DNA of 64,000 bases from Nibricoccus sp. (GTDB lineage: Bacteria; Verrucomicrobiota; Verrucomicrobiia; Opitutales; Opitutaceae): NCBI GenBank assembly GCA_047602425.1, contig JASGHG010000001.1, forward strand, positions 1,536,001-1,600,000, in the 5' to 3' direction. A program made the translations under genes and the position numbers. The notes under the pieces were generated by a model. That model did no database searches and was not told where the DNA came from. It saw nothing but the letters and a program-made list of their open reading frames with translations. Every line of letters begins with the position of its first letter. Position 1 is the first letter of the stretch. Shown piece by piece: positions 1 to 64,000 of this stretch.

Positions 1-1552
1 CCTTCCCGCCGCCAGCCTCCGACGCCATTCGAAGAAGCTCGGGACGCTGACGCACCGCCGCGACGTTGGGCAGCGTTAGCGGCAGCACGAGGTTCAACGT
101 TATCGAACCAATCAAGGCCACCCAAACGGCCTTCGCCGTCAGCCGTCGCCAGAACAGCATCAACATGATCGCGGCTCCGAACGGCACGTTGACCATGATC
201 ACGAGCCGCACAACCGCTTCCATCCCGCTCATTTGTCCGGCACAAAATGCACCGAGAACCAACACCGCCACAATGGTCCAACGCGCGAGCCGCACCCGCT
301 CCGCTTCATCCATCGTCGGCCACATTGGCCGGCAAAAATTTTGCACGAACAGCGAGGCCGTGGCCATCGCCTTGGCCGAGACGTTCGACATCACGCCCGC
401 CACCAGCCCCACGAGCATCAAACCCATCAGGCCCGGCCCGAGCAGTTGCCGCGCCATCGTGCCCCAAGCCGCATCGGAAAACGGCAGCGCGCCTTCACCG
501 GAAAACAGCGCCACCGCGATTAGGCCCGTCAGCGTCCACAGCATCACCATCACCCGCTTCGCGTAAAAGCCCGCCACGCCGACCCGAGCAGCGAATTCCG
601 TACGCGCCGAGCCCATGATGTTCATGTTCGAACTCAACGCATTCACCTGCACGACGCTCGCCAGCGTGATCGCGAAAATCGTCCAGCCGGTGAATTGCAC
701 CGCGCCCTTTCCGCCGAAGAGATTGAACATTTCCCTAGGCACACGTTTGCCCAACTCACCCCAACCGCCAACTGCATGCAGCCCCACCGGAATCAGCACC
801 ACGGAAAACGCCACAATCAGCAAGCTTTGTGCGGCTTCGTTGAGCGCCGCCGCCTTGAGTCCGCCCAGCACCATGTAGGCCGCTACCGCAACCACAAAAC
901 TGAGGTAAAAAACCGGCTTTGCCAGGCCGCCTTTAAGCAGCGACACTCCGCTGTCGATGCGTCCTGCCGCCCGCATGTCGCGCAATACCGCCAGCCGGTC
1001 CTGCGCCGCCTGGCCGAGCGCACCCGTGCTGGCTGCATGTTCCAACCGGCTCCATTCCTGATAATTGGCGACCGACGTCTGTTCTTCCGCCGTCCATGCC
1101 GCTGCGGGTTTGGTCACAATTGTCGCGGTGATGGTATAGGCCGTAAAGCATCCAAAACCAATGGTCAGCACCGTCACGCCCACTTGAAACAGGGCATAAA
1201 ATTGCGCCAGCGGCCGGCTTCCGAAACGCTCCACAAACATGTCCGCCACCGTCAGGACCCGCGCCCGCCGAAACCACACGTTCATAAACCAATAATACGG
1301 GTTCATGAAGACCGTTTGAAACGAGTACCAGACGCCCGACGCTCCGCGTTCGTAGACGAAACTCGCGGTGGACACTGCGCCCTGCGGCTCCGTGGCGTTC
1401 CCAAAATTAAAAAAAATCTGGTACCATTTTCCCAGTTTGCGCCCGGCCAGATAATACCCCTCCTCCGTCCGGTTGGCCGACGCCGCACGCCAACCCAACC
1501 CGAGGACGAGCAACAAATAAGCAGCGAGGATGATGTAATCGAGCGGATGCAA
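1..1552 (-). CDS. Sodium:solute symporter (SSS) family transporter, C-terminus runs off the window edge
   Basis: Hand translation of the minus strand, absent from the ORF track because it is open at the edge: (M)HPLDYIILAAYLLLVLGLGW...EEGYYLAGRKLGKW...ADMFVERFGS...VLGGLKAAALNE...LLGPGLMGLMLVGLVAGVMS. Many TM helices. TTG start at 1552 is a best guess; the upstream in-frame stop lies near 1650. Confidence 0.88.
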   Translation of the reverse strand, partial: MHPLDYIILAAYLLLVLGLGWRAASANRTEEGYYLAGRKLGKWYQIFFNFGNATEPQGAVSTASFVYERGASGVWYSFQTVFMNPYYWFMNVWFRRARVLTVADMFVERFGSRPLAQFYALFQVGVTVLTIGFGCFTAYTITATIVTKPAAAWTAEEQTSVANYQEWSRLEHAASTGALGQAAQDRLAVLRDMRAAGRIDSGVSLLKGGLAKPVFYLSFVVAVAAYMVLGGLKAAALNEAAQSLLIVAFSVVLIPVGLHAVGGWGELGKRVPREMFNLFGGKGAVQFTGWTIFAITLASVVQVNALSSNMNIMGSARTEFAARVGVAGFYAKRVMVMLWTLTGLIAVALFSGEGALPFSDAAWGTMARQLLGPGLMGLMLVGLVAGVMSNVSAKAMATASLFVQNFCRPMWPTMDEAERVRLARWTIVAVLVLGAFCAGQMSGMEAVVRLVIMVNVPFGAAIMLMLFWRRLTAKAVWVALIGSITLNLVLPLTLPNVAAVRQRPELLRMASEAGGGK

Positions 1553-1714
1553 GGTTTGAGCTGAAAGGATACCGACCGGCAGGGAAAAAGCCTGAAACCA
1601 GGCCAAACGCAACAATTCGCCGTAACGCGGGCCAGGCGAAAGCCGTCACAACCTCCGCCTCCTTCCACAAACCCACATCACCCCCGGTGAATCCCTCATC
1701 GACTCCCCATAAAT

Positions 1715-1729
1715 GGGTACGTGTTACCC
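1715..1729. promoter_or_regulatory. Possible operator palindrome between the divergent SSS transporter and LacI-type regulator
   Basis: GGGTA-CGTGT-TACCC dyad in the divergent intergenic region. It is short and could be chance. Confidence 0.25.
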
Positions 1730-1786
1730 CGTCTTGGCACTTGCCACGATGCCCGTTCGGGAAAACAGTCTGACAGTAAGAGCTCC

Positions 1787-2854
1787 ATGCCGTCCTCCCC
1801 CTCACTGCGCGAACTCGCCCGCACCCTTGGCTTGTCCCATACCACTGTTTCGGAAGCCCTCCGCGACAACCCGCGCGTGCGTGAAGAAACGAAGGTCAAA
1901 GTGCTCAAAGCCGCCGAAGCCGCCGGCTATCGCCGCAATCCTCTCGCCGGTGCGCTCATGTCGGAAATCCGCCGCTCACGCTCGGGCACATTCCGCGGCG
2001 TCATCGCCATCCTCGATTCCGACGGCATTTCCAAGCAGGCTCCCAACACTTCGCGTTATCATCGCGAAATGATTCAGGGCGCCACCGAACGCGCCAAGGA
2101 ACTCGGCTTCATGGCAGAGATTTTCGTTGGCCAGCGCTCCATCTCCGCCTCGCGCCTCGACTCGATTCTGCAATCGCGCGGTATTCGCGGGGTGCTGCTG
2201 CTGCCGGTTTCCGACGACCCCGACTTTTCCCATCTCGATTGGTCCCACTACGCCGGCGTCTATGCCGATTACATCATCGAGCGGCCCCGTCTGCACGCGA
2301 TCTGCACCGACCACTACCGAGCGCTCATCAGCGCGCTCAATCATCTTCGCACGCTCGGCTATCGCCGCCCCGGTCTCGTCCTCCAACAGCACAACGACGA
2401 ACGACTGCTCAACCGCTGGGAAGCCGCGTTTCAGGCCTATCTGGATCATCACACCGACCTGAACCATCTGCCACCGCTTATTTTGCCTGAAATCAACCGC
2501 GAAAAATTCGTCTCGTGGTTCAAAAAACAACAACCCGACGTCGTCCTTTGTCACCGCGCGGAAGCCGTTGGCTGGATGCAGGAATGCGGCGCCGAGATCC
2601 CCCGCACCCACGGTTTCTGCTGTCTGAATGTGATGACAAACAGCATTCCCTGCAGCGGCCTCGATCTCCAGCCCAAGCTGCTCGGCGCGCGCGGCGTGGA
2701 ACTCGTCATCGCCCAAATTTTCCGCAACGAATACGGCATTCCGGAAATTCCCTCGACCACCACGATCCCCGCCCGCTGGATCGACGGTCCTACCTTGCCG
2801 GATATTGCAAGCGCTGCAGCAAAAGCTCCCGCCCTCCTTCCCCTTCACGCCTGA
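1787..2854 (+). CDS. LacI-family transcriptional regulator
   Basis: N-terminal HTH SLRELARTLGLSHTTVSEALRDNPRVREETKVKVLKAAEAAGYRRN followed by a sugar-binding-type domain. ATG at 1787. Confidence 0.92.
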   Translation: MPSSPSLRELARTLGLSHTTVSEALRDNPRVREETKVKVLKAAEAAGYRRNPLAGALMSEIRRSRSGTFRGVIAILDSDGISKQAPNTSRYHREMIQGATERAKELGFMAEIFVGQRSISASRLDSILQSRGIRGVLLLPVSDDPDFSHLDWSHYAGVYADYIIERPRLHAICTDHYRALISALNHLRTLGYRRPGLVLQQHNDERLLNRWEAAFQAYLDHHTDLNHLPPLILPEINREKFVSWFKKQQPDVVLCHRAEAVGWMQECGAEIPRTHGFCCLNVMTNSIPCSGLDLQPKLLGARGVELVIAQIFRNEYGIPEIPSTTTIPARWIDGPTLPDIASAAAKAPALLPLHA

Positions 2855-2982
2855 ATTGCGTTGCCGCAATCGTCTCGTTCTGGTTGGCGAAGACGGATGG
2901 CTGAAAAGTGACGATACCACTCAACGCCCTTTCGTCAGTTGCGTCTGACGCGGGTCGATTCCCAGGTCGATCGTTGACGTTT

Positions 2983-3017
2983 AAAAAACAAGCCGGCCGC
3001 CTTTGCAAGCGGCCGGC
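2983..3017 (-). terminator. Rho-independent terminator after the pectinesterase gene
   Basis: Stem GCCGGCCGC/GCGGCCGGC (2992-3000/3009-3017) with a minus-strand U-run (A-run 2983-2988). Confidence 0.75.
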
Positions 3018-3043
3018 GCCGTGGCCTGCTTTAGAGCTGGCTG

Positions 3044-3913
3044 TTAGTTTGGATTCCAGCCACCCAGAACGTTGCTCTTGGTGTAGGCCGCGGCTTGCGT
3101 GGCCGTGAGGCGCTTCACCCACGAAGCGCGGCTCGACGGACAAGGGTACTCGGCGAAACGACAGGTTGCGGAATTATTCGTGCCGCTCCACTCGATATAG
3201 CCAACCGGGGCGATCACGTTTCCGATCGTGCAATTGATGAATGCCAGCTGGCCATAGGCCCCCCAGGGCCGGCCCAGGTAGGATGAACCGCTTGTGGCCG
3301 TGCCGCCCGTTGCGATTGTGCAGCCGGAAAATACGATGCCGTAGTTCTGGCTCGAAGCCGTAGCTGGGGCGCCCAGCGTGGCGCCGTTTCCGCGGATTTG
3401 CCGAACCGTTGAATTAGTAACAAAAATCCGCCCGTGGCCGTAAACGAAGTCAACCGTCCCCCGGATTTCGCTGCCCGTCACATAGATCGAGGAACTCGCG
3501 CCTTTGGCGTACAGCGTGTCCTGGCGTCCCAGCAAATAGGTGGAACGCACGGCGCAGCGCGCGGCAGTGACAATGAGCACCTGACTGGTGTTGTTGTCGC
3601 CCGTGTAGCTATTGCGGACCGTGATGTTCTTGATGGTGACGTCGGCAGCATTCACGGTGAGCGTGACTTGGTTCTGGCCTGCAGTTAGGATCGTGCCGGT
3701 GTTGCTGGCGCCGGCGATGGTGATTCCGCTCTTGGCGCTCGGCACCGTGAACGGGCCGGTGTAGGTGCCATTCGCGATGGAGATGGTGTCGCCGACCGCC
3801 GCGGCGTTGATGGCGGCCTGCACGGTGGAGTATTGCGAGGGAACGCTGCGGGTTGCGGCAAAAGCAGACGGCAGAAGAGCCGCTGCGAACAGGAATGCTG
3901 TTACAGTTTTCAT
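3044..3913 (-). CDS. Secreted pectinesterase (pectin methylesterase, CE8)
   Basis: Signal peptide MKTVTAFLFAAALLPSAFA; CE8 motifs TVQAAINAA, GRQDTLY, GTVDFVYG and YLGRPW. Confidence 0.93.
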   Translation of the reverse strand: MKTVTAFLFAAALLPSAFAATRSVPSQYSTVQAAINAAAVGDTISIANGTYTGPFTVPSAKSGITIAGASNTGTILTAGQNQVTLTVNAADVTIKNITVRNSYTGDNNTSQVLIVTAARCAVRSTYLLGRQDTLYAKGASSSIYVTGSEIRGTVDFVYGHGRIFVTNSTVRQIRGNGATLGAPATASSQNYGIVFSGCTIATGGTATSGSSYLGRPWGAYGQLAFINCTIGNVIAPVGYIEWSGTNNSATCRFAEYPCPSSRASWVKRLTATQAAAYTKSNVLGGWNPN

Positions 3914-4136
3914 GTTGGGGTATGCGTACGTTATTTCTCCGGCGAAGGGGTAATGCGCACTCGCACCGCTGAGTTTCACCTCAACAGCCCGAAGAATAGA
4001 GCGAGTGGTCGTCCGGCAGCGCAGCCGCGCCCTCCCGACGAGTCAACGTACGGAGTTGATGACAAATTGACGACAGCCCCAGAAATTCGCCCCGAAAGCT
4101 AGCGCTGCCGTCTCCCGCGAAAAAAGCCTCGTGCAC

Positions 4137-4212
4137 TGGCGCCCCCGCCCGGACTTGAACCGGGATGCGCGGTTTAGGAAACCGCTGCTCTATCCAGTTG
4201 AGCTACGGGGAC
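4137..4212 (-). tRNA. tRNA-Arg (anticodon CCT), 76 nt, CCA encoded
   Basis: Reverse complement folds as a cloverleaf: acceptor GTCCCCG/CGGGGGC, D arm GCTC/GAGC, anticodon stem GCGGT-TTCCTAA-ACCGC, T arm CCCGG-TTCAAGT-CCGGG, 3' CCA. Confidence 0.97.
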
Positions 4213-4310
4213 AAATTATCGCCCTTCAGGTTGAAAAACGTGTGCGCTCCGTCAATCCACATGTCTTGCTTCGGCAGTTTGCGCAGGGCGATCCGGATGC
4301 AGGCGCGACA

Positions 4311-4344
4311 AAAACAAAAAACCTCCGGTCGATAGCCGGAGGTT
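4311..4344 (-). terminator. Rho-independent terminator after the ferredoxin gene
   Basis: Stem AACCTCCGG/CCGGAGGTT followed by a U-rich tail on the minus strand. Confidence 0.75.
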
Positions 4345-4373
4345 AAAATTAAAAGACGTAAAGCGGGTTTTGC

Positions 4374-4607
4374 TTATTCGCCGTCGTTGCCAATGGCTTC
4401 GACCGGGCAGCCTTCCATCGCCTCGGTGCAGAGTGCGATTTCCTCGTCGGTCGTAGGCTGCTTTTGCACAAAAGAATAGCCACCTTCGTCATTGCGAGCA
4501 AAGAAAGCCGGCGCCGTCTCGCGGCAGAGGTCGCAGTCGATGCACTGTTGATCGGTGTAGAATTTTCCGGGAACATTCGGTTCCCATTTGTCTGCTTTGT
4601 TGGCCAT
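4374..4607 (-). CDS. Small monocluster ferredoxin
   Basis: 77 aa MANKADKWEPNVPGKFYTDQQCIDCDLC...CPVEAIG: CxxCxxC plus a distal CP motif. Confidence 0.92.
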   Translation of the reverse strand: MANKADKWEPNVPGKFYTDQQCIDCDLCRETAPAFFARNDEGGYSFVQKQPTTDEEIALCTEAMEGCPVEAIGNDGE

Positions 4608-4753
4608 GGTGCGGTTACAAAAGAGTAATCGCGCTGATAGTGTCAAGTAGGAGCACCACTCTTGAGTGGAAAACCCCAACACGTTTTGACGCGCGTCAAT
4701 ATCAGCGGCTCACGGCTTGTATTTGCCGGGGCAGGTTCCTAGGTTGCGGCGAC

Positions 4754-5656
4754 ATGCTCGAAGACCGGCCATATATGCGTGATGACTACCCGCGACGCGG
4801 GCGTACAGCTTTGATGTGGTTGATGTCTGCGGTGACGGCAGGGTTCATTTTGGTGGCGGTTTTCGAACGGATGTTCGACTCGGATACTTTCACGCAATGG
4901 TTTCAACTCAGTTTCTCCAGCGTACGCCAGGGATATGCCTGGCAGTTGTTTACCTATCCCTTTGTCCATCCGCTGGAGGGCGCGTTGTCGGTGCTTCAAG
5001 TCGCGCTCAACCTTCTGTGTCTGTATTTTCTCGGGCGCGAAATGGAAACGTTGCTTGGTTGGCGGCGGTTTTTGATTTTGTACTTCGGCGCGGTCCTGCT
5101 CGCAGCGGGTTGCTGGCTCGCGGTCAATTTCAACCACGGTGGCGAGCTCGCCGGCACGTGGCCCGCGATCCTCGCCTGCCTCACCATGTACGCGTTGCTC
5201 TATCCCGATCAGGAAATGAGCGTGTTGATCCTTTTTATCCCTGTTACGCTCCGCCCCAAGTACATTGCGTGGGGCCTGCTTATGATCAACCTGCTCGCTT
5301 TCGCCTTTTGGGAGCTTCGTGGACAATCGCTTCCCGTGCACTACGCTCCTTCCGCTCATCTGGGCGGCATGCTGGCGGGCGCGTTGTATTTTTTCCTCGT
5401 TCACCGCCGCGAATGGCGTAACCCCGACGGACGCACCGTGATCGAGCTTCCGCGCTGGATGCGTAAGGCCCGCAAAAACCCCGCCGTCGTCCCGGGTAAA
5501 TACAAGGTCAATCTCACCACCCCGCCCCAGGAAAACCTCAAAAGCGAAGTCGACCGCATCCTTGATAAAATCAATAGCCACGGCTTTTCCTCGCTCACTT
5601 CCGAAGAAAAAAGCCTGCTGGATACTGCACGCAACCAGTTGGGCCGCAATAGCTAA
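4754..5656 (+). CDS. Rhomboid-family membrane protein, catalytic Ser apparently absent, with C-terminal soluble tail
   Basis: WQLFTYPFVH and AHLGG motifs, about 6 TM helices, C-terminal EVDRILDKINSHGFSSLTSEEK. The GxSG position reads LAGTWPA. Confidence 0.85.
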   Translation: MLEDRPYMRDDYPRRGRTALMWLMSAVTAGFILVAVFERMFDSDTFTQWFQLSFSSVRQGYAWQLFTYPFVHPLEGALSVLQVALNLLCLYFLGREMETLLGWRRFLILYFGAVLLAAGCWLAVNFNHGGELAGTWPAILACLTMYALLYPDQEMSVLILFIPVTLRPKYIAWGLLMINLLAFAFWELRGQSLPVHYAPSAHLGGMLAGALYFFLVHRREWRNPDGRTVIELPRWMRKARKNPAVVPGKYKVNLTTPPQENLKSEVDRILDKINSHGFSSLTSEEKSLLDTARNQLGRNS

Positions 5657-5803
5657 TTTCTCCTTGTGTCCCCGGCGTAAGGTCGAAGGGTTCGTCCAAG
5701 GCTGCGCCGCATGAAAACCTTGCTTAGTATTCCGCCCCACACGCCGAATACTAGATAACCGGCGGCGCTTTTACTCATTCTCATTCGCCAACCGACCCTT
5801 GTT

Positions 5804-8080
5804 TTGAAACATTTTCCACGCACACTTTTCACACCAAAGATGAAATTGCCCGCCTCCCTGTCCTTCCTCCGCCTATTTTGCGCATTGCTCGCCCTCCTGC
5901 TCGCAGGGAATCCACTTCAAGCCAGGACCGAACGAAAATTCACCACCAGTCCCACTCTCTCGCGGGAAATTCAGTCACTGATCACCGTCCTCCTTGAGCA
6001 ATACCACTACAACCACGAGAATGTCCGTCCCGCCGCGTATGGCCAGGTAATTTCTGACTACATGGGCGAACTCGACGGGCAGCGCCTTTTCTTCCTTTCG
6101 GCCGACAAAGATGCGTTCGAAAAACGCTATCCCGGGAACTGGGTTTACAACAACCTCTCCCAACTCGGCAAAATCGATCCCGCCTTCGATATCTATAACA
6201 CTTTCGTGACCCGTCTCGAAGCCCGCATCAACTGGATCTTCGAAGAACTCAAAAAAGACATCGATCTCACCACCAAGGATTCCTATCTACTCGACAGAGC
6301 CAAAGGTCCCTGGTGCTCCACCCAGGAGGAAGCCGATGCTCTCTGGCGCCGCCGGCTCAAATTCGAAATTCTGCAGGACGTTCTCAACAAAAAGACAGTA
6401 GAGGCAGCCAAGGAAACAGTCCGCAAACGCTACGAACGGGTCCTCAAAAATCACGACGACATCGAATCCGAGGACATCTCCGAAATTTTCCTTTCCGTCA
6501 TCACGCGTCTCTACGATCCGCATTCGACTTATTTCTCCCCGGCCACCTACGACGATTTTGGCATCCAAATGCGTCTCCAACTCGTCGGTATTGGCGCGCT
6601 CCTCGGCATCGAGGATGACTATTGCGTCGTGAAGGAAATTGTCACCGGCACCCCCGCCGATCTCGGCAAGCAACTTCAACCCAACGACAAGATCCTCTAC
6701 GTCGCCCAGGGCAACGAAGAGCCCGTCGAAGTCATTGGCATGAAGCTTCGCAAAATTGTCGCCCTCATCCGTGGCACCAAAGGCACGCAGGTCAGGCTCA
6801 TCGTTCAACCCGCCAGCGCCACCGACCCTTCCGTGCGCAAGGAAATCGTCTTCACCCGCGATGTCATCAATCTCGATTCTTCCCGCGCCCGCGCTGCCAT
6901 CTTCGACCTGCCCGGAGCCGACGGCAAAACCACCCCTATCGGTGTCATTACCCTTCCCACCTTCTATGGACCCGATGGCAGCTCCGTCGCTGGCGATGAC
7001 CCCAGCAACAAACACAGCGCCACCCGCGACGTTGCCGAACTCATCAAACAGCTCCAAAAACAGGGCATTCAGGGCCTCGTACTCGACTTGAGCCAGAACG
7101 GCGGCGGACTCCTCAACGAAGCCATCGACCTCACCGGCCTCTTCATTCGCCAAGGTCCCGTCGTGCAAGTCCGCACCTTCTACGGAGACGTCAAAGTCGA
7201 CAGCGACGAAAATCCCAAGATCGACTACACCGGCCCGCTCGCCGTGCTCGTCTCCCGCTTCAGCGCGTCCGCCTCCGAAATCGTCGCCGGCGCCCTCCAG
7301 GATTACGGCCGCGCCGTCATCGTCGGCGCCAGTTCCACCCACGGCAAAGGCTCCGTCCAAACCGTGCTCGAAATGAAAACCGTTCTCTCCGGCCGCACGC
7401 TCTTCCCCTCCGCCGACAAAACCGGCGCTGCCAAAATCACCGTTCAAAAATTCTACCTTCCCGACGGCCAGTCCACCCAGCTCCGCGGCGTCATCCCCGA
7501 CATCATTCTTCCTTCGAGCGACGAATACCTGCCCATTGGCGAAAAAGATCTGCCCCATGCTCTTGCCTGGGACGAAATCTCCCCCAGCCATTTCGAGGGC
7601 AAACGTCTTCAGTCCGCCGTGATCGAACCACTCCGCACCGCCAGCCTGGCCCGCCAGCAGACCCTTGAGGAATTCACGTTCCTCAAGAAAAACATCGATT
7701 GGTTCAAAAACCGCCAGGAGATGAAATCCGTTTCCCTTAATCTGGAGGAACGCCGCGCGCAGAAAGCCAGCGACTCCGCCTTCCGCAAAGCCATGGAAAA
7801 AGAAAAGGAGCTCCTCTCCAAAAACAGCTACTCCTTCAAGGAATTCAACCTCGGCATTCCGCCCACCAAGAAAGCCCCGGAGAAAAAGCCCGCCGACAAT
7901 GACGACGACGACGATGCCGAACTCAACTCACTGCAACAAGAAGGCTATGCCAAGTTCGACATCCACCTCCGCGAAACCCTCCGCATCCTCTCCGATGCAA
8001 TCGAACTCGGTCGCAAACAAACCGCCTGGACCGACGGCCACCCCCCGCTGACCGCACCAGCCGTCGCCTCCAAAAGTTAA
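5804..8080 (+). CDS. prc: Carboxy-terminal processing (tail-specific) protease, S41 family
   Basis: Signal peptide, YDPHSTY, PDZ (GIGALL), SASASEIVAGALQDYGRA, THGKGSVQ, QKFYLPDGQSTQLRGVIPDI. Start may be ATG 5840. Confidence 0.93.
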   Translation: MKHFPRTLFTPKMKLPASLSFLRLFCALLALLLAGNPLQARTERKFTTSPTLSREIQSLITVLLEQYHYNHENVRPAAYGQVISDYMGELDGQRLFFLSADKDAFEKRYPGNWVYNNLSQLGKIDPAFDIYNTFVTRLEARINWIFEELKKDIDLTTKDSYLLDRAKGPWCSTQEEADALWRRRLKFEILQDVLNKKTVEAAKETVRKRYERVLKNHDDIESEDISEIFLSVITRLYDPHSTYFSPATYDDFGIQMRLQLVGIGALLGIEDDYCVVKEIVTGTPADLGKQLQPNDKILYVAQGNEEPVEVIGMKLRKIVALIRGTKGTQVRLIVQPASATDPSVRKEIVFTRDVINLDSSRARAAIFDLPGADGKTTPIGVITLPTFYGPDGSSVAGDDPSNKHSATRDVAELIKQLQKQGIQGLVLDLSQNGGGLLNEAIDLTGLFIRQGPVVQVRTFYGDVKVDSDENPKIDYTGPLAVLVSRFSASASEIVAGALQDYGRAVIVGASSTHGKGSVQTVLEMKTVLSGRTLFPSADKTGAAKITVQKFYLPDGQSTQLRGVIPDIILPSSDEYLPIGEKDLPHALAWDEISPSHFEGKRLQSAVIEPLRTASLARQQTLEEFTFLKKNIDWFKNRQEMKSVSLNLEERRAQKASDSAFRKAMEKEKELLSKNSYSFKEFNLGIPPTKKAPEKKPADNDDDDDAELNSLQQEGYAKFDIHLRETLRILSDAIELGRKQTAWTDGHPPLTAPAVASKS

Positions 8081-8121
8081 GGACCAAGGAATCTTTCCTC
8101 TTATATTCCACTCTTTCTCCC

Positions 8122-8156
8122 AAGGCCTGACGTAACCTGTCAGGCCTTTTTCTTTT
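8122..8156 (+). terminator. Rho-independent terminator after prc
   Basis: AAGGCCTGAC-GTAACCT-GTCAGGCCTT followed by TTTCTTTT. Confidence 0.8.
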
Positions 8157-8189
8157 GCCAGAATTTCATAATATAAAGTGTATTCAGCT

Positions 8190-8687
8190 ATGCGTTTTAT
8201 CGCCACCCCAATACTACTCATATTGACCACGATGGGCGGTTTAGCCTCCGCTCAGAGTAAGAATGATCAATCGTTCATTTCCGACTCAAACGTTCAGAAG
8301 GTCGCAGAAGCCTACGCACTCGACGCAGTCGATTTAGCCAAAAAACAATTTGGAATCACCTTGGATTGGACGGACGCAAGCATCACAAATACGGAGAAGG
8401 CGTTGGCTGCGCTGCACATTAGTTACAAGACAACCAACCCAAAACCTTCCGACAAAATTGTCGCGGCATTTGCCAAAGGATTTGGCAGTTACATAGGTGA
8501 AGTCTACCGCCGAAACCACGGTGCCGAATGGGGGCTAATAACGTTTGACGGACAAACGCTCCCGGGCCTCAAAACAAATAGAGAAACCTATTTCTGGCCA
8601 TGGGACCGCGCCTCGAAACGAATAACGCAAGGCGCAGAAAACAACGTAGCCGATTATTATAAAACCATGCTTGGAAAAGTACCCTAA
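8190..8687 (+). CDS. Hypothetical exported protein, low GC, DUF3806-like by recall
   Basis: Clean ORF with signal peptide; LDWTDASI...FGSYIGEVYRRNHGAEW...FWPWDRASKRI pattern. About 45% GC in a sampled line. Confidence 0.75.
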   Translation: MRFIATPILLILTTMGGLASAQSKNDQSFISDSNVQKVAEAYALDAVDLAKKQFGITLDWTDASITNTEKALAALHISYKTTNPKPSDKIVAAFAKGFGSYIGEVYRRNHGAEWGLITFDGQTLPGLKTNRETYFWPWDRASKRITQGAENNVADYYKTMLGKVP

Positions 8688-8768
8688 CTGCAACCATTTG
8701 ATTGAGGACAACGTACTTCGGCTCTGCCCTTAGGCTCATTAGCGGTTAGAACCTATTCATCTACACGC

Positions 8769-9614
8769 TCACTTCCACGCCAGCACGAACCGGTCTCTAC
8801 CAGTCAAATCCTTCTGCGATTCGCTGCGGGCAAAACCGGCCTCGGCACACAGCTGCGTTAAAGTCGCGTGTTGCGCGATCCCCGTCTCCATCGCGAGCAG
8901 GCCATCGGCGTTTAGAAATTTCGGCGCGTCACGAATAATCACGCGCAAGTCGGCCAAGCCTTCGTCAGAAGCCACGAGCGCGCTGCGCGGTTCGTGGTCG
9001 CGCACCTCGACTGAAGCCGCGGCCGTTTCTTCCGCGGTCAGATAAGGCGGGTTGGCCACGATCAAATCAAACGTCTCGCCTACCCGGAGTGCGCCGAACC
9101 AGTCGGACTCGATCAGCATCACACGGGAGTCGAGCCCTAGCGCCATGGCATTTTCGCGGGCCAGCGCGAGAGCGTCGGCGCTTTTATCCACCGCGACTAC
9201 GAGCGCCTCGGGCCAGTGTTTCGCCAACGCGAGTGCCAGCGCGCCGCTGCCCGTGCCAAGATCCAAAACGCGCGCAGGCGCCGTCGACAAAGTTTCAGTC
9301 AGACGTTCGGCCAGCAATTCGGTCTCAGGCCGTGGAATCAGCACGCGCCGGTCGACCTTGAGCTTGAGGCCAAACCACTCCGTTTCGCCAAGAATATATT
9401 GCAACGGCTCACGTTGCGCCCGGCGCCTGACCAATGGACGGATTTTTTCCAGCTCGGCTTCGGTCAACAGCCGCTCGAACTGCAAATAGAGTTGCATGCG
9501 TTTCAAACCGAGCGCGTGGCCCACGAGCAGTTCGGCGTCGAGACGCGGGTGTTCCACGCCTTTGGCGGCAAAGAACTCCGTGGTTTTTTTCAGAATTTCG
9601 AGGACGGCGAGCAT
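8769..9614 (-). CDS. prmC: Peptide chain release factor N5-glutamine methyltransferase
   Basis: PRLDAELL, RRAQREPLQYILG, LIPRPETE, LDLGTGSG, NPPY, DLTGRDRF. Confidence 0.95.
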   Translation of the reverse strand: MLAVLEILKKTTEFFAAKGVEHPRLDAELLVGHALGLKRMQLYLQFERLLTEAELEKIRPLVRRRAQREPLQYILGETEWFGLKLKVDRRVLIPRPETELLAERLTETLSTAPARVLDLGTGSGALALALAKHWPEALVVAVDKSADALALARENAMALGLDSRVMLIESDWFGALRVGETFDLIVANPPYLTAEETAAASVEVRDHEPRSALVASDEGLADLRVIIRDAPKFLNADGLLAMETGIAQHATLTQLCAEAGFARSESQKDLTGRDRFVLAWK

Positions 9615-9656
9615 GAACGTGTGGTTAGACCGGCGTTCCGGCGAATATTGACCAAG

Positions 9657-9731
9657 GGCGGAGCGCGTTGAACCCAATGCGCTTTGCTCGATCCATGAAA
9701 AGCCAGCGCATTGAGGCCAACGCGCTCCATC
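9657..9731. repeat. Inverted pair of REP-like palindromes (family A, copy 1)
   Basis: GGCGGAGCGCGTTGAACCCAATGCGCT (9657-9683) and the reverse-strand GATGGAGCGCGTTGGCCTCAATGCGCT (9705-9731). Same family as 21825-21895. Confidence 0.85.
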
Positions 9732-9874
9732 GTCCAAAATTTGCAGTCAATAGGTCATGCATTCGCCAGGCAGCAAAGATACTCCCAAGAAAAGTTTGCT
9801 GTGAAGAAGCATTTTGAGTGATTTGCCCGCGTCCGGTTTCTCGAACTCCGACCCATTTCGCCACAACCAGTCCC

Positions 9875-11323
9875 ATGGTTTTCAGCTCACCACTCTTTCT
9901 GTTTTTATTTCTGCCCTTGGTCATGCTGGGTCTGATACTGCCCCGGCTGTGGATGCGCAACCTCTGGTTGCTGGTTTTCAGCCTGATTTTCTACGCGTGG
10001 GGCGAGGTCGCGTTCATCTTCCTCATGCTCGCGTCGACCGTGTTGAATTATTTTCTCGGTCTGTGGGTCGACCGCGAAAACGAACCGGCGCGCCGCAAGT
10101 GGGCCGTGACCATCGCGATCATTCTCAACATCGGCACGCTCGGATTTTTCAAGTACGCGAATTTCTTCGTCGATAACCTCAATGCCCTGCTTTCTCCGCT
10201 CGGTGTGTCGCCCTTCCACATCGAGCCGGTGCGCCTGCCCATCGGCATCTCGTTTTTCACGTTTCACGCTTTGTCGTATGTGATCGACGTCTATCGGCGC
10301 AAATGGGTGAGCGCCAAAAACCCCGCCGATGTCGCACTCTACATTTTCTTTTTTCCGCAACTCATCGCCGGGCCCATTTTGCGCTGGAGCGCGATCGCGC
10401 CACAAATCGCGAAGCGGGTGGTGACACGCGACGGTTTTGCCGATGGCATCCGCCGCTTCGTCGGCGGCCTCGCAAAAAAGATGATCATCGCCAACGCCGT
10501 GGCCGTGCCCGTCGATGCGATCTTTGCCCTGCCGCCTGAGCAATGTTCCGCTTCGCTCGCCTGGCTCGGCGTCGCCTGCTACACACTCCAAATCTACTTC
10601 GATTTCTCCGGCTACTCCGATATGGCGGTTGGCCTTGGCAAGATGTTCGGGTTCCAGTTCCTCGAAAATTTCAATTTCCCATATATCGCGCAATCGGTGA
10701 CGGATTTCTGGCGCCGCTGGCACATTTCGCTTTCCAGCTGGTTTCGCGACTACCTCTACATTCCTATGGGCGGCAACCGTGTTTCGGCAGCGCGCAACTA
10801 CTTCAACCTGCTCACGGTTTTCTTCCTCTGTGGACTCTGGCATGGCGCGAGTTGGACCTTCGTGATTTGGGGTCTGTACAATGGCGCATTTCTCATCATT
10901 GAGCGCCTCGGCGTCGGTGCGGCGGTCGAACGCCTGCCGCGTCCGCTGCGCCATGTTTACCTCATTGCGGTGGTCATGGTCGGCTGGCTCATCTTCCGCG
11001 CCGACAGCGTCGCACACATTCAGTCGATGCTAACCAATCTCGTCGGTCTCAACCATTCGGAAACGACACAACCCCTGGCACGCTATCTCACCAAACAGGT
11101 CACTTTCGCGCTGATTACTGGTGCAATCTTTAGCACGCCGTTTTGGAGCGGATTCAAAACGCTGCTCGTCCGCGTCTGCGGCAAGCTGCCCGAAAAACCG
11201 CAAACTGCATTTGTCCAAGTAGGCGCTTACGCGGAACTGCTGCTCATCGTGCTGTTGCTGGCCGTCTCCAGCGCCTGGATGGCTGGCAACACCTACAATC
11301 CTTTCATCTACTATCGCTTCTGA
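9875..11323 (+). CDS. MBOAT O-acyltransferase, AlgI/PatA-like
   Basis: MVFSSPLFLFLFLP, LPIGISFFTF, FFPQLIAGPI, QIYFDFSGYSDMA, FWRRWHISLSSWFRDYLYIP, GLWHGA, YNPFIYYRF. Confidence 0.93.
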   Translation: MVFSSPLFLFLFLPLVMLGLILPRLWMRNLWLLVFSLIFYAWGEVAFIFLMLASTVLNYFLGLWVDRENEPARRKWAVTIAIILNIGTLGFFKYANFFVDNLNALLSPLGVSPFHIEPVRLPIGISFFTFHALSYVIDVYRRKWVSAKNPADVALYIFFFPQLIAGPILRWSAIAPQIAKRVVTRDGFADGIRRFVGGLAKKMIIANAVAVPVDAIFALPPEQCSASLAWLGVACYTLQIYFDFSGYSDMAVGLGKMFGFQFLENFNFPYIAQSVTDFWRRWHISLSSWFRDYLYIPMGGNRVSAARNYFNLLTVFFLCGLWHGASWTFVIWGLYNGAFLIIERLGVGAAVERLPRPLRHVYLIAVVMVGWLIFRADSVAHIQSMLTNLVGLNHSETTQPLARYLTKQVTFALITGAIFSTPFWSGFKTLLVRVCGKLPEKPQTAFVQVGAYAELLLIVLLLAVSSAWMAGNTYNPFIYYRF

Positions 11324-11325
11324 CC

Positions 11326-12483
11326 ATGAGCACACCAAAAGCCGATCAGATGAAAACCGCCAACACCGTGCTCATCGTGTTGTTCGTGCTCATCGTGTGG
11401 TTGCCCACAATCGATTCGTTCCTGCACATCGATAAGACGCCGCATTTGAATGAAAACCGCGCCATGGCAACGAAGCCCGTTTTCACCGGGATCGCCAACA
11501 CCAAGGACTATCTCTCCAATCTTGAGCTCTACTTTAACGACCATTTTGGTTACCGCCAAGCGCTCGTACGCATGCAGAGCAAATGGAAACGCAAACTTTT
11601 CGGTGAAGCTTCGGTCAGCGAAGCCATGATCGGCACCGATGGCTGGATTTACACGACGGCCAATCGCATGATCGAAAGCTACACCGGCCTCTCGCGCTTC
11701 ACCTCAAAAAATCTCGCCGACTGGCAAACCCTACTCCAAACACGGCGCGCCTGGCTTCAAAAACGCGGCATCGCCTACGTCGTCGTTGTCACTCCCGACA
11801 AACATACGATCTATCCCGAACACTTGCCTGCCTGGCTCAAACCCGCGCCCGGTCCGACCAAGCTCGATCAATGGATCGCGCACTTCCGCGAACATTCCAC
11901 GCTGCAACCGCTCGACCTGCGTCCACTTCTGTTTGAAGCGAAAAAATCCCGTCCTGTTTACATGATGACCGATACGCATTGGAACGGGCTTGGCGCTTTC
12001 CTCTGCTACCAGGCTCTCATTCGCGAAATCTCCAAGCAAGTGCCCGCCGTGCAGCCACTGCCCGACGACGCCTTCACGCTAAAACCAATCTCTGGAGCTA
12101 AAGGCGATCTAGCCGTTCTGCTCGGGCAGGAAAATAATTTCCCCGAATTGCAGGCCAACACCCTGGTGCCCTCGCCCAACCTACCCGTTCTCAAGATTGA
12201 GGAAAGCATGCTCCACGCCGGCAAAAAACACGTCGCCATCACCCGCACGCACAACCCTCAAGGCAACGGCACCGCGATTGTCTTTCGCGACTCGTTCGGC
12301 ATCGCTTGGTTTCCTTTCATTGGCCTGCACTTCCGCGACGTGATCTTCCTTGCTCAACGCGACTTTGATCTCACGCTCATCGAAAAAGAAAAACCCGTCG
12401 TCGTCATCGACCAGATCGTCGAACGCATCGTCAACACCCACGATCCCGTCGAGATGCTGGAGCGCGACGGACTCAAGCAATAA
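11326..12483 (+). CDS. AlgJ/AlgX-like SGNH-type O-acetyltransferase
   Basis: N-terminal anchor, ENRAMA, YFNDHFGYR, GTDGWIY, PDKHTIYPE, DTHWN (DxH) and RDSF. Starts 2 nt after the MBOAT stop. Confidence 0.88.
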   Translation: MSTPKADQMKTANTVLIVLFVLIVWLPTIDSFLHIDKTPHLNENRAMATKPVFTGIANTKDYLSNLELYFNDHFGYRQALVRMQSKWKRKLFGEASVSEAMIGTDGWIYTTANRMIESYTGLSRFTSKNLADWQTLLQTRRAWLQKRGIAYVVVVTPDKHTIYPEHLPAWLKPAPGPTKLDQWIAHFREHSTLQPLDLRPLLFEAKKSRPVYMMTDTHWNGLGAFLCYQALIREISKQVPAVQPLPDDAFTLKPISGAKGDLAVLLGQENNFPELQANTLVPSPNLPVLKIEESMLHAGKKHVAITRTHNPQGNGTAIVFRDSFGIAWFPFIGLHFRDVIFLAQRDFDLTLIEKEKPVVVIDQIVERIVNTHDPVEMLERDGLKQ

Positions 12484-12498
12484 GATCGATCCAGCGAA

Positions 12499-12657
12499 CC
12501 ATTTTACAGAAGGTAACTAAGGAAACAAAGCGTCGCAGGTATTCAGACGCGATAGTTCCAATCTGCGGATTACTCATCCGAATGCACTTCAGGCCACGGA
12601 AGCCTGGCGCCGCACACCGTCAGCTCTTCGTCACCTTCGTTTCCTTCTGTCAAATGG
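12499..12657. repeat. Imperfect 32-bp inverted repeat with 9-nt internal periodicity
   Basis: 12499-12530 CCATTTTACAGAAGGTAACTAAGGAAACAAAG versus the reverse complement of 12626-12657 CCATTTGACAGAAGGAAACGAAGGTGACGAAG: 26/32 identical. Lies between convergent genes. Confidence 0.8.
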
Positions 12658-12670
12658 ATCGATTCAAACG

Positions 12671-13480
12671 CTACGCCAGTGCGGCCATCAACTCATGTGT
12701 TACCGGATTTTTCGTCAGATCGAAACACGCCCCGTCGATTTCCGCTACGGGCATTACCCCAAGCAGCGCGTTGGTGACAAAGACTTCGTCAGCTTCGCGC
12801 AATTGCTGCCACGAAATCGCAATCTGGAGGGCCTTCGCTCCGAGTGAATGCAATACACGATCGCGCGCTATGCCTGGCAAAATCCGGCCGTCGGTCGGCG
12901 GCGTGTAAACCCGGCCGGCTTTCACCATAAAAAGATTCGTCGTGGCCCCTTCGAATATTTCACCAGCAATATCGACAAAAATCGGCTCATCAAAGCCCGT
13001 CTCGATGGCGCGACGTTTCGCCGCAATGTTTTCGAAATAATTCAATGTCTTATGCGCGGCCAGCGCTGGTCGCCCCATCACCGTCTCAACCGTCAGTCTG
13101 AAGCCGCGCGCGTAAGTTTCCTTTGGATACACTCCGGAACGCGCCAGTACGATTTCACCCATGCCACCCGCATCTTGAAACAAGACCAGCTTCAGATTGC
13201 CATCCACGAGATTGTTGGCGGCGATGACATTTCCGCACAGCGTTCGCAACCGCTCCGGATTTCCATCAAAAGCCAGCCCGAGCGCTGCAGCGCTTCTTCG
13301 CAGCCGGGCAACGTGGTCTTCGAAGACCACCGGCCAACCCGCGGCAACCTTGATCGTTTCGAACAATCCGTGGCCGAACATAAAGCCATCTCCAAGCGCC
13401 GAAATCCTTATGGCGGACGTTTCGACAACCACGCCTTGGAAGGCGGCCTGGGGCAAATATCGTACGGCTGGATTATTCAT
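12671..13480 (-). CDS. pabC: Class IV aminotransferase, probable 4-amino-4-deoxychorismate lyase
   Basis: GFMFGHGLFETI, HKTLNY, EGATTN, LPGIAR, ADEVFVTNAL. Last gene of the folate cluster; the pabC role is inferred from context. Confidence 0.82.
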   Translation of the reverse strand: MNNPAVRYLPQAAFQGVVVETSAIRISALGDGFMFGHGLFETIKVAAGWPVVFEDHVARLRRSAAALGLAFDGNPERLRTLCGNVIAANNLVDGNLKLVLFQDAGGMGEIVLARSGVYPKETYARGFRLTVETVMGRPALAAHKTLNYFENIAAKRRAIETGFDEPIFVDIAGEIFEGATTNLFMVKAGRVYTPPTDGRILPGIARDRVLHSLGAKALQIAISWQQLREADEVFVTNALLGVMPVAEIDGACFDLTKNPVTHELMAALA

Positions 13481-13535
13481 GGGGAGCCTGCTTTGCGGCT
13501 CCTACTATGATAAAACCGCTGCCGCAAACAAACCT

Positions 13536-13565
13536 CCTTTTGCGCCTTCTGTGTCTTTTGTGGCC
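13536..13565 (-). repeat. Solo 10-nt-periodic repeat (CACAAAAG type)
   Basis: Reverse complement GGCCACAAAAGACACAGAAGGCGCAAAAGG in the pabB-pabC gap. Confidence 0.6.
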
Positions 13566-13581
13566 ATGCTTCTGCAGCTCC

Positions 13582-14955
13582 TTAGTCCAACAAGGCCGCT
13601 CGCATTGCGGCGCCTTTATCGAGCGTCTCCTGAAATTCAGCCTCGGGATCGGAATCCCAGACAATACCGCCGCCAACGTGGTAATAGGCCCGCCCGTGTG
13701 AACAGATGATCGTGCGAATCGCGATATTGAGGTCGCAGCCTCCGTCAAAGCCGAGATAGCCGACAGCTCCAGTATATACGCCGCGTCGCGTCCGCTCGAG
13801 TTCGTCGATAATTTGCATCGAGCGGATTTTTGGCGCGCCGGTGATTGAACCGCCCGGCAAGGCCGCACGAATGCAGTCCACCGCATCGACGCCGGCACGC
13901 AACTGCCCCGAAACATTGGCCACCAAATGATGCACCGTCGGGTGCGTTTCCACTTTGTACAATTCGTCCACCCGAATCGAACCGGGCGCACAAACGCGGC
14001 CAAGGTCGTTGCGTTCCAAATCGACGATCATGAGCAGCTCCGCCCGGTCTTTAACGCTTTCAACCAGTTCGGTACGCAAACGTGCGTCCTCTTCCGGAGT
14101 TTTTCCACGCGGGCGCGTGCCCTTGATCGGCCGAGTCTCCACGCGTCCGCCGGCCACCCGCAGAAATCGCTCGGGGGAACTACTCACAACCTGGAATGCG
14201 CCGCCGTTTAGGTAACAGGCAAACGGCGCCGGGCTGCGTTGCCGGAGTTTTTGAAACAGCACGTACGGATGACAGGCCAGCGACGCATCGAAACGCTGCG
14301 TGAGGTTCACCTGATAAACATCGCCCGTGGCGATATAATCTTTGATCCGCGCGATAGCTTCCAAGTATTCGGCCTTCGTCATCGACGCTTTGAGGCCGTT
14401 TGACGCTGTTTTCAGCGGCGCCGGCCGCGGTCGGCGTTCAGCCTCGGCGAGTGTCATTTCGAGCCGGCGAAAAATAGTGATCGCAGCGTACTTTGCGACC
14501 GGACAGGCCACGAGAAAAACTCGATGCATCTGGCGATCGAACATGATCACACCGTCGTAAAATCCAAATTCCAGCGCGGGTGTATCCACGTCGTCGCTGG
14601 CCGAACTTCTCACCCGCTCCAAACTTGCGCCGAATTCATACGAAAAATATCCCACCGCCCCGCCGGGAAACGGCACTCCGGGCGTGGCGGCGCAACGGTA
14701 TTTTTCCAACAATTTCTTCAGTTCGCTGAGCGGCTCGCCGCGAAAATCCTCCTCACCGTCTGTACGGCGCAGATTAATCAACCCGTCATTTGCGCCAAAA
14801 GTAAGAAAAGGATCGAAACCGATGAAGGAATATCGTCCCAGCCCGCCCGCTTCGAGCGCGCTGTCGAGGAGGAACGCGCCACGGCGGTCGCACAATCCCG
14901 CAAAAATCTCCTCCGGCGGGCGCGTCCAGGCGATTTCCTTTAGTTCGGCTTTCAC
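13582..14955 (-). CDS. pabB: Aminodeoxychorismate synthase component I
   Basis: GRYSFIG, GGAVGYFSYE, GDVYQVN, SSSPERF, TRPIKGTRPRG, AELLMIVDLERNDL, PGGSITGAPK. GTG start at 14955 preferred because the longer ORF reads through a REP. Confidence 0.92.
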   Translation of the reverse strand: MKAELKEIAWTRPPEEIFAGLCDRRGAFLLDSALEAGGLGRYSFIGFDPFLTFGANDGLINLRRTDGEEDFRGEPLSELKKLLEKYRCAATPGVPFPGGAVGYFSYEFGASLERVRSSASDDVDTPALEFGFYDGVIMFDRQMHRVFLVACPVAKYAAITIFRRLEMTLAEAERRPRPAPLKTASNGLKASMTKAEYLEAIARIKDYIATGDVYQVNLTQRFDASLACHPYVLFQKLRQRSPAPFACYLNGGAFQVVSSSPERFLRVAGGRVETRPIKGTRPRGKTPEEDARLRTELVESVKDRAELLMIVDLERNDLGRVCAPGSIRVDELYKVETHPTVHHLVANVSGQLRAGVDAVDCIRAALPGGSITGAPKIRSMQIIDELERTRRGVYTGAVGYLGFDGGCDLNIAIRTIICSHGRAYYHVGGGIVWDSDPEAEFQETLDKGAAMRAALLD

Positions 14956-14968
14956 GTGGACGAAAAAG

Positions 14969-15052
14969 GTAGGGACGGACTGCCGGGCCGTCCGGTTGTG
15001 CAAGAGCCATGCCTCGGCGACGTAAGCGGACGACCCGGCGGGTCGTCCCTAC
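14969..15052. repeat. Inverted pair of GTAG-type REP elements (REPIN-like)
   Basis: GTAGGGACGGACTGCCGGGCCGTCCG (14969-14994) and the reverse-strand GTAGGGACGACCCGCCGGGTCGTCCG (15027-15052): 22/26 identical, with a compensatory G-C to A-T change in the stem. Confidence 0.88.
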
Positions 15053-15082
15053 CAAGGACGTCTCTTCCGTTCGTTTTCATCA

Positions 15083-15583
15083 TCACCCAGGCAAGATGGT
15101 TAGCGGTCCGAGCTTGATCAGCCCGGATTGGTCAAGGCGGGTGGCGAGTTGTTCGACCGACATTCCCTCCAGTAAAAGTGCCGGCGCGATTTCCGCGAGC
15201 GGCACGAGCACAAACGCCCGCTCTTTCATCCGCGGATGCGGCAGCGTCAAAGAGGAGTCTTCAAGTGCCACGTTTTCATACCAGAGCACATCGAGGTCGA
15301 TGGTGCGCGGCCCCCAACGTTCGGCGCGGACACGGCCGAGTTTTTTTTCAATCGCGAGGCAATGCGCGAGCAATTCGTGCGGCGTTAAAGTGGTGGCTAT
15401 CTCTATGACAAGGTTATAGAAATTCGGCTGGTCGACCACTCCCACCGGCGCGGTTTCGTAGACCGAGGAAATTTTTTCAACTCGCAATCCCGGCTCGCTG
15501 TTCAATGCCCGGACGGCGGCCGACAAATATTCGCGCCGGTCGCCGAGATTCCCACCGAGGGCGAGATAGGCTTTGCTCTTCAC
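15083..15583 (-). CDS. folK: 2-amino-4-hydroxy-6-hydroxymethyldihydropteridine diphosphokinase
   Basis: AYLALGGNLGDR, SSVYETAP, FYNLV, WGPRTIDLDVL, LPHPRMKERAFVL. GTG start overlaps the folB stop. Confidence 0.94.
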   Translation of the reverse strand: MKSKAYLALGGNLGDRREYLSAAVRALNSEPGLRVEKISSVYETAPVGVVDQPNFYNLVIEIATTLTPHELLAHCLAIEKKLGRVRAERWGPRTIDLDVLWYENVALEDSSLTLPHPRMKERAFVLVPLAEIAPALLLEGMSVEQLATRLDQSGLIKLGPLTILPG

Positions 15584-15942
15584 CGCTCCTTGCTGGTTTC
15601 GATCGCCACGTAATCGAGCGCGCCGCCAAGCGGAACGGAGGGCTTGCGAATCACGATTTCGACTTTGGCCACAAGCGGACTCGTCGCGAGCACGCGCTCC
15701 ATAATGTGGTTGGCCAGCGTTTCGAGGAGCTTCACGCGGTCGTTTTCCACGATCTCGCGGCAAAGCGCGTACACTTTCGCGTAGTCGACCGTTGTATTCA
15801 AATCGTCGGTACGCGCCGCCTCGGCAATATCGAGCGTCAGCGTGAGATCGACCAGAAAGCGCTGGCCAAGGGTGTTCTCCTCGGCGTGCGCGCCGTGGTA
15901 ACCAAAGAACACCATGTTTTTGAGATGAATGCGTCCGGTCAT
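15580..15942 (-). CDS. folB: Dihydroneopterin aldolase
   Basis: FFGYHGAHAEENTLGQRFLVD, DDLNTTVDY, KLLETLA, IRKP. Confidence 0.95.
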   Translation of the reverse strand: MTGRIHLKNMVFFGYHGAHAEENTLGQRFLVDLTLTLDIAEAARTDDLNTTVDYAKVYALCREIVENDRVKLLETLANHIMERVLATSPLVAKVEIVIRKPSVPLGGALDYVAIETSKER

Positions 15943-16823
15943 GGTTTTGAAAAAGGGCGAAGCGCGGCGGCGACCCGGGCAGCGCGCAAGTTGGCCTGCA
16001 CATCGTGTACACGGATAAACTCCACACGCTGCCAGACCGCAAGCGCTGTTGTGGTGAGCGTGCCTTCGAGACGCTCAGCGGGTGGCAGATCGAGGATGTT
16101 ACCGATGACTGACTTTCGCGAGGCACCGAGAAGAAGCGGAAGGCCCAGCACATGCAATTCGTCGAGCCGCGCCAGCAATGCCAGATTTTGTTCGTGCGTT
16201 TTTGCGAAGCCGATCCCCGGATCGAGGATAATTTTCTCTCGCGCCACTCCCGCGCGCGCTGCCACCGCTAGCGAACGATCGAAAAATGCCAGCATGTCCG
16301 CAATCGCGTCGAGCTTGGTGGTTTTGTAAGCGGTGTCGTTGTGCATGACAATCAGCGCACAACCCGACTCGGCGGCAACGCCTGCCATTTCCGCACCGTC
16401 CGCACCCTGCAAACCATGAATGTCGTTGAGCACATGCGCTCCCGCCGCCAAAGCCGCGCGCGCCACCGCCGGTTTGTAGGTATCGATTGAGAGGGGCACG
16501 GCCGTCTTGCCCGTAAGCCCTGCGATCACGGGGACCACGCGGGCAATTTCCTCCTCGCTGGAAATTTCGACGTAACCCGGACGCGTGGACTGCCCGCCGA
16601 TGTCGAGCATCGCCGCGCCTTCGGCGACAAGCTTCAAACCGTGGGCAACAGCCGCTTCGGTCGAGGCAAAATGCCCGCCATCAAAAAACGAATCGTCCGT
16701 GATATTCACAATGCCGACCATTTTCGGCACGCCGTCCAACTCCACACTGCGTCCGCGACCCGACAAGCTGCGGCGCACCGTTTCGGCGGGTTTGGCGGCA
16801 GTTGACGTGTCCGGTTTATCCAT
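15939..16823 (-). CDS. folP: Dihydropteroate synthase
   Basis: GIVNITDDSFFDGG, DIGGQSTRPG, SIDT, LDPGIGFAK, GASRKS, RVHDV. Confidence 0.95.
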   Translation of the reverse strand: MDKPDTSTAAKPAETVRRSLSGRGRSVELDGVPKMVGIVNITDDSFFDGGHFASTEAAVAHGLKLVAEGAAMLDIGGQSTRPGYVEISSEEEIARVVPVIAGLTGKTAVPLSIDTYKPAVARAALAAGAHVLNDIHGLQGADGAEMAGVAAESGCALIVMHNDTAYKTTKLDAIADMLAFFDRSLAVAARAGVAREKIILDPGIGFAKTHEQNLALLARLDELHVLGLPLLLGASRKSVIGNILDLPPAERLEGTLTTTALAVWQRVEFIRVHDVQANLRAARVAAALRPFSKP

Positions 16824-16960
16824 GTTGGCCAAGCCTACTCGGCACCGTCGCCCCAAGACAAGGGAGCAAAATTTACAAGAAAGACTGTATGAAGCCGATG
16901 CGGTTTGACGCCGTGCGCTTTAGGGGGCATCGGATTTTATTCCACCACCCATTCCCCGCC

Positions 16961-18235
16961 ATGTTCCTCCGCTACGTACTTGCCTCATTTCTGACTCTGT
17001 TGGCGCTCGCCGCCCGCGCCGCCGATGCCGCGCCGCTGCGGATCGAGATTACCAAATTCGGCGCCGAGGGCGACGACCGCACGGTGAGCACCCAAGCCAT
17101 CCAGCAAACCATCGATCACGTTGCCAAGGCCGGCGGCGGTACCGTCGTCATTCCCGAAGGCGTTTACACCACGGGCGCACTTTTCTTCAAACCCGGCGTT
17201 AATCTCCATCTCGACAGAGACGCGGTGCTCCGCGGTTCCACTTTCATCGAAGACTATCCGAAAACCATGACGCGCATCGAAGGGCACTTCGAGGAATGGC
17301 GTCCCGCGCTGCTCAATTTCAGCAAGGTCGATGGCTTGCGCATCACGGGCGAAGGCATGCTCGACGGCTCCGGCCAGGCATTCTGGCAACTCTTCTGGAA
17401 ACGCCTTGCGGCCGATAACAAAACCAAAAATCTCGATATCGACCGCCCCCGCCTGATGTTTGTCGACAGCTGCACCAATGTCGTAATTTCCGGCATCACG
17501 CTCAAGGATTCCGGCTTCTGGAACATGCACCTTTACCGCTGTCGCGAGGTTTTGGTTGAGAAGGTCACAATCAATTCGCCCATCGGCGCGCCCAGCACCG
17601 ACGGCATCGATATTGACAGTTGCCAGAATGTCACCGTTCGCGGCTGCAGCATTTCCGTCGACGATGATTGCATTGCCATCAAAGGCTCCAAAGGTCCGCT
17701 CGCCCTCGAAGACAAGGACAGCCCGCCCGTCGAACATATCCGCGTCAACGATTGCACCTTCAATCTCGGCCATGGCGTTGTCACCCTCGGGAGCGAAGCC
17801 ACCATCGTACGCGATGTCGTGGTGGAAAACTGCCGCGTCGTCAGCTCGAGTCCAACCCGCACGAACAGTGTCGTACGCCTAAAAATGCGTCCCGACACCC
17901 CGCAAACCTACGAAGACATTCATTTCAACAACATCGTCCTCGAAGGCTACGGCAAGCTGCTCTCGATCGAACCCTGGACACAGTACTTCGACCTCAAAGG
18001 CCATCCACGCCCGAATTCGACCGTGCGCAACATCACCGCGCGCAATATCACCGGATCCTATGAAAGCATCGGCAGCATCAAACCCCACGATCACGTCAAG
18101 GTCAGCGACATCACGCTCGAGAACATCAATCTCAAGCTAAAGAATGACCGCCTGCGCCTCGGCGATGTGGAAAATCTCGTCATCAGAAACGTGATCGTGA
18201 ATGGCAAACCGCTGGCCAACCCGAACGAGAAGTAA
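16961..18235 (+). CDS. Secreted glycoside hydrolase family 28 (polygalacturonase-like)
   Basis: Signal peptide; FGAEGD, STDGID, DDDCIAIK, GHG and RLK motifs of GH28. Confidence 0.92.
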   Translation: MFLRYVLASFLTLLALAARAADAAPLRIEITKFGAEGDDRTVSTQAIQQTIDHVAKAGGGTVVIPEGVYTTGALFFKPGVNLHLDRDAVLRGSTFIEDYPKTMTRIEGHFEEWRPALLNFSKVDGLRITGEGMLDGSGQAFWQLFWKRLAADNKTKNLDIDRPRLMFVDSCTNVVISGITLKDSGFWNMHLYRCREVLVEKVTINSPIGAPSTDGIDIDSCQNVTVRGCSISVDDDCIAIKGSKGPLALEDKDSPPVEHIRVNDCTFNLGHGVVTLGSEATIVRDVVVENCRVVSSSPTRTNSVVRLKMRPDTPQTYEDIHFNNIVLEGYGKLLSIEPWTQYFDLKGHPRPNSTVRNITARNITGSYESIGSIKPHDHVKVSDITLENINLKLKNDRLRLGDVENLVIRNVIVNGKPLANPNEK

Positions 18236-18282
18236 GCGGATAAAATCCCCCGTCCTGGAGCGGCGGACGCCGGCCGGCCGTT

Positions 18283-19476
18283 TTACTCCATCAGGCATTG
18301 CTCCAATTCACGACGCAGTGCCTTCTCGTCCAAGTCCACTCCGATAAAGACCAGTTCCTGCCGACGGTCTCCGGGTGGCTCAATCCAGAGCTTCTCCAGC
18401 GATGCCGGCAAATCCTCGCGCCGCGCCCTGCCGCTTTCGATCATCGCCGCCCACCAATAGCTCGGAAAATCCGTGCGCACCGTACCGCCTGCCACCGACA
18501 AAAAGCCCAGTTCGTCCGGCCGTTCCGCCAGCCAGAAGAAACCTTTCGCGCGCAACAACCCTGGAGTTCCGCGCGCCAGCAATGCCTCAAACTTCGCCTT
18601 TTCGAACGGACGCCTCGCCTGAAAAACCCAGCTGGTGATTCCGTAGCGTTCGGTGTGACGCGGCGTCGCGCTGATCGCCAGCGGTTTGCCACCTTGTTTT
18701 GCGAGCAGGTTTGCGCCTCCACTCGGAATCGCATTGAGCACTTTAACCCAGCGCGCCGCACCCGGCGTCGCAGTCGGGTCAAATCGCACGCGCTCCAACA
18801 AAAACTCACGGGAAATTTGCCCCTGCTCCGCGCGGATCAACTCCGCCCGCTCACTTAAGCCGGCAACAATCGCCTCAATCTGCGCCAATTCTTTTTCTCC
18901 GACCAGATCGCACTTATTGAGAACAATCACGTCAGCGCACTCGACTTGTTCAACCATGAGTTCGAATACCGGCTGCTTCATTTCAGCTGCGGAAGCCGTC
19001 GGTGCCGGCTTCGGTTCATGCTGCACGCGCCACTCCTGCAGGAAATATGCGGCGTCGACCACACTCACCAAAGCCGACAATTGTGCAAAATCGTTCAGGC
19101 TGCGTCCGAATGGATTCTTTTGCGTAAACAGACTAGCGATTCCACGTGGTTCGGCCACGCCTGACGTTTCGACTAAAATATGTTCATAGTCTCCCTCCGC
19201 GGTCAGGCGCGCGATTGTCTCCGCAAGATCGTCGCGGTTGGAGCAACAAACGCAGCCATTCCCCAGCCCAACGATGTCGCTCCCAGGCGTCTGCGTTTTA
19301 ACCAGCGAAGCGTCAATGTTGATCGCCGCCACATCGTTCACCACCGCGGCCCAACGCCGGCCTTCCGCCTGCCGCAGCAGATGATTGAGCAATGTCGTTT
19401 TCCCCGCCCCCAAAAAACCGCACAACACCGTCACCGGAGGCCGGCTTGTGGAGGTTGCATTTTCATTGGCTGACAT
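18283..19476 (-). CDS. CobW/COG0523-family metallochaperone GTPase
   Basis: GFLGAGKTT, GCVCC (CxCC), ETSG, LNKCD, LRAKGFFW, GDRRQELVFIG. Confidence 0.93.
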   Translation of the reverse strand: MSANENATSTSRPPVTVLCGFLGAGKTTLLNHLLRQAEGRRWAAVVNDVAAINIDASLVKTQTPGSDIVGLGNGCVCCSNRDDLAETIARLTAEGDYEHILVETSGVAEPRGIASLFTQKNPFGRSLNDFAQLSALVSVVDAAYFLQEWRVQHEPKPAPTASAAEMKQPVFELMVEQVECADVIVLNKCDLVGEKELAQIEAIVAGLSERAELIRAEQGQISREFLLERVRFDPTATPGAARWVKVLNAIPSGGANLLAKQGGKPLAISATPRHTERYGITSWVFQARRPFEKAKFEALLARGTPGLLRAKGFFWLAERPDELGFLSVAGGTVRTDFPSYWWAAMIESGRARREDLPASLEKLWIEPPGDRRQELVFIGVDLDEKALRRELEQCLME

Positions 19477-19538
19477 GCCTTCAATCAACACCGGTCTCCC
19501 CTCACACCGCAAATCCGTTTTTGGATATGTCTGATGGT

Positions 19539-19559
19539 GTGTAACGTATTACGTGACAC
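19539..19559. repeat. 21-bp palindrome of the TGT(C/A)A-N9-T(G)ACA family
   Basis: GTGTAACGTA-T-TACGTGACAC (one mismatch). Same length and frame as the palindromes at 27137, 27196, 62269 and 62337. Confidence 0.6.
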
Positions 19560-19640
19560 TCTCAGGACGCGGCAAAAGCCTTCTCCACGTTATAATTCCA
19601 AACTCGCCGCCGCTCTTCCTCTCGGTTTTGCTCGCGAGCG

Positions 19641-20636
19641 ATGTCGCGCTTTGCCGCCATTCTTGTTTTCTGCTTTGCGTTCGCAGCGGTCCGCGCAACG
19701 TCGCCCGTGCTGACGCTGCAAAACGAGTTACTCCCCTCGCCTGCGCCGGTAGGGGCTCATAGTCCGGAGTTTTTTTGCGATGCAAATCATGTCGTTCTTT
19801 CCTGGCGAACAAACGACGCCTTGTCTTCCGCGCGGACGTCTTTTTTCGATCCCGCGAGTCGCGTCTGGAAAACGGCGGTGAACCGTGGCGTCGCTATCGG
19901 ACAAAGAGACAATCAAGGTCGGATTGAAACCAGGAACGCAGGTCGTACCGCAAAGGCTTGGTTCGACCCGACGCCAAAAGACCCAAGCATTCAGATCACC
20001 GTCCAGCTACAACCTCACGATCATTTCTCCATGCCCTTGCGCATTGAGGACGGACGTCCCAGTGGCGATCCCGATCTAGTCCTCCTGGCCGATGGCACCG
20101 TTTTTGTGTCGTGGCCCGAACACTACAATCAAAACGAAACTGCGCTTTGGCTTCGGCGGATTTCGCCCGGCGGTGCCCTTAGCGTGCCGGTCCTGCTCAC
20201 GGTTTTTCCCGAAGGACAGCCCGGCCAACGACTCGCTCTCGTCAAAGACTTCGACGACAAACCGGCCCAGCTCTTACTCGCCTATGCCGTCGGCCAAGGA
20301 GACACTTCGCAGATCCTCACGCGTTTGCTAACGATCGATTTTGCAACCACCGCAAACCGACACAATCCGTGCAGCAACTGTCCCGACCCCGAGGATTCCG
20401 CGCGCGGATACGCACTGCGAGGACGCGTTGTCTCGATCTCTTCCACGGGCAATACCCTCGTGGCAAAACATGGCGGCATCGGCGAGATCCTGCCCGCGGG
20501 TGAAACTGAATTCAAAATCGACCCCGTCACTTTCAAAGATGCAACGCCTGGTGGCGAATTTTTCGCCCGGATTGAAAAGCGTGGCGGTGTGTGGTGGCTT
20601 TTCAGCGCCAGTTGGGTCGTGCGCGGCCAGCCTTAG
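19641..20636 (+). CDS. Exported hypothetical protein with CxxC and a degenerate CusF-like C-terminal domain
   Basis: Signal peptide and beta-rich body; NPCSNCP then YALRGRVVSI...LVAKHGGIGEILPAGETEFKID. Confidence 0.75.
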   Translation: MSRFAAILVFCFAFAAVRATSPVLTLQNELLPSPAPVGAHSPEFFCDANHVVLSWRTNDALSSARTSFFDPASRVWKTAVNRGVAIGQRDNQGRIETRNAGRTAKAWFDPTPKDPSIQITVQLQPHDHFSMPLRIEDGRPSGDPDLVLLADGTVFVSWPEHYNQNETALWLRRISPGGALSVPVLLTVFPEGQPGQRLALVKDFDDKPAQLLLAYAVGQGDTSQILTRLLTIDFATTANRHNPCSNCPDPEDSARGYALRGRVVSISSTGNTLVAKHGGIGEILPAGETEFKIDPVTFKDATPGGEFFARIEKRGGVWWLFSASWVVRGQP

Positions 20637-21817
20637 CCAGCGTCAGCAAGGTTGTGCATTTCGCCCGGATCTTTTGTCAGGTCAAAACGCATCCACGTTG
20701 ATCCGTCTGCATTGAAAATTTCTTTTGTATTTTTCGAACGTTGTCCGGTCCAAATGCGATCGCATTGATGCGGCAGTCGAACCACACTCGGCATGGAAAT
20801 TTTCGTCGACGTTTCCTGAATCCTTTCCAACTGACCCGTTTTCGCAAAAATCTGTGTAAGTCTCCGCAAATCGACCAGCGAAACCGGGTCTTCGCGAACC
20901 TCGCCTCGGCCAGCGGGCAACTGTACCAGCAATGGCACGCGTACTGATTCTTCATGCGGCCAGCCCTTGCGGAACAACCCGTGCGCACCGTGCATATCGC
21001 CATGCACTGACGTAAAGACGACCATCACGCCATCGCCAACGGATCGCAAAAGTTTCCCGATTGTCCGGTCCGTCGCCTCTATATGCGCATAATATCCGGC
21101 CAACTCCCGCCGCGCTTTCTGTTCCGCGTCGCTGCCTTTTGGCACATTCGCTGGCAAAACCAGGCTTTGCGGATCGCGTGGCTTCACTCCCAGTGCAGGC
21201 GTGTCGTAAGGTGGATGCGGCGATTCGAGGCTCATCACGCAAAACAAGGGTTTTCGCGGTTGGACGCTTTTTAATTGTTCGGCAATCCAAGACCCCGTTC
21301 GTTCCGCCAATACTTCCGCCTGATAGCCGACAAACCGCGTGGGTTCGGCCAATCGTGTGCCATGCAACCACGGGTCGTTGAGCAAGAAACCGCCTTCGAA
21401 GCCTTCCCAGAAATCGAAGCCACCTCGCGCGTCTGGCGGCACGATGGTTTTTGCATGCGTTTCACCGACGAGCGCCGCCGCCGGATCGCGCTTCCCTAAA
21501 TGCCATTTACCAAAATAGGCCGTAGTGTAACCAAGGTCTCCGAGTTCGTGGGCAATCGTGCGCGCGTCGGTCGGCAACGGATCGAAATAATCGCGCACGC
21601 CGTTCTCCGGCGATAGCACACCCGTCAGCAATGTCGCCCGCGCAAAGGGTCCAAAGGGATGTGGCGTCACTGCCTGTGTGAAGTTGACCGATCGCGCCGC
21701 CAGTGCGTCGAGATTCGGCGTTCGCGCGTTTGGATCGCCCGCATAGCCAGTCGCTTGCGCCCGCCACTGCGTGGTGACGATCCACAAAATGTCAGGCTGT
21801 TCACGTATCGCATTCAT
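20633..21817 (-). CDS. Sulfatase-like protein lacking the formylglycine motif
   Basis: PDILWI, TPNLDALA, RATLLTG, GYTTAYFGKWHLG, PHPPY and EESVRVPL are sulfatase scaffold motifs, but CxPxR reads GPFAR. Confidence 0.88.
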   Translation of the reverse strand: MNAIREQPDILWIVTTQWRAQATGYAGDPNARTPNLDALAARSVNFTQAVTPHPFGPFARATLLTGVLSPENGVRDYFDPLPTDARTIAHELGDLGYTTAYFGKWHLGKRDPAAALVGETHAKTIVPPDARGGFDFWEGFEGGFLLNDPWLHGTRLAEPTRFVGYQAEVLAERTGSWIAEQLKSVQPRKPLFCVMSLESPHPPYDTPALGVKPRDPQSLVLPANVPKGSDAEQKARRELAGYYAHIEATDRTIGKLLRSVGDGVMVVFTSVHGDMHGAHGLFRKGWPHEESVRVPLLVQLPAGRGEVREDPVSLVDLRRLTQIFAKTGQLERIQETSTKISMPSVVRLPHQCDRIWTGQRSKNTKEIFNADGSTWMRFDLTKDPGEMHNLADAG

Positions 21818-21824
21818 CTTCTAG

Positions 21825-21895
21825 GGTGGAGCGCATTGACCTCAATGCGCTTGAATGCCGGTCGAACCAACGCGTTGAGGTCAACGCGTACCACC
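21825..21895. repeat. Inverted pair of REP-like palindromes (family A, copy 2)
   Basis: GGTGGAGCGCATTGACCTCAATGCGCT (21825-21851) and the reverse-strand GGTGGTACGCGTTGACCTCAACGCGTT (21869-21895). Followed by the periodic unit ATCCGTGCGAATCCGTGGTT at 21903-21922. Confidence 0.85.
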
Positions 21896-21934
21896 TCAAC
21901 GCATCCGTGCGAATCCGTGGTTGAATTCCCCTCG

Positions 21935-22804
21935 TCACTTCGCCGCAAACTCCGCCGGGACTTCAGTCACGGCCTTGATTTCGATATCGCGAAAGAAGAT
22001 TTCCGAACCTTCCATCTGGAGCAAAAGTTTTCCCCCTGTCAGCGGCTCATAACCGTCGCCCGCGGCTTTCCGCGATCCCGTGAGCCGCAGGACAACGTGG
22101 CCGTTCACGATTTGTAACGCCTCATCTCCTACGCAAACCAGTTCCAGCGTGTTCCAGCCGTCTTTTTCAAAGACCTCGCTTTTGTTGCAGCGATTCTGGT
22201 TCGGTGTTTTGGCGCTGAACATCAGCGCAGACGCCTTCGGATCGTAGACAAATTTCTTTTCATCGACTTTGCGCGCCGTGATGTCGCACGCGGTGTCCCC
22301 CACGGCCACGTACTCGCCGCAATTGCCTTCCTGAATCTGATATTGCTGATGATGCATCCAGCGTTTGCCCTCGTCGCCGTCGCCATGATTGCCGTGACCA
22401 TGATAAAGCAGGCCGGAACCGCGCGGTTTTTTCTCGGAGCCCGGGAGCCACTTCCTAGTGCCCCATTTGAATTGAAATCGCAGGTGATAATTCGAAAACG
22501 TTTCCAATGTGGCCAGTGTGCCGAAGCCTTCGCCGGATAAGCGGATTGCCGGTTTGCCATCCACTTCGACCACCGAAAAACATTTCAGCGGATCGACATT
22601 CACGCCGAGCACCTGCGTGTAGTTACCCTTCTCGTCCCGCTTCTCTCCTGGCACTTCGCTCGTCGGCAGCGGCACGCTCAGATAAGTTTCCCATCCCGTG
22701 AAGTCCTTGCCGTTGAAAAGCGGTCGCCAGGCCGCGTCCGCCGCAAAAGCCGAACCTGCCATAAGGACCATAAGAAGGCCAGGGACAAGAAAGCGTAATT
22801 TCAT
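21935..22804 (-). CDS. DUF1080 (3-keto-disaccharide hydrolase-like) exported protein
   Basis: Signal peptide MKLRFLVPGLLMVLMAGSAFA; LFNGKDFTGW, NYHLRFQFKWG, GWNTLEL, LQMEGSEIFFRDIEIK. The upstream part of the 487-aa ORF is the antisense shadow of the ABC ATPase. Confidence 0.88.
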   Translation of the reverse strand: MKLRFLVPGLLMVLMAGSAFAADAAWRPLFNGKDFTGWETYLSVPLPTSEVPGEKRDEKGNYTQVLGVNVDPLKCFSVVEVDGKPAIRLSGEGFGTLATLETFSNYHLRFQFKWGTRKWLPGSEKKPRGSGLLYHGHGNHGDGDEGKRWMHHQQYQIQEGNCGEYVAVGDTACDITARKVDEKKFVYDPKASALMFSAKTPNQNRCNKSEVFEKDGWNTLELVCVGDEALQIVNGHVVLRLTGSRKAAGDGYEPLTGGKLLLQMEGSEIFFRDIEIKAVTEVPAEFAAK

Positions 22805-22960
22805 CCCAACAGCATGGATCGGAGGCACGGGGCAGCAAACCGATTCTAGAGCTGACAGTTCGCGGCGGCGAGGTGTACCTTGACCGCTTACCGCGCCTTT
22901 TGGCCGCCGACTCGGGTGCTTTTGACACCTACCTTCGCCTGCCTTTTCATCAGTCATCTC

Positions 22961-23641
22961 ATGAACGACACCCCCATCGTCCAAATTCGCCAGCTGACGA
23001 AGATTTTCCAACAGGGCGAAATCAACGTCACCGCGCTCAACGCCATCGATCTCGAAATCAAGAGCGGCGAATTTCTTACACTCATGGGGCCATCCGGCTC
23101 GGGCAAATCCACGTTGCTCCATATCATTGCCGGGATCGATCGTCCCACGAGCGGCGACTGCATCGTGCAAGGCCGCAATATCGCCGATCTCGACGAATCC
23201 AAGCTGGCCGATTGGCGCAACCAAAACGTCGGTTTTGTGTTTCAAACTTTCAACCTCATCCCCGTCCTGAGCGCGTACGAAAACGTCGAGCTTCCTTTGC
23301 TGCTCACCCAGCTCCACTCGCGCGAACGCCGCCGCCTTGTCTCCACCGCCCTTGAAATGGTCGGGCTCGGCGATCGTATGAAACATTTGCCGAAACAACT
23401 CTCAGGTGGACAAGAACAGCGCGTCGCCATTGCCCGCGCTCTCGTCACCGATCCACAGCTCGTTGTCGCCGACGAACCGACGGGCAATCTCGACTCGCAT
23501 TCCGCGGGCGAAGTTCTGGAAATCCTCCGTTCGCTTAGTCGCACCGCCGGCAAAACCGTGATCATGGTCACGCACGATCCCAAAGCCGCTGCCTTCGGCT
23601 CACGCAGCATTCATCTCGAAAAAGGCGAACTGGTGGCGTGA
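22961..23641 (+). CDS. ABC transporter ATP-binding protein (LolD/MacB type)
   Basis: [46 protein letters not shown]. Confidence 0.95.
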
Positions 23642-24876
23642 AAACCATCCTCAAATTCCCGGCCCGCGTTCTCACCTTTCCATTTTGGACAATGGATTGG
23701 CTGCTCAGATCTGCGTCCAATCGTTTTGGCATGAGCGTCCCGCTTTTCGTCATGCTGAATGCGCTGCGAAACAAGCGCCGCGCTGCACTCAGCGTGCTCA
23801 GCGTCGCCGTTAGCCTTTTCCTGCTGGTCACGCTGCTCGTCGCCACGCGCGAACTTACCCAGCCCGCGGAAGACGCCGGCGCGTCGCTTCGCATCGCGGT
23901 TCGTCACAAACTCTCGCTGGCCAATTTCCTTCCTGCGCGTCAACGCTCAACCATCGAAAAAATTCCCGGGGTCGAGGCTATTACCCCACTCACTTGGTTC
24001 GGCGGACGCTTTCGCGATGAAGACACGACTTGGTTCGCCCAGTTTGCCATGGAACCGGACAAGCTCACCGCCGTTTTCGGTGAAGCCAAGCTGCCCTTGG
24101 AGCAACTTGAAGCCTGGATCGCCAATCGCACTTCCTGCATCGTCGGCGTTCAGACGGCGGAACATTACAAGCTCAAGATCGGCGACAAATTTATTCTGCG
24201 CGGAGAAATATTTCCCATCGATCTCGAACTCACGGTCGCCGGCGTTTATCAAGGGACCACCGACGACCGAAACGTTTTCTTCCACCAAAAATATCTCGAT
24301 GAAGCCATGGGATCTTTCGGCAACGTCGGCATGTGGTGGATCAAGGCTCGCTCGGCGGAGGAAGTTCCGGCCGTGATCGACCGGGTGAATGCCGCTTTTG
24401 CCAACACGTCCGCCGAAGTGCTGGCCGAGACGGAACGCGCGTTCCAGCTCAGTTTCATTTCCATGTGGGGAAATATAAAACTACTGATCATGGGCATCTG
24501 CGCCGCCGTGGTGTTTGCGCTCACCTTGGTGACCGCGAGCACGATGAGCATGGCCGTTCGGGAACGCATCCGAGAACTTTCGATCCTGAAAGCTCTCGGC
24601 TTCCGCCGTCACGAGTTGTTTGCCTTCATTCTGGCGGAGAGTTTCGGACTCGCGATGACAGGCGCTCTGCTCGGCGCGGGTGGCGCTTGGGCGTTGTACA
24701 CCTTTGTCCCTGCACCGGCGTTGACGGGCGGAATTTTCCCGATGCTTGAAGTGACGCCTCGCATTCTCGGCGTCGCCGCGACGGTGGCTGTTGCGCTGGG
24801 AATCGTCAGCAGTCTTTTCCCCGCGCTGGCCATTTCGCGGCTCAGCGTGGTCAATGGATTAAAAACTTTGGACTAA
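23638..24876 (+). CDS. ABC transporter permease (MacB/FtsX family)
   Basis: [12 protein letters not shown], periplasmic domain, [19 protein letters not shown] overlaps the ATPase stop; alternative ATG at 23731. Confidence 0.9.
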
Positions 24877-24885
24877 ACTCGCGCC

Positions 24886-26052
24886 ATGTTTCGCCTGCTC
24901 AAATATCATGTACGTTCCGCGTTGGTTCGCTGGCGTACCACGGTGGCCACGGTCGCCGGCATCGCCGTGGTGGTGTGGGTTTTCGTTTTCGTGCAATCGC
25001 TGGCGGTGGGCATCGAACTCGCCAGCGGCAACACCGGCGATCCGCGAAATCTTCTCATCACGCGCAAGGGCGCTCTCGCCGAATCCACCAGCATCGTCAC
25101 ACGCGAACAGTTCAACATCATCCGCTACTTGCCCGGCGTGGCGCGCGGTACTTCAGGAACGCCGATCGCATCCGCCGATCTCTTGGTGATCATCAATCGC
25201 CCGCGTCTCAACGGCAGCGGCAACGCCAACGTGCTCGTGCGCGGAGTTTCTCCTGCCGGCATTGAGATGCGTCCGCAAGCCGCTTTGGTCGATGGCCGTT
25301 GGTTTAGGCCCGGACAGCGGGAGGTTGTGGCCAGCCGCCGCCTCGCTGCGCGTTTCAAGGGCTTGCAGGTCGGATCGTCGTTCCAAGCGGTCGGGCAAAC
25401 ATTGACGGTCGTCGGCCTCTTCGATGCGCAACGCAGCGCGTTCGATTCCGAAGTCTGGATGGACGCCGATGAAGCCCGCAACGTTTTCGACCGTGCCGAT
25501 TACGGCAGCATATTGTTGCGTCCCATCGACGAAGCAGGAGCGGTAGCTTTTAAAAAAGCCATCGAATCTGACAAGCGGCTGAAAATGAAAATTTCCCGCG
25601 AGGTCGACTACTACAAGGAACAAACCCGCACCGCTCTCCTTCCTCGATATCTCGGACGGTTTCTCGCCGTTGTGATGTCGATTGGCGCGGTGTTCGCCGC
25701 GATGAACACACTTTACGCCAGCGTCGGCGCACGCACACGCGAAGTCGGCACCTTGCGCGTCCTGGGTTTTCGACGACGCAATATTCTCTTCGGCTTCCTC
25801 GTCGAAGGCGCATTGCTCGCCGGAATCGGCGGCGCAATCGGTTGTGTGATCGCGTACCTTTCCGCGGACGGATACAGCGTCGGGACGTTCGGATTCGAGA
25901 CGTTTTCCGAAACGGTCTTCGATCTCAAAGTCACTCCCGCACTCGCTTTACGCGGCTTCGTATTTTCGCTCATACTCGGTCTCGTCGGCAGCTTTCTCCC
26001 AGCGTTACGCGCCTCGCGCCTGCCCGTCATCTCATCGCTCAAAAGCGCCTAA
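24886..26052 (+). CDS. ABC transporter permease (MacB/FtsX family)
   Basis: GRWFRPGQREVV, AAMNTLYASVGARTREVGTLRVLGF, LPALRASRLP. Confidence 0.92.
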   Translation: MFRLLKYHVRSALVRWRTTVATVAGIAVVVWVFVFVQSLAVGIELASGNTGDPRNLLITRKGALAESTSIVTREQFNIIRYLPGVARGTSGTPIASADLLVIINRPRLNGSGNANVLVRGVSPAGIEMRPQAALVDGRWFRPGQREVVASRRLAARFKGLQVGSSFQAVGQTLTVVGLFDAQRSAFDSEVWMDADEARNVFDRADYGSILLRPIDEAGAVAFKKAIESDKRLKMKISREVDYYKEQTRTALLPRYLGRFLAVVMSIGAVFAAMNTLYASVGARTREVGTLRVLGFRRRNILFGFLVEGALLAGIGGAIGCVIAYLSADGYSVGTFGFETFSETVFDLKVTPALALRGFVFSLILGLVGSFLPALRASRLPVISSLKSA

Positions 26053-26060
26053 TTTCCCCC

Positions 26061-27068
26061 ATGAAATCGGACCCTCTTTCCCAATTAAAGATCGATCCCG
26101 CACAAAAAGTCCGGCCCCGCCGTCCCGTCGTCACGATCTTCGTTATCGTGCTTTTCGCCTTGGGCGCCGCCGCCTACCTCGCCTGGCCCAAAGCCGGAGA
26201 CGAAAAACGCATTCTCAATACGAATCCTTACGCAAAGAAAGACAGTCCTCCAGCGCAGCCCGCGGAAACATCCGCCGCCAGCCCCAAACCAACCTCTTCA
26301 CAGGTCCAAACCACGGCCGCGCCAACCGATTCTCCCTACGCCCTCACTGTCTCCGGCTACATCATCAATCGCGAGCGCATCGAAATCAGTCCGCGTTTTC
26401 AAGGCGTCGTGAAATGGATTGGCGTGAAAAAAGGTGACGCGGTAAAAAAAGATCAGGTCGTCGTGCTGCTCGACGATGCCGAGCAAAAAGCCCGCGTCGC
26501 CGAAATCGAAGGCCGGCTCACCAATGCCCGCGTCGCGCTCGAACGCGCTGAGCTCAACCACCGCCGCATTCGCGAACTCGCCGCCCGTGACGTAACTTCG
26601 AAGGAAGCCGAGGATGAAGCCCGGCTTTCCGTCGATGCCGCCAGAGCAACGATCGCCGAAATCGAAGGCGGACTTTCCCTCGCCAAAGCCTATCTCGATT
26701 GGACCGTCATCCGCTCCCCCATCGATGGTGTGGTCCTCGAAAAACTCGCCGAACCGGGCGAACTTGTAACCCCGCAAAGTTTCGGCGGCGCCCGCGGACC
26801 GAGCACCGCCGTCCTCGCAGTGGCCGACTTGCAGGACTTGCAGGTGGAAATCGACGTCAACGAATCCGATCTCGCCAAAATCTCCCTCGGCCAGCGCGCG
26901 CAAGTCAGCCCCGAGGCGTATCCTGACAAGCACTACGAGGGCGTCGTCGCCGAAATTTCGCCCGAGGCCAACCGGCAAAAAGGAACCCTGCAAATCAAAG
27001 TTCAGATCAAACAACCCGACCGCTTCCTCACGCCCGAACTCACCGCCAAAGTCGAATTCCTGCGCTAA
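26061..27068 (+). CDS. Periplasmic adaptor / membrane fusion protein (MacA/HlyD family)
   Basis: TM anchor, VKKGDAVKKDQ lipoyl half-motif, coiled coil, IRSPIDGVV, DVNESDL. Confidence 0.92.
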   Translation: MKSDPLSQLKIDPAQKVRPRRPVVTIFVIVLFALGAAAYLAWPKAGDEKRILNTNPYAKKDSPPAQPAETSAASPKPTSSQVQTTAAPTDSPYALTVSGYIINRERIEISPRFQGVVKWIGVKKGDAVKKDQVVVLLDDAEQKARVAEIEGRLTNARVALERAELNHRRIRELAARDVTSKEAEDEARLSVDAARATIAEIEGGLSLAKAYLDWTVIRSPIDGVVLEKLAEPGELVTPQSFGGARGPSTAVLAVADLQDLQVEIDVNESDLAKISLGQRAQVSPEAYPDKHYEGVVAEISPEANRQKGTLQIKVQIKQPDRFLTPELTAKVEFLR

Positions 27069-27136
27069 TAAATCTCTCAATGGGAGACGTCAAAAACCCA
27101 AACCGCACCTCCTCGACCTTCCAAGGCTCGGTATGC

Positions 27137-27214
27137 TTGTCATCTAATAGATGACAAACGTTTGGTTTAAAAATGCGCATATAAAACAGTCAGCCTGTCA
27201 TCCATTGGATGACA
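27137..27214. repeat. Two TGTCATC-N5-GATGACA palindromes between convergent genes
   Basis: TTGTCATCTAATAGATGACAA (27137-27157) and TGTCATCCATTGGATGACA (27196-27214). Confidence 0.85.
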
Positions 27215-27327
27215 AACCATCATTTTGCTCTAACGCCCAGCTAAAGCACATACAACGACACTATAGCCATAAATCGGTGTTATGAATCGAGCTGTCTTCG
27301 TAGCCCTTTCTGTGGCAAAGCCAAACC

Positions 27328-27353
27328 GGGCGCAGCAAGACTGCGCCCCTACA
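27328..27353 (-). repeat. Solo GTAG-type REP element
   Basis: Reverse complement TGTAGGGGCGCAGTCTTGCTGCGCCC: GTAG tetranucleotide followed by the hairpin GGGCGCAG/CTGCGCCC. Confidence 0.75.
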
Positions 27354-27390
27354 GCCGGAGTTGTGCGGCTATGACATTTTTAAAAATGCT

Positions 27391-29028
27391 CTAGCGCCGT
27401 GCTTCGAATTCCGCGCGCATCAGACTGGTGAGTTCGCCGAAATCGATCGGTTTGCCCAAGATCGCTGCGAGTCCAAGCGAATGCGCACTGCGTCCGTTCA
27501 GGTCGGGCGAAAATCCGGTCACCACGATGATCGGTATTTCTGGCCGCAGCTCGTGGATGGCACGGCTCAGCTCCAAGCCCGACATTTGCGGCATCGTCTG
27601 GTCCGTGATCACCAGGTCGAAACTATTGGGAGCCGCTTGGAATTTTCTCAACGCCTCGGGACTTTTCAACTCGGCCGTAATCCGGTAGCCCAACCGTTCC
27701 AAACTGCCGCCAATGGCGTTCAAAACGAACTCTTCGTCATCGACAACAAGAACCCGTTCGGTCCCGCGGAGCGGAAGATTGTGATGACTGGCGGGCGTTG
27801 GAGCATCCTGCTGCGCCGCGGGAAGAAGAATTCGAAAAGTCGTGCCGCGCCCAGGTTCGCTTTCCACCCTAATTGTTCCGCCGTGGTCGCTTACAATCCC
27901 GTGCACCACGGCGAGGCCGAGGCCCGTGCCTTCGTTGATGGGCTTCGTAGAGAAGAACGGATCGAAGATACGCGCCAGCACCTCGCGGCTCATGCCGCAA
28001 CCGGTATCGCTGATTTCAATACAAACATACTCGCCGAACGGCATCGGCTGGGTGGCGCCCGGAAGGACTTCGCCCGATTGGAAATTGGCGATTCGTATGA
28101 CGAATTCGCCGCCGCGCGAGCCAATTGCGTGGCCGGCGTTGGCGCCCAAATTCATGAATACTTGGTGCAGCTGAGTTGGATCGGCATCGACCAGATCCGA
28201 GATCGCTTCCACCTCGCAACGGATGTCGATGCCCGACGGAAGCGCAGCCCGCAAAAGTGACAACGCTTCGCGCGCCACCAGCCCCACCGACACGCGTCGA
28301 CGTTCGCCGTGCGTTTGCCGGCTGAAGGCCAGAATCTGCCTCACGAGCGCCGTCGCTCGATCGCCCGCCGCGAGCACCTGGCCCAAATAGCCTTGAGCCG
28401 GATGGTCCGGCGGAAGATCGCCAGCGATAAGCTGGATGTGGCCCAGCATGCCCGCGAGGATGTTGTTGAAATCGTGCGCGATGCCGCCCGCAAGCGTGCC
28501 CACCGCCTCCATCTTGCTCGACCGCACCAGCTGCTCGCGCAAAACCTCGCTCTCGCGCTCGGCCTTGATGCGGCCGGCGATATCCGCCTCTAGGGCGGTG
28601 TTGACCTCGGCCAAAGCGGACGTGCGTTCCGCCACGCGTTGTTGCATCTCGGCATTGGTTCGTTCGAGCGAACGCTGCGAGGCTTCCACGGAAAGGAGCA
28701 GTTGGTTTATTTCGCGGACCAGCAGGGCGATTTCCTCGCTGCCTTCCTGAATCGACAGCCGCGCGCCGAAGTCTCCCCTGCGTTGCAATTCGCGCAACTC
28801 GCTTTCCAACGTCACCAGTTGCGCCTTGGTCCTACCCGCCGTCAACCGGCAAAATATCGCGCAAAGCCCGAGGCCGCCCGCCAGTGTCAGTCCGGTAAAA
28901 AGCAGCGTCGTGCCGAGCGGCGCCTGACCAAACAACGCACGGGAAAGTCCATGAAAAATCCAGCCCATCGCCCCGCTGGCCACAACCAACGCGAGCGCGA
29001 CAATAGGGCGTATTTTATGTAGTTGCAC
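27391..29028 (-). CDS. Hybrid sensor histidine kinase / response regulator (CckA-like)
   Basis: Two TM helices, HAMP-like segment, H-box AGGIAHDFNNIL, QVFMNL, DTGCGM, FDPFFSTK, GTGLGL, receiver VLVVDDE...ITDQTMP...KP. Confidence 0.93.
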   Translation of the reverse strand: MQLHKIRPIVALALVVASGAMGWIFHGLSRALFGQAPLGTTLLFTGLTLAGGLGLCAIFCRLTAGRTKAQLVTLESELRELQRRGDFGARLSIQEGSEEIALLVREINQLLLSVEASQRSLERTNAEMQQRVAERTSALAEVNTALEADIAGRIKAERESEVLREQLVRSSKMEAVGTLAGGIAHDFNNILAGMLGHIQLIAGDLPPDHPAQGYLGQVLAAGDRATALVRQILAFSRQTHGERRRVSVGLVAREALSLLRAALPSGIDIRCEVEAISDLVDADPTQLHQVFMNLGANAGHAIGSRGGEFVIRIANFQSGEVLPGATQPMPFGEYVCIEISDTGCGMSREVLARIFDPFFSTKPINEGTGLGLAVVHGIVSDHGGTIRVESEPGRGTTFRILLPAAQQDAPTPASHHNLPLRGTERVLVVDDEEFVLNAIGGSLERLGYRITAELKSPEALRKFQAAPNSFDLVITDQTMPQMSGLELSRAIHELRPEIPIIVVTGFSPDLNGRSAHSLGLAAILGKPIDFGELTSLMRAEFEARR

Positions 29029-29147
29029 GTGATGACGATGCAGGAGCAGACGCCGGTGCTAGACTTCCGGTTTCTCCCACATCGGCACAAACCCTTAAGG
29101 TTAAAGCCCTATTCCATCGCCGCGGTAGCGAGGATTGTCGTTAAACC

Positions 29148-30533
29148 TCAGGGACTGCTCGCCGCAATTTTCGCACCGCCAGGATAAGCAGGCATCCCTT
29201 CGCGGAAACCCGCCAGTGCCATGCCGCGATTTACTTCCCCAGCCTTCATGAAATAGTGCCAGACGAAATTGCTCCGAGTGTTTTCCGCCATGATCAACGT
29301 AATGCCCACGTCGATCGCGATCACGTCGGAGGAAACCCAACCCGTCGAGGGGTTGAAAGCGTCCACAAAGCCGTAGCGCTGCCAGACGGCCGGCCCGCCG
29401 ACTTTACGCATTTCGCGTAGCGCCTTGATGCATTCGCGCGGTGCAAAGGGTAGCGATCCGCCGGGCGCGCATGGGACTAGCGTTCCGTCGATTTTTGCAG
29501 GCGAATCCTGCAGGCCGCCCCAAGCCACGTAGCCCTTTGCGCTGTCCGACGCGGTCACGCCCCACATGTTGCGCGACCAATGAGCAAAGCTACCCGCGTT
29601 GTCCGCACACCATTCGCGCTGCGCCAACGTGGCGTCCACCGAGTTTCTCCAATAATCCGCGTGCTCGTCGCGGCGTCCGCGAAAATCGAACCAAGCATGC
29701 GAAAACTGATGCGTGAACAAGGGCGCGCAGTGAATGAAAGTGTGCGTGCCGTAAGTGACCACCGGTCCGCGGCGCCAAGCACTCCAACTCGCCGCCGGCA
29801 AGGGATTCGACGGCGCGCCGATGCCCAGCAGATACATCCCAAGCATTTCGCTGTAGGAGTCCCAGCGGTACTTGATAAAGCCCGTCTCCGGCCTCCAACC
29901 GTGCGTGAGCGTGGGCCCGCCGTTCATCGCCCAAGTCCAGTCAATGCGTCCATAAAGTTCGTTCACGATACGTGTCACCTCAGGATCGTTGAGATACTCG
30001 CGCGCCAACAACGCACCTTTCAGAAACAATGCCGTATCGATGGTCGAGGCCTCGCAATTCCACATCCGACGACCCGTCTGGGCATCGACATAGTGATAAA
30101 TCCATCCGCGTTCGTGCTCAACCTGCTCGTTGATAAAGCGCAGCACGCGCAGAGTCCGCGCCAAAGTTTCCTCGCGCGTCATCCAGCCTCGCGAATCGCC
30201 GATGCACCAGGCAGTCAGCGCAAATCCCGTCGCCGCAATGCTTGCCGGCGCATGACTACGCTTGCCATTGGCTGGCGCCCGGTCCCGCGTCAATCCGGTC
30301 TGCGGATCCGAATGCTCAAGAAAATACAACAACGCGCGCGACTGAATTTCCTCCAGAAAAGTTTCGTCCGCCTCGTTCGCCAGCTGCGAAAAACGCCCTG
30401 CTGAAGACGGGTCGCGCGACTGCGCGCTCATCCACACCACGCACGCCGTCAATACTCCTGCAAACCATCTTACCGCCCGGTGGCCACAACCCGGGAAAGG
30501 CGGGCGAAGTGTAATGTGATGCTCCATGCTCAT
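29148..30533 (-). CDS. Glucoamylase-like (GH144 / beta-1,2-glucanase-like) exported protein
   Basis: TGLTRDR, SIAATGFAL, ASTIDTAL, LTHGWRPE, WDSYSE, PLFTHQFSH, WGVTASD, YGFVDAFN, IDVG. Start uncertain by a few codons. Confidence 0.85.
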   Translation of the reverse strand: MSMEHHITLRPPFPGCGHRAVRWFAGVLTACVVWMSAQSRDPSSAGRFSQLANEADETFLEEIQSRALLYFLEHSDPQTGLTRDRAPANGKRSHAPASIAATGFALTAWCIGDSRGWMTREETLARTLRVLRFINEQVEHERGWIYHYVDAQTGRRMWNCEASTIDTALFLKGALLAREYLNDPEVTRIVNELYGRIDWTWAMNGGPTLTHGWRPETGFIKYRWDSYSEMLGMYLLGIGAPSNPLPAASWSAWRRGPVVTYGTHTFIHCAPLFTHQFSHAWFDFRGRRDEHADYWRNSVDATLAQREWCADNAGSFAHWSRNMWGVTASDSAKGYVAWGGLQDSPAKIDGTLVPCAPGGSLPFAPRECIKALREMRKVGGPAVWQRYGFVDAFNPSTGWVSSDVIAIDVGITLIMAENTRSNFVWHYFMKAGEVNRGMALAGFREGMPAYPGGAKIAASSP

Positions 30534-30937
30534 ATCTCTTACTACATATCGACACACCCCTTTGTTACTGAGAATCTCTGAACGTAAAATAAGGGTTTAT
30601 CCCGGTAGCGAAGCCGGCGTATTACGTCCCTGAATACAATAGCATCGCTCGTGCCGTCCCGCATCGCGGTCCCGCTCTTTCCGAGACGAAACACAGTCCG
30701 CCGCGGACCAACACGATAGGTAAATATTACGCGGATTATCAAAAATTTTCGGTCCAAATTCAGTGCAGTCATTGGCCGGATTTCCGTCTGCTGGCACCAA
30801 AAAAAAGTCCCACTTAGACAAAAACCGAACCAAAATAAACCGATAACTATTAAGTCGCTTAATGACCGCCGCCTTAACTTCGGGACTTAGTTACCCCCCA
30901 AGTCGAGCCGGCCGCCCGTAAGTGCGTCAACCCTTCT

Positions 30938-31045
30938 AAAAACCGAACCGCCGTCCGGCTGGCGGGCGGCGGTTACATGTTTTTCGGGTCGTGCCCGAGA
31001 CCATCGATAGATGGTTATCTTCGTCGGTTGTCCGGCGGAGCGGAC
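30938..31045 (-). ncRNA. Candidate structured RNA: three small hairpins plus a terminator-like hairpin
   Basis: Hairpins at 31030-31045, 31000-31015 and 30984-30998, then a 12-bp stem at 30946-30974 with a minus-strand U-run. Inside a roughly 770-bp gene-free region. No known family recognised. Confidence 0.35.
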
Positions 31046-31138
31046 TGACTTCTGAGATCTAACACACTTGCAGATATAATATCGGTCTGCCCTCGGAAAA
31101 ATTAAAGCGCGCCCATCGTTTTTTGTGCGTTTTTTTTC

Positions 31139-31166
31139 AAAAAATCCGCAGGAAAAACCCTGCGGA
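31139..31166 (-). terminator. Rho-independent terminator after the EamA transporter
   Basis: Stem TCCGCAGG/CCTGCGGA followed by six U on the minus strand. Confidence 0.7.
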
Positions 31167-31301
31167 AAACGCAGGCATTTTCCTCATTTACCAGAACCTA
31201 ATCTATTCTCCACCTACAACCCGCGTCCGCCCTAGGCTCTTCCTTTTTCCATTCTGTATTCCTCATTTTCCCTTCTCTGTGAGCGCATCCGCCGCGCACC
31301 C

Positions 31302-32198
31302 TCAGCCCAACACTGTGAGCAAAATCCCGGCAAGCACCCCCAGCACCGCGGGTAGCTTTTTGCGGCCGTTTTTCTCGCCGAAAAACACCAGCCCTCCCGT
31401 AAAGGCCACTAGCGTGCTCGCCCGCCGGATGCTCGACACCAGCGAAATCAATGCCCCTGGATCGCGCAACGCCGTGAAGTAGATATAATCCGACACCAGC
31501 AATGCCAGCGCCAGCAGCACGATGCTCCAACGCCAGTGAAACTCGTTGCGCGGCCACCAACGCAGTTTCCAACCAATCACCACCGGCAGAAACACCACTG
31601 CGAGATAAACCGAGAACCACGCCTGCACCGTCGCCGCCGAAAAACCGATTCTTCCGAGCAGAAAACGGTCATACAGTGCGCTGCAAGCCCCCAGCACCGT
31701 CCCCCCTACCAGCCAAAAAACCCACTTGTTGCGGTGAAAATGTATTCCCTCTTCGCGCCCGGCGAATGATAGCCCGACAAACGAGGCAATCGTCGTCGCC
31801 ACGCCCGCCATCTCCAGCCAGCTCGGCCGTTCCGCCAGAATCAGCAACGCCCCGAATAAAATCCAAATTGGTCCTGTCGCCCGGATCGGTGACGCCAGCG
31901 ACATCGGCAGATGTTTCACCGCGAAATAGGTGCACACCCAGGACGACGCCACGATTACGGATTTCAGCGCCAGCTGCCCATGCTGCGCCAATGTCAACGG
32001 TTCCACATGTAACCCGGCGGGTAACAGCCCGGGATGCATCGCATCCAACCCCATCAGCGCCGTCCAAATCGTCGCATTGCAAACCGTGCTAAAAAAAAGA
32101 ACCGGCAGCACCGCGTTATCGCGGACCGCGAGCTTCGTGAAAAGCTCGTAGCACCCAAGGAAGAACGCGGCGATCAGGCTGGCGGTGATCCAATGCAT
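31302..32198 (-). CDS. EamA/DMT-family transporter
   Basis: About 10 TM helices in two repeats; YFAVKHLPMSLASPIRA and LVSSIRRAS...FFGEK. Confidence 0.9.
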   Translation of the reverse strand: MHWITASLIAAFFLGCYELFTKLAVRDNAVLPVLFFSTVCNATIWTALMGLDAMHPGLLPAGLHVEPLTLAQHGQLALKSVIVASSWVCTYFAVKHLPMSLASPIRATGPIWILFGALLILAERPSWLEMAGVATTIASFVGLSFAGREEGIHFHRNKWVFWLVGGTVLGACSALYDRFLLGRIGFSAATVQAWFSVYLAVVFLPVVIGWKLRWWPRNEFHWRWSIVLLALALLVSDYIYFTALRDPGALISLVSSIRRASTLVAFTGGLVFFGEKNGRKKLPAVLGVLAGILLTVLG

Positions 32199-32508
32199 GA
32201 AAACCGTCCACGCTGCGTCATCGCCGATTTCAGATCAAGGCCACGAAAGTCCAAAAATTTAAGTTCCTCCACGACTTTCGGTTAAGCCCGGCCAGTGGCT
32301 CGGCACTCGCGTCATCTGCGACGATCCGATGCGCCAAGCTTAAAAGCTGCCTTTGCTAGGAGGTTGTTAATCTGCGTGGAGTTCTGTCGGGTTTTTCGAG
32401 CGTTTAGCGCATGTAGACTTGAAGCATCAACCCCGGTCGCTCCAGCCAGCTTCACCCAAGTCGCTGCCGACCTTAACAAGTCACCACGCATAACCCGATA
32501 ACTATAAC

Positions 32509-35439
32509 GTGATTATGACCCCTAACTCGCAATCCCAACCTGCACCGAGAAAGAAAGCCATAGGGCTCTCTCTCTCTGTCATGCTGGCGCTTTCCAGTGC
32601 CGGTTTTATACAAGCCCAAACGCCCGTCGCCACGCCAGCGCCGGCCCCCGCCACCCCGGTCGCCGCCACGCCCGCCGACGAGGTCGTCGTCCTCGAAGAA
32701 TTCCAAGTCAAAGGCCTTCGCGGTTCCGCGATGAAGGCTATCGAGCTCAAGAAAAATAATATTCAGTTCACCGACTCTGTCGTTTCGGAAGATATTGGTA
32801 AGTTCCCGGACAATAACGTCATTGAATCTCTCCAACGTGTGCCTGGCATTCAGGTCACCGACTATGGTCGCGGCAACATCACTTCGATCACTATCCGCGG
32901 TCTACCCGACGTCGTCACCCTGCTAAATGGACGCAATATCTTCACGTCTTCCGGCCTGACGCTCTCGCTTCAAGACGTTCCAGCCACGCTGATAAAGCGC
33001 ATCGATGTCATGAAAACTCGCTCTGCCAGTGCCATTGAAAGCGGTATGGCAGGCGTGCTCAATGTTGAAACCTTCCGCCCCTTCGACTTTGCCGGTCATC
33101 GCGTTTCCGTCTCTGCCAAAGCGACCTATCAGGAACAGCGCGGAGCTTGGGATCCTAACCTCAGCGTCCTCGTAAGCAATCGCTGGAAAATTGGTTCTGA
33201 AGGCAAGTTCGGCGCCCTTTTTAATGCGTCCTACCTGACCACAACCTATCGCGATCAAAGCGCCACCTCCGGCGCTCAGGTTCCCTTCGGCAAGGGAGTT
33301 CAGGCCGGTCATCCCTGGCCGGAATCCTACGCCCGCGCTTTCCCCGATGTCGTGGCGTGGACCCCTGGCCTGATCGATGGTCTACCGACAAAACCCGGCT
33401 CCACCATCGGCAACAATGTCGAATACGTTCTCGCTCGCGACGCCGTCTTTTTCGCCGACAGTAAGGGTAAAACCGAGCGTCCCGGCGCCACCCTGTCCCT
33501 GCAGTTCTCCCCTCACAAGAACGCCGAATACACCTTTGACGCGACCTACCTCGGTTACCGCAATCGTCATCGCAACAACCTGTTCTTCACCTTCACCGAC
33601 TGGTGGCTGGGTGGCAGCAACTGGATGGATCCCGCGAATCTTCCTCGGTATAACGATGTCCGCCTCTACCCAGGCACCAACATCGTCCAAAGCCGCGCCT
33701 ACATTCCCGGCATTGCTCAGTTCACCAGCTCCGACTATTCGGATGGTCGCACCGACAGCTTCCAATACGCAATTGCTGGCAAATGGTTCATTACTCCTGC
33801 CTTCACGCTCACCTCTGAGCTCGTTTATCAGGATAGCAAATTTGAACGCACCAACTTCTTCATGCGTGCAGATCGCGTCGGAACTGGTTTCCCATGGCTC
33901 TCGAATGCCATCATCGGCATCCAGTTTAATGATGGCACCGGACTTCCCGCCCTCATCAACTACGACAATCCCCTCACCACCAACGCCGACGAATCGAATT
34001 TGCGCGATCCGAACCAATGGACCGTTGGCCATATGTGGGATGGCGGCGGCGTCGATAAGGGCTCTGCTACCACCTTCACGGAAGAAGGCATCGTCAGTCT
34101 CAACTGGCCATTCATTAAAAAACTCAAACTCGGTCTTCGCGTAGATGATCGCCGCGCCGCTTCAGCCTCCCGCGCTGGCGAAGGCGATCCAAGCTCGGTT
34201 TTAACCCTCAGCGATCTCAATAGCCGCTACCCGGGAATCCTTTACACTAACAGCGATTTCTTCGATGGTCGCGGCAGAGTCCCCTCCAGCTGGGTGAGCA
34301 TGGACGCGAGCTTCATCGGCAAAAACTCCGACAAGCTGCGTAAGTTCTATAACTACACCTCGACTTCGACCTTCGATCTGAAGGAAGTCTTCAGCATCGA
34401 TGAAGTCACAACCGCTGGATACGTTCAGGCCGACGAACTCTCAGCCGATATCGGCGGACATAAGCTCACCGGACAGATGGGCATGCGCTTAGTCTCGATC
34501 AAAACCGCGATGAACTTCACAAACACCAACTTTGGCCGGTTCGACCGAACACAAGGTACAGCAGGTGTTACAAAATGGCTCCCGAGCGCTGCCTTCCAGT
34601 TCGACATCACCAAAAAGTTGATTGCCCGCGCTGGCTATGGCCAAACAATCCGCCGGCCAGCATTCAATGATCTCAATCCATTGATCACCTACAACCGCGA
34701 CGTCACCAACATCGGTTACGGCACGGCCACCGGCGGTAATCCCAATCTCAAGCCCACGACTTCCAAGAGCTTCGACCTCGCGCTCGAATATTACTTCGAC
34801 CAGACGAGTATGGTTCACATTGCTGCCTTCAAGAAGAACATCGATGGCCTCGTCGTCGGCGCCTTCCAACGTGTCATGTATGATATCGGTGATGGCCGCG
34901 ACCTCTATCCGTACATCCTCAGCGCGCCGATTAATGCCTCGAACGGCAAGCTCGACGGCATTGAGATGGGTGGAAAGTTCTATCCGAAATTCTTCAAGGG
35001 TTTCGGCGTCGAAGCCAGCTACACCCATCTGAAGTCCTCGCAAGACATTCCCGTGTATGACAGCACGACTGGCAAGATCACCAAGGTCCTCAATACCGAA
35101 TTCTTCGCGGTTTCGCCGGACTCCTTCAGTGTCACCGCCGGTTATGAACGCAGCTTCATCAGCGCCCGTCTCTCTTATGCTTGGCGCTCGTCCTTCCACC
35201 ACCACAACGAAGCCGCGCTCTTCGCCAATCCGCTGTATGTCTACAATGCTGCTGAACGCAGCCTGACTGCTCAGGTTACGTTCAAGATCGCCAAGGACCT
35301 CTCGATCGACGTCGAAGGTACCAACCTTACCGACGACATTCAGCGCAGCTACTACGGCAAAAACGGCTCCACGGTTAACAACTTTGGTAACTGGATCGTC
35401 GGCCGCACCTTCTCGGTCGCCACTCGCTACTCCTTCTAA
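32509..35439 (+). CDS. TonB-dependent receptor (probably carbohydrate uptake)
   Basis: Signal peptide, TonB-box-like VVVLEEFQVKG, plug SEDIGKFPDNNVIESLQRVPGI, GGNPNLKP, C-terminal GRTFSVATRYSF. Confidence 0.94.
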   Translation: MIMTPNSQSQPAPRKKAIGLSLSVMLALSSAGFIQAQTPVATPAPAPATPVAATPADEVVVLEEFQVKGLRGSAMKAIELKKNNIQFTDSVVSEDIGKFPDNNVIESLQRVPGIQVTDYGRGNITSITIRGLPDVVTLLNGRNIFTSSGLTLSLQDVPATLIKRIDVMKTRSASAIESGMAGVLNVETFRPFDFAGHRVSVSAKATYQEQRGAWDPNLSVLVSNRWKIGSEGKFGALFNASYLTTTYRDQSATSGAQVPFGKGVQAGHPWPESYARAFPDVVAWTPGLIDGLPTKPGSTIGNNVEYVLARDAVFFADSKGKTERPGATLSLQFSPHKNAEYTFDATYLGYRNRHRNNLFFTFTDWWLGGSNWMDPANLPRYNDVRLYPGTNIVQSRAYIPGIAQFTSSDYSDGRTDSFQYAIAGKWFITPAFTLTSELVYQDSKFERTNFFMRADRVGTGFPWLSNAIIGIQFNDGTGLPALINYDNPLTTNADESNLRDPNQWTVGHMWDGGGVDKGSATTFTEEGIVSLNWPFIKKLKLGLRVDDRRAASASRAGEGDPSSVLTLSDLNSRYPGILYTNSDFFDGRGRVPSSWVSMDASFIGKNSDKLRKFYNYTSTSTFDLKEVFSIDEVTTAGYVQADELSADIGGHKLTGQMGMRLVSIKTAMNFTNTNFGRFDRTQGTAGVTKWLPSAAFQFDITKKLIARAGYGQTIRRPAFNDLNPLITYNRDVTNIGYGTATGGNPNLKPTTSKSFDLALEYYFDQTSMVHIAAFKKNIDGLVVGAFQRVMYDIGDGRDLYPYILSAPINASNGKLDGIEMGGKFYPKFFKGFGVEASYTHLKSSQDIPVYDSTTGKITKVLNTEFFAVSPDSFSVTAGYERSFISARLSYAWRSSFHHHNEAALFANPLYVYNAAERSLTAQVTFKIAKDLSIDVEGTNLTDDIQRSYYGKNGSTVNNFGNWIVGRTFSVATRYSF

Positions 35440-35464
35440 ACCTGTATCCAGCGTGTTAGCTTTC

Positions 35465-35493
35465 AAGGGCAACCCAGCCGGGTTGCCCTTTTT
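35465..35493 (+). terminator. Rho-independent terminator after the TonB-dependent receptor
   Basis: AAGGGCAACCC-AGCC-GGGTTGCCCTT followed by TTT. Confidence 0.85.
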
Positions 35494-35607
35494 GGTGCCC
35501 GCGCGAACCTAGTCTGATGCAGTGCTATCGCTCCTTTCAATGTCCCGATCTTTTGTATTTTGCGCTTCTTGTGCCCCGTCTTCCCCGGTAAAAAAATCCA
35601 CAAGAAC

Positions 35608-36414
35608 ATGCCTGCTCCAAAAGTCTCCATCGACGAGGTCACCTCCATTCTCGAACGGATCCGCACGCGTCATCCGCTCGTGCATTGCCTGACGAATCAC
35701 GTGGTGAAAAACTTCACCGCCAATGTCCTGCTCGCGCTCGGCGCCGCGCCCGCCATGGTCGAGCACGCGGACGAAGCTGCGGAATTTGCCGCCATGGCCG
35801 ACGCCTTGCTCGTCAATGTCGGCACACTCGACGAACCGCAAATGGCCGCGATGCTCCGCGCTATCCCGTCTGCGAACAAAGCCCATAAGCCTTGGGTTTT
35901 CGATCCTGTCGCCGTCGGGCCGCTGACCGTACGCACCCATTTTGCCCACGAAATCCTCGCCCAACGGCCTACACTGATTCGTGGAAACGCTTCCGAAATC
36001 ATCGCACTCGCCGGACAAGCCGGACGCGGACGCGGTGTGGACAGTGGCGACGCTTCCGACGCTGCCCTGGGCGCAGCCAAAGCTCTCGCTGTTCAAACCC
36101 AGGGCGCCGCACTCGTTACCGGCCCCGTCGACTATGCGACGGATGGTTCCTCGATTGTGGCTTGTGCCAATGGCCATCCACTTTTGACGCGCGTCACCGG
36201 AGTTGGTTGTGCCCAGGGCGCCGTCGCCGCTGCCTGCTGCGCCGTTGCCTCAAGCCCGCTTGCCGCTGCCGTCGCCGCCGCCACCTTCATGGGAGTGGCC
36301 GGCCAACTTGCCGCCTGCGTGTCGGTACGACCTGGTTCGTTCGCCGAGGCGCTCCTGGACTCGCTTGACCAACTCGACGCCGACGTCCTGCACCGCGAAG
36401 CAAAAATTTCATGA
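35608..36414 (+). CDS. thiM: Hydroxyethylthiazole kinase
   Basis: PLVHCLTNHVVKNFTANVLLALGAAPAM, NVGTL, DPVAVG, RGNASEI, GRGVDS, VTGVGC. Confidence 0.95.
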   Translation: MPAPKVSIDEVTSILERIRTRHPLVHCLTNHVVKNFTANVLLALGAAPAMVEHADEAAEFAAMADALLVNVGTLDEPQMAAMLRAIPSANKAHKPWVFDPVAVGPLTVRTHFAHEILAQRPTLIRGNASEIIALAGQAGRGRGVDSGDASDAALGAAKALAVQTQGAALVTGPVDYATDGSSIVACANGHPLLTRVTGVGCAQGAVAAACCAVASSPLAAAVAAATFMGVAGQLAACVSVRPGSFAEALLDSLDQLDADVLHREAKIS

Positions 36415-37043
36415 GCAAGGTCGACTACACCGTCTACCTCGTTACCGACGCTCCCGAACGCTATCCAAATGGACTGCTTCCCGGCGTCGAGACCGCCTTG
36501 GCTGGTGGCGTGAGCATAGTCCAATACCGCGCCACAACCGGAACCCGTCGCCACCTCTACGAAACCGCTCGCGCCCTTCAAGGGCTGCTTCGTCCACGCA
36601 ATGTCCCTCTCATCGTCAACGACCAGGTTGACCTCGCCCTCGCCGTCGATGCCGATGGAGTCCACGTTGGCCAAAATGACCTGCCCGCCGACGTCGTACG
36701 TCGTATGATTGGCCCTGGCAAAATACTCGGCCTTTCCATCACCGCCCTCGAGCAACTCGACAGCGTTTCACCAAAAACCGTCGACTACCTAGGCCTCGGG
36801 CCGGTCTTCCCGACCATCTCAAAAGACGACGCCGCGCCCGCACTTGGCCTGGAACAACTCGCACGCCTGACCGCTCGCTGCACGCTGCCCACGGTCGCCA
36901 TTGGTGGCATCAATCTCGAAAACGCTTCCGCCGTCTTCGCCGCGGGCGTCGATGGGCTTGCCGTGGTTTCCGCACTTTCACTTGCCGCCGATCCCGCCGC
37001 GATGGCCCGTGCCCTTCGCGCGAAAAAACCGAACCGCCCATGA
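36411..37043 (+). CDS. thiE: Thiamine-phosphate synthase
   Basis: YLVTD, VQYR, IVND, DGVHVGQND, GPVFPTISK, AIGGI, AVVSA. Confidence 0.95.
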   Translation: MSKVDYTVYLVTDAPERYPNGLLPGVETALAGGVSIVQYRATTGTRRHLYETARALQGLLRPRNVPLIVNDQVDLALAVDADGVHVGQNDLPADVVRRMIGPGKILGLSITALEQLDSVSPKTVDYLGLGPVFPTISKDDAAPALGLEQLARLTARCTLPTVAIGGINLENASAVFAAGVDGLAVVSALSLAADPAAMARALRAKKPNRP

Positions 37044-37888
37044 TCCCCAACGTCCTCACCCTCGCCGGCGTCGATCCTTCCGGCGGCGCCGGCATCTTCG
37101 CCGATCTGAAAACTTTTTCCGCGCTCAAGGCCTACGGAACCGGTGTCGTCGTTGCCCTGACCGCCCAAAACACCCAAGGCGTCACCGGCGTGCAACTCGT
37201 CCCCTCAAGCTTTGTCGCCCAACAAATCGACACGCTCTGTGCTGACGTGCGCATTGACGCGGCCAAGGTTGGAATGCTCGCGACCGCCGAACTTGTGACC
37301 ACGGTCGCGGCCGGTTTGAAACGTCACGATCTCAAACGCCTGGTCGTCGACCCCGTCATGGTTTCAAAAAGCGGTCATCATCTCCTCCAACCCGACGCCG
37401 TCGCCGCCCTCCGCAGCGAACTCCTGCCGCTCGCCGAAATTATTACGCCGAATCTTCCCGAGGCCGGCGTTTTGCTGGGTCAGCCCGAACCACGTACCAT
37501 CGACGAAATGCGCCGGGCCGCCCGCGCTTTGCTCAAGTTCGGTCCGCGCTACGTCTTGCTAAAAGGCGGCCACCTCGGCGACGCGGATAGCACTGACATC
37601 CTCGACGATGGCGTGACGCAGACCGAATTCCGCGCTTCGCGGATCGCTACGAAAAATACGCATGGCACCGGCTGCACGCTTTCCGCCGCCATCACTGCTT
37701 TGCTACCTCAGCGTTCCTCCATCGCCGACGCCATCCGCGATGCCAAAACCTGGCTGACCGCCGCCATCGCCGCAGCCGATCAACTCGCCATCGGCCACGG
37801 CCACGGCCCCGTCCATCATTTCCATGCACTGTGGCAGTCCCCGCCCGATCCGGGTCTCATTTGCGGGCACAACCCGGGACCGCTTTAA
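37040..37888 (+). CDS. thiD: Hydroxymethylpyrimidine / phosphomethylpyrimidine kinase
   Basis: AGVDPSGGAGIFADLKTF, TAQNT, DPVMVSKSG, TPNLPEA, LKGGH, THGTGCTLSAA, GHGPVHH. Confidence 0.95.
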   Translation: MIPNVLTLAGVDPSGGAGIFADLKTFSALKAYGTGVVVALTAQNTQGVTGVQLVPSSFVAQQIDTLCADVRIDAAKVGMLATAELVTTVAAGLKRHDLKRLVVDPVMVSKSGHHLLQPDAVAALRSELLPLAEIITPNLPEAGVLLGQPEPRTIDEMRRAARALLKFGPRYVLLKGGHLGDADSTDILDDGVTQTEFRASRIATKNTHGTGCTLSAAITALLPQRSSIADAIRDAKTWLTAAIAAADQLAIGHGHGPVHHFHALWQSPPDPGLICGHNPGPL

Positions 37889-38047
37889 AGTTGTCGAAAC
37901 CGAACGCGGTCGCAAATCGGCACAATTTGTTTCTAACGTCACAGTGCTGCCGATGGCACCGCAATTTGACGCAGGCGCATTCCTTCGCATCGTCAGAAGG
38001 GCCGGGACAAAACCCATTGCTCATCGCAACTCTGAACAAGCATCACC

Positions 38048-39085
38048 ATGATTCCATCGTCACACCACTTCAGCCACGATCAACTCAGCCGTCGCGACGC
38101 TCTCCGTTTTTTCGGCCTCGCCGGCACCGCCGCCCTCCTGACGCCTTCGCTTTTTGGCGCAAACGAACCAGCCACCATTAAAAATCCGCCAGCCACCCTC
38201 GCTGGTGCGCAGCCCGGCTTTCACCGTTTCCGCATCGGCGCTTTTGAAGCCCTTGCCCTCAACGATGGCGGTTTTGCCCCGACTCCTGCCGAGTCGCCCT
38301 TCGGCGTCGGTGAGCCGCGCGAGAAAGTTGTTGCCACGCTGCGCGACGCGTTTCTTCCGGGCGACAAGGTGCAACTTCCGTTCAATGTCCTTCTCGTCCG
38401 CACCGATTCGGACCTGCTCATGATCGACGCTGGCTGTGGCAGTATGTTCGGCCCGGCCGGCGGCCGTCTCGTCGCCAATCTCGCCGCGGCAGGCGTGAAG
38501 CCCGAGCAGATCACCGGCATTATCCTGACGCATGCCCACGCCGACCACTTCGGTGGATTGCTCGATGCCAACAAAGAACCCGTTTTCAAAAACGCCCACC
38601 TTTTCATCAGCCGCAAAGAGCACGCGTTCTGGACCAGCGCCTCGCCGGATCTCTCCGCTCAACCGCTACCAGAAGAAACCCGCAAAAGCTTCATCGCTGG
38701 CGCGCAATCATATCTCGAAACCCTCAAGGGCCGCTGGCAGTTCATTGCGCCCGGCGAAAAACTCATGGAAGGTCTCGAAATCGTCGACGCCCCGGGACAC
38801 ACGCCCGGCCATGTTGCGCTGCTCTTTTCGTCAGGCTCGGAACAATTGTTGCATTTCGTAGATGCCGCCCATCACCACGCGATTTCCTTCTCTCACCCCG
38901 AATGGAAACTCGCGTTCGACACGCAACCTCCGATCGCCAACGCCACACGCAAAAAGCTTTTCGATCGCGCCGCAGCCGACCGCTTGCGCGTCTTTGGCGG
39001 GCACATGCCGTTCCCTTCGCTTGGCCACATTCGGTCCGTTGGCGACCACTACGAGTTCGTCATCGAACCGTCCTCCATCAGCTAA
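38048..39085 (+). CDS. Tat-exported metallo-beta-lactamase-fold hydrolase
   Basis: Twin-arginine signal SRRDALRF; THAHADH, PGHTPGH and HMPFP motifs. Confidence 0.92.
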   Translation: MIPSSHHFSHDQLSRRDALRFFGLAGTAALLTPSLFGANEPATIKNPPATLAGAQPGFHRFRIGAFEALALNDGGFAPTPAESPFGVGEPREKVVATLRDAFLPGDKVQLPFNVLLVRTDSDLLMIDAGCGSMFGPAGGRLVANLAAAGVKPEQITGIILTHAHADHFGGLLDANKEPVFKNAHLFISRKEHAFWTSASPDLSAQPLPEETRKSFIAGAQSYLETLKGRWQFIAPGEKLMEGLEIVDAPGHTPGHVALLFSSGSEQLLHFVDAAHHHAISFSHPEWKLAFDTQPPIANATRKKLFDRAAADRLRVFGGHMPFPSLGHIRSVGDHYEFVIEPSSIS

Positions 39086-39153
39086 AACAGAGCGTCGTTC
39101 GAGCGTTTCTCGTGGCTCGACACGTCCAACGTGTCGGGCCAGTGTTTTTCGCA

Positions 39154-40170
39154 ATGGGCTCCTACGCACAATTCCGGCAGCTTCTCGTCCTGACTTGTCT
39201 GTTCGCGCTTTTCGGCTGCACGACTCAACAACCTGCCCCTACGCCCAAACCTGCACCGCCCGTCGCGCCTGTGCATGCGCCAAAATTGCCGCCGCCACCA
39301 CCGGCAGTGACCGTGGCACCCTCTGCACCGAAACCGCCACCACCACCACCGCCTGTTCTCACATTGTCCGATGGGCCATGGATAGAAGCCTCTGCCGAAG
39401 AAGCCACCGTCGCGGTGATCGTTACTGTTCGCAGTAATGGGCTTTTTCGCGAACGAACGGGCGTCCACTACCTCCGCCCTGCGCAGAAAAAAATCTACCG
39501 TCTTGTCCAGATTCGAAACAACGCTCCCATTGCACTGGCCCGCAAGGAAGTTCCCGAGGCCTGTTCGGCAACTTTCCATCTGAGTAACAACGAAGCCGAC
39601 CCCGCGGACCACAACTACTCGATCCACTCCACGCTCAAACAAATTCCCGTCGATTCCACGCGCGCCATCACGCTGAACCTCCGCGTCAATTGTCGTGAAA
39701 ACGGCAATACGGACTGCATTGAAGAATCAGTCGTGTTAAATGGTCTCAACCGCACTGAATTCGCCAAAGGTCCCATTCTCGCCATGGTCGAGATTGTCCC
39801 ACCCGAGCGTGCCGTACAGCGTTTGTCCATGGCGGGCGAATCGGCGGCGTCCATCAACAACGATATAAATGCCACGTCGCTTGGAATTGGTTCAAGCGAC
39901 TGGGACCTGCTTCACAAAAAATTCCAGCTAACCGGGCAAGAGTCCCGAATCGCGGGTTGGTTTCAGCTCTCGCTCGACGCATCGATCCAGTTCCCCGACA
40001 TTCGCTTTGCGTGCGGGCTGATTGAGATAAGCGACGACCATTCGATCATGAAACTTCGTGGTCCAGTTCGCATCGAATGGGACGGGCAAACGATGACCTC
40101 GGGCGACGCCGTCATGCGCATTTCACCCGGTACCGTTCAGTTCGAGTCGAGTAACATTCAGGCCAACTAG
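39154..40170 (+). CDS. Hypothetical lipoprotein with proline-rich linker
   Basis: Lipobox LFALFG-C after ATG 39154, then a PAPTPKPAPP...PPPPPP tract. No confident family. Confidence 0.72.
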   Translation: MGSYAQFRQLLVLTCLFALFGCTTQQPAPTPKPAPPVAPVHAPKLPPPPPAVTVAPSAPKPPPPPPPVLTLSDGPWIEASAEEATVAVIVTVRSNGLFRERTGVHYLRPAQKKIYRLVQIRNNAPIALARKEVPEACSATFHLSNNEADPADHNYSIHSTLKQIPVDSTRAITLNLRVNCRENGNTDCIEESVVLNGLNRTEFAKGPILAMVEIVPPERAVQRLSMAGESAASINNDINATSLGIGSSDWDLLHKKFQLTGQESRIAGWFQLSLDASIQFPDIRFACGLIEISDDHSIMKLRGPVRIEWDGQTMTSGDAVMRISPGTVQFESSNIQAN

Positions 40171-40226
40171 ACCGACCGCCAGCGGCAGCCCCACCGCTGC
40201 TCAACTGATTTTTTTTGAATCTCCAC

Positions 40227-40272
40227 TTGACGCAGGGCTCTAAGCAGCTACCTTGTCTGAAAAAGGTAGCTG
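40227..40272 (+). promoter_or_regulatory. Sigma70-like promoter overlapped by a 10-bp perfect inverted repeat (probable PadR operator)
   Basis: TTGACG (40227-40232), 16-nt spacer, TACCTT (40249-40254). Inverted repeat CAGCTACCTT-N8-AAGGTAGCTG at 40245-40272. Confidence 0.6.
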
Positions 40273-40284
40273 GCACTAACACTC

Positions 40285-40608
40285 ATGAGTCTTGACGACA
40301 AATTTTCCGCACTGCGCAAAGGCCTTCTTGAATTCCTTCTGCTGAAGATCATTGCGGCGGACAAAGTCTACGTCGCCGATATCATCAGCCAGTTGCAGGA
40401 CACCGAATTTGCGACCCAGGAAGGCACGCTCTACCCGCTCCTCAGCAAAATGCGGCGCGAAGAACTTCTCAACTACGAGTGGCAGGAATCCGAGGCCGGT
40501 CCGCCGCGCAAATACTATAAACTCACCGCCAAGGGCCGCGAACAACTCCGCGAGCTCAGCGATTATTGGAACACGATCAACGACACCGTAAAAAAACTCG
40601 GCCCATAA
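40285..40608 (+). CDS. PadR-family transcriptional regulator
   Basis: LRKGLLEFLLL, EGTLYPLLSKM, WQESEAGPPRKYYKLT. Confidence 0.94.
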   Translation: MSLDDKFSALRKGLLEFLLLKIIAADKVYVADIISQLQDTEFATQEGTLYPLLSKMRREELLNYEWQESEAGPPRKYYKLTAKGREQLRELSDYWNTINDTVKKLGP

Positions 40609-40633
40609 CTACCTCCTACCCCCTACCCAACTT

Positions 40634-41842
40634 ATGAACAAGGTCATCTCCATCCACCTCTGCGGCGTCGCCTTCCAGCTTGAGGAAAACGGTTACGACG
40701 CCCTGCGTGCCTACCTCGAAAAAGCCGAACGCCAGCTCGGAACCAATCCCGACAAGTCCGAAATCATCGCCGACATCGAACGCGCCATCGCCGACAAATT
40801 CCGAGCCCTGCTTTCCTCGGGGCGCAATGTCGTGCTGTCGGCGGAGGTCGAAGCGGTGATCAAGGAAATGGGACCTGTGACCGACAATTCCGCGGAAGAA
40901 AACTCTTCCCAAAAAACCGAACCACACTCCAACGCCAGCACGGGACCGGACGCCGGTCCCCAGCCGCCCAAACGGCTTTACCTCCTCAAGGACGGCGCAA
41001 TGATTTCCGGCGTTTGTAACGGCCTCGCCGCCTACATCGGCATCGACGTGACGCTTCTGCGATTGGTCGTGGCCATTCTTGTGTTTTTCAGTTTTGGCAC
41101 GGTCGCCGTCGCCTATTTGGTGGCGATGATCATCATTCCCACTGCTGAAACACCCGGCGAAAAAGCGGCTGCCACCGGCCCTGCCCCAAACGCGCAGGAA
41201 TTCATTCGTCGTGCCCGGGAGGGCTACTACCAAGGCCTCAAAACATTCGGTGACCGCGATGCCCGTCGCGCGTGGACACGAAAATTCAAAAGCGAAATGC
41301 GCGGGTGGGAACGCCGCCTTCGCCACGAATACCGCTGGGGCTGGCAACGTCGCGTTCCTCCCGTTCCTCCGGTGCCACCCGTGTCGCCAATGGCCGGGGT
41401 TGCATCCATGCCGCCACCCGAAGGCGCACACGTGATGCTTCCGTTGCTCGCCACGATGAAAGCGATTCTTTTGTTTTTCTGCGTCCTCGCAATTTTATCG
41501 CTTTGCACCTCGGGAACCGTGCTCGGAGTTGCCTTGCCGGGCAATCTGCCCATGTGGGCAGGAATCGTTCTCGTCGTTTTTGCCTACAAAATCCTCGTCG
41601 CGCCCATCAAGGCCATCCGCCGAAACTACTACTATCGCCTAAATGGCTGGCCGGGGACCTGCGGCCCGTTCACGGAGTTCTGGCTGAGCATCCTTCCTTT
41701 CGCGGTGCTCGCCCTGGGTATTTGGATGGCCGATTGCTTCATCCCGGGCTTTCACCACGCGCTGCAGAATTTCCCGTCGTTCTGCCACCATATCGGCGAA
41801 TCGGTCCAGCAATGGTGGAACCAAACTAATCCTCCTCGCTAA
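40634..41842 (+). CDS. PspC-domain membrane protein
   Basis: MNKVISIHL...EIIADIERAIA N-terminus, PspC motif KRLY...MISGVCNGLAAYIGID, further TM helices. Typical padR-pspC pairing. Confidence 0.9.
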   Translation: MNKVISIHLCGVAFQLEENGYDALRAYLEKAERQLGTNPDKSEIIADIERAIADKFRALLSSGRNVVLSAEVEAVIKEMGPVTDNSAEENSSQKTEPHSNASTGPDAGPQPPKRLYLLKDGAMISGVCNGLAAYIGIDVTLLRLVVAILVFFSFGTVAVAYLVAMIIIPTAETPGEKAAATGPAPNAQEFIRRAREGYYQGLKTFGDRDARRAWTRKFKSEMRGWERRLRHEYRWGWQRRVPPVPPVPPVSPMAGVASMPPPEGAHVMLPLLATMKAILLFFCVLAILSLCTSGTVLGVALPGNLPMWAGIVLVVFAYKILVAPIKAIRRNYYYRLNGWPGTCGPFTEFWLSILPFAVLALGIWMADCFIPGFHHALQNFPSFCHHIGESVQQWWNQTNPPR

Positions 41843-41847
41843 ACAGA

Positions 41848-42933
41848 TCAGCCCCGCGCGATTAGGTGCACATTCGGGGCCTTGATCAGTGCCGTCACTT
41901 CGGCGCCAGCCGTCAGTTTCAATTCGTCCACGGCCTGCCGCGTCAGCAGCGCCGTCAGCGGGAAACCGCAATCCAGTTCAACCCGCACAGTCGCAGCCTG
42001 AGAATTGAGGGCCGTCACGCGCGCCGGGAACCGATTGCGCGCGCTCATGCCTTCCGCCGAACCGGCTTTAACCAATAAAACATCTTCGGCGCGAATGCTC
42101 ACGAGAACTTCGCGCGTATTTGCCGGGAGTTGATCGGCCAGCCCGATCAGGCGAGCCGAGCCCACCGCAACAGCAGCCAGCTCGCCTTCGCCACCCAGCA
42201 ATCGGCCGGCGACCACGGTTTCGACTCCAACGATTTGCGCCACTGCCGGACTCCCGGGGCGTCGCAGCACTTCCTCAACCGGTCCCTGCTGCAAGAGCCG
42301 CCCGTCAGCCAACACCGCAATATCGTCACACAACGCCAGGATTTCCTGTGTGACATGGCTGACGTACAAGATCGGCAAACCAAACTCGTCGCGCACGCGT
42401 TGCAGGTAGGGCAAAATCGCCGTTTTGCGCGCCGCATCGAGCGATGCCAGCGGTTCATCGAGCAACAATAACCTCGGCGCAGAGACAAGCGCCCGCGCAA
42501 TGGCCACGCGTTGACGTTCCCCTCCCGACAGCGTCATCGGCTTTCGATGCAGCAAATCTTCAATGCCCAGCACTGAACATATGTGTTCCCGGCGAAAAAT
42601 CGCAGCCTCTGCATCGCCCTTTCTGCGTTCTGCGAATTTCAAATTACCATCCACCGTGAGATGCGGGAACAGCGCGCCGTCCTGTGGAACGAAACCCATG
42701 CCACGTTCTTCCGGCGCCAGATAAATTCCTTTAGCCACGTCGACCAAAACCTTGTCGTCGAGTGCAACTTTGCCCGCCGTGGGCCGCCTAAGGCCGGCAA
42801 CGATCTCGACTAGCGTGGATTTACCCGAACCAGATACTCCAAATAATCCTGTTACTCGCGCGCCGAACTCGGCATCGATTTCCAACGAAAACTCGCCGGC
42901 TTTCAGACGCACGCCCTGCAATGAAAGTTTCAT
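41848..42933 (-). CDS. modC: Molybdate ABC transporter ATP-binding protein with TOBE domain
   Basis: [37 protein letters not shown]...ALIKA. Confidence 0.93.
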   Translation of the reverse strand: MKLSLQGVRLKAGEFSLEIDAEFGARVTGLFGVSGSGKSTLVEIVAGLRRPTAGKVALDDKVLVDVAKGIYLAPEERGMGFVPQDGALFPHLTVDGNLKFAERRKGDAEAAIFRREHICSVLGIEDLLHRKPMTLSGGERQRVAIARALVSAPRLLLLDEPLASLDAARKTAILPYLQRVRDEFGLPILYVSHVTQEILALCDDIAVLADGRLLQQGPVEEVLRRPGSPAVAQIVGVETVVAGRLLGGEGELAAVAVGSARLIGLADQLPANTREVLVSIRAEDVLLVKAGSAEGMSARNRFPARVTALNSQAATVRVELDCGFPLTALLTRQAVDELKLTAGAEVTALIKAPNVHLIARG

Positions 42934-43595
42934 GGCGCGCTCCTCCGTGAAAGCCATTCGCTCAACGCCAAAGCGGCAAAAGCCAGAATCAGGGAGACGC
43001 CGAGCAATCCGACCGCGGCACCGTCGTGGCCAAGTTGCACTTCATGATAAATCCCTAGCGCCAGCGTCACCGTCTCGCCTGGAATCATGCCCGCAATCAT
43101 CACCGTCGCGCCGAATTCCCCCAGCGCCCGGGCAAAGGCCAGCACGCAACCCGCCAACAAACCACGCCGCGCAAGAGGCAGCGTGATCGTGAAAAATATC
43201 CGCCACGGTCCCGCGCCCAGCGTCCGCGCCACCCCTTCGAGCCTCAGCGGCACTTCTTCAAAAGCGACACGTGCCGAACGCACCAAAAGAGGCAATGCCA
43301 TGACCGCCGTAGCCAGAACGACCGCACGCCATGTGAAAACAATGTCGACGCCGAAGGCATCCTGCACAAAGCGCCCGAGCACTCCGCGACGGCCGAACAG
43401 CTTCAACAGGATCAAACCCGTCGCCACAGGTGGAATCACCAAAGGCAACGCCACGATGGTCTCGACCAGCGCCTTGCCCGGCCAGCGCCGCCGCGCGAGC
43501 AGCCATCCCAACGCCACGCCCGGCGGCAAAATCAGCAACGTGCTGAACAGCGCAACGCCGAGCGTGAAGAGAGTGACCTGGACGATTTCGGGCAC
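42930..43595 (-). CDS. modB: Molybdate ABC transporter permease
   Basis: LPLVIPPVATG, ARTLGA, FARALGEFGAT. Confidence 0.94.
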   Translation of the reverse strand: MPEIVQVTLFTLGVALFSTLLILPPGVALGWLLARRRWPGKALVETIVALPLVIPPVATGLILLKLFGRRGVLGRFVQDAFGVDIVFTWRAVVLATAVMALPLLVRSARVAFEEVPLRLEGVARTLGAGPWRIFFTITLPLARRGLLAGCVLAFARALGEFGATVMIAGMIPGETVTLALGIYHEVQLGHDGAAVGLLGVSLILAFAALALSEWLSRRSAP

Positions 43596-43599
43596 GCGC

Positions 43600-44355
43600 T
43601 CAATTCGGAGTCAGAAATCCGGATTTGGCGAACACCTTTTGCGCTTCGGTTCCAGCGAGAAACTCGATCAACGCCTTTGCCGCGTCGGACTGTTTCGATT
43701 CCTTCAGCACAGCGACCGGGTAAATGATTTGGGGTCCTTCAGCCAGCGGCACCTCGAGTGCGATTTTCACTTTTTTCGAACCAAGCGCGTCGGTCTTATA
43801 GACAAAGCCCGCCTCGGCATTTCCCGACTCGACCGCGGCGAGCGCGCCACGCACTGTGTCGAGGGGAACCATTTTATCGACTAGATTTCTCCAATCACCC
43901 GTTTTTTGCAGATACTCCTTGGTGTAGGTGCCAATCGGGACCGTGGCCGGCTCGCCGATCGCGATGCGTCGCACGTCGGTCTTCGCCAGATCGGCCAGCG
44001 TTTTCACCGGTACGCCATCTTCGGCAGCAACAACGACGACCAGTGTATTCGCCAAAAGCATACGCCTCGTGCCTCCCAACAGCAGACCCGCTTTTTCCAG
44101 CTGATCGAGGCGCAATTCGTCGGCGGAGAAAAATAAGTCGGCTGGTGCCCCTTCCTTGATTTGACGCGCCAGCGCGCCCGACGCGCCGAAGTTGAAGCGC
44201 AGCGTATTGCCGGTGGCTTTAGTGTAGAGCGGCGCGACCTCTTTGAGAGCATCCGACAAACTCGCCGCTGCAAAAACCGTGATCTCCGCGGCTGCGGCAG
44301 CAGCCGTTGATAATGCCACAATTAAAAGCGCATAAACCAGGCTGAGCAGTTTCAT
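43600..44355 (-). CDS. modA: Molybdate ABC transporter substrate-binding protein
   Basis: VFAAASL, FGASGALARQIKEGAPADLFFSA, VPIGTY, GFVYKTDA, IIYP. Confidence 0.94.
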   Translation of the reverse strand: MKLLSLVYALLIVALSTAAAAAAEITVFAAASLSDALKEVAPLYTKATGNTLRFNFGASGALARQIKEGAPADLFFSADELRLDQLEKAGLLLGGTRRMLLANTLVVVVAAEDGVPVKTLADLAKTDVRRIAIGEPATVPIGTYTKEYLQKTGDWRNLVDKMVPLDTVRGALAAVESGNAEAGFVYKTDALGSKKVKIALEVPLAEGPQIIYPVAVLKESKQSDAAKALIEFLAGTEAQKVFAKSGFLTPN

Positions 44356-44445
44356 GGACAAAATATTGGGTTTTGTTTGGTTCTTAGCAAACCGGGACCA
44401 GCCGTGATTCGACACCGTGCGACGCAAAGGGCAGCGCTCGGAAAC

Positions 44446-46458
44446 TTATTGGCGTTTCAGACGAACCACCGTCAATGAATTAGCCGGCGCTTCATAGTCG
44501 AAGGAAGGCCCTACGGGGATCTTCGATGTGACCGGTTGCACGACTGGCGGTTTACCGTCTTCGTTGACGACCGAGGCGTCTTGAGCCGCGAGCACGGTCG
44601 CTGTTGCAGTGCTGGCAAGTTTTTGCACGCCGATCAAATCGATGTGGAGTGGCCTGGCTGTCTCGCCGCCGTTGACAAACTTGAGGATGAGATCGCCGGT
44701 CTTGGTGTCGCGCACCGCTGAAGCGGCGAGGGCCATGGACGTTGGTGCACCGTCGATCTTCGTCTCCAGATATTTGTCGCCGCTGTTCACGCCGAAAAGC
44801 TGCTGCACATGATAGTTGATTGTCGGAAATACTTCCGTCCCGTTGAAATAAATTAGATCAGGCCGCCAGTTCGTGTTTTCACGCCGTGCGAGCAGTGGGG
44901 CATAAGAAGCCATCAACACCACGTCTCCGTTGCGCTCCAAGCTGGTCAAATAGGCGGCTTCGGCGATGGCTGAACGCTGCGTGCTCCGGCGTTTATCGTC
45001 GTGAGCGGCGTATTCGCCGACATAGACTTTGGACTTCGTCCGGTCGTACGAATCGTAACGCTGAAGGTTTTCCCAAAACCATTTTGGCGATTTGTAGTAG
45101 TGTTCGTCGACCATGGGAACGCGAAACTCGTCCGCAATCTTCCAGCCTTTTTCGAAATCCTCGCCGTCGGGCATGGGACCAACCGTGCCGATCACGGTGA
45201 TTTCGGGATGCTTTTGCTTCACAACATCGTAGATCATTTTGAAACGCTCTTTGAAAACCGGTGTGATTTCGTCCTCGTTGCCGACGCCGAGATATTCGAG
45301 ATTAAATGGCGCGGGATGTCCCGCCGCCGCGCGCTTCGCACCCCACGTTGAGGTGACAGGCCCGTTGGCCCACTCGATCAAATCGAGCACTTCCTGAATG
45401 TACGCGGGCATTTGTTCGAGCGGCAGTCCGCTTTGGCCGACGCCATGACCCGAATTCTGGCAACACACGCCAGCCGCAACGACCGGCAACGGTTTGGCGC
45501 CAATGTCCTCGCAAAACTGAAAATACTCATAGTAACCCAAACCAACGGTTTGGTGATAACCCCAGAGATTGTATTGCTGGCGGCGCTGTTCGATCGGACC
45601 GATCGTATCCTTCCAGCGGTACATATTGCCCAAACCATTGCCATGAACCAGGCATCCGCCGGGAAAACGCATGAATCTCGGTTTCAGGTCCGCAATGGCC
45701 TGTGCCAGATCCGCACGAAGGCCATTCTGGCGGTTGCGAAAGGTTTTCTGGGGAAAGAGCGAAATGTCGTCGAGGGCCATGCCGCCCGCCGTGTCCGTTA
45801 GCAATACCAGCCGCGCCGCCGGGTCGGTTTGGTTCACCTTAATGGTTCCAGAAAAGCGCCGCCATTCCCGCTCCGAGACAGGAAACGTCGTTTCACCCAG
45901 GACCACGCCGGCTTTCGTTTCCAATCGTACGCTCAAGGGCAACGTCCCGGGTTTCCCCGCCCCGCCCCAGCGACGTCCGATGAATTGTTGACGGGCGAAT
46001 AGGGCCACGTCGTACGTTTCGCCTTCCGTCACCGGGATCCCCGCAAAAAAACCCGAGTTCACCAGACACACGCCATCGCCAGGAGTCTCGTTGGCCAGCA
46101 CCACGTAGTGAGGATTGTTGGGATGGATTGGAAAGGCGTCGTCGACCACGACCGAGCCTTTGGCGTCCCCGCGCTTCACCAGCTCCCAAGCAGTGAGATT
46201 ATTCCAGGTGTTTTGTTTGATCGGCTGAAATTCGAACGAGCGGTTCTGCACCAATTCTGCGTAGAGACCGCCATCGGCCGCATTACTGATGTCTTCGAAA
46301 AATATGCCCATAAGCAGCGGACTGATCGCCTTGCCCTCGCCATCCGCTCGAACAGTGATCGTCGTTTTCTGCCCAAATGCCGCGGCGACATAAAAATTCA
46401 TTGCCAAAAGCGCTGCCAACGAACGAATGGATAGAGACAATATTTTTTTTGGAATCAT
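44446..46458 (-). CDS. Alpha-L-arabinofuranosidase (GH51)
   Basis: GIFFEDIS.AADGGLYAELVQNRSFE, RFPGGC, GVGNE, DEHYY, VGEYA, LERNGDVV.MASYAPL; signal peptide. Confidence 0.93.
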   Translation of the reverse strand: MIPKKILSLSIRSLAALLAMNFYVAAAFGQKTTITVRADGEGKAISPLLMGIFFEDISNAADGGLYAELVQNRSFEFQPIKQNTWNNLTAWELVKRGDAKGSVVVDDAFPIHPNNPHYVVLANETPGDGVCLVNSGFFAGIPVTEGETYDVALFARQQFIGRRWGGAGKPGTLPLSVRLETKAGVVLGETTFPVSEREWRRFSGTIKVNQTDPAARLVLLTDTAGGMALDDISLFPQKTFRNRQNGLRADLAQAIADLKPRFMRFPGGCLVHGNGLGNMYRWKDTIGPIEQRRQQYNLWGYHQTVGLGYYEYFQFCEDIGAKPLPVVAAGVCCQNSGHGVGQSGLPLEQMPAYIQEVLDLIEWANGPVTSTWGAKRAAAGHPAPFNLEYLGVGNEDEITPVFKERFKMIYDVVKQKHPEITVIGTVGPMPDGEDFEKGWKIADEFRVPMVDEHYYKSPKWFWENLQRYDSYDRTKSKVYVGEYAAHDDKRRSTQRSAIAEAAYLTSLERNGDVVLMASYAPLLARRENTNWRPDLIYFNGTEVFPTINYHVQQLFGVNSGDKYLETKIDGAPTSMALAASAVRDTKTGDLILKFVNGGETARPLHIDLIGVQKLASTATATVLAAQDASVVNEDGKPPVVQPVTSKIPVGPSFDYEAPANSLTVVRLKRQ

Positions 46459-46957
46459 GGGATTTTGCGAAGAGAGCAACGACTAAGCGGCGGAAAATTC
46501 CAGGCGTAAACCGAAAGCCACGCCTGACAGTATGACAGGCAACCCCACGAAATGGACATTCGATTTCAGCCAATGCATACCTGTCGCGCCGCCGACGAGA
46601 CGCCCCAAAAACGCCTCCCCAGCTTATCCCCAGTCGACCCATTTGCTTTCCGGAAATTGCTTGTTTAACTGCGCTAAAACCCACCCCTCAACCGTCTCAA
46701 TTTTTGCGCCATTACCTCCGTTTTGACGCTTAAAACCACCCCCACTTCCTAGTCCTGCGATCAGCCCGAGAGCCGCTGCGTACACCCACACCGCGCAGCC
46801 TTTTCTATTGGCCGAGAGCAATTTGCCAGCGACGCCTGCCCAGCCCTTCGGCGTGGAGTCGTTCTACATATCACTCATTTCAAACAGCCTGCGTAAAAAC
46901 TAAACTCCCCACTAGCCGGCTTTGATCAAGTTGGACCACAACCCTTGATCATTCAAA

Positions 46958-47005
46958 GCCGGGGGCCGTTTCCCCTACCCCAAAGCGGCCCCCGGCCCTT
47001 TTTTT
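46958..47005 (+). terminator. Terminator-like hairpin upstream of proA
   Basis: GCCGGGGGCCG/CGGCCCCCGGC (46958-46968/46986-46996) followed by CC and T7. Confidence 0.7.
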
Positions 47006-47090
47006 GTCCACGCTCGCCCAGCCAAACGAATGCGGCGCCGAAAAAAACGTTCGTGCCTTCCGCGCCACCAACGGACAAGCTGCGCGTTCC

Positions 47091-48365
47091 ATGTCCGAAG
47101 TCCTTGCACAACTCGTCACCAAGATCGCCCAACGCGCCCGACAGGCCTCGCTTGTTCTCGCGACTGTTCCGACGGCGCAGAAAAACGAGGCCTTGCTCGA
47201 ACTCGCCGGCCTGATCGACCGCTCACATGCCGAGTTGCTCGAAGCCAACGCCAAAGACTTGGCCGACGCCGAGGCCAACAGCATGACCAAGGCACAGATC
47301 GACCGTCTCACCCTCGACGCGAAACGCCTCGCCCAACTTTCCGAAAGCGTCCGCCAAGTCGCCGCGTTGCCCGATCCCGTGGGCGCCGTCCTCGACGAAA
47401 CCACTCGTCCCAATGGTCTGCGCATTCGCAAAGTCCGCGTGCCTATCGGCGTCATTGGCATCATCTACGAAGCCCGTCCCAACGTCACCATCGACTGCGC
47501 CATTCTCTGCCTGAAGAGCGGCAACGCCTCGATCCTCCGTGGCGGCAAGGAAATCTTCCACACCAACACCGCCTTTGCCCGGCTTCTCACCGCCGCGCTC
47601 GCCCACGCGCGCCTGCCCGCAGACGCCGTGCAACTCATCCCCACAACTGATCGCGCTGCGCTCAACACCCTCCTTAAACTCGATCAATACGTTCACTGCA
47701 TCATTCCCCGCGGTGGCGAGAGTCTCATCCGTTTCGTCACGAGCAATTCCACCATTCCCGTCATCAAGCACTACACCGGCGTGTGCTTTGTCTACGTCGA
47801 TGCGAAGGCCGACCTCGCGATGGCGGAAAAAATCCTCATCAACGCCAAGACCCAGCGCGTCACCGTCTGCAACACCGCCGAACAACTCCTCATCCACAAA
47901 GATATCGCGGAGAAAGCCCTGCCCGTGCTCGCACGCGCTCTCGTTGCGAAAAACGTCCAGCTTCGCTGCGACCCCGCCAGCGCCACCCTGCTCGTCCGCG
48001 AAAAAATTCCCGCCTCGCTCGCGACCGAGGCTGATTTTAAAGCCGAATTTCTCGATTACATCATCGCCGTCCGCATCGTCGATTCGCTCGATACCGCCAT
48101 CGCCACCATCAATCGCGACAGCTCGGCGCACAGCGAAGTGATTGTGACGGTCGACGAAACTGCCGCACGGAAATTCCAGGCCAGCGTCGACAGCTCCGCG
48201 GTCTTCTGGAACGCCTCCACGCGTTTCAACGACGGTTTCGAATTCGGTTTCGGTGCCGAGATCGGCATCAGCACCGACCGCCTCCACGCCCGCGGCCCCA
48301 TGGGGCTGCCCGAGCTCTGCAGCTATAAATACCTCGTCGATGGCAACGGCCAGATCCGCGGCTGA
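47091..48365 (+). CDS. proA: Gamma-glutamyl phosphate reductase
   Basis: VPIGVIGIIYEARPNVT, KSGNASILRGG, IPRGG, VCNTAE, NASTRFNDG.EFGFGAEIGIST.RLHARGPMGL. Confidence 0.96.
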   Translation: MSEVLAQLVTKIAQRARQASLVLATVPTAQKNEALLELAGLIDRSHAELLEANAKDLADAEANSMTKAQIDRLTLDAKRLAQLSESVRQVAALPDPVGAVLDETTRPNGLRIRKVRVPIGVIGIIYEARPNVTIDCAILCLKSGNASILRGGKEIFHTNTAFARLLTAALAHARLPADAVQLIPTTDRAALNTLLKLDQYVHCIIPRGGESLIRFVTSNSTIPVIKHYTGVCFVYVDAKADLAMAEKILINAKTQRVTVCNTAEQLLIHKDIAEKALPVLARALVAKNVQLRCDPASATLLVREKIPASLATEADFKAEFLDYIIAVRIVDSLDTAIATINRDSSAHSEVIVTVDETAARKFQASVDSSAVFWNASTRFNDGFEFGFGAEIGISTDRLHARGPMGLPELCSYKYLVDGNGQIRG

Positions 48366-48382
48366 TCGCCCGGCTGGAATTC

Positions 48383-48560
48383 GCCACAGAGAATACAGAG
48401 CTTGGACACAGAGGTCACAGAGGAAAACCGATCGGCTGCTTCAGCCTCCCACCTCTCCGTCATCAGTGTTCATTAGTGAAAATCAGTGGTAGAAAAACTT
48501 CTGCCTCATCCCTCCCAAAACTCCGTGAAGTCTGTGTCCGAGCTCCGTGCCCTCTGTGGC
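48383..48560. repeat. 40-bp imperfect inverted repeat of CACAGAG units enclosing a second periodic repeat
   Basis: 48383-48422 versus the reverse complement of 48521-48560: 32/40 identical. Inner CATCAGTGTT-CATTAGTGAA-AATCAGTGGT (10-nt period) at 48461-48490. Confidence 0.88.
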
Positions 48561-48611
48561 CCACCTCCGAAAAAAACTAAACTTTCCCGCGCCGCCGCTG
48601 TCTCCATCTCC

Positions 48612-49244
48612 ATGAGATTTCTCCGCCCACGCGCCCTCCTCGCCCTCACCCTGCTTCCGAGCTTGGCCGCCGCCCAGGAAGCCCGGCCTGCCGCACCCGC
48701 GAAATCCAATATCGAGGTTTCCACCGGCAGCGCAGGAGGCACGGCGCCGACGAAAAAACAACGCGCCGTTTCCGACGACATTTCAAAATCCGTTTCCTCG
48801 GCGTTCAAGTACAACCCGCCGCCACCGCCAAAATCGGAGGAAGAGCTCATCGATCTGCGCGATGTCGACAAACCGCGCAACCAGATCATCCGCCTGCCCA
48901 AGTACGTCGTCGAAGCCAAGAAGCCGCCCGTCTTCAACGATCGTAATTTGTACTCGAAGGAAATGCTGCGCCGACTCGCCTACAAACGTTACTCGAGCAG
49001 TTTCAGCCGCGAAGTTCTCAACAAATATCACTTCCTCGGCAATGGCGACATTGCTTACGCCATGATGCAGTACGAAGCCGAGGAGCGTCAGCGCAACCTG
49101 GCCGAAATGGACAGTACAGCCTCGATGTTGCGAATCTCCGGGGACGATGCCGAAGCAGCCAAAACCAAGGACGACGCCCAAAACACCTACATGCGGCGCT
49201 CGGATGCCGGCACCAACATAAACCATCGCTCAAACGGCCAGTAA
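48612..49244 (+). CDS. Hypothetical exported protein
   Basis: Signal peptide MRFLRPRALLALTLLPSLAAA and host-like codon usage. The longer ORF start lies inside the repeat. Confidence 0.8.
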   Translation: MRFLRPRALLALTLLPSLAAAQEARPAAPAKSNIEVSTGSAGGTAPTKKQRAVSDDISKSVSSAFKYNPPPPPKSEEELIDLRDVDKPRNQIIRLPKYVVEAKKPPVFNDRNLYSKEMLRRLAYKRYSSSFSREVLNKYHFLGNGDIAYAMMQYEAEERQRNLAEMDSTASMLRISGDDAEAAKTKDDAQNTYMRRSDAGTNINHRSNGQ

Positions 49245-49256
49245 CCCCCGGCGCCA

Positions 49257-49814
49257 TCAAGCCACTTTGGCCTCAGCCTTCGCCGGTCGCTTCGCGCCGC
49301 GCACAAAGACTTTCTTGCAGAGCGGGCTCACCACGCCGTGATACGTGGACAGAATTACGATCACGCCCACCAGCGCATAAACCAAACCTTCAATCGTCGT
49401 CGGCACCGCAGCCTTGTAGGCACCGCCTGCTCCCCGGGCGATTTCCCAGTCGAGGTCGCGCAAAAAAACAAAGGGCCTCGTCCACACCGATGCATCGCGC
49501 AATGCCGCCTCCGCGGAAGCCAGCGTGTTAACGCGCGCCTCTGAATCGGTGACCACTTTGCCCATGCTCACGACCGCCGGGTCGGCATTGGCGGCGTATT
49601 GCGTCGCCAATTCCCGCACCGATTTCCCCGCCTGCTTCGCGATCTCTTCGAACTGAAGCAACTGCCGTCGCGCCTCCGCCAGATGACCACCGAGTCGTTG
49701 CAGATATTGCTGCATAAACTCCGGCGCTTGGGCAAACAGCACCGCGCCAATCACGCAAAGGATCCGATCCACCAAAGATGCACCCGCGGAAAAAATGGGC
49801 TTGAGCCAGCGCAT
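49257..49814 (-). CDS. DUF2937-like membrane protein
   Basis: AQAPEFMQQYLQRLGGHLAEARR motif with N- and C-terminal TM helices. Confidence 0.82.
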   Translation of the reverse strand: MRWLKPIFSAGASLVDRILCVIGAVLFAQAPEFMQQYLQRLGGHLAEARRQLLQFEEIAKQAGKSVRELATQYAANADPAVVSMGKVVTDSEARVNTLASAEAALRDASVWTRPFVFLRDLDWEIARGAGGAYKAAVPTTIEGLVYALVGVIVILSTYHGVVSPLCKKVFVRGAKRPAKAEAKVA

Positions 49815-50017
49815 GGCCCGATGCCAGCGCAACGACGACTTTGAGGCAAGCCCGCAAACCGCGTACACGACCCGCAAACATCCAAAGGGAGGCTCGTCGA
49901 AACGGTGTTGATTGGAGATAACGACTATTTCCCCATAAATTCAGAAGCAGCCTCGCAACCTGTTCACCCCTTGCGCGATCGGCCGCGCACCGATAGGATC
50001 CTCGCGGCTTCGCCAGC

Positions 50018-50611
50018 TCAGCCGCCTTGCACCACGTGCGTCACGAGAGCTTCGTGGTTGGTGTAGCCTAGTTCGGTTCCTTGAGCCAAACGGTCCTGTA
50101 GGGCGATCTGCATGCGTTTGGTCACTTCCTCCTTGGTCGCGCCGGTGATGGTCAGATTCAGCTCCGGACAAAATTGGGAAACCGTCCCGCGGATGGACCA
50201 TTGGAGACAGGTCACGCTGCAAATCGTGCGTTCCATCGAGCGTACATAGGGATCGTTCAACATACGTACGATCACACTTCGAAATTCCGCGGTGTTTAGC
50301 GGCTTGGCCAGGCCTTCGTTCGCACCGGCTTTCAAGACCCGGCTGAGCAATGCGCTGTCCATCGCGCTGCTGATCACCACCACTGGCAACGGTTTTAGGG
50401 CCTCGGTCTTTCGCGCCAGTTGAATCAAGTCCAAGGCATCTCCTTCGGGAAAAAGAAAATCGCAAATGAGCAGGTCGAATTTGCGCTCGGAAAGCATCGA
50501 CATCGCCATTCGCAGAGAAGGCGTAATCGTCAGCTCACAAAGACCGGTGAGGTACTTCCGCATGAGCAGTTGCGACGTAGCACTGTCTTCCACATAAAGG
50601 ACTTGTTTCAT
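50018..50611 (-). CDS. Response regulator receiver with a HicB-like C-terminal module
   Basis: VLYVEDS, LLICD, VVVISS and AKP receiver motifs; C-terminal QFCPELNLTITGATKEEVTKRMQIAL. Confidence 0.85.
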   Translation of the reverse strand: MKQVLYVEDSATSQLLMRKYLTGLCELTITPSLRMAMSMLSERKFDLLICDFLFPEGDALDLIQLARKTEALKPLPVVVISSAMDSALLSRVLKAGANEGLAKPLNTAEFRSVIVRMLNDPYVRSMERTICSVTCLQWSIRGTVSQFCPELNLTITGATKEEVTKRMQIALQDRLAQGTELGYTNHEALVTHVVQGG

Positions 50612-50815
50612 GCGCTAATGCGTTAATCGACCAGACTGATATTCCAGTTAAATGGTATCTTGGGTTAAGTGCGAAGGAGCGAATGGCTTCCGTTCACAAT
50701 TATCAATCCCGCTTTGCCGGGAAAAATTTCCGAACTTCGGTCAGTACCAATATAATCCCATAACCCGCTGATTAAATTAAAAATCGGCAAGTGCCATCTC
50801 TCGCATCCGGCAACG

Positions 50816-50845
50816 AAAAACGGGACGGCCATTTAAGCCGTCCCG
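50816..50845 (-). terminator. Rho-independent terminator after the TonB-domain gene
   Basis: Stem CGGGACGGC/GCCGTCCCG with five U on the minus strand. Confidence 0.75.
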
Positions 50846-50872
50846 CTAGTCAGACCCGAACAAAAAAGTCAC

Positions 50873-51607
50873 TCAGGGTTTGGCGTTGGCGACGCTCTTC
50901 TCTTTGCAGAAATCGAAGCTTTGTTGCGCGTGCACCAAGACCGGCTGGCCCTTGCGAGTCGGCGGGGCAAACTGCCACTTGCTCACGGCTGCCACGGCGA
51001 TGCCGGCCAAGCGCGGATCCGATCCGGCGGGCGCCGCGGGAAAACGGACTTTGCCCGTTTCGTCGATGTAGAAATCGATGACCACTTTCCCAATAATCCC
51101 CTGGTCGACCCATTCCTTCGGATACGTCGGCGAAACGATGCTCACCGGAGTCGGGATGCTGTCCAATTTTTTAAGACTGCACGCCTGATATTCATAACCG
51201 TGATCTAGCTCTAAAATCGTCGTATCCACGCCAAAACGCTGCACCAATAGCACGCCGTTCACTTCAAAGTTAAACGTCAGCTCGAGCACCGTTTCAATGG
51301 GTTCTCCGTTATCGTACGCCGGCTCGAACTTCCATTTTTTGATGACCCGCAGAACTTCATCCGCAAATGGCCGGCGTGTGTAGGCCACCACCAGGCTGTC
51401 GATCAACTTCCCCGTCGAATCGATATGCAACACCACGCGCGCGGCGCCGCTCGAAATGCCATCGTTCAACATGCGAATCGGATAAATAGGGGGCGTCGTC
51501 TGAACGATTTTAAACCGGTTGCCGGACTGCGCCGCCGGTTTCTCCACCGCCCGGCCAAGGCCGGCTGTCAGGACGATCAAACTGAAAAAAGCTACGAAGG
51601 TTTTCAT
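50873..51607 (-). CDS. Protein with two tandem TonB C-terminal domains
   Basis: Signal peptide, then PIYP...IDSTGK...KWKFEPA...GEPI and PTYP...IDETGK...KWQFAPP...GQPV. Confidence 0.88.
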   Translation of the reverse strand: MKTFVAFFSLIVLTAGLGRAVEKPAAQSGNRFKIVQTTPPIYPIRMLNDGISSGAARVVLHIDSTGKLIDSLVVAYTRRPFADEVLRVIKKWKFEPAYDNGEPIETVLELTFNFEVNGVLLVQRFGVDTTILELDHGYEYQACSLKKLDSIPTPVSIVSPTYPKEWVDQGIIGKVVIDFYIDETGKVRFPAAPAGSDPRLAGIAVAAVSKWQFAPPTRKGQPVLVHAQQSFDFCKEKSVANAKP

Positions 51608-51755
51608 GGGTAAAATGGGTTGCCCTGCATAACCCCGCGACCCTCGACACCCCTTCAAAAGAATCAAAGCCGAACAATGATCCACGCGTCTTTCATCCCG
51701 TCACGCGGCAAAAATTTACCCGCGTCAATCGTGCCTAAACCCCCGCAGCTTCAAA

Positions 51756-53150
51756 TCACTGATACAGCCAAATGCGGCGTGACATCTCTTGATAGAGCCG
51801 CGCGCGACCACGCCAATCCCTGATAAAGGCTTCGACATTCACCCGCGCGCCCTCCCGGCGAAGCGCATTCCACCAAGCGGTTGAGCCGATGTGGCGGTTG
51901 AACTTCGATATCTGGAGTCCATTGAACCCAGCATAGAGATTTGTGCCGCGGTAACGACAAGCCAGCCGCATTAAGTGGAAGCTCAGCTCGGTCGGATTCC
52001 ACACGCTCCAATCCGTGACCTGAACCAATACGCCACCGACAGGACGGCCGCGATTGTCGGCCTGCGTGATTTTCTGAAACCAAATCCCCGGAAGCCGCAG
52101 CATTTGCAAGTCGCGCAACAACTGCTCCGTTGGCTTCCCTCCGCCCGAGACAATTTGAAACGAATACGGCGGCCCCATGCTGTGGCTGAAACCGGTTTCC
52201 TGACAGCCGAGCCCAACCATTGCATAGCCTACAACCGAATTAAAATCGCAGATCGCCGGCGATGTCGGGATAAAATTCAGACCTGTTTCCGGCCAGCGCA
52301 TGTCGCGCCGCCACCCGCGCATCGCCACCACGGTCAGCCGGCCGCGCGCGCGAATGGTTTCCGGCACATCCATGATTCCGGGTGTCGCTGCCGCCAGCCG
52401 CGCGAGTTCCCCGATGGTCAATCCATGCACATAGGGCACGGGAAACGCACCGACGCCGCTCATCAACTCGCGGTCGAGCAGCGGCCCGTCGACTTTTAGA
52501 CCTCCCAATGGGTTCGGCCTGTCCAACACGATCACTTCCACGCCCGCCGAAAAGCAGGCTTCCATCGCATAGCGCATCGTCACCGAATACGTGTAGGAGC
52601 GCACACCGATATCCTGCAGGTCGATGACCAGCGCATCGATCGTGTTCAACTGCTCGCGTGTGGGCCGGCGATTTTTTCCATGCAGCGAATACACCGGCAA
52701 TTTCGTCCGCCGATCCACCGTGTCATCGACATTCACGCTGGCCGCCTCGCTGCCGTAGATGCCGTGTTCCGGCGCGAAAAGGCACACCAGTTTCACGCGC
52801 GGCGAACGTCGCAACACGTCAACGGTTGCCACCCCAAAACGATTTACCCCCGCCGGATGCGTGAGCAATCCCACTCGCTTTCCTCGCAATAACGCGAATC
52901 CCTCCGATTCCAGCACATCGATGCCCAGCAGTACTCGTGATTCCAATACCGGCATCGTGAACAATGGCCGGACCGGCGGGCGGCTCGGCGCCGTGCGTGG
53001 TCCCGCCATCACGCCGCTGGCGACAGCCAACGACACCAGCAACCACCGGAAAACCGTGGTCGGGAGAAAGCGGAATACAGAAAGCATCGCAGCGACGCAT
53101 GCCCGAGCACCGCGTTCCGGTCGAGCCGTTTTGTTCTCGTCGCTCTTCAA
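51756..53150 (-). CDS. DUF1343 / NamZ-like exo-beta-N-acetylmuramidase
   Basis: LGIDVL, GKRVGLLTH, FAPEHG, DLQDIGVRSYTY, LDRPNPLGG, HGLTIGELA, PTSP. Start uncertain. Confidence 0.9.
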   Translation of the reverse strand: MKSDENKTARPERGARACVAAMLSVFRFLPTTVFRWLLVSLAVASGVMAGPRTAPSRPPVRPLFTMPVLESRVLLGIDVLESEGFALLRGKRVGLLTHPAGVNRFGVATVDVLRRSPRVKLVCLFAPEHGIYGSEAASVNVDDTVDRRTKLPVYSLHGKNRRPTREQLNTIDALVIDLQDIGVRSYTYSVTMRYAMEACFSAGVEVIVLDRPNPLGGLKVDGPLLDRELMSGVGAFPVPYVHGLTIGELARLAAATPGIMDVPETIRARGRLTVVAMRGWRRDMRWPETGLNFIPTSPAICDFNSVVGYAMVGLGCQETGFSHSMGPPYSFQIVSGGGKPTEQLLRDLQMLRLPGIWFQKITQADNRGRPVGGVLVQVTDWSVWNPTELSFHLMRLACRYRGTNLYAGFNGLQISKFNRHIGSTAWWNALRREGARVNVEAFIRDWRGRARLYQEMSRRIWLYQ

Positions 53151-53242
53151 GGGAACCCGTTCCTCGAACCCTTCGCTGCGCTCAGGGCGAACCCGCTTAA
53201 CTCAAACCGCGCAGCTCACCATCTCCACACTCGCGTACTCCG

Positions 53243-53312
53243 TCCGACTTCCGACCTCTGGCCTCTGGCCTCCGGCCTCTGGCATCTGGCATCTGGCCTC
53301 CGGCTTCTAGCA
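53243..53312. repeat. Tandem heptamer repeat, 10 units, consensus TCYGRCH
   Basis: tccgact tccgacc tctggcc tctggcc tccggcc tctggca tctggca tctggcc tccggct tctagca. Confidence 0.92.
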
Positions 53313-53354
53313 TTTACGCTGGCACATTCCACCGTCATCGTGGTCGCACATCCG

Positions 53355-54224
53355 ATGAAACTTGTCCGCCTGCCACTTTTTTCCGCCAGCCTGCTCGGCC
53401 TCGTGCTGATCGGCCCTTTGCTGCGCGCCGACGATGCCTCCGCCGAGTCCAAGCTCAAAGAAATCGTCGCCCACCAAAAAGCCTTCTTCGCCGAAGCGGA
53501 AAAAGCCGGCGACAAACTCGACGACGAAAATGCACGCGGACAGCTTCAACAAATTGGCAACGACTACGAAACCCTCATCGGGCGTAATCCCAAATTCGTG
53601 CCCGCCTACGTCGCCTACGGCCTTTTCCTCGGCAAAGTCGACAATCGCAAAGACGCCATCGGAATACTCCTCAAGGCCAATGCCCTCGACAAAAATATCC
53701 CCGTGGTGAAAAACCAGCTCGGCAACTACCTCGCCGAGGAAGGCCGCCCTATCGAGGCCATGAACTACTATCTATCGGCCATTCAGCTTGAGCCCAAGGA
53801 AGCGCTTTATCATCTCCAACTCGGCAATCTGATCTTCGAAGCCCGCGCCGAGTTTCTAAAATCCGGCCAGTGGGATCGCTCGCAACTCGACAAGACGATG
53901 CAAAACTCCCTCCTCCAAGCCATGCAGTGCGCACCCGACGACTGGCGCTTCGGCTATCGCTACGGACTCTCGTTCTACCAAGTGGAAAAACCCGATTGGG
54001 ACGCCGCGCTGCAATTCTGGAAAGACTTTGAAAAAAAACTGCCCGCCGGACTTCAACAAGGCGCCGCCCGCATCAACCAGGCCAAGGTCCTCATCGCAAA
54101 AAGCCAGCCCGATGAAGCCAAGACCGTCCTCGCCTCCGTCACCGAGCCCGACCTGAAAGAAGAAAAAGAAAAGCTGATTACGGAAATAGACGCCAAAGCC
54201 GGCGCCTCCGAATCCACCAAGTAG
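53355..54224 (+). CDS. Exported tetratricopeptide-repeat protein
   Basis: Signal peptide; TPR-like helices AYVAYGLFL, NQLGNYLAEEG..EA..YY..AIQLEP and LQLGNL. Confidence 0.85.
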   Translation: MKLVRLPLFSASLLGLVLIGPLLRADDASAESKLKEIVAHQKAFFAEAEKAGDKLDDENARGQLQQIGNDYETLIGRNPKFVPAYVAYGLFLGKVDNRKDAIGILLKANALDKNIPVVKNQLGNYLAEEGRPIEAMNYYLSAIQLEPKEALYHLQLGNLIFEARAEFLKSGQWDRSQLDKTMQNSLLQAMQCAPDDWRFGYRYGLSFYQVEKPDWDAALQFWKDFEKKLPAGLQQGAARINQAKVLIAKSQPDEAKTVLASVTEPDLKEEKEKLITEIDAKAGASESTK

Positions 54225-54267
54225 CATTTGCCAACCCCCGGTGCATGCCTTGCACTGGACGAACATC

Positions 54268-55080
54268 ATGTCTTGGTTCAATAAAATCGCGCGCAAGCTC
54301 GAACCTTTCGCCATCCACAATCTCACGCTCTACCTCGTAATCGGACAGACATTCGTCTATCTGGCGGCGATGATGGGGCTGCTGGATCCCATTAAGCTCA
54401 TGCTTGTGCCTGCACTGGTCGGGCAAGGGGAGCCCTGGCGCCTTATCTCGTTCATCTTTATTCCCCCCAATGCCAGCTGGCTGTTCATCGCCTTTGCCTT
54501 GTATCTTTTCTACTTGTTCGGCTCCTCGCTGGAAGAACATTGGGGCGCGCTTCACTACAACCTCTTTCTTCTCACCGGCTATTTGCTTACCGTAGGGTTG
54601 TCTTTTCTCACACCCACCGAGACCGCTTCCAATTTCTTTATCGGCAGCGCGGTGTTCCTCGCCTTCGCGTATCTTTTCCCGGATTTCGTCATGTACATTT
54701 TCTTCATCCTCCCGGTGAAGATCAAATGGCTGGGGCTTCTTACCTGGCTCGGTTATGCCTTCAGTTTTTACGTCGGCGAGTGGCCCACGCGCTTCGCCAT
54801 CATCGGCGGCGTCGGCAATTTTCTCATCTTCTTCGCCCGCGATATCGTCCTCAGCATCAAGCAAGGCCGTCGCCGCATGCAGTCCCAAGCCAAGTTATTT
54901 GGCCGGCAAAACGACGAACGCGAACCACGTCATGTCTGCCACGTCTGCGGCAAAACAGACATCAGCCATCCTGAACTCGATTTTCGCTATTGTTCAAAAT
55001 GCGCCGGCGATCAATGCTACTGCCCTGAGCATCTCCGCGCGCACGAGCATGTGTTGAACAACCCCGCCGCGAAATCATGA
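54268..55080 (+). CDS. Rhomboid/Derlin-like membrane protein with C-terminal Cys/His zinc-finger-like tail
   Basis: GEPWRLISFIFIPP, FGSSLEEHWG, YLFPD..YIFFILPVKIKW; tail HVCHVCG...FRYCSKC...YCPEH...HEH. Confidence 0.82.
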   Translation: MSWFNKIARKLEPFAIHNLTLYLVIGQTFVYLAAMMGLLDPIKLMLVPALVGQGEPWRLISFIFIPPNASWLFIAFALYLFYLFGSSLEEHWGALHYNLFLLTGYLLTVGLSFLTPTETASNFFIGSAVFLAFAYLFPDFVMYIFFILPVKIKWLGLLTWLGYAFSFYVGEWPTRFAIIGGVGNFLIFFARDIVLSIKQGRRRMQSQAKLFGRQNDEREPRHVCHVCGKTDISHPELDFRYCSKCAGDQCYCPEHLRAHEHVLNNPAAKS

Positions 55081-56018
55081 AAAAATCGCCCGCAACCAAG
55101 GCGCGAAAAAAGCCCCTCTTTTCCCGCACGGCCCAGCTCGTGACGTTCGATGACTGGCTGCAGCTCGCCGTCGAGCTCTACGCCCGCGAAGAGGTCGCCC
55201 TCGGCCAGGTCACCGATATCGCGCAGGACGAAGCCCTTTATCTCCTCCTCCGCACGCTCGATCTTCCGCTCGATAGCAACCCCGATATCCTCGATCGCAA
55301 GCTCACTCCAAAGGAAATCACCGCCGTTAAAGCCGTCCTTGAACGCCGCATCGTCGATCGCGTGCCCGCAGCCTACATCACGCGCGAGGCTTTCCTCGGT
55401 GAACATCGCTTCTACGTCGACGAACGCGCCATCATCCCACGCTCCTACTTTCTCGAAATTATCCCCGAACAGCTCGACCATTGGCTGCCTGACCCAAAAA
55501 AAGTTCGTCACGTCGTCGACGTTTGCACGGGCTCAGGCTGCCTCGCCATCCTACTTGCCGATCATTTTCCCAAGGCCAAAGTCGATGCCATCGATCTCTC
55601 GCCCGACGCGCTGGAGGTCGCGAAGATCAATCTCAAGGACCACAAGCTCGCCAGCCGCGTACAACTCTTCGAGAGCGACGTTTTTGACGCTGTCCCAAAA
55701 CAAAAATACGACGTCATTCTCAGCAATCCCCCGTACGAGCCGAGTAAACATGTCGACGGCCTGCCCATTGAGTTTCACCAAGAGCCACGCATGTCGCTCG
55801 ATGGCGGCCATGACGGGCTAGACATCATCCGCAAGCTCCTGCGCCAGTCGCGAGAACGCCTGCAACCCGACGGTATCGTCCTGATTGAAGTCGGCGGCCT
55901 GCGCGAAGCAATGGACAAGGAATTTGCCGCCCTCGATCTCCACTGGCTTCACACCACCGACGGCGCCGATTGCATCTGCGTCATCAACGCAAAACGGTTA
56001 AAAACCGCCAAATTATAA
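55077..56018 (+). CDS. prmB: 50S ribosomal protein L3 N5-glutamine methyltransferase
   Basis: DEALYLL, RRIVDRVPAAYITREA, FYVDERAIIPRS, DVCTGSGC, SNPPY, EVG. Confidence 0.92.
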   Translation: MKKSPATKARKKPLFSRTAQLVTFDDWLQLAVELYAREEVALGQVTDIAQDEALYLLLRTLDLPLDSNPDILDRKLTPKEITAVKAVLERRIVDRVPAAYITREAFLGEHRFYVDERAIIPRSYFLEIIPEQLDHWLPDPKKVRHVVDVCTGSGCLAILLADHFPKAKVDAIDLSPDALEVAKINLKDHKLASRVQLFESDVFDAVPKQKYDVILSNPPYEPSKHVDGLPIEFHQEPRMSLDGGHDGLDIIRKLLRQSRERLQPDGIVLIEVGGLREAMDKEFAALDLHWLHTTDGADCICVINAKRLKTAKL

Positions 56019-56074
56019 GCCGGTCCTTTCGACCGACCATAGCCGCTCAGCATAAAAAACCAGTCCACCCAAAC

Positions 56075-56099
56075 TGGAGGGCCGACTTCCACGTCGGTC
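56075..56099 (+). repeat. Solo GGAG-type REP-like hairpin
   Basis: TGGAGGGCCGACTTCCACGTCGGTC between convergent prmB and porin genes. Confidence 0.5.
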
Positions 56100-56173
56100 A
56101 ATCCGAGTAAGCCAGCTAGGCGAAAACGTTCAATCGGAGCTGATGTTGTAGCGGCACAACTTAGTCGATTTGC

Positions 56174-57328
56174 CTAGAACAGAACCTGCATCCGGCCGAT
56201 CAACCGATCGCCATCGTCAAAACCCTCGGGCTGGTCACCAATCAGGTAGTTGAGCGAGAGCTTCAGATCTTCGCCACGCAACAGGTAGTTCACACCTGTC
56301 GTCCAAACCTTGGTGGTGGTGTTGGTGGTTGCGGTATTGCTGTCGTAATTTTCATAACGCACCACGCCCTGCCATTTCGGCGTAATCCTGTAGGCTGCAA
56401 GCAGAGAATAGCCTTCGGCCTTGGTGACAACTCCAGCCGTCGTGCGATTTTCGCCGCGCAGCCATTCCGCCCAAATATCGCCGGAACCGATGGCGACTTG
56501 CGTGTCGATACCCAAGCCCTTCCGTACACCGCTGAACGCCGTGCCCGTACCCGTATCCCGCGTCCGGAGCGCGTTCGTGCCGACGCTCCACTTCAAGGGA
56601 GTGTCGCCAAGCTTGGTATCGACGACCAGTCCGGAAACACGTCCCGCCCACATCATTTGGTCATTATCGTTGGTTGTCGTATTCACGCCGCTGCCATTGA
56701 AGGCGCCGACCGAATACGAAATACGCTTCTCCACGACGTCCCCGGAAACCCCGACGCCGATTTGCCGGCCGAAGGTCAAACGATCGTTCGGTAGCGAACG
56801 CTCGATCGTGTGCGTCTTCGTGTCCGACGCCAGCTGTTCGAAGCCGAAAGGTGTTTTAAACTGGCCAACCTTAACGACCGAAAAAGCGTATTTGTTCCAT
56901 TGCAGGTAACCGTCGGTTAGTTGTGCTCGAAGTCCGCTGGAGGCGCCGAGCGTGTTCGCGCCGAAGTCGGCTTCGACTTTAGCCAGGAAGTCGCCGCCAA
57001 AGGTGGCCGTGGCATTCAAACGCGCACGACGCAGAAAAAACCGATTCGAGATACCCGCCCAACGCGCATCCGGCACGTCACCGAATTCGCCGTTTGCATG
57101 AATGAACCCACCCAGGACCAACTTCGTCTCCTTGCCCGCAGGAGCGACGAAAACCGGTGGTTTACCGTCCTTTGAATAGCCAAGTTCCTTTTTCAGCGCG
57201 GCGTTCTCGGCGGCCAACGCGGACACTTTCTTTTCCAATTCAGACAAGCGCTCCTCGATGGTGGGCGCAGCAAATGCCGGCAACGCCAAGAGAGCGAGCA
57301 CGGCCATTGGGATAGAACGAAGGATCAT
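56174..57328 (-). CDS. Phosphate-selective porin (OprO/OprP-like)
   Basis: Signal peptide, coiled coil, FFLRRARL, LTDGYL, KVGQFKTPFGFEQL...IERS, C-terminal RMQVLF. Confidence 0.85.
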   Translation of the reverse strand: MILRSIPMAVLALLALPAFAAPTIEERLSELEKKVSALAAENAALKKELGYSKDGKPPVFVAPAGKETKLVLGGFIHANGEFGDVPDARWAGISNRFFLRRARLNATATFGGDFLAKVEADFGANTLGASSGLRAQLTDGYLQWNKYAFSVVKVGQFKTPFGFEQLASDTKTHTIERSLPNDRLTFGRQIGVGVSGDVVEKRISYSVGAFNGSGVNTTTNDNDQMMWAGRVSGLVVDTKLGDTPLKWSVGTNALRTRDTGTGTAFSGVRKGLGIDTQVAIGSGDIWAEWLRGENRTTAGVVTKAEGYSLLAAYRITPKWQGVVRYENYDSNTATTNTTTKVWTTGVNYLLRGEDLKLSLNYLIGDQPEGFDDGDRLIGRMQVLF

Positions 57329-57620
57329 GTTGGTTGGTAGGGTTTGTTTAGAGCCTATTTTGTATTTCGGCTGCTTCAAGTGATCCTTAAGTTTCATCAC
57401 CTGGAGGGCTTCTCGCTGCCAGCTCGCACAATCTACTACATAAAATCGAGTTACTGCATGGTGCAGTTTGCGACAGAACTAGAAAATAAACCCGAACAAG
57501 TCTCTCCCTGCTACGGTAATGCCATGAAATTACATTAAGCAGCCGTTAGCACATCCAATATAAACCGGGAATGCACTCTGAGATTGCACCGCGGAAGGCC
57601 GTTTGAAACAACGTCGGCGC

Positions 57621-59735
57621 ATGTTTCGCACCTCCCGACCCCAGGGTTTGGTCCAAATGCTAGCGGTAGGTTTTTTGATCGTTGCGATCGCCGTCCGCTC
57701 GTTGGCCGAACCGACACCTGAAATCGCGCGCCAACGCATTTTCGAACTTCGCGCGCAGATCAAACATCATGATGCGCTCTATTTCCAAAAGGCGGCGCCA
57801 GAAATCAGCGATGCCGCTTATGATGCCTTAAAACGCGAATTGCGCGATTTGGAGCAGACTTATCCGGCGGAGGCCAAGACCGCTGTGCTCGCCGACGATC
57901 ATACGGATGGCTTCACCAAAGTGGTTCACCGCGTCCCGATGCTCAGTCTCGAAAAGGCGTACACCGAGACCGAACTCCGTGCGTTTTGCGACAGGATCGC
58001 CAAGTCGGCCGGAGACGTTGCGCGCTTCGTCATCGAGCCTAAAATCGACGGTCTCTCCGTGAACGCTGTCTACAAAAATGGTCGTTTCGAAAGCGCTTCG
58101 ACGCGTGGGAGCGGTCGCGAAGGCGATGACATCACCGCCAACGCATTGATGATCCGCCCACTGCCACGCGCACTCCGCACCACCAAACCTGACGGAACCG
58201 CCAACAATATTCCCACATTGATCGAGCTGCGCGGTGAAATCTACCTCTCGCACGCCGAATTCAACCGGTTGAATCGAGAACGTTACGCCGAAGGCGAACC
58301 GCCGCTTTCGCATCCCCGCAATGCCGCTGTTGGCACCATCAAGTCCCGCGACCCCAATGAAACCGCGGAGCGACATCTCGATATTGTTTTCTATGGCTTC
58401 GGCACTTGCGAGCCGGCGAACGCCACACCCGCCAGCCAGCAGGCGCTGCATGCGCAATTGCATGATTGGGGCCTGCCGGTTTTAGAAACCTTCACAACCG
58501 CCAAAAATACCGACGAAGTCTGGGCCGCGGTGAGGTCGCTCGGACAACGACGCGACAAACTCGCCGCACCCATTGACGGTGCGGTGATAAAACTCGACGA
58601 CGTTGCCTCTCGTACGCAGTTCGGCGATTCGGCTGAAGGTCCTCGCTGGGCCATTGCCTATAAATATCCCCCGGAGCGCGTCGCAACCCAACTGCGCGCC
58701 ATCACCCTTCAAGTCGGCCGCACCGGCGTCCTCACTCCCGTCGCCGAACTCGCACCCGTCGAACTGGCGGGCAGCACCATCGCAAGAGCCTCACTCCACA
58801 ATCGCGAACAGATCGCCCGCCTCGATCTTCGTCTTGGCGATACCGTTTACCTCGAAAAAGCCGGCGAAATCATTCCCGAGATCGTCGGTGTTGACCTCAC
58901 CCGCCGTCCGGCCATGAGTTCGCGCTATGCTTTCCCGCCGGATTGTCCGTCCTGTCATACGCCCGTTGTCAACGAGCAGGATATCTCGGCCGTGCGCTGC
59001 CCGAACTTCGATTGCCCCGCGCAACGGCAACGCCTGCTCTCTCATTTCGCGAGCAAAGCCGGCGTGAATATTGTCGGTCTTGGCGACAGCACACTTGCCG
59101 AACTTATCGCCAGAGACCTCATTCGCAACGCGGCCGATTTTTATGGATTGCAGAAAAGCGATTTACTGAAAATTCCCGGCTTGGGAGAAAAATCCACCGA
59201 CCAGTTGCTCAGCTCCATCGCTCGCAGCCGTCAGGCCGAGCTCTGGCGCTTCATCCATGGCCTCGGCATTCCGCAAGTTGGCCCCGCCACCGCCAAAACG
59301 CTGGCCCTTCGCTTCCATTCGCTGGAAAAACTGGCTGCCGCCAAGCGGGACGATTTACCTCCAGCTCTTGGTTCTTCGACCATCGACGCCGTCGAAGCAT
59401 TCATCGGCAGGCCGGAAAACCGGGCCTTGTTGCTTGCCCTCGACAAAGTTGTCCAACCCACGCAGGTCGCGGCGCACACCAACGACCTGTCAGGCAAAAT
59501 TTTCGTCCTCACCGGCCGTCTTCAGACTTTGTCGCGAGATGAAACCATCCGCCGGATCGAAGCCGCCGGCGGCCTCGTCCGCGACAGCGTGGGCAAAGCG
59601 ACCTCCTATGTCGTCGCGGGGGAAAACGCCGGGGAAAAGCTCACTAAAGCCAAAGCACTAAATATTCCGGTAATCGACGAAGGAGAATTGCTGCGACTTT
59701 TGGCCAACCCGCCGCCACCAGCGTCCGCTCAATAA
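57621..59735 (+). CDS. ligA: NAD+-dependent DNA ligase with an apparent N-terminal signal peptide
   Basis: Domain Ia LYF...PEISDAAYD, HRVPMLSL, KIDG, ELRGE, PRNAAVG, DGAVIK, PRWAIAYK, QVGRTG, four-Cys Zn finger, HhH repeats, BRCT. Hydrophobic leader MLAVGFLIVAIAVRSLA. Confidence 0.93.
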   Translation: MFRTSRPQGLVQMLAVGFLIVAIAVRSLAEPTPEIARQRIFELRAQIKHHDALYFQKAAPEISDAAYDALKRELRDLEQTYPAEAKTAVLADDHTDGFTKVVHRVPMLSLEKAYTETELRAFCDRIAKSAGDVARFVIEPKIDGLSVNAVYKNGRFESASTRGSGREGDDITANALMIRPLPRALRTTKPDGTANNIPTLIELRGEIYLSHAEFNRLNRERYAEGEPPLSHPRNAAVGTIKSRDPNETAERHLDIVFYGFGTCEPANATPASQQALHAQLHDWGLPVLETFTTAKNTDEVWAAVRSLGQRRDKLAAPIDGAVIKLDDVASRTQFGDSAEGPRWAIAYKYPPERVATQLRAITLQVGRTGVLTPVAELAPVELAGSTIARASLHNREQIARLDLRLGDTVYLEKAGEIIPEIVGVDLTRRPAMSSRYAFPPDCPSCHTPVVNEQDISAVRCPNFDCPAQRQRLLSHFASKAGVNIVGLGDSTLAELIARDLIRNAADFYGLQKSDLLKIPGLGEKSTDQLLSSIARSRQAELWRFIHGLGIPQVGPATAKTLALRFHSLEKLAAAKRDDLPPALGSSTIDAVEAFIGRPENRALLLALDKVVQPTQVAAHTNDLSGKIFVLTGRLQTLSRDETIRRIEAAGGLVRDSVGKATSYVVAGENAGEKLTKAKALNIPVIDEGELLRLLANPPPPASAQ

Positions 59736-60748
59736 CTCGTTTTACCAAGTTTCACCTTGCCGCGGAAGATCCAGTAAATGCTCACGCTGTAGGCCAGAAC
59801 GATTGGGATGCCAATGCACGCGATGGCCAGCATGATGCGCAGTGTCTTCTGGGAGGACGCGGCATTGTAGACGGTCAGGCTGTTCGCCGGGTTTGGCGCG
59901 CTAAAAATCAGGTTTGGAAACATGCCCACGCCGAAAAGCGACATGAGGCAGACCATCGCTCCGCATGAAGAAAGAAACGCCTGAAAGTCCAGCCCCTTGG
60001 TCACGCATCGAGGGATGTTCGCTATTGCCAGTACCGCCGTCACAACTATTCCAAAGAACCAAGGTTCGTGTTTGATCGCATCGGTGATGTGCGGCACGTA
60101 AAGCAGCGTCGCCAGCGTGAAAATCACGTACAAGACGACGAAATTGACGATTGCCGGATTGATCCACTTGCGCACACGGTCATGCAGCGCGCCTTCGGTC
60201 TTCATCAAAAGATAGATCGCGCCGTGCATGGCGAAAAGCGCCGCCGTCGTCAGCCCCATCATCAACGCATAGGGATGCAACAGCCCCAAAAACGTACCGG
60301 CGAATTCGTGCTCCGCGTCCAACGGCACGCCCCAGGCGATATTTCCCATCGCCACTCCGACAAGGAAAGACGACAACACACTGCCACCGGCAAAAGCGTA
60401 ATCCCACATCGTCCGCCACCATTTCATCGGCTGCTTGCTGCGAAACTCAATTGCCACCGCGCGAAAAATGAGGGCCACCAGCAACAGCATGAATGCGAGG
60501 TAAAATCCGGAAAAAACCGTGGCGTAGACCATGGGAAATGCGGCAAACAATGCGCCGCCGCCGGTGACGAGCCAGACCTCGTTGCCATCCCAAACCGGAC
60601 CGATGGCGTTGAGGAAGACGCGCCGATCCTCGTCGGTCCGCGCAATCAAATGCAACGCCCCCACGCCGAGATCGAAGCCATCGAGAATGGCGTACCCAGT
60701 GAAAAGGACGCCGACGAGAATGAACCAAAGAGTATTGAGATCAGGCAT
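59729..60748 (-). CDS. cydB: Cytochrome bd ubiquinol oxidase subunit II
   Basis: LDGFDLGVG, IGPVWDGNEVWL, LFAAFP, AIEFR, NAASS. Confidence 0.96.
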   Translation of the reverse strand: MPDLNTLWFILVGVLFTGYAILDGFDLGVGALHLIARTDEDRRVFLNAIGPVWDGNEVWLVTGGGALFAAFPMVYATVFSGFYLAFMLLLVALIFRAVAIEFRSKQPMKWWRTMWDYAFAGGSVLSSFLVGVAMGNIAWGVPLDAEHEFAGTFLGLLHPYALMMGLTTAALFAMHGAIYLLMKTEGALHDRVRKWINPAIVNFVVLYVIFTLATLLYVPHITDAIKHEPWFFGIVVTAVLAIANIPRCVTKGLDFQAFLSSCGAMVCLMSLFGVGMFPNLIFSAPNPANSLTVYNAASSQKTLRIMLAIACIGIPIVLAYSVSIYWIFRGKVKLGKTSY

Positions 60749-60758
60749 GATATTTGCC

Positions 60759-62129
60759 TCAGGTTATAGGTTCGTGTTTTGGTAACGCGAGTTTCCCGGC
60801 TTCATGCAGGTCACTCTCGTCGGGGCCGTGCGAGATCTTGTCGTTCAACAAATAGATAAAAAGTGCGAAAAGCAGCGCGTAGACCAAGGTGAACAACACG
60901 AGCGACGCCACGACGACTTCGCTGCGCACCACTTTCGACAGGCCTTCGGACGTGCGCAGCAAACCGTATACGATCCACGGTTGCCGTCCCACTTCGGCGG
61001 ACCACCAACCCACTTGATTCGCGATTTGCGGGCCCAGCACCGCGAAGACGAGCAACCATAAATACCAACGCTTCTCCAACAATACGCCACGCCACCACAA
61101 GAACGCGCCGATCAGACCGAGCCCGATGAGTGCAAATCCCACGGCAATCATGAGGTGATAAGTCTGGAAAACAAAATTTGCCGGCGGCCGGTCCGCAGGT
61201 TTGAACTCGTTGAGGCCGGTCACGGGTTTCGACGCATCACCGTAAACAAGCCAGCTCAACATGCCGGGGAACGCCACCCCGTGCGTCTCGCCATTTTTGG
61301 CGTCGACCCAACCAAAAGCATACAATGGCGCGGGCCCTGTTTCAAAATGTCCCTCGAAAGCGGCGAGCTTCGCCGGCTGATTTTTTGCGACGCCCGCAGC
61401 GCTATGGTGACCGGTGAAAAGCTGAAACAGGCTGACCGCCAGAATGAGCGCGAGTCCCAACTTTATGGATACACGCGCAAAATCGCGATGTCGTCCGCGC
61501 AAGGCGTAAAATGCTCCGACGCTCGCCACGAGCGTCGCCCCGGCCAGCCAGCACCCGCCCACTGTATGCGTGAGGCGATCGATCGACGATGGATTAAAAA
61601 CCATTTCCCAAAAATCGGTGACTTCCGCACGGGCGTTCATCCCTTCGCCCACGATGTGGTAGCCCGCCGGCGTTTGCTGCCACGAGTTTGCCACGATAAT
61701 CCACACCGCGCTGAAATGTGCGCCCAGTGCGACCATGCACGTGGCAAAAAAGTGCAGTTTGGGTCCCACGCGATCCCAACCGAACAACAACACAGCGAGA
61801 AAACCCGATTCGAGGAAGAAGGCGAAAATTCCCTCCGCCGCCAGCGCGCTGCCAAAGATGTCGCCGACATAGCGCGAATAGGTCGCCCAGTTCGTGCCAA
61901 ATTCAAATTCCATCACAATGCCCGAAGCCACGCCGATTGCAAAAGTCAGTGCAAAGACCTTCGTCCAGAATTTTGCCATCTGGTGGTAAAGCGGATTTTT
62001 AGTCTTCAGCCACAACCCTTCCAACACCACCAGCACCACGCCAAGCCCGATGCTCAATGGCGGATAGATGTAATGAAACGAAATCGTGAACGCGAACTGC
62101 AGACGCGAAAGCCAAAGGACGTGATCCAT
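60759..62129 (-). CDS. cydA: Cytochrome bd ubiquinol oxidase subunit I
   Basis: SRLQFA...[34 protein letters not shown]. Confidence 0.96.
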
Positions 62130-62268
62130 GAGTCCTTGAAAAAAGGATCCCCACCTCAGAGCACAACTCGCGTCCAGCCTTAGTAAAAGGAGTAATCCGC
62201 ATTATTAACTCATCCGCCGGGCGGGGGTGGAATCTTCGCACACCCTCCGTCCAAAAACGACCCAGAAG

Positions 62269-62375
62269 GTTTGTCATCTATTAAATGACAAACACCTCTG
62301 GTCCCAGCGGAAGGATTTTACTGCACAAAAAAATCCCCGGAACGTTTGTCATTTAATAGATGACAAACGTTCCGG
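62269..62375. repeat. Two TTTGTCAT-N7-ATGACAAA palindromes upstream of cydA
   Basis: GTTTGTCATCTATTAAATGACAAAC (62269-62293) and CCGGAACGTTTGTCAT-TTAATAG-ATGACAAACGTTCCGG (62337-62375, 16-bp perfect arms). Confidence 0.88.
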
Positions 62376-62425
62376 CCAAAACTTGCCGCGGCCACTCCAC
62401 GAGGGGCGAGAGTTCGTGGGTCGCT

Positions 62426-64000
62426 TTAGCTCAGGACGCCGCCTTTGCTGGCGTTGGCCACGAGCTTGCGGTAGCGGGCAAGCCAGCCGTTGAGTTCGCG
62501 CCGAACCGGTTGCCAGGTCTTACGACGCTCTTCGAGCACCGCTTTGTCGACGAGGATGTCGATGCGGCGGCCATTGAAATCGATGCGCAGGCGATCGCCT
62601 TCCTTGAGCAAACCGATCGGGCCGCCTTCCGCCGCTTCCGGCGAAACATGGCCAATGCAAGCGCCGGCCGTGCCGCCGCTGAAACGTCCGTCGGTGATCA
62701 GCGCAACTTTGTCACCCAAGCCCATACCGACAATGTAACTCGTGGGCGAAAGCATTTCCTGCATGCCCGGGCCGCCGCGCGGTCCTTCGTTGCGGATGAT
62801 CACGATGTCACCGGCTTTCACTTTGCCGGCTAGAATGCCGGCGCAGGCGTCGTCCTGGCTTTCGAAAATCACGGTCGGACCTTCGAAGACAAAATCGTCG
62901 CCGCAATTGGCTTTGAAGGCATCGCTGATTCCCGCGGTTTTCACGACCGAACCTTCAGGTGCAAGATCTCCGTAAAGAATCGAGAGGCCGCCGTCCTTCG
63001 TGTACGCGCGATCCGCCGAGCGGATACAATGCTGTGCGTCGAAGCGGAATGCCGGGTCGTGCGGCATGAGACCGGCCGGTTTCGCCACAGCAAAATTCTT
63101 CGGATCGTAGTCGTGCGCAGCGCGCGCGATCGTGCCAGCCGTGTGCAGGCGCGGCGCGCGGAGCAGACAGTGGATTTTTTTCTCACCGGTCTTTTCGTAC
63201 TGCCAGATGATGAGCGTCGGCGTGCCGCGCACTTCGGCGAGTTCGGCGCGGACGAGGCCACGGAACTCGACAAATTTCGGCTTGAGGCCCGCTTCGATTT
63301 CGAGCGCACCGTGCCAAGTGTTGGATGAGTCGACTTCGAGTTCGCCTTTCGTGCCGAACAAGGCGCCACAGGCAGCGGCGTCGCCGGCGTTGAAAGCTGC
63401 GGCAAAACGCCAGAGCGCAATCGCGCGATCGTCGGCGGGATGGAAGAGCATCGGCTTCGGGATCAAGTTGCCCGACGCAGTGCGTGCGGCCGGACCCATT
63501 TTGTCGTTCGGGTCGAGCACGAGCGCGGAAGCGCCGGAAACGCGCGTGATGCGCGCCTCGTCGGTGCAGGACGGCGAGCGGAGATCCCATGCGTCGATAT
63601 TTTCGCCCAACGTTTTACCCGTGACGGTCAGGCATTCGGTCTTGAGCGCGCCCATGCGTTTGAGTTCGCCAAGGATCGTGTGAATGCCACCGGCGCGATG
63701 AACGTCCTGAATATGATAGTCGGACGACGGCGAAACTTTGCAGAGGCACGGCACGCGACGCGAAATGCCATCGATGCGCGCGATATCGTACTCGATGCCG
63801 GCCTCGCGGGCGATGGCGAGCGTGTGGAGCACGGTGTTGGTCGAGCCGCCCATGGCGACGTCAAGCGCGAGCGCATTGTCGAACGCGTCAAGTGTGGCGA
63901 TATCGCGTGGTTTAAGATCGCGCTTCACGAGTTCCACGATCTGCTTCGCAGCGCGGCGGTAGAGTTGCTCACGTTCTTTCGAAACGGCGAGAATTGTACC
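62426..64000 (-). CDS. ilvD: Dihydroxy-acid dehydratase (5' part outside the window) with a large internal insertion
   Basis: [62 protein letters not shown]. The frame stays open to the edge ([21 protein letters not shown]). Confidence 0.95.

Follow-up and report, generated by a model that had tools for sequence, protein, structure and literature searches.

A second NAD+-type DNA ligase with a predicted signal peptide in Opitutaceae, and its relation to LigA, LigB and LigE

The window analysed here, a stretch of 64,000 nucleotides of Nibricoccus sp. DNA, holds an open reading frame for an NAD+-type DNA ligase whose first codons read like an export signal. NAD+-dependent ligases are usually treated as cytoplasmic, and among exported ligases the reviews consulted name the ATP-dependent LigE only. 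The locus raises the question of whether this is the housekeeping LigA of the cell with a start codon called too early, or a second ligase destined for a place outside the cytoplasm. The frame (57603-59735, plus strand) was confirmed, and TTG 57603, ATG 57621, ATG 57657 and TTG 57702 are all present in frame, the last three as named in an earlier, sequence-only reading. The public gene call for the same sequence (P0001) also gives 704 amino acids, and the named near relatives are Opitutaceae. The features of the locus are collected in Table 1.

Table 1. Features of the second ligase locus, in positions of the window
Feature	Position	Strand	Remarks
Upstream element TTGC(A/C)...GTTTGA(A/G)A(C/G)AAC	57584..57612	+	in 5/5 same-genus loci
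Second NAD+-type DNA ligase gene	57621..59735	+	704 aa with leader; ORF open from TTG 57603
Predicted Sec/SPase I signal peptide, 29 aa	57621..57707	+	predicted cleavage after S-L-A
In-frame TTG, alternative leaderless start	57702..57704	+	not conserved: start codon here in 0/4 same-genus orthologues
Domain Ia (NMN-binding) with Y, D, Y, D residues	57735..57905	+	PF22745
Adenylation domain	57909..58676	+	PF01653; KxDG lysine 58041-58043
Lys at the E. coli Asn84 position	57954-57956	+	inside adenylation domain; residue alignment
OB-fold domain	58686..58913	+	PF03120
Four-cysteine finger, all four Cys present	58944..59021	+	PF03119
Helix-hairpin-helix region (Pfam-matched part)	59247..59426	+	PF12826, PF14520
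BRCT domain	59478..59699	+	PF00533; absent in 15/99 group members

Start codon and leader

Read from ATG 57621, the leader has the form that had been described for it: two arginines are followed by an uncharged stretch, whose mean hydropathy over 10 residues is 3.14, and by S-L-A before EPTPE. A-L-A takes the place of S-L-A in three close relatives (P0002-P0004). ATG 57621 is aligned with the start ATG in 5/5 same-genus loci, and three of these five carry an in-frame stop four codons 5' of the aligned ATG, so that TTG 57603 is no shared start. On these alignments ATG 57621 is the conserved start, which corrects the set of start options in the earlier reading.

Conservation was scored with a mechanical hydropathy-and-charge rule of our own, which is not SignalP. 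A total of 101 Opitutales loci were tried, one of which lacked the anchor; 100 were scored and 95 placed in a tree, five being too short. The largest clade that contains the query but not the ligA of the query's own genome was taken as the second-copy group, and it comprises 32 loci from 32 genomes. The leader test is passed by 31 of these 32 copies as compared with 4 of the 63 housekeeping Opitutales copies, while an ATG at domain Ia is found in 4/32 and 62/63, respectively. A broad genome scan gave two passing loci among the 76 LigA loci scored (80 fetched, 4 unscored). A lack of conservation among orthologues had been named as grounds for giving up the leader, and the result of 31/32 speaks for keeping it. 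What is conserved in the leader is its character and not its sequence; its dN/dS is 0.56-0.68 in three close pairs and reaches 1.0 in others (22-28 codons).

The same loci bear on the possibility that the protein is a cytoplasmic backup or stress ligase translated from an internal start, its upstream codons being untranslated or used only sometimes. The query has the TTG at 57702, which would give MAEPTPE, some ATG, GTG or TTG lies behind the hydrophobic stretch in 19 of the 32 copies, and 8 of 88 database proteins of the group have no hydrophobic region (h-region) as called. However, this TTG is absent from 4/4 same-genus orthologues, which have no ATG, GTG or TTG at all from the hydrophobic stretch to domain Ia. 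They belong to 13 of the 32 second copies without any such codon, and 27 of the 32 lack an ATG there. In the other 19 copies the positions are scattered and mostly GTG or TTG, whereas the upstream frame is open and hydrophobic across families. An internal start is thus very improbable. One of the eight database proteins without an h-region has a leader interrupted by a glutamate, and in the rest the starts look as if they had been called too far downstream.

In the 80 database proteins with an h-region, the n-region is net positive in 72, and a neutral or acidic stretch follows the h-region in 72. A strict A-x-A is present in 39/80. The leader was also compared with other export routes. A lipoprotein was rejected, as the lipobox is found in 0/80 leaders. 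Tat export was rejected as well, since the RRRMF read from TTG 57603 is not conserved and RRx(F/L/I) occurs in 4/80. The positive n-region, the neutral or acidic stretch behind it, the lack of a lipobox and the few RRx(F/L/I) motifs together point to Sec and signal peptidase I with the enzyme outside. The leader features would fit this route, and an uncleaved anchor with the enzyme outside would be less likely.

An uncleaved anchor in the inner membrane was nevertheless considered more widely, with the enzyme facing either the periplasm or the cytoplasm, where NAD+ and zinc would be at hand for a role in chromosomal repair. The uncharged stretch has a median of 19 residues, which is enough to span a membrane, and strict A-x-A sites are limited to just the 39 leaders mentioned above. 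Against this, in 72/80 leaders a positive charge precedes the h-region and a neutral or acidic stretch follows it, and by the positive-inside rule such a distribution places the enzyme outside. We regard an anchor as rather unlikely, and return to it below.

Catalytic core and descent of the second copy

The core of the query scores as LigA against the curated NCBIfam models (680 bits for NF005932 with a cut-off of 369, and 666 for TIGR00575 with a cut-off of 444) and shares with LigA (structures 2OWO and 5TT5) the order of domains, the catalytic residues and the fold, being 38.4% identical to the E. coli enzyme. The residues equivalent to E. coli Y22, D32, Y35, D36, E113, K115, D117, R136 and E173 are kept, as are those equivalent to R200, Y225, D285, K290 and K314 and the four finger cysteines. 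The NTase residues reported in PMC5052709 as essential for LigA (K115, D117, G118, E173, K290, Y225 and E113) are all found in the query. Across the group, Y22, D32, D36, E113, K115, D117 and G118 are invariant in 99/99 members, and so are R136, E173, R200, D285, K290 and K314; the finger cysteines are present in 98-99 of 99. In the AlphaFold model (mean pLDDT 85.7), residues 9-28 form a helix of low confidence ahead of the LigA fold, and the best fold matches among solved structures are LigA. The description of the enzyme as catalytically intact stands for the residues and for domain Ia, the zinc finger, HhH and BRCT, and holds at the level of sequence. The core dN/dS is 0.14-0.27 in 10/10 same-genus pairs, and the core is under purifying selection.

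The query differs from LigA by its leader of the signal-peptide type, by a lysine at position 84 and by longer branches, and its group often lacks BRCT and is a patchily kept second copy. The change from Asn84 to Lys is specific to the group (98/99 members versus 0/71 housekeeping Opitutales copies); a literature source for a role of Asn84 was sought and none was found. Asn198 is changed in 75/99 members, in 72 of the 99 to His. Among the housekeeping Opitutales ligA genes themselves, 8/71 have none of the four finger cysteines, and in several genera an insertion in the HhH region splits the matches.

The query also lacks the leaderless start at domain Ia and the housekeeping role of LigA, both of which fall to the other copy in the genome. 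This second, leaderless ligA, which had been proposed as a check, is present at G000:C1:4013358-4015400 and starts directly at domain Ia. It is 49-50.6% identical to the query and groups with the housekeeping copies of relatives; the query is therefore not the only ligA of its genome. A housekeeping copy is present in 32/32 carrier genomes (29 fetched, 3 as matches). Among near-complete genomes of the family, 20 of 35 carry the leader-bearing second copy, as do 2 of 47 other Opitutales, and a second match was found in 0/52 other genomes of the class; the count covers these three sets, in a phylum with 267 further genomes. Named members of the group are Horticoccus luteus (P0033), Opitutaceae TAV1/TAV5 (P0206/P0297) and Pelagicoccus (P0155).

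FastTree unites the Opitutales leader copies (support 0.914 in one tree and 0.744 in another). In IQ-TREE, 15 of 16 sampled leader copies form one clade (100/99) inside Opitutales ligA (100/99), with L039 outside, and the AU test for a single leader clade gives p 0.054. One tree places the main clade as sister to all Opitutales ligA, and others nest it in the ligA of the family. A tree rooted on LigB was discarded, because the long branch of LigB made it useless. The main clade (support 1.0) also takes in 31 of 148 further representatives; all 31 have Lys84, and 27 have an h-region. Taken together, the query appears to be a duplicate of Opitutales ligA that carries a conserved predicted signal peptide.

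Other leader-bearing NAD+ ligases lie outside the main clade, namely L039:3983-5866, P0171 and P0176, the last with His84. L039 pairs with P0171, both being leader-bearing with Asn84, and they may represent a second small leader lineage. It is possible that L039/P0171 and P0176 are further independent origins of the leader.

Several minor observations were made during this survey. A pair of a leader-bearing and a leaderless ligase occurs outside the family in one genome (G286; L178 and L179), another (G026) has a third adenylation-domain match, and in a third (G003:C122:47633-47926) a separate ORF with BRCT only lies about 2 kb downstream of the second ligase. In the phylum sample, two or three matches to the adenylation domain, the best of them scoring strongly, are present in some genomes of other classes (families f47, f62 and f78 and genus g122). 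Many genomes of f42, f49, f59 and f73 give weak split adenylation-domain matches only, which suggests a large insertion in this domain.

Relation to LigB, LigE and a KSB3 lineage

A class of exported NAD+-dependent ligases had been thought to be without precedent. The reading of the query as a second, leader-bearing ligase is supported, but that of a class without precedent is corrected by E. coli LigB, a characterised NAD+-dependent ligase, which has a leader of the same type. All 12 LigB proteins, that of E. coli K-12 (L071:2489-4171) and 11/11 others (L159-L169) from a sample of 151 Pseudomonadota genomes, start with a signal-peptide-type leader. All 12 have Cys-Pro right behind it, a finger reduced to two cysteines, and Lys84. 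The leader, the Cys-Pro and the two-cysteine finger of LigB suggest disulfides and export. The leader-bearing class is thus larger than had been thought, and a studied enzyme already belongs to it. The literature covered by the search had no report of an NAD+-dependent ligase that is exported or carries a signal peptide, though the LigB leader may be on record elsewhere; the main text of PMC5507437 contains no mention of signal, periplasm, locali-, membrane or secret-.

Like the query, LigB (YicF, NF005987) is a second NAD+-type ligase beside an intact ligA, with a similar leader, Lys84 and Gly487. For the first 90 residues of the query, a LigB cluster is the top feature match (score 0.90, a lead only). 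However, the query as a member or descendant of LigB was ruled out by score and identity, as it is 22.8% identical to LigB and reaches 200 bits with a cut-off of 498 for NF005987. It descends from Opitutales ligA and has BRCT and four finger cysteines, whereas LigB as described in PMC5507437 has no BRCT and two cysteines. The query group also retains E113 and K290, which are changed in 12/12 and 11/12 LigB, respectively.

This last difference matters for the idea that the query is exported but binds or protects nicked DNA or senses NAD+, with little ligation. PMC5507437 reports that purified E. coli LigB shows less than 1% of LigA activity in vitro and that growth is blocked even when a catalytic mutant is overexpressed. 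Such a role would also agree with the change of Asn198 in 75/99 group members. The group nevertheless keeps every catalytic residue checked, unlike LigB, and a role without much ligation is quite improbable.

A further lineage was found in a separate clade of 24 proteins (support 0.99), of which 22 have short, typical leaders and one carries the name of candidate division KSB3. None of the 37 sisters of this clade has a leader, and the closest leaderless matches with a name belong to KSB3 as well; the leader arose separately here. The clade, whose members include P0244 and P0299-P0313, has Lys84 in 15/24 and lacks BRCT in 11/24, as compared with 0/37 and 0/37 in the sisters. Some of these BRCT losses could be contig ends, and three are on contigs of more than 1 Mb. 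P0301 (with leader) and P0336 (leaderless), both on contigs of 10,139,277 bases, are probably from one genome.

Lys84 is present in 99% of the Opitutales, 62% of the KSB3 and 100% of the LigB lineage, in contrast to 0% of the Opitutales and KSB3 sisters. The corresponding values for Gly487 are 60%, 62% and 100%, compared with 8% and 0% of the Opitutales and KSB3 sisters. Seventeen positions are shifted in the Opitutales lineage as well as in that of KSB3; seven of them change to the same residue, and of these seven Lys84 and Gly487 are fixed in LigB. All three lineages share the change of Asn84 to Lys and a frequent or complete loss of BRCT. Since Lys84 is also found in 12/67 outgroup ligases that lack a leader, it serves as a hint and is not specific to export.

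Like the query, LigE is an accessory ligase that has a predicted leader for export and, in the account given in PMC7470946, lacks a conserved operon. It is ATP-type, with two domains in an open frame of about 280-330 codons, and its core with OB_2 (PF14743) and without domain Ia is not that of the query. The LigE-type OB domain was looked for in 35 Opitutaceae genomes and found in none, the query genome included, whereas 19 of 151 Pseudomonadota genomes match; PMC10799422 describes LigE as restricted to proteobacteria. The only ATP-type ligase of the query genome adjoins a gene that reads like Ku. The query would resemble LigE in its predicted place and LigA in its chemistry, and it belongs to neither LigE nor LigB. 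As a side result, LigB (11) and LigE (19) do not overlap in the 151 Pseudomonadota genomes; a mutual exclusion was not accepted, as about 1.4 overlaps are expected and the difference is not significant.

Possible role and gene neighbourhood

We consider that the second ligase is probably exported, as far as its leader can be interpreted, and that, given export, the ligation of outside DNA is likely. As a whole, we favour with moderate confidence the reading in which Sec exports the query and the enzyme, as a counterpart of LigE, uses NAD+ to close nicks in double-stranded DNA outside the cytoplasm. The chain would cross the inner membrane through Sec and be cut after S-L-A by signal peptidase I, and the mature enzyme would fold in the periplasm. 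The KxDG lysine would then be adenylated with NAD+ from outside the cytoplasm, supplied by lysed cells or leakage, and nicks would be joined in DNA of the periplasm, of vesicles or of the surface matrix. Matrix DNA would be the most likely substrate, because ComEA was not found.

The last point also concerns the proposal that the enzyme is exported to the periplasm and repairs incoming (transforming or transferred) DNA before this crosses the inner membrane, as proposed for LigE in a competence model (PMC7470946). The same leader evidence agrees with it, ComEC is encoded in the query genome, and in one case (L176:5709-6839) dprA is the immediate downstream neighbour of a second ligase. However, ComEA is above cut-off in 0/35 Opitutaceae genomes while it exceeds the cut-off in 5 controls, dprA adjoins the ligase in one of the 21 neighbourhoods compared, and ComEC says little, as it is matched in 10/14 controls. 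A role in the repair of incoming DNA is therefore unlikely.

Several points count against export. The four-cysteine finger is kept as in a cytoplasmic zinc finger, and it is kept although a VKOR-type oxidase is encoded in 4/5 genomes tested, including that of the query (DsbB in 0/5). A supply of NAD+ outside the cytoplasm is also needed. A cytoplasm-facing anchor would account for both the finger and the NAD+ supply. In addition, an E. coli ligB deletion is a weak mutator and is sensitive to peroxide and mitomycin C, which its authors read as chromosomal repair (PMC5507437); by analogy this may count against export and would be in line with an anchored repair enzyme. However, the leaders of KSB3 and LigB are short and end in small-residue sites, which speaks against an anchor.

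For LigE, the possible counterpart, a predicted periplasmic leader has been described (PMC7470946, PMC10799422 and PMC6144786), its location being unconfirmed by fractionation in PMC10799422; LigE has been proposed to join outside DNA, and its loss lowers biofilm (PMC10799422). Loss of ligB results in 1.6-fold less biofilm (PMC5507437), and in a preprint LigB of Pseudomonas is listed among the partners of a diguanylate cyclase. An increase of ligB by 3.6-fold in a cpxR deletion (PMC2731931) is too weak as evidence. The low activity of LigB, the growth block by its mutant and the loss of biofilm could, in our reading, also be compatible with an exported protein that was expressed with its leader.

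A more general proposal is that exported NAD+-dependent ligases evolved at least three times in outer-membrane bacteria (Opitutales, KSB3 and LigB), converging on the same residue changes, and that together with LigE they fill one niche, the joining of outside DNA with cofactor from lysed cells. We hold the chances for and against this proposal to be about even. Two more small exported lineages perhaps exist besides these three. If the proposal is true, E. coli LigB is a periplasmic enzyme that has been investigated as if it were cytoplasmic. This would account for the low activity of the purified protein, the ligase-independent toxicity of its overexpression and its biofilm defect, and the role of LigB becomes testable by simple experiments in K-12. 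That export leaders arose repeatedly on full-length NAD+ ligases would imply a common need for DNA joining outside the cytoplasm, and also a supply of NAD+ there. Such proteins, all now annotated as plain LigA, are possibly robust new ligases.

The genus-conserved element upstream of the gene (Table 1) is possibly a promoter, although no sigma-70 consensus site was found at the element and no regulon sharing it was found across the genome. A methyltransferase gene precedes the ligase gene in the genus, and a comparison of the 21 neighbourhoods gave no conserved operon or partner genes beyond the genus. In the window, a phosphate-selective porin O/P gene (56174-57400, minus strand) lies between the methyltransferase gene and the ligase; its ORF call starts at 57400, with a leader-like start near 57329. 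The methyltransferase and ligase genes adjoin in three relatives, and a different insert is present in one relative. In a single case (L183:2726-4387), a 5'-nucleotidase converges on a second ligase. Further downstream in the window, a gene that is presumably dehydratase-like (62426-63937, minus strand) appears to be interrupted midway by an insertion of about 130 residues.
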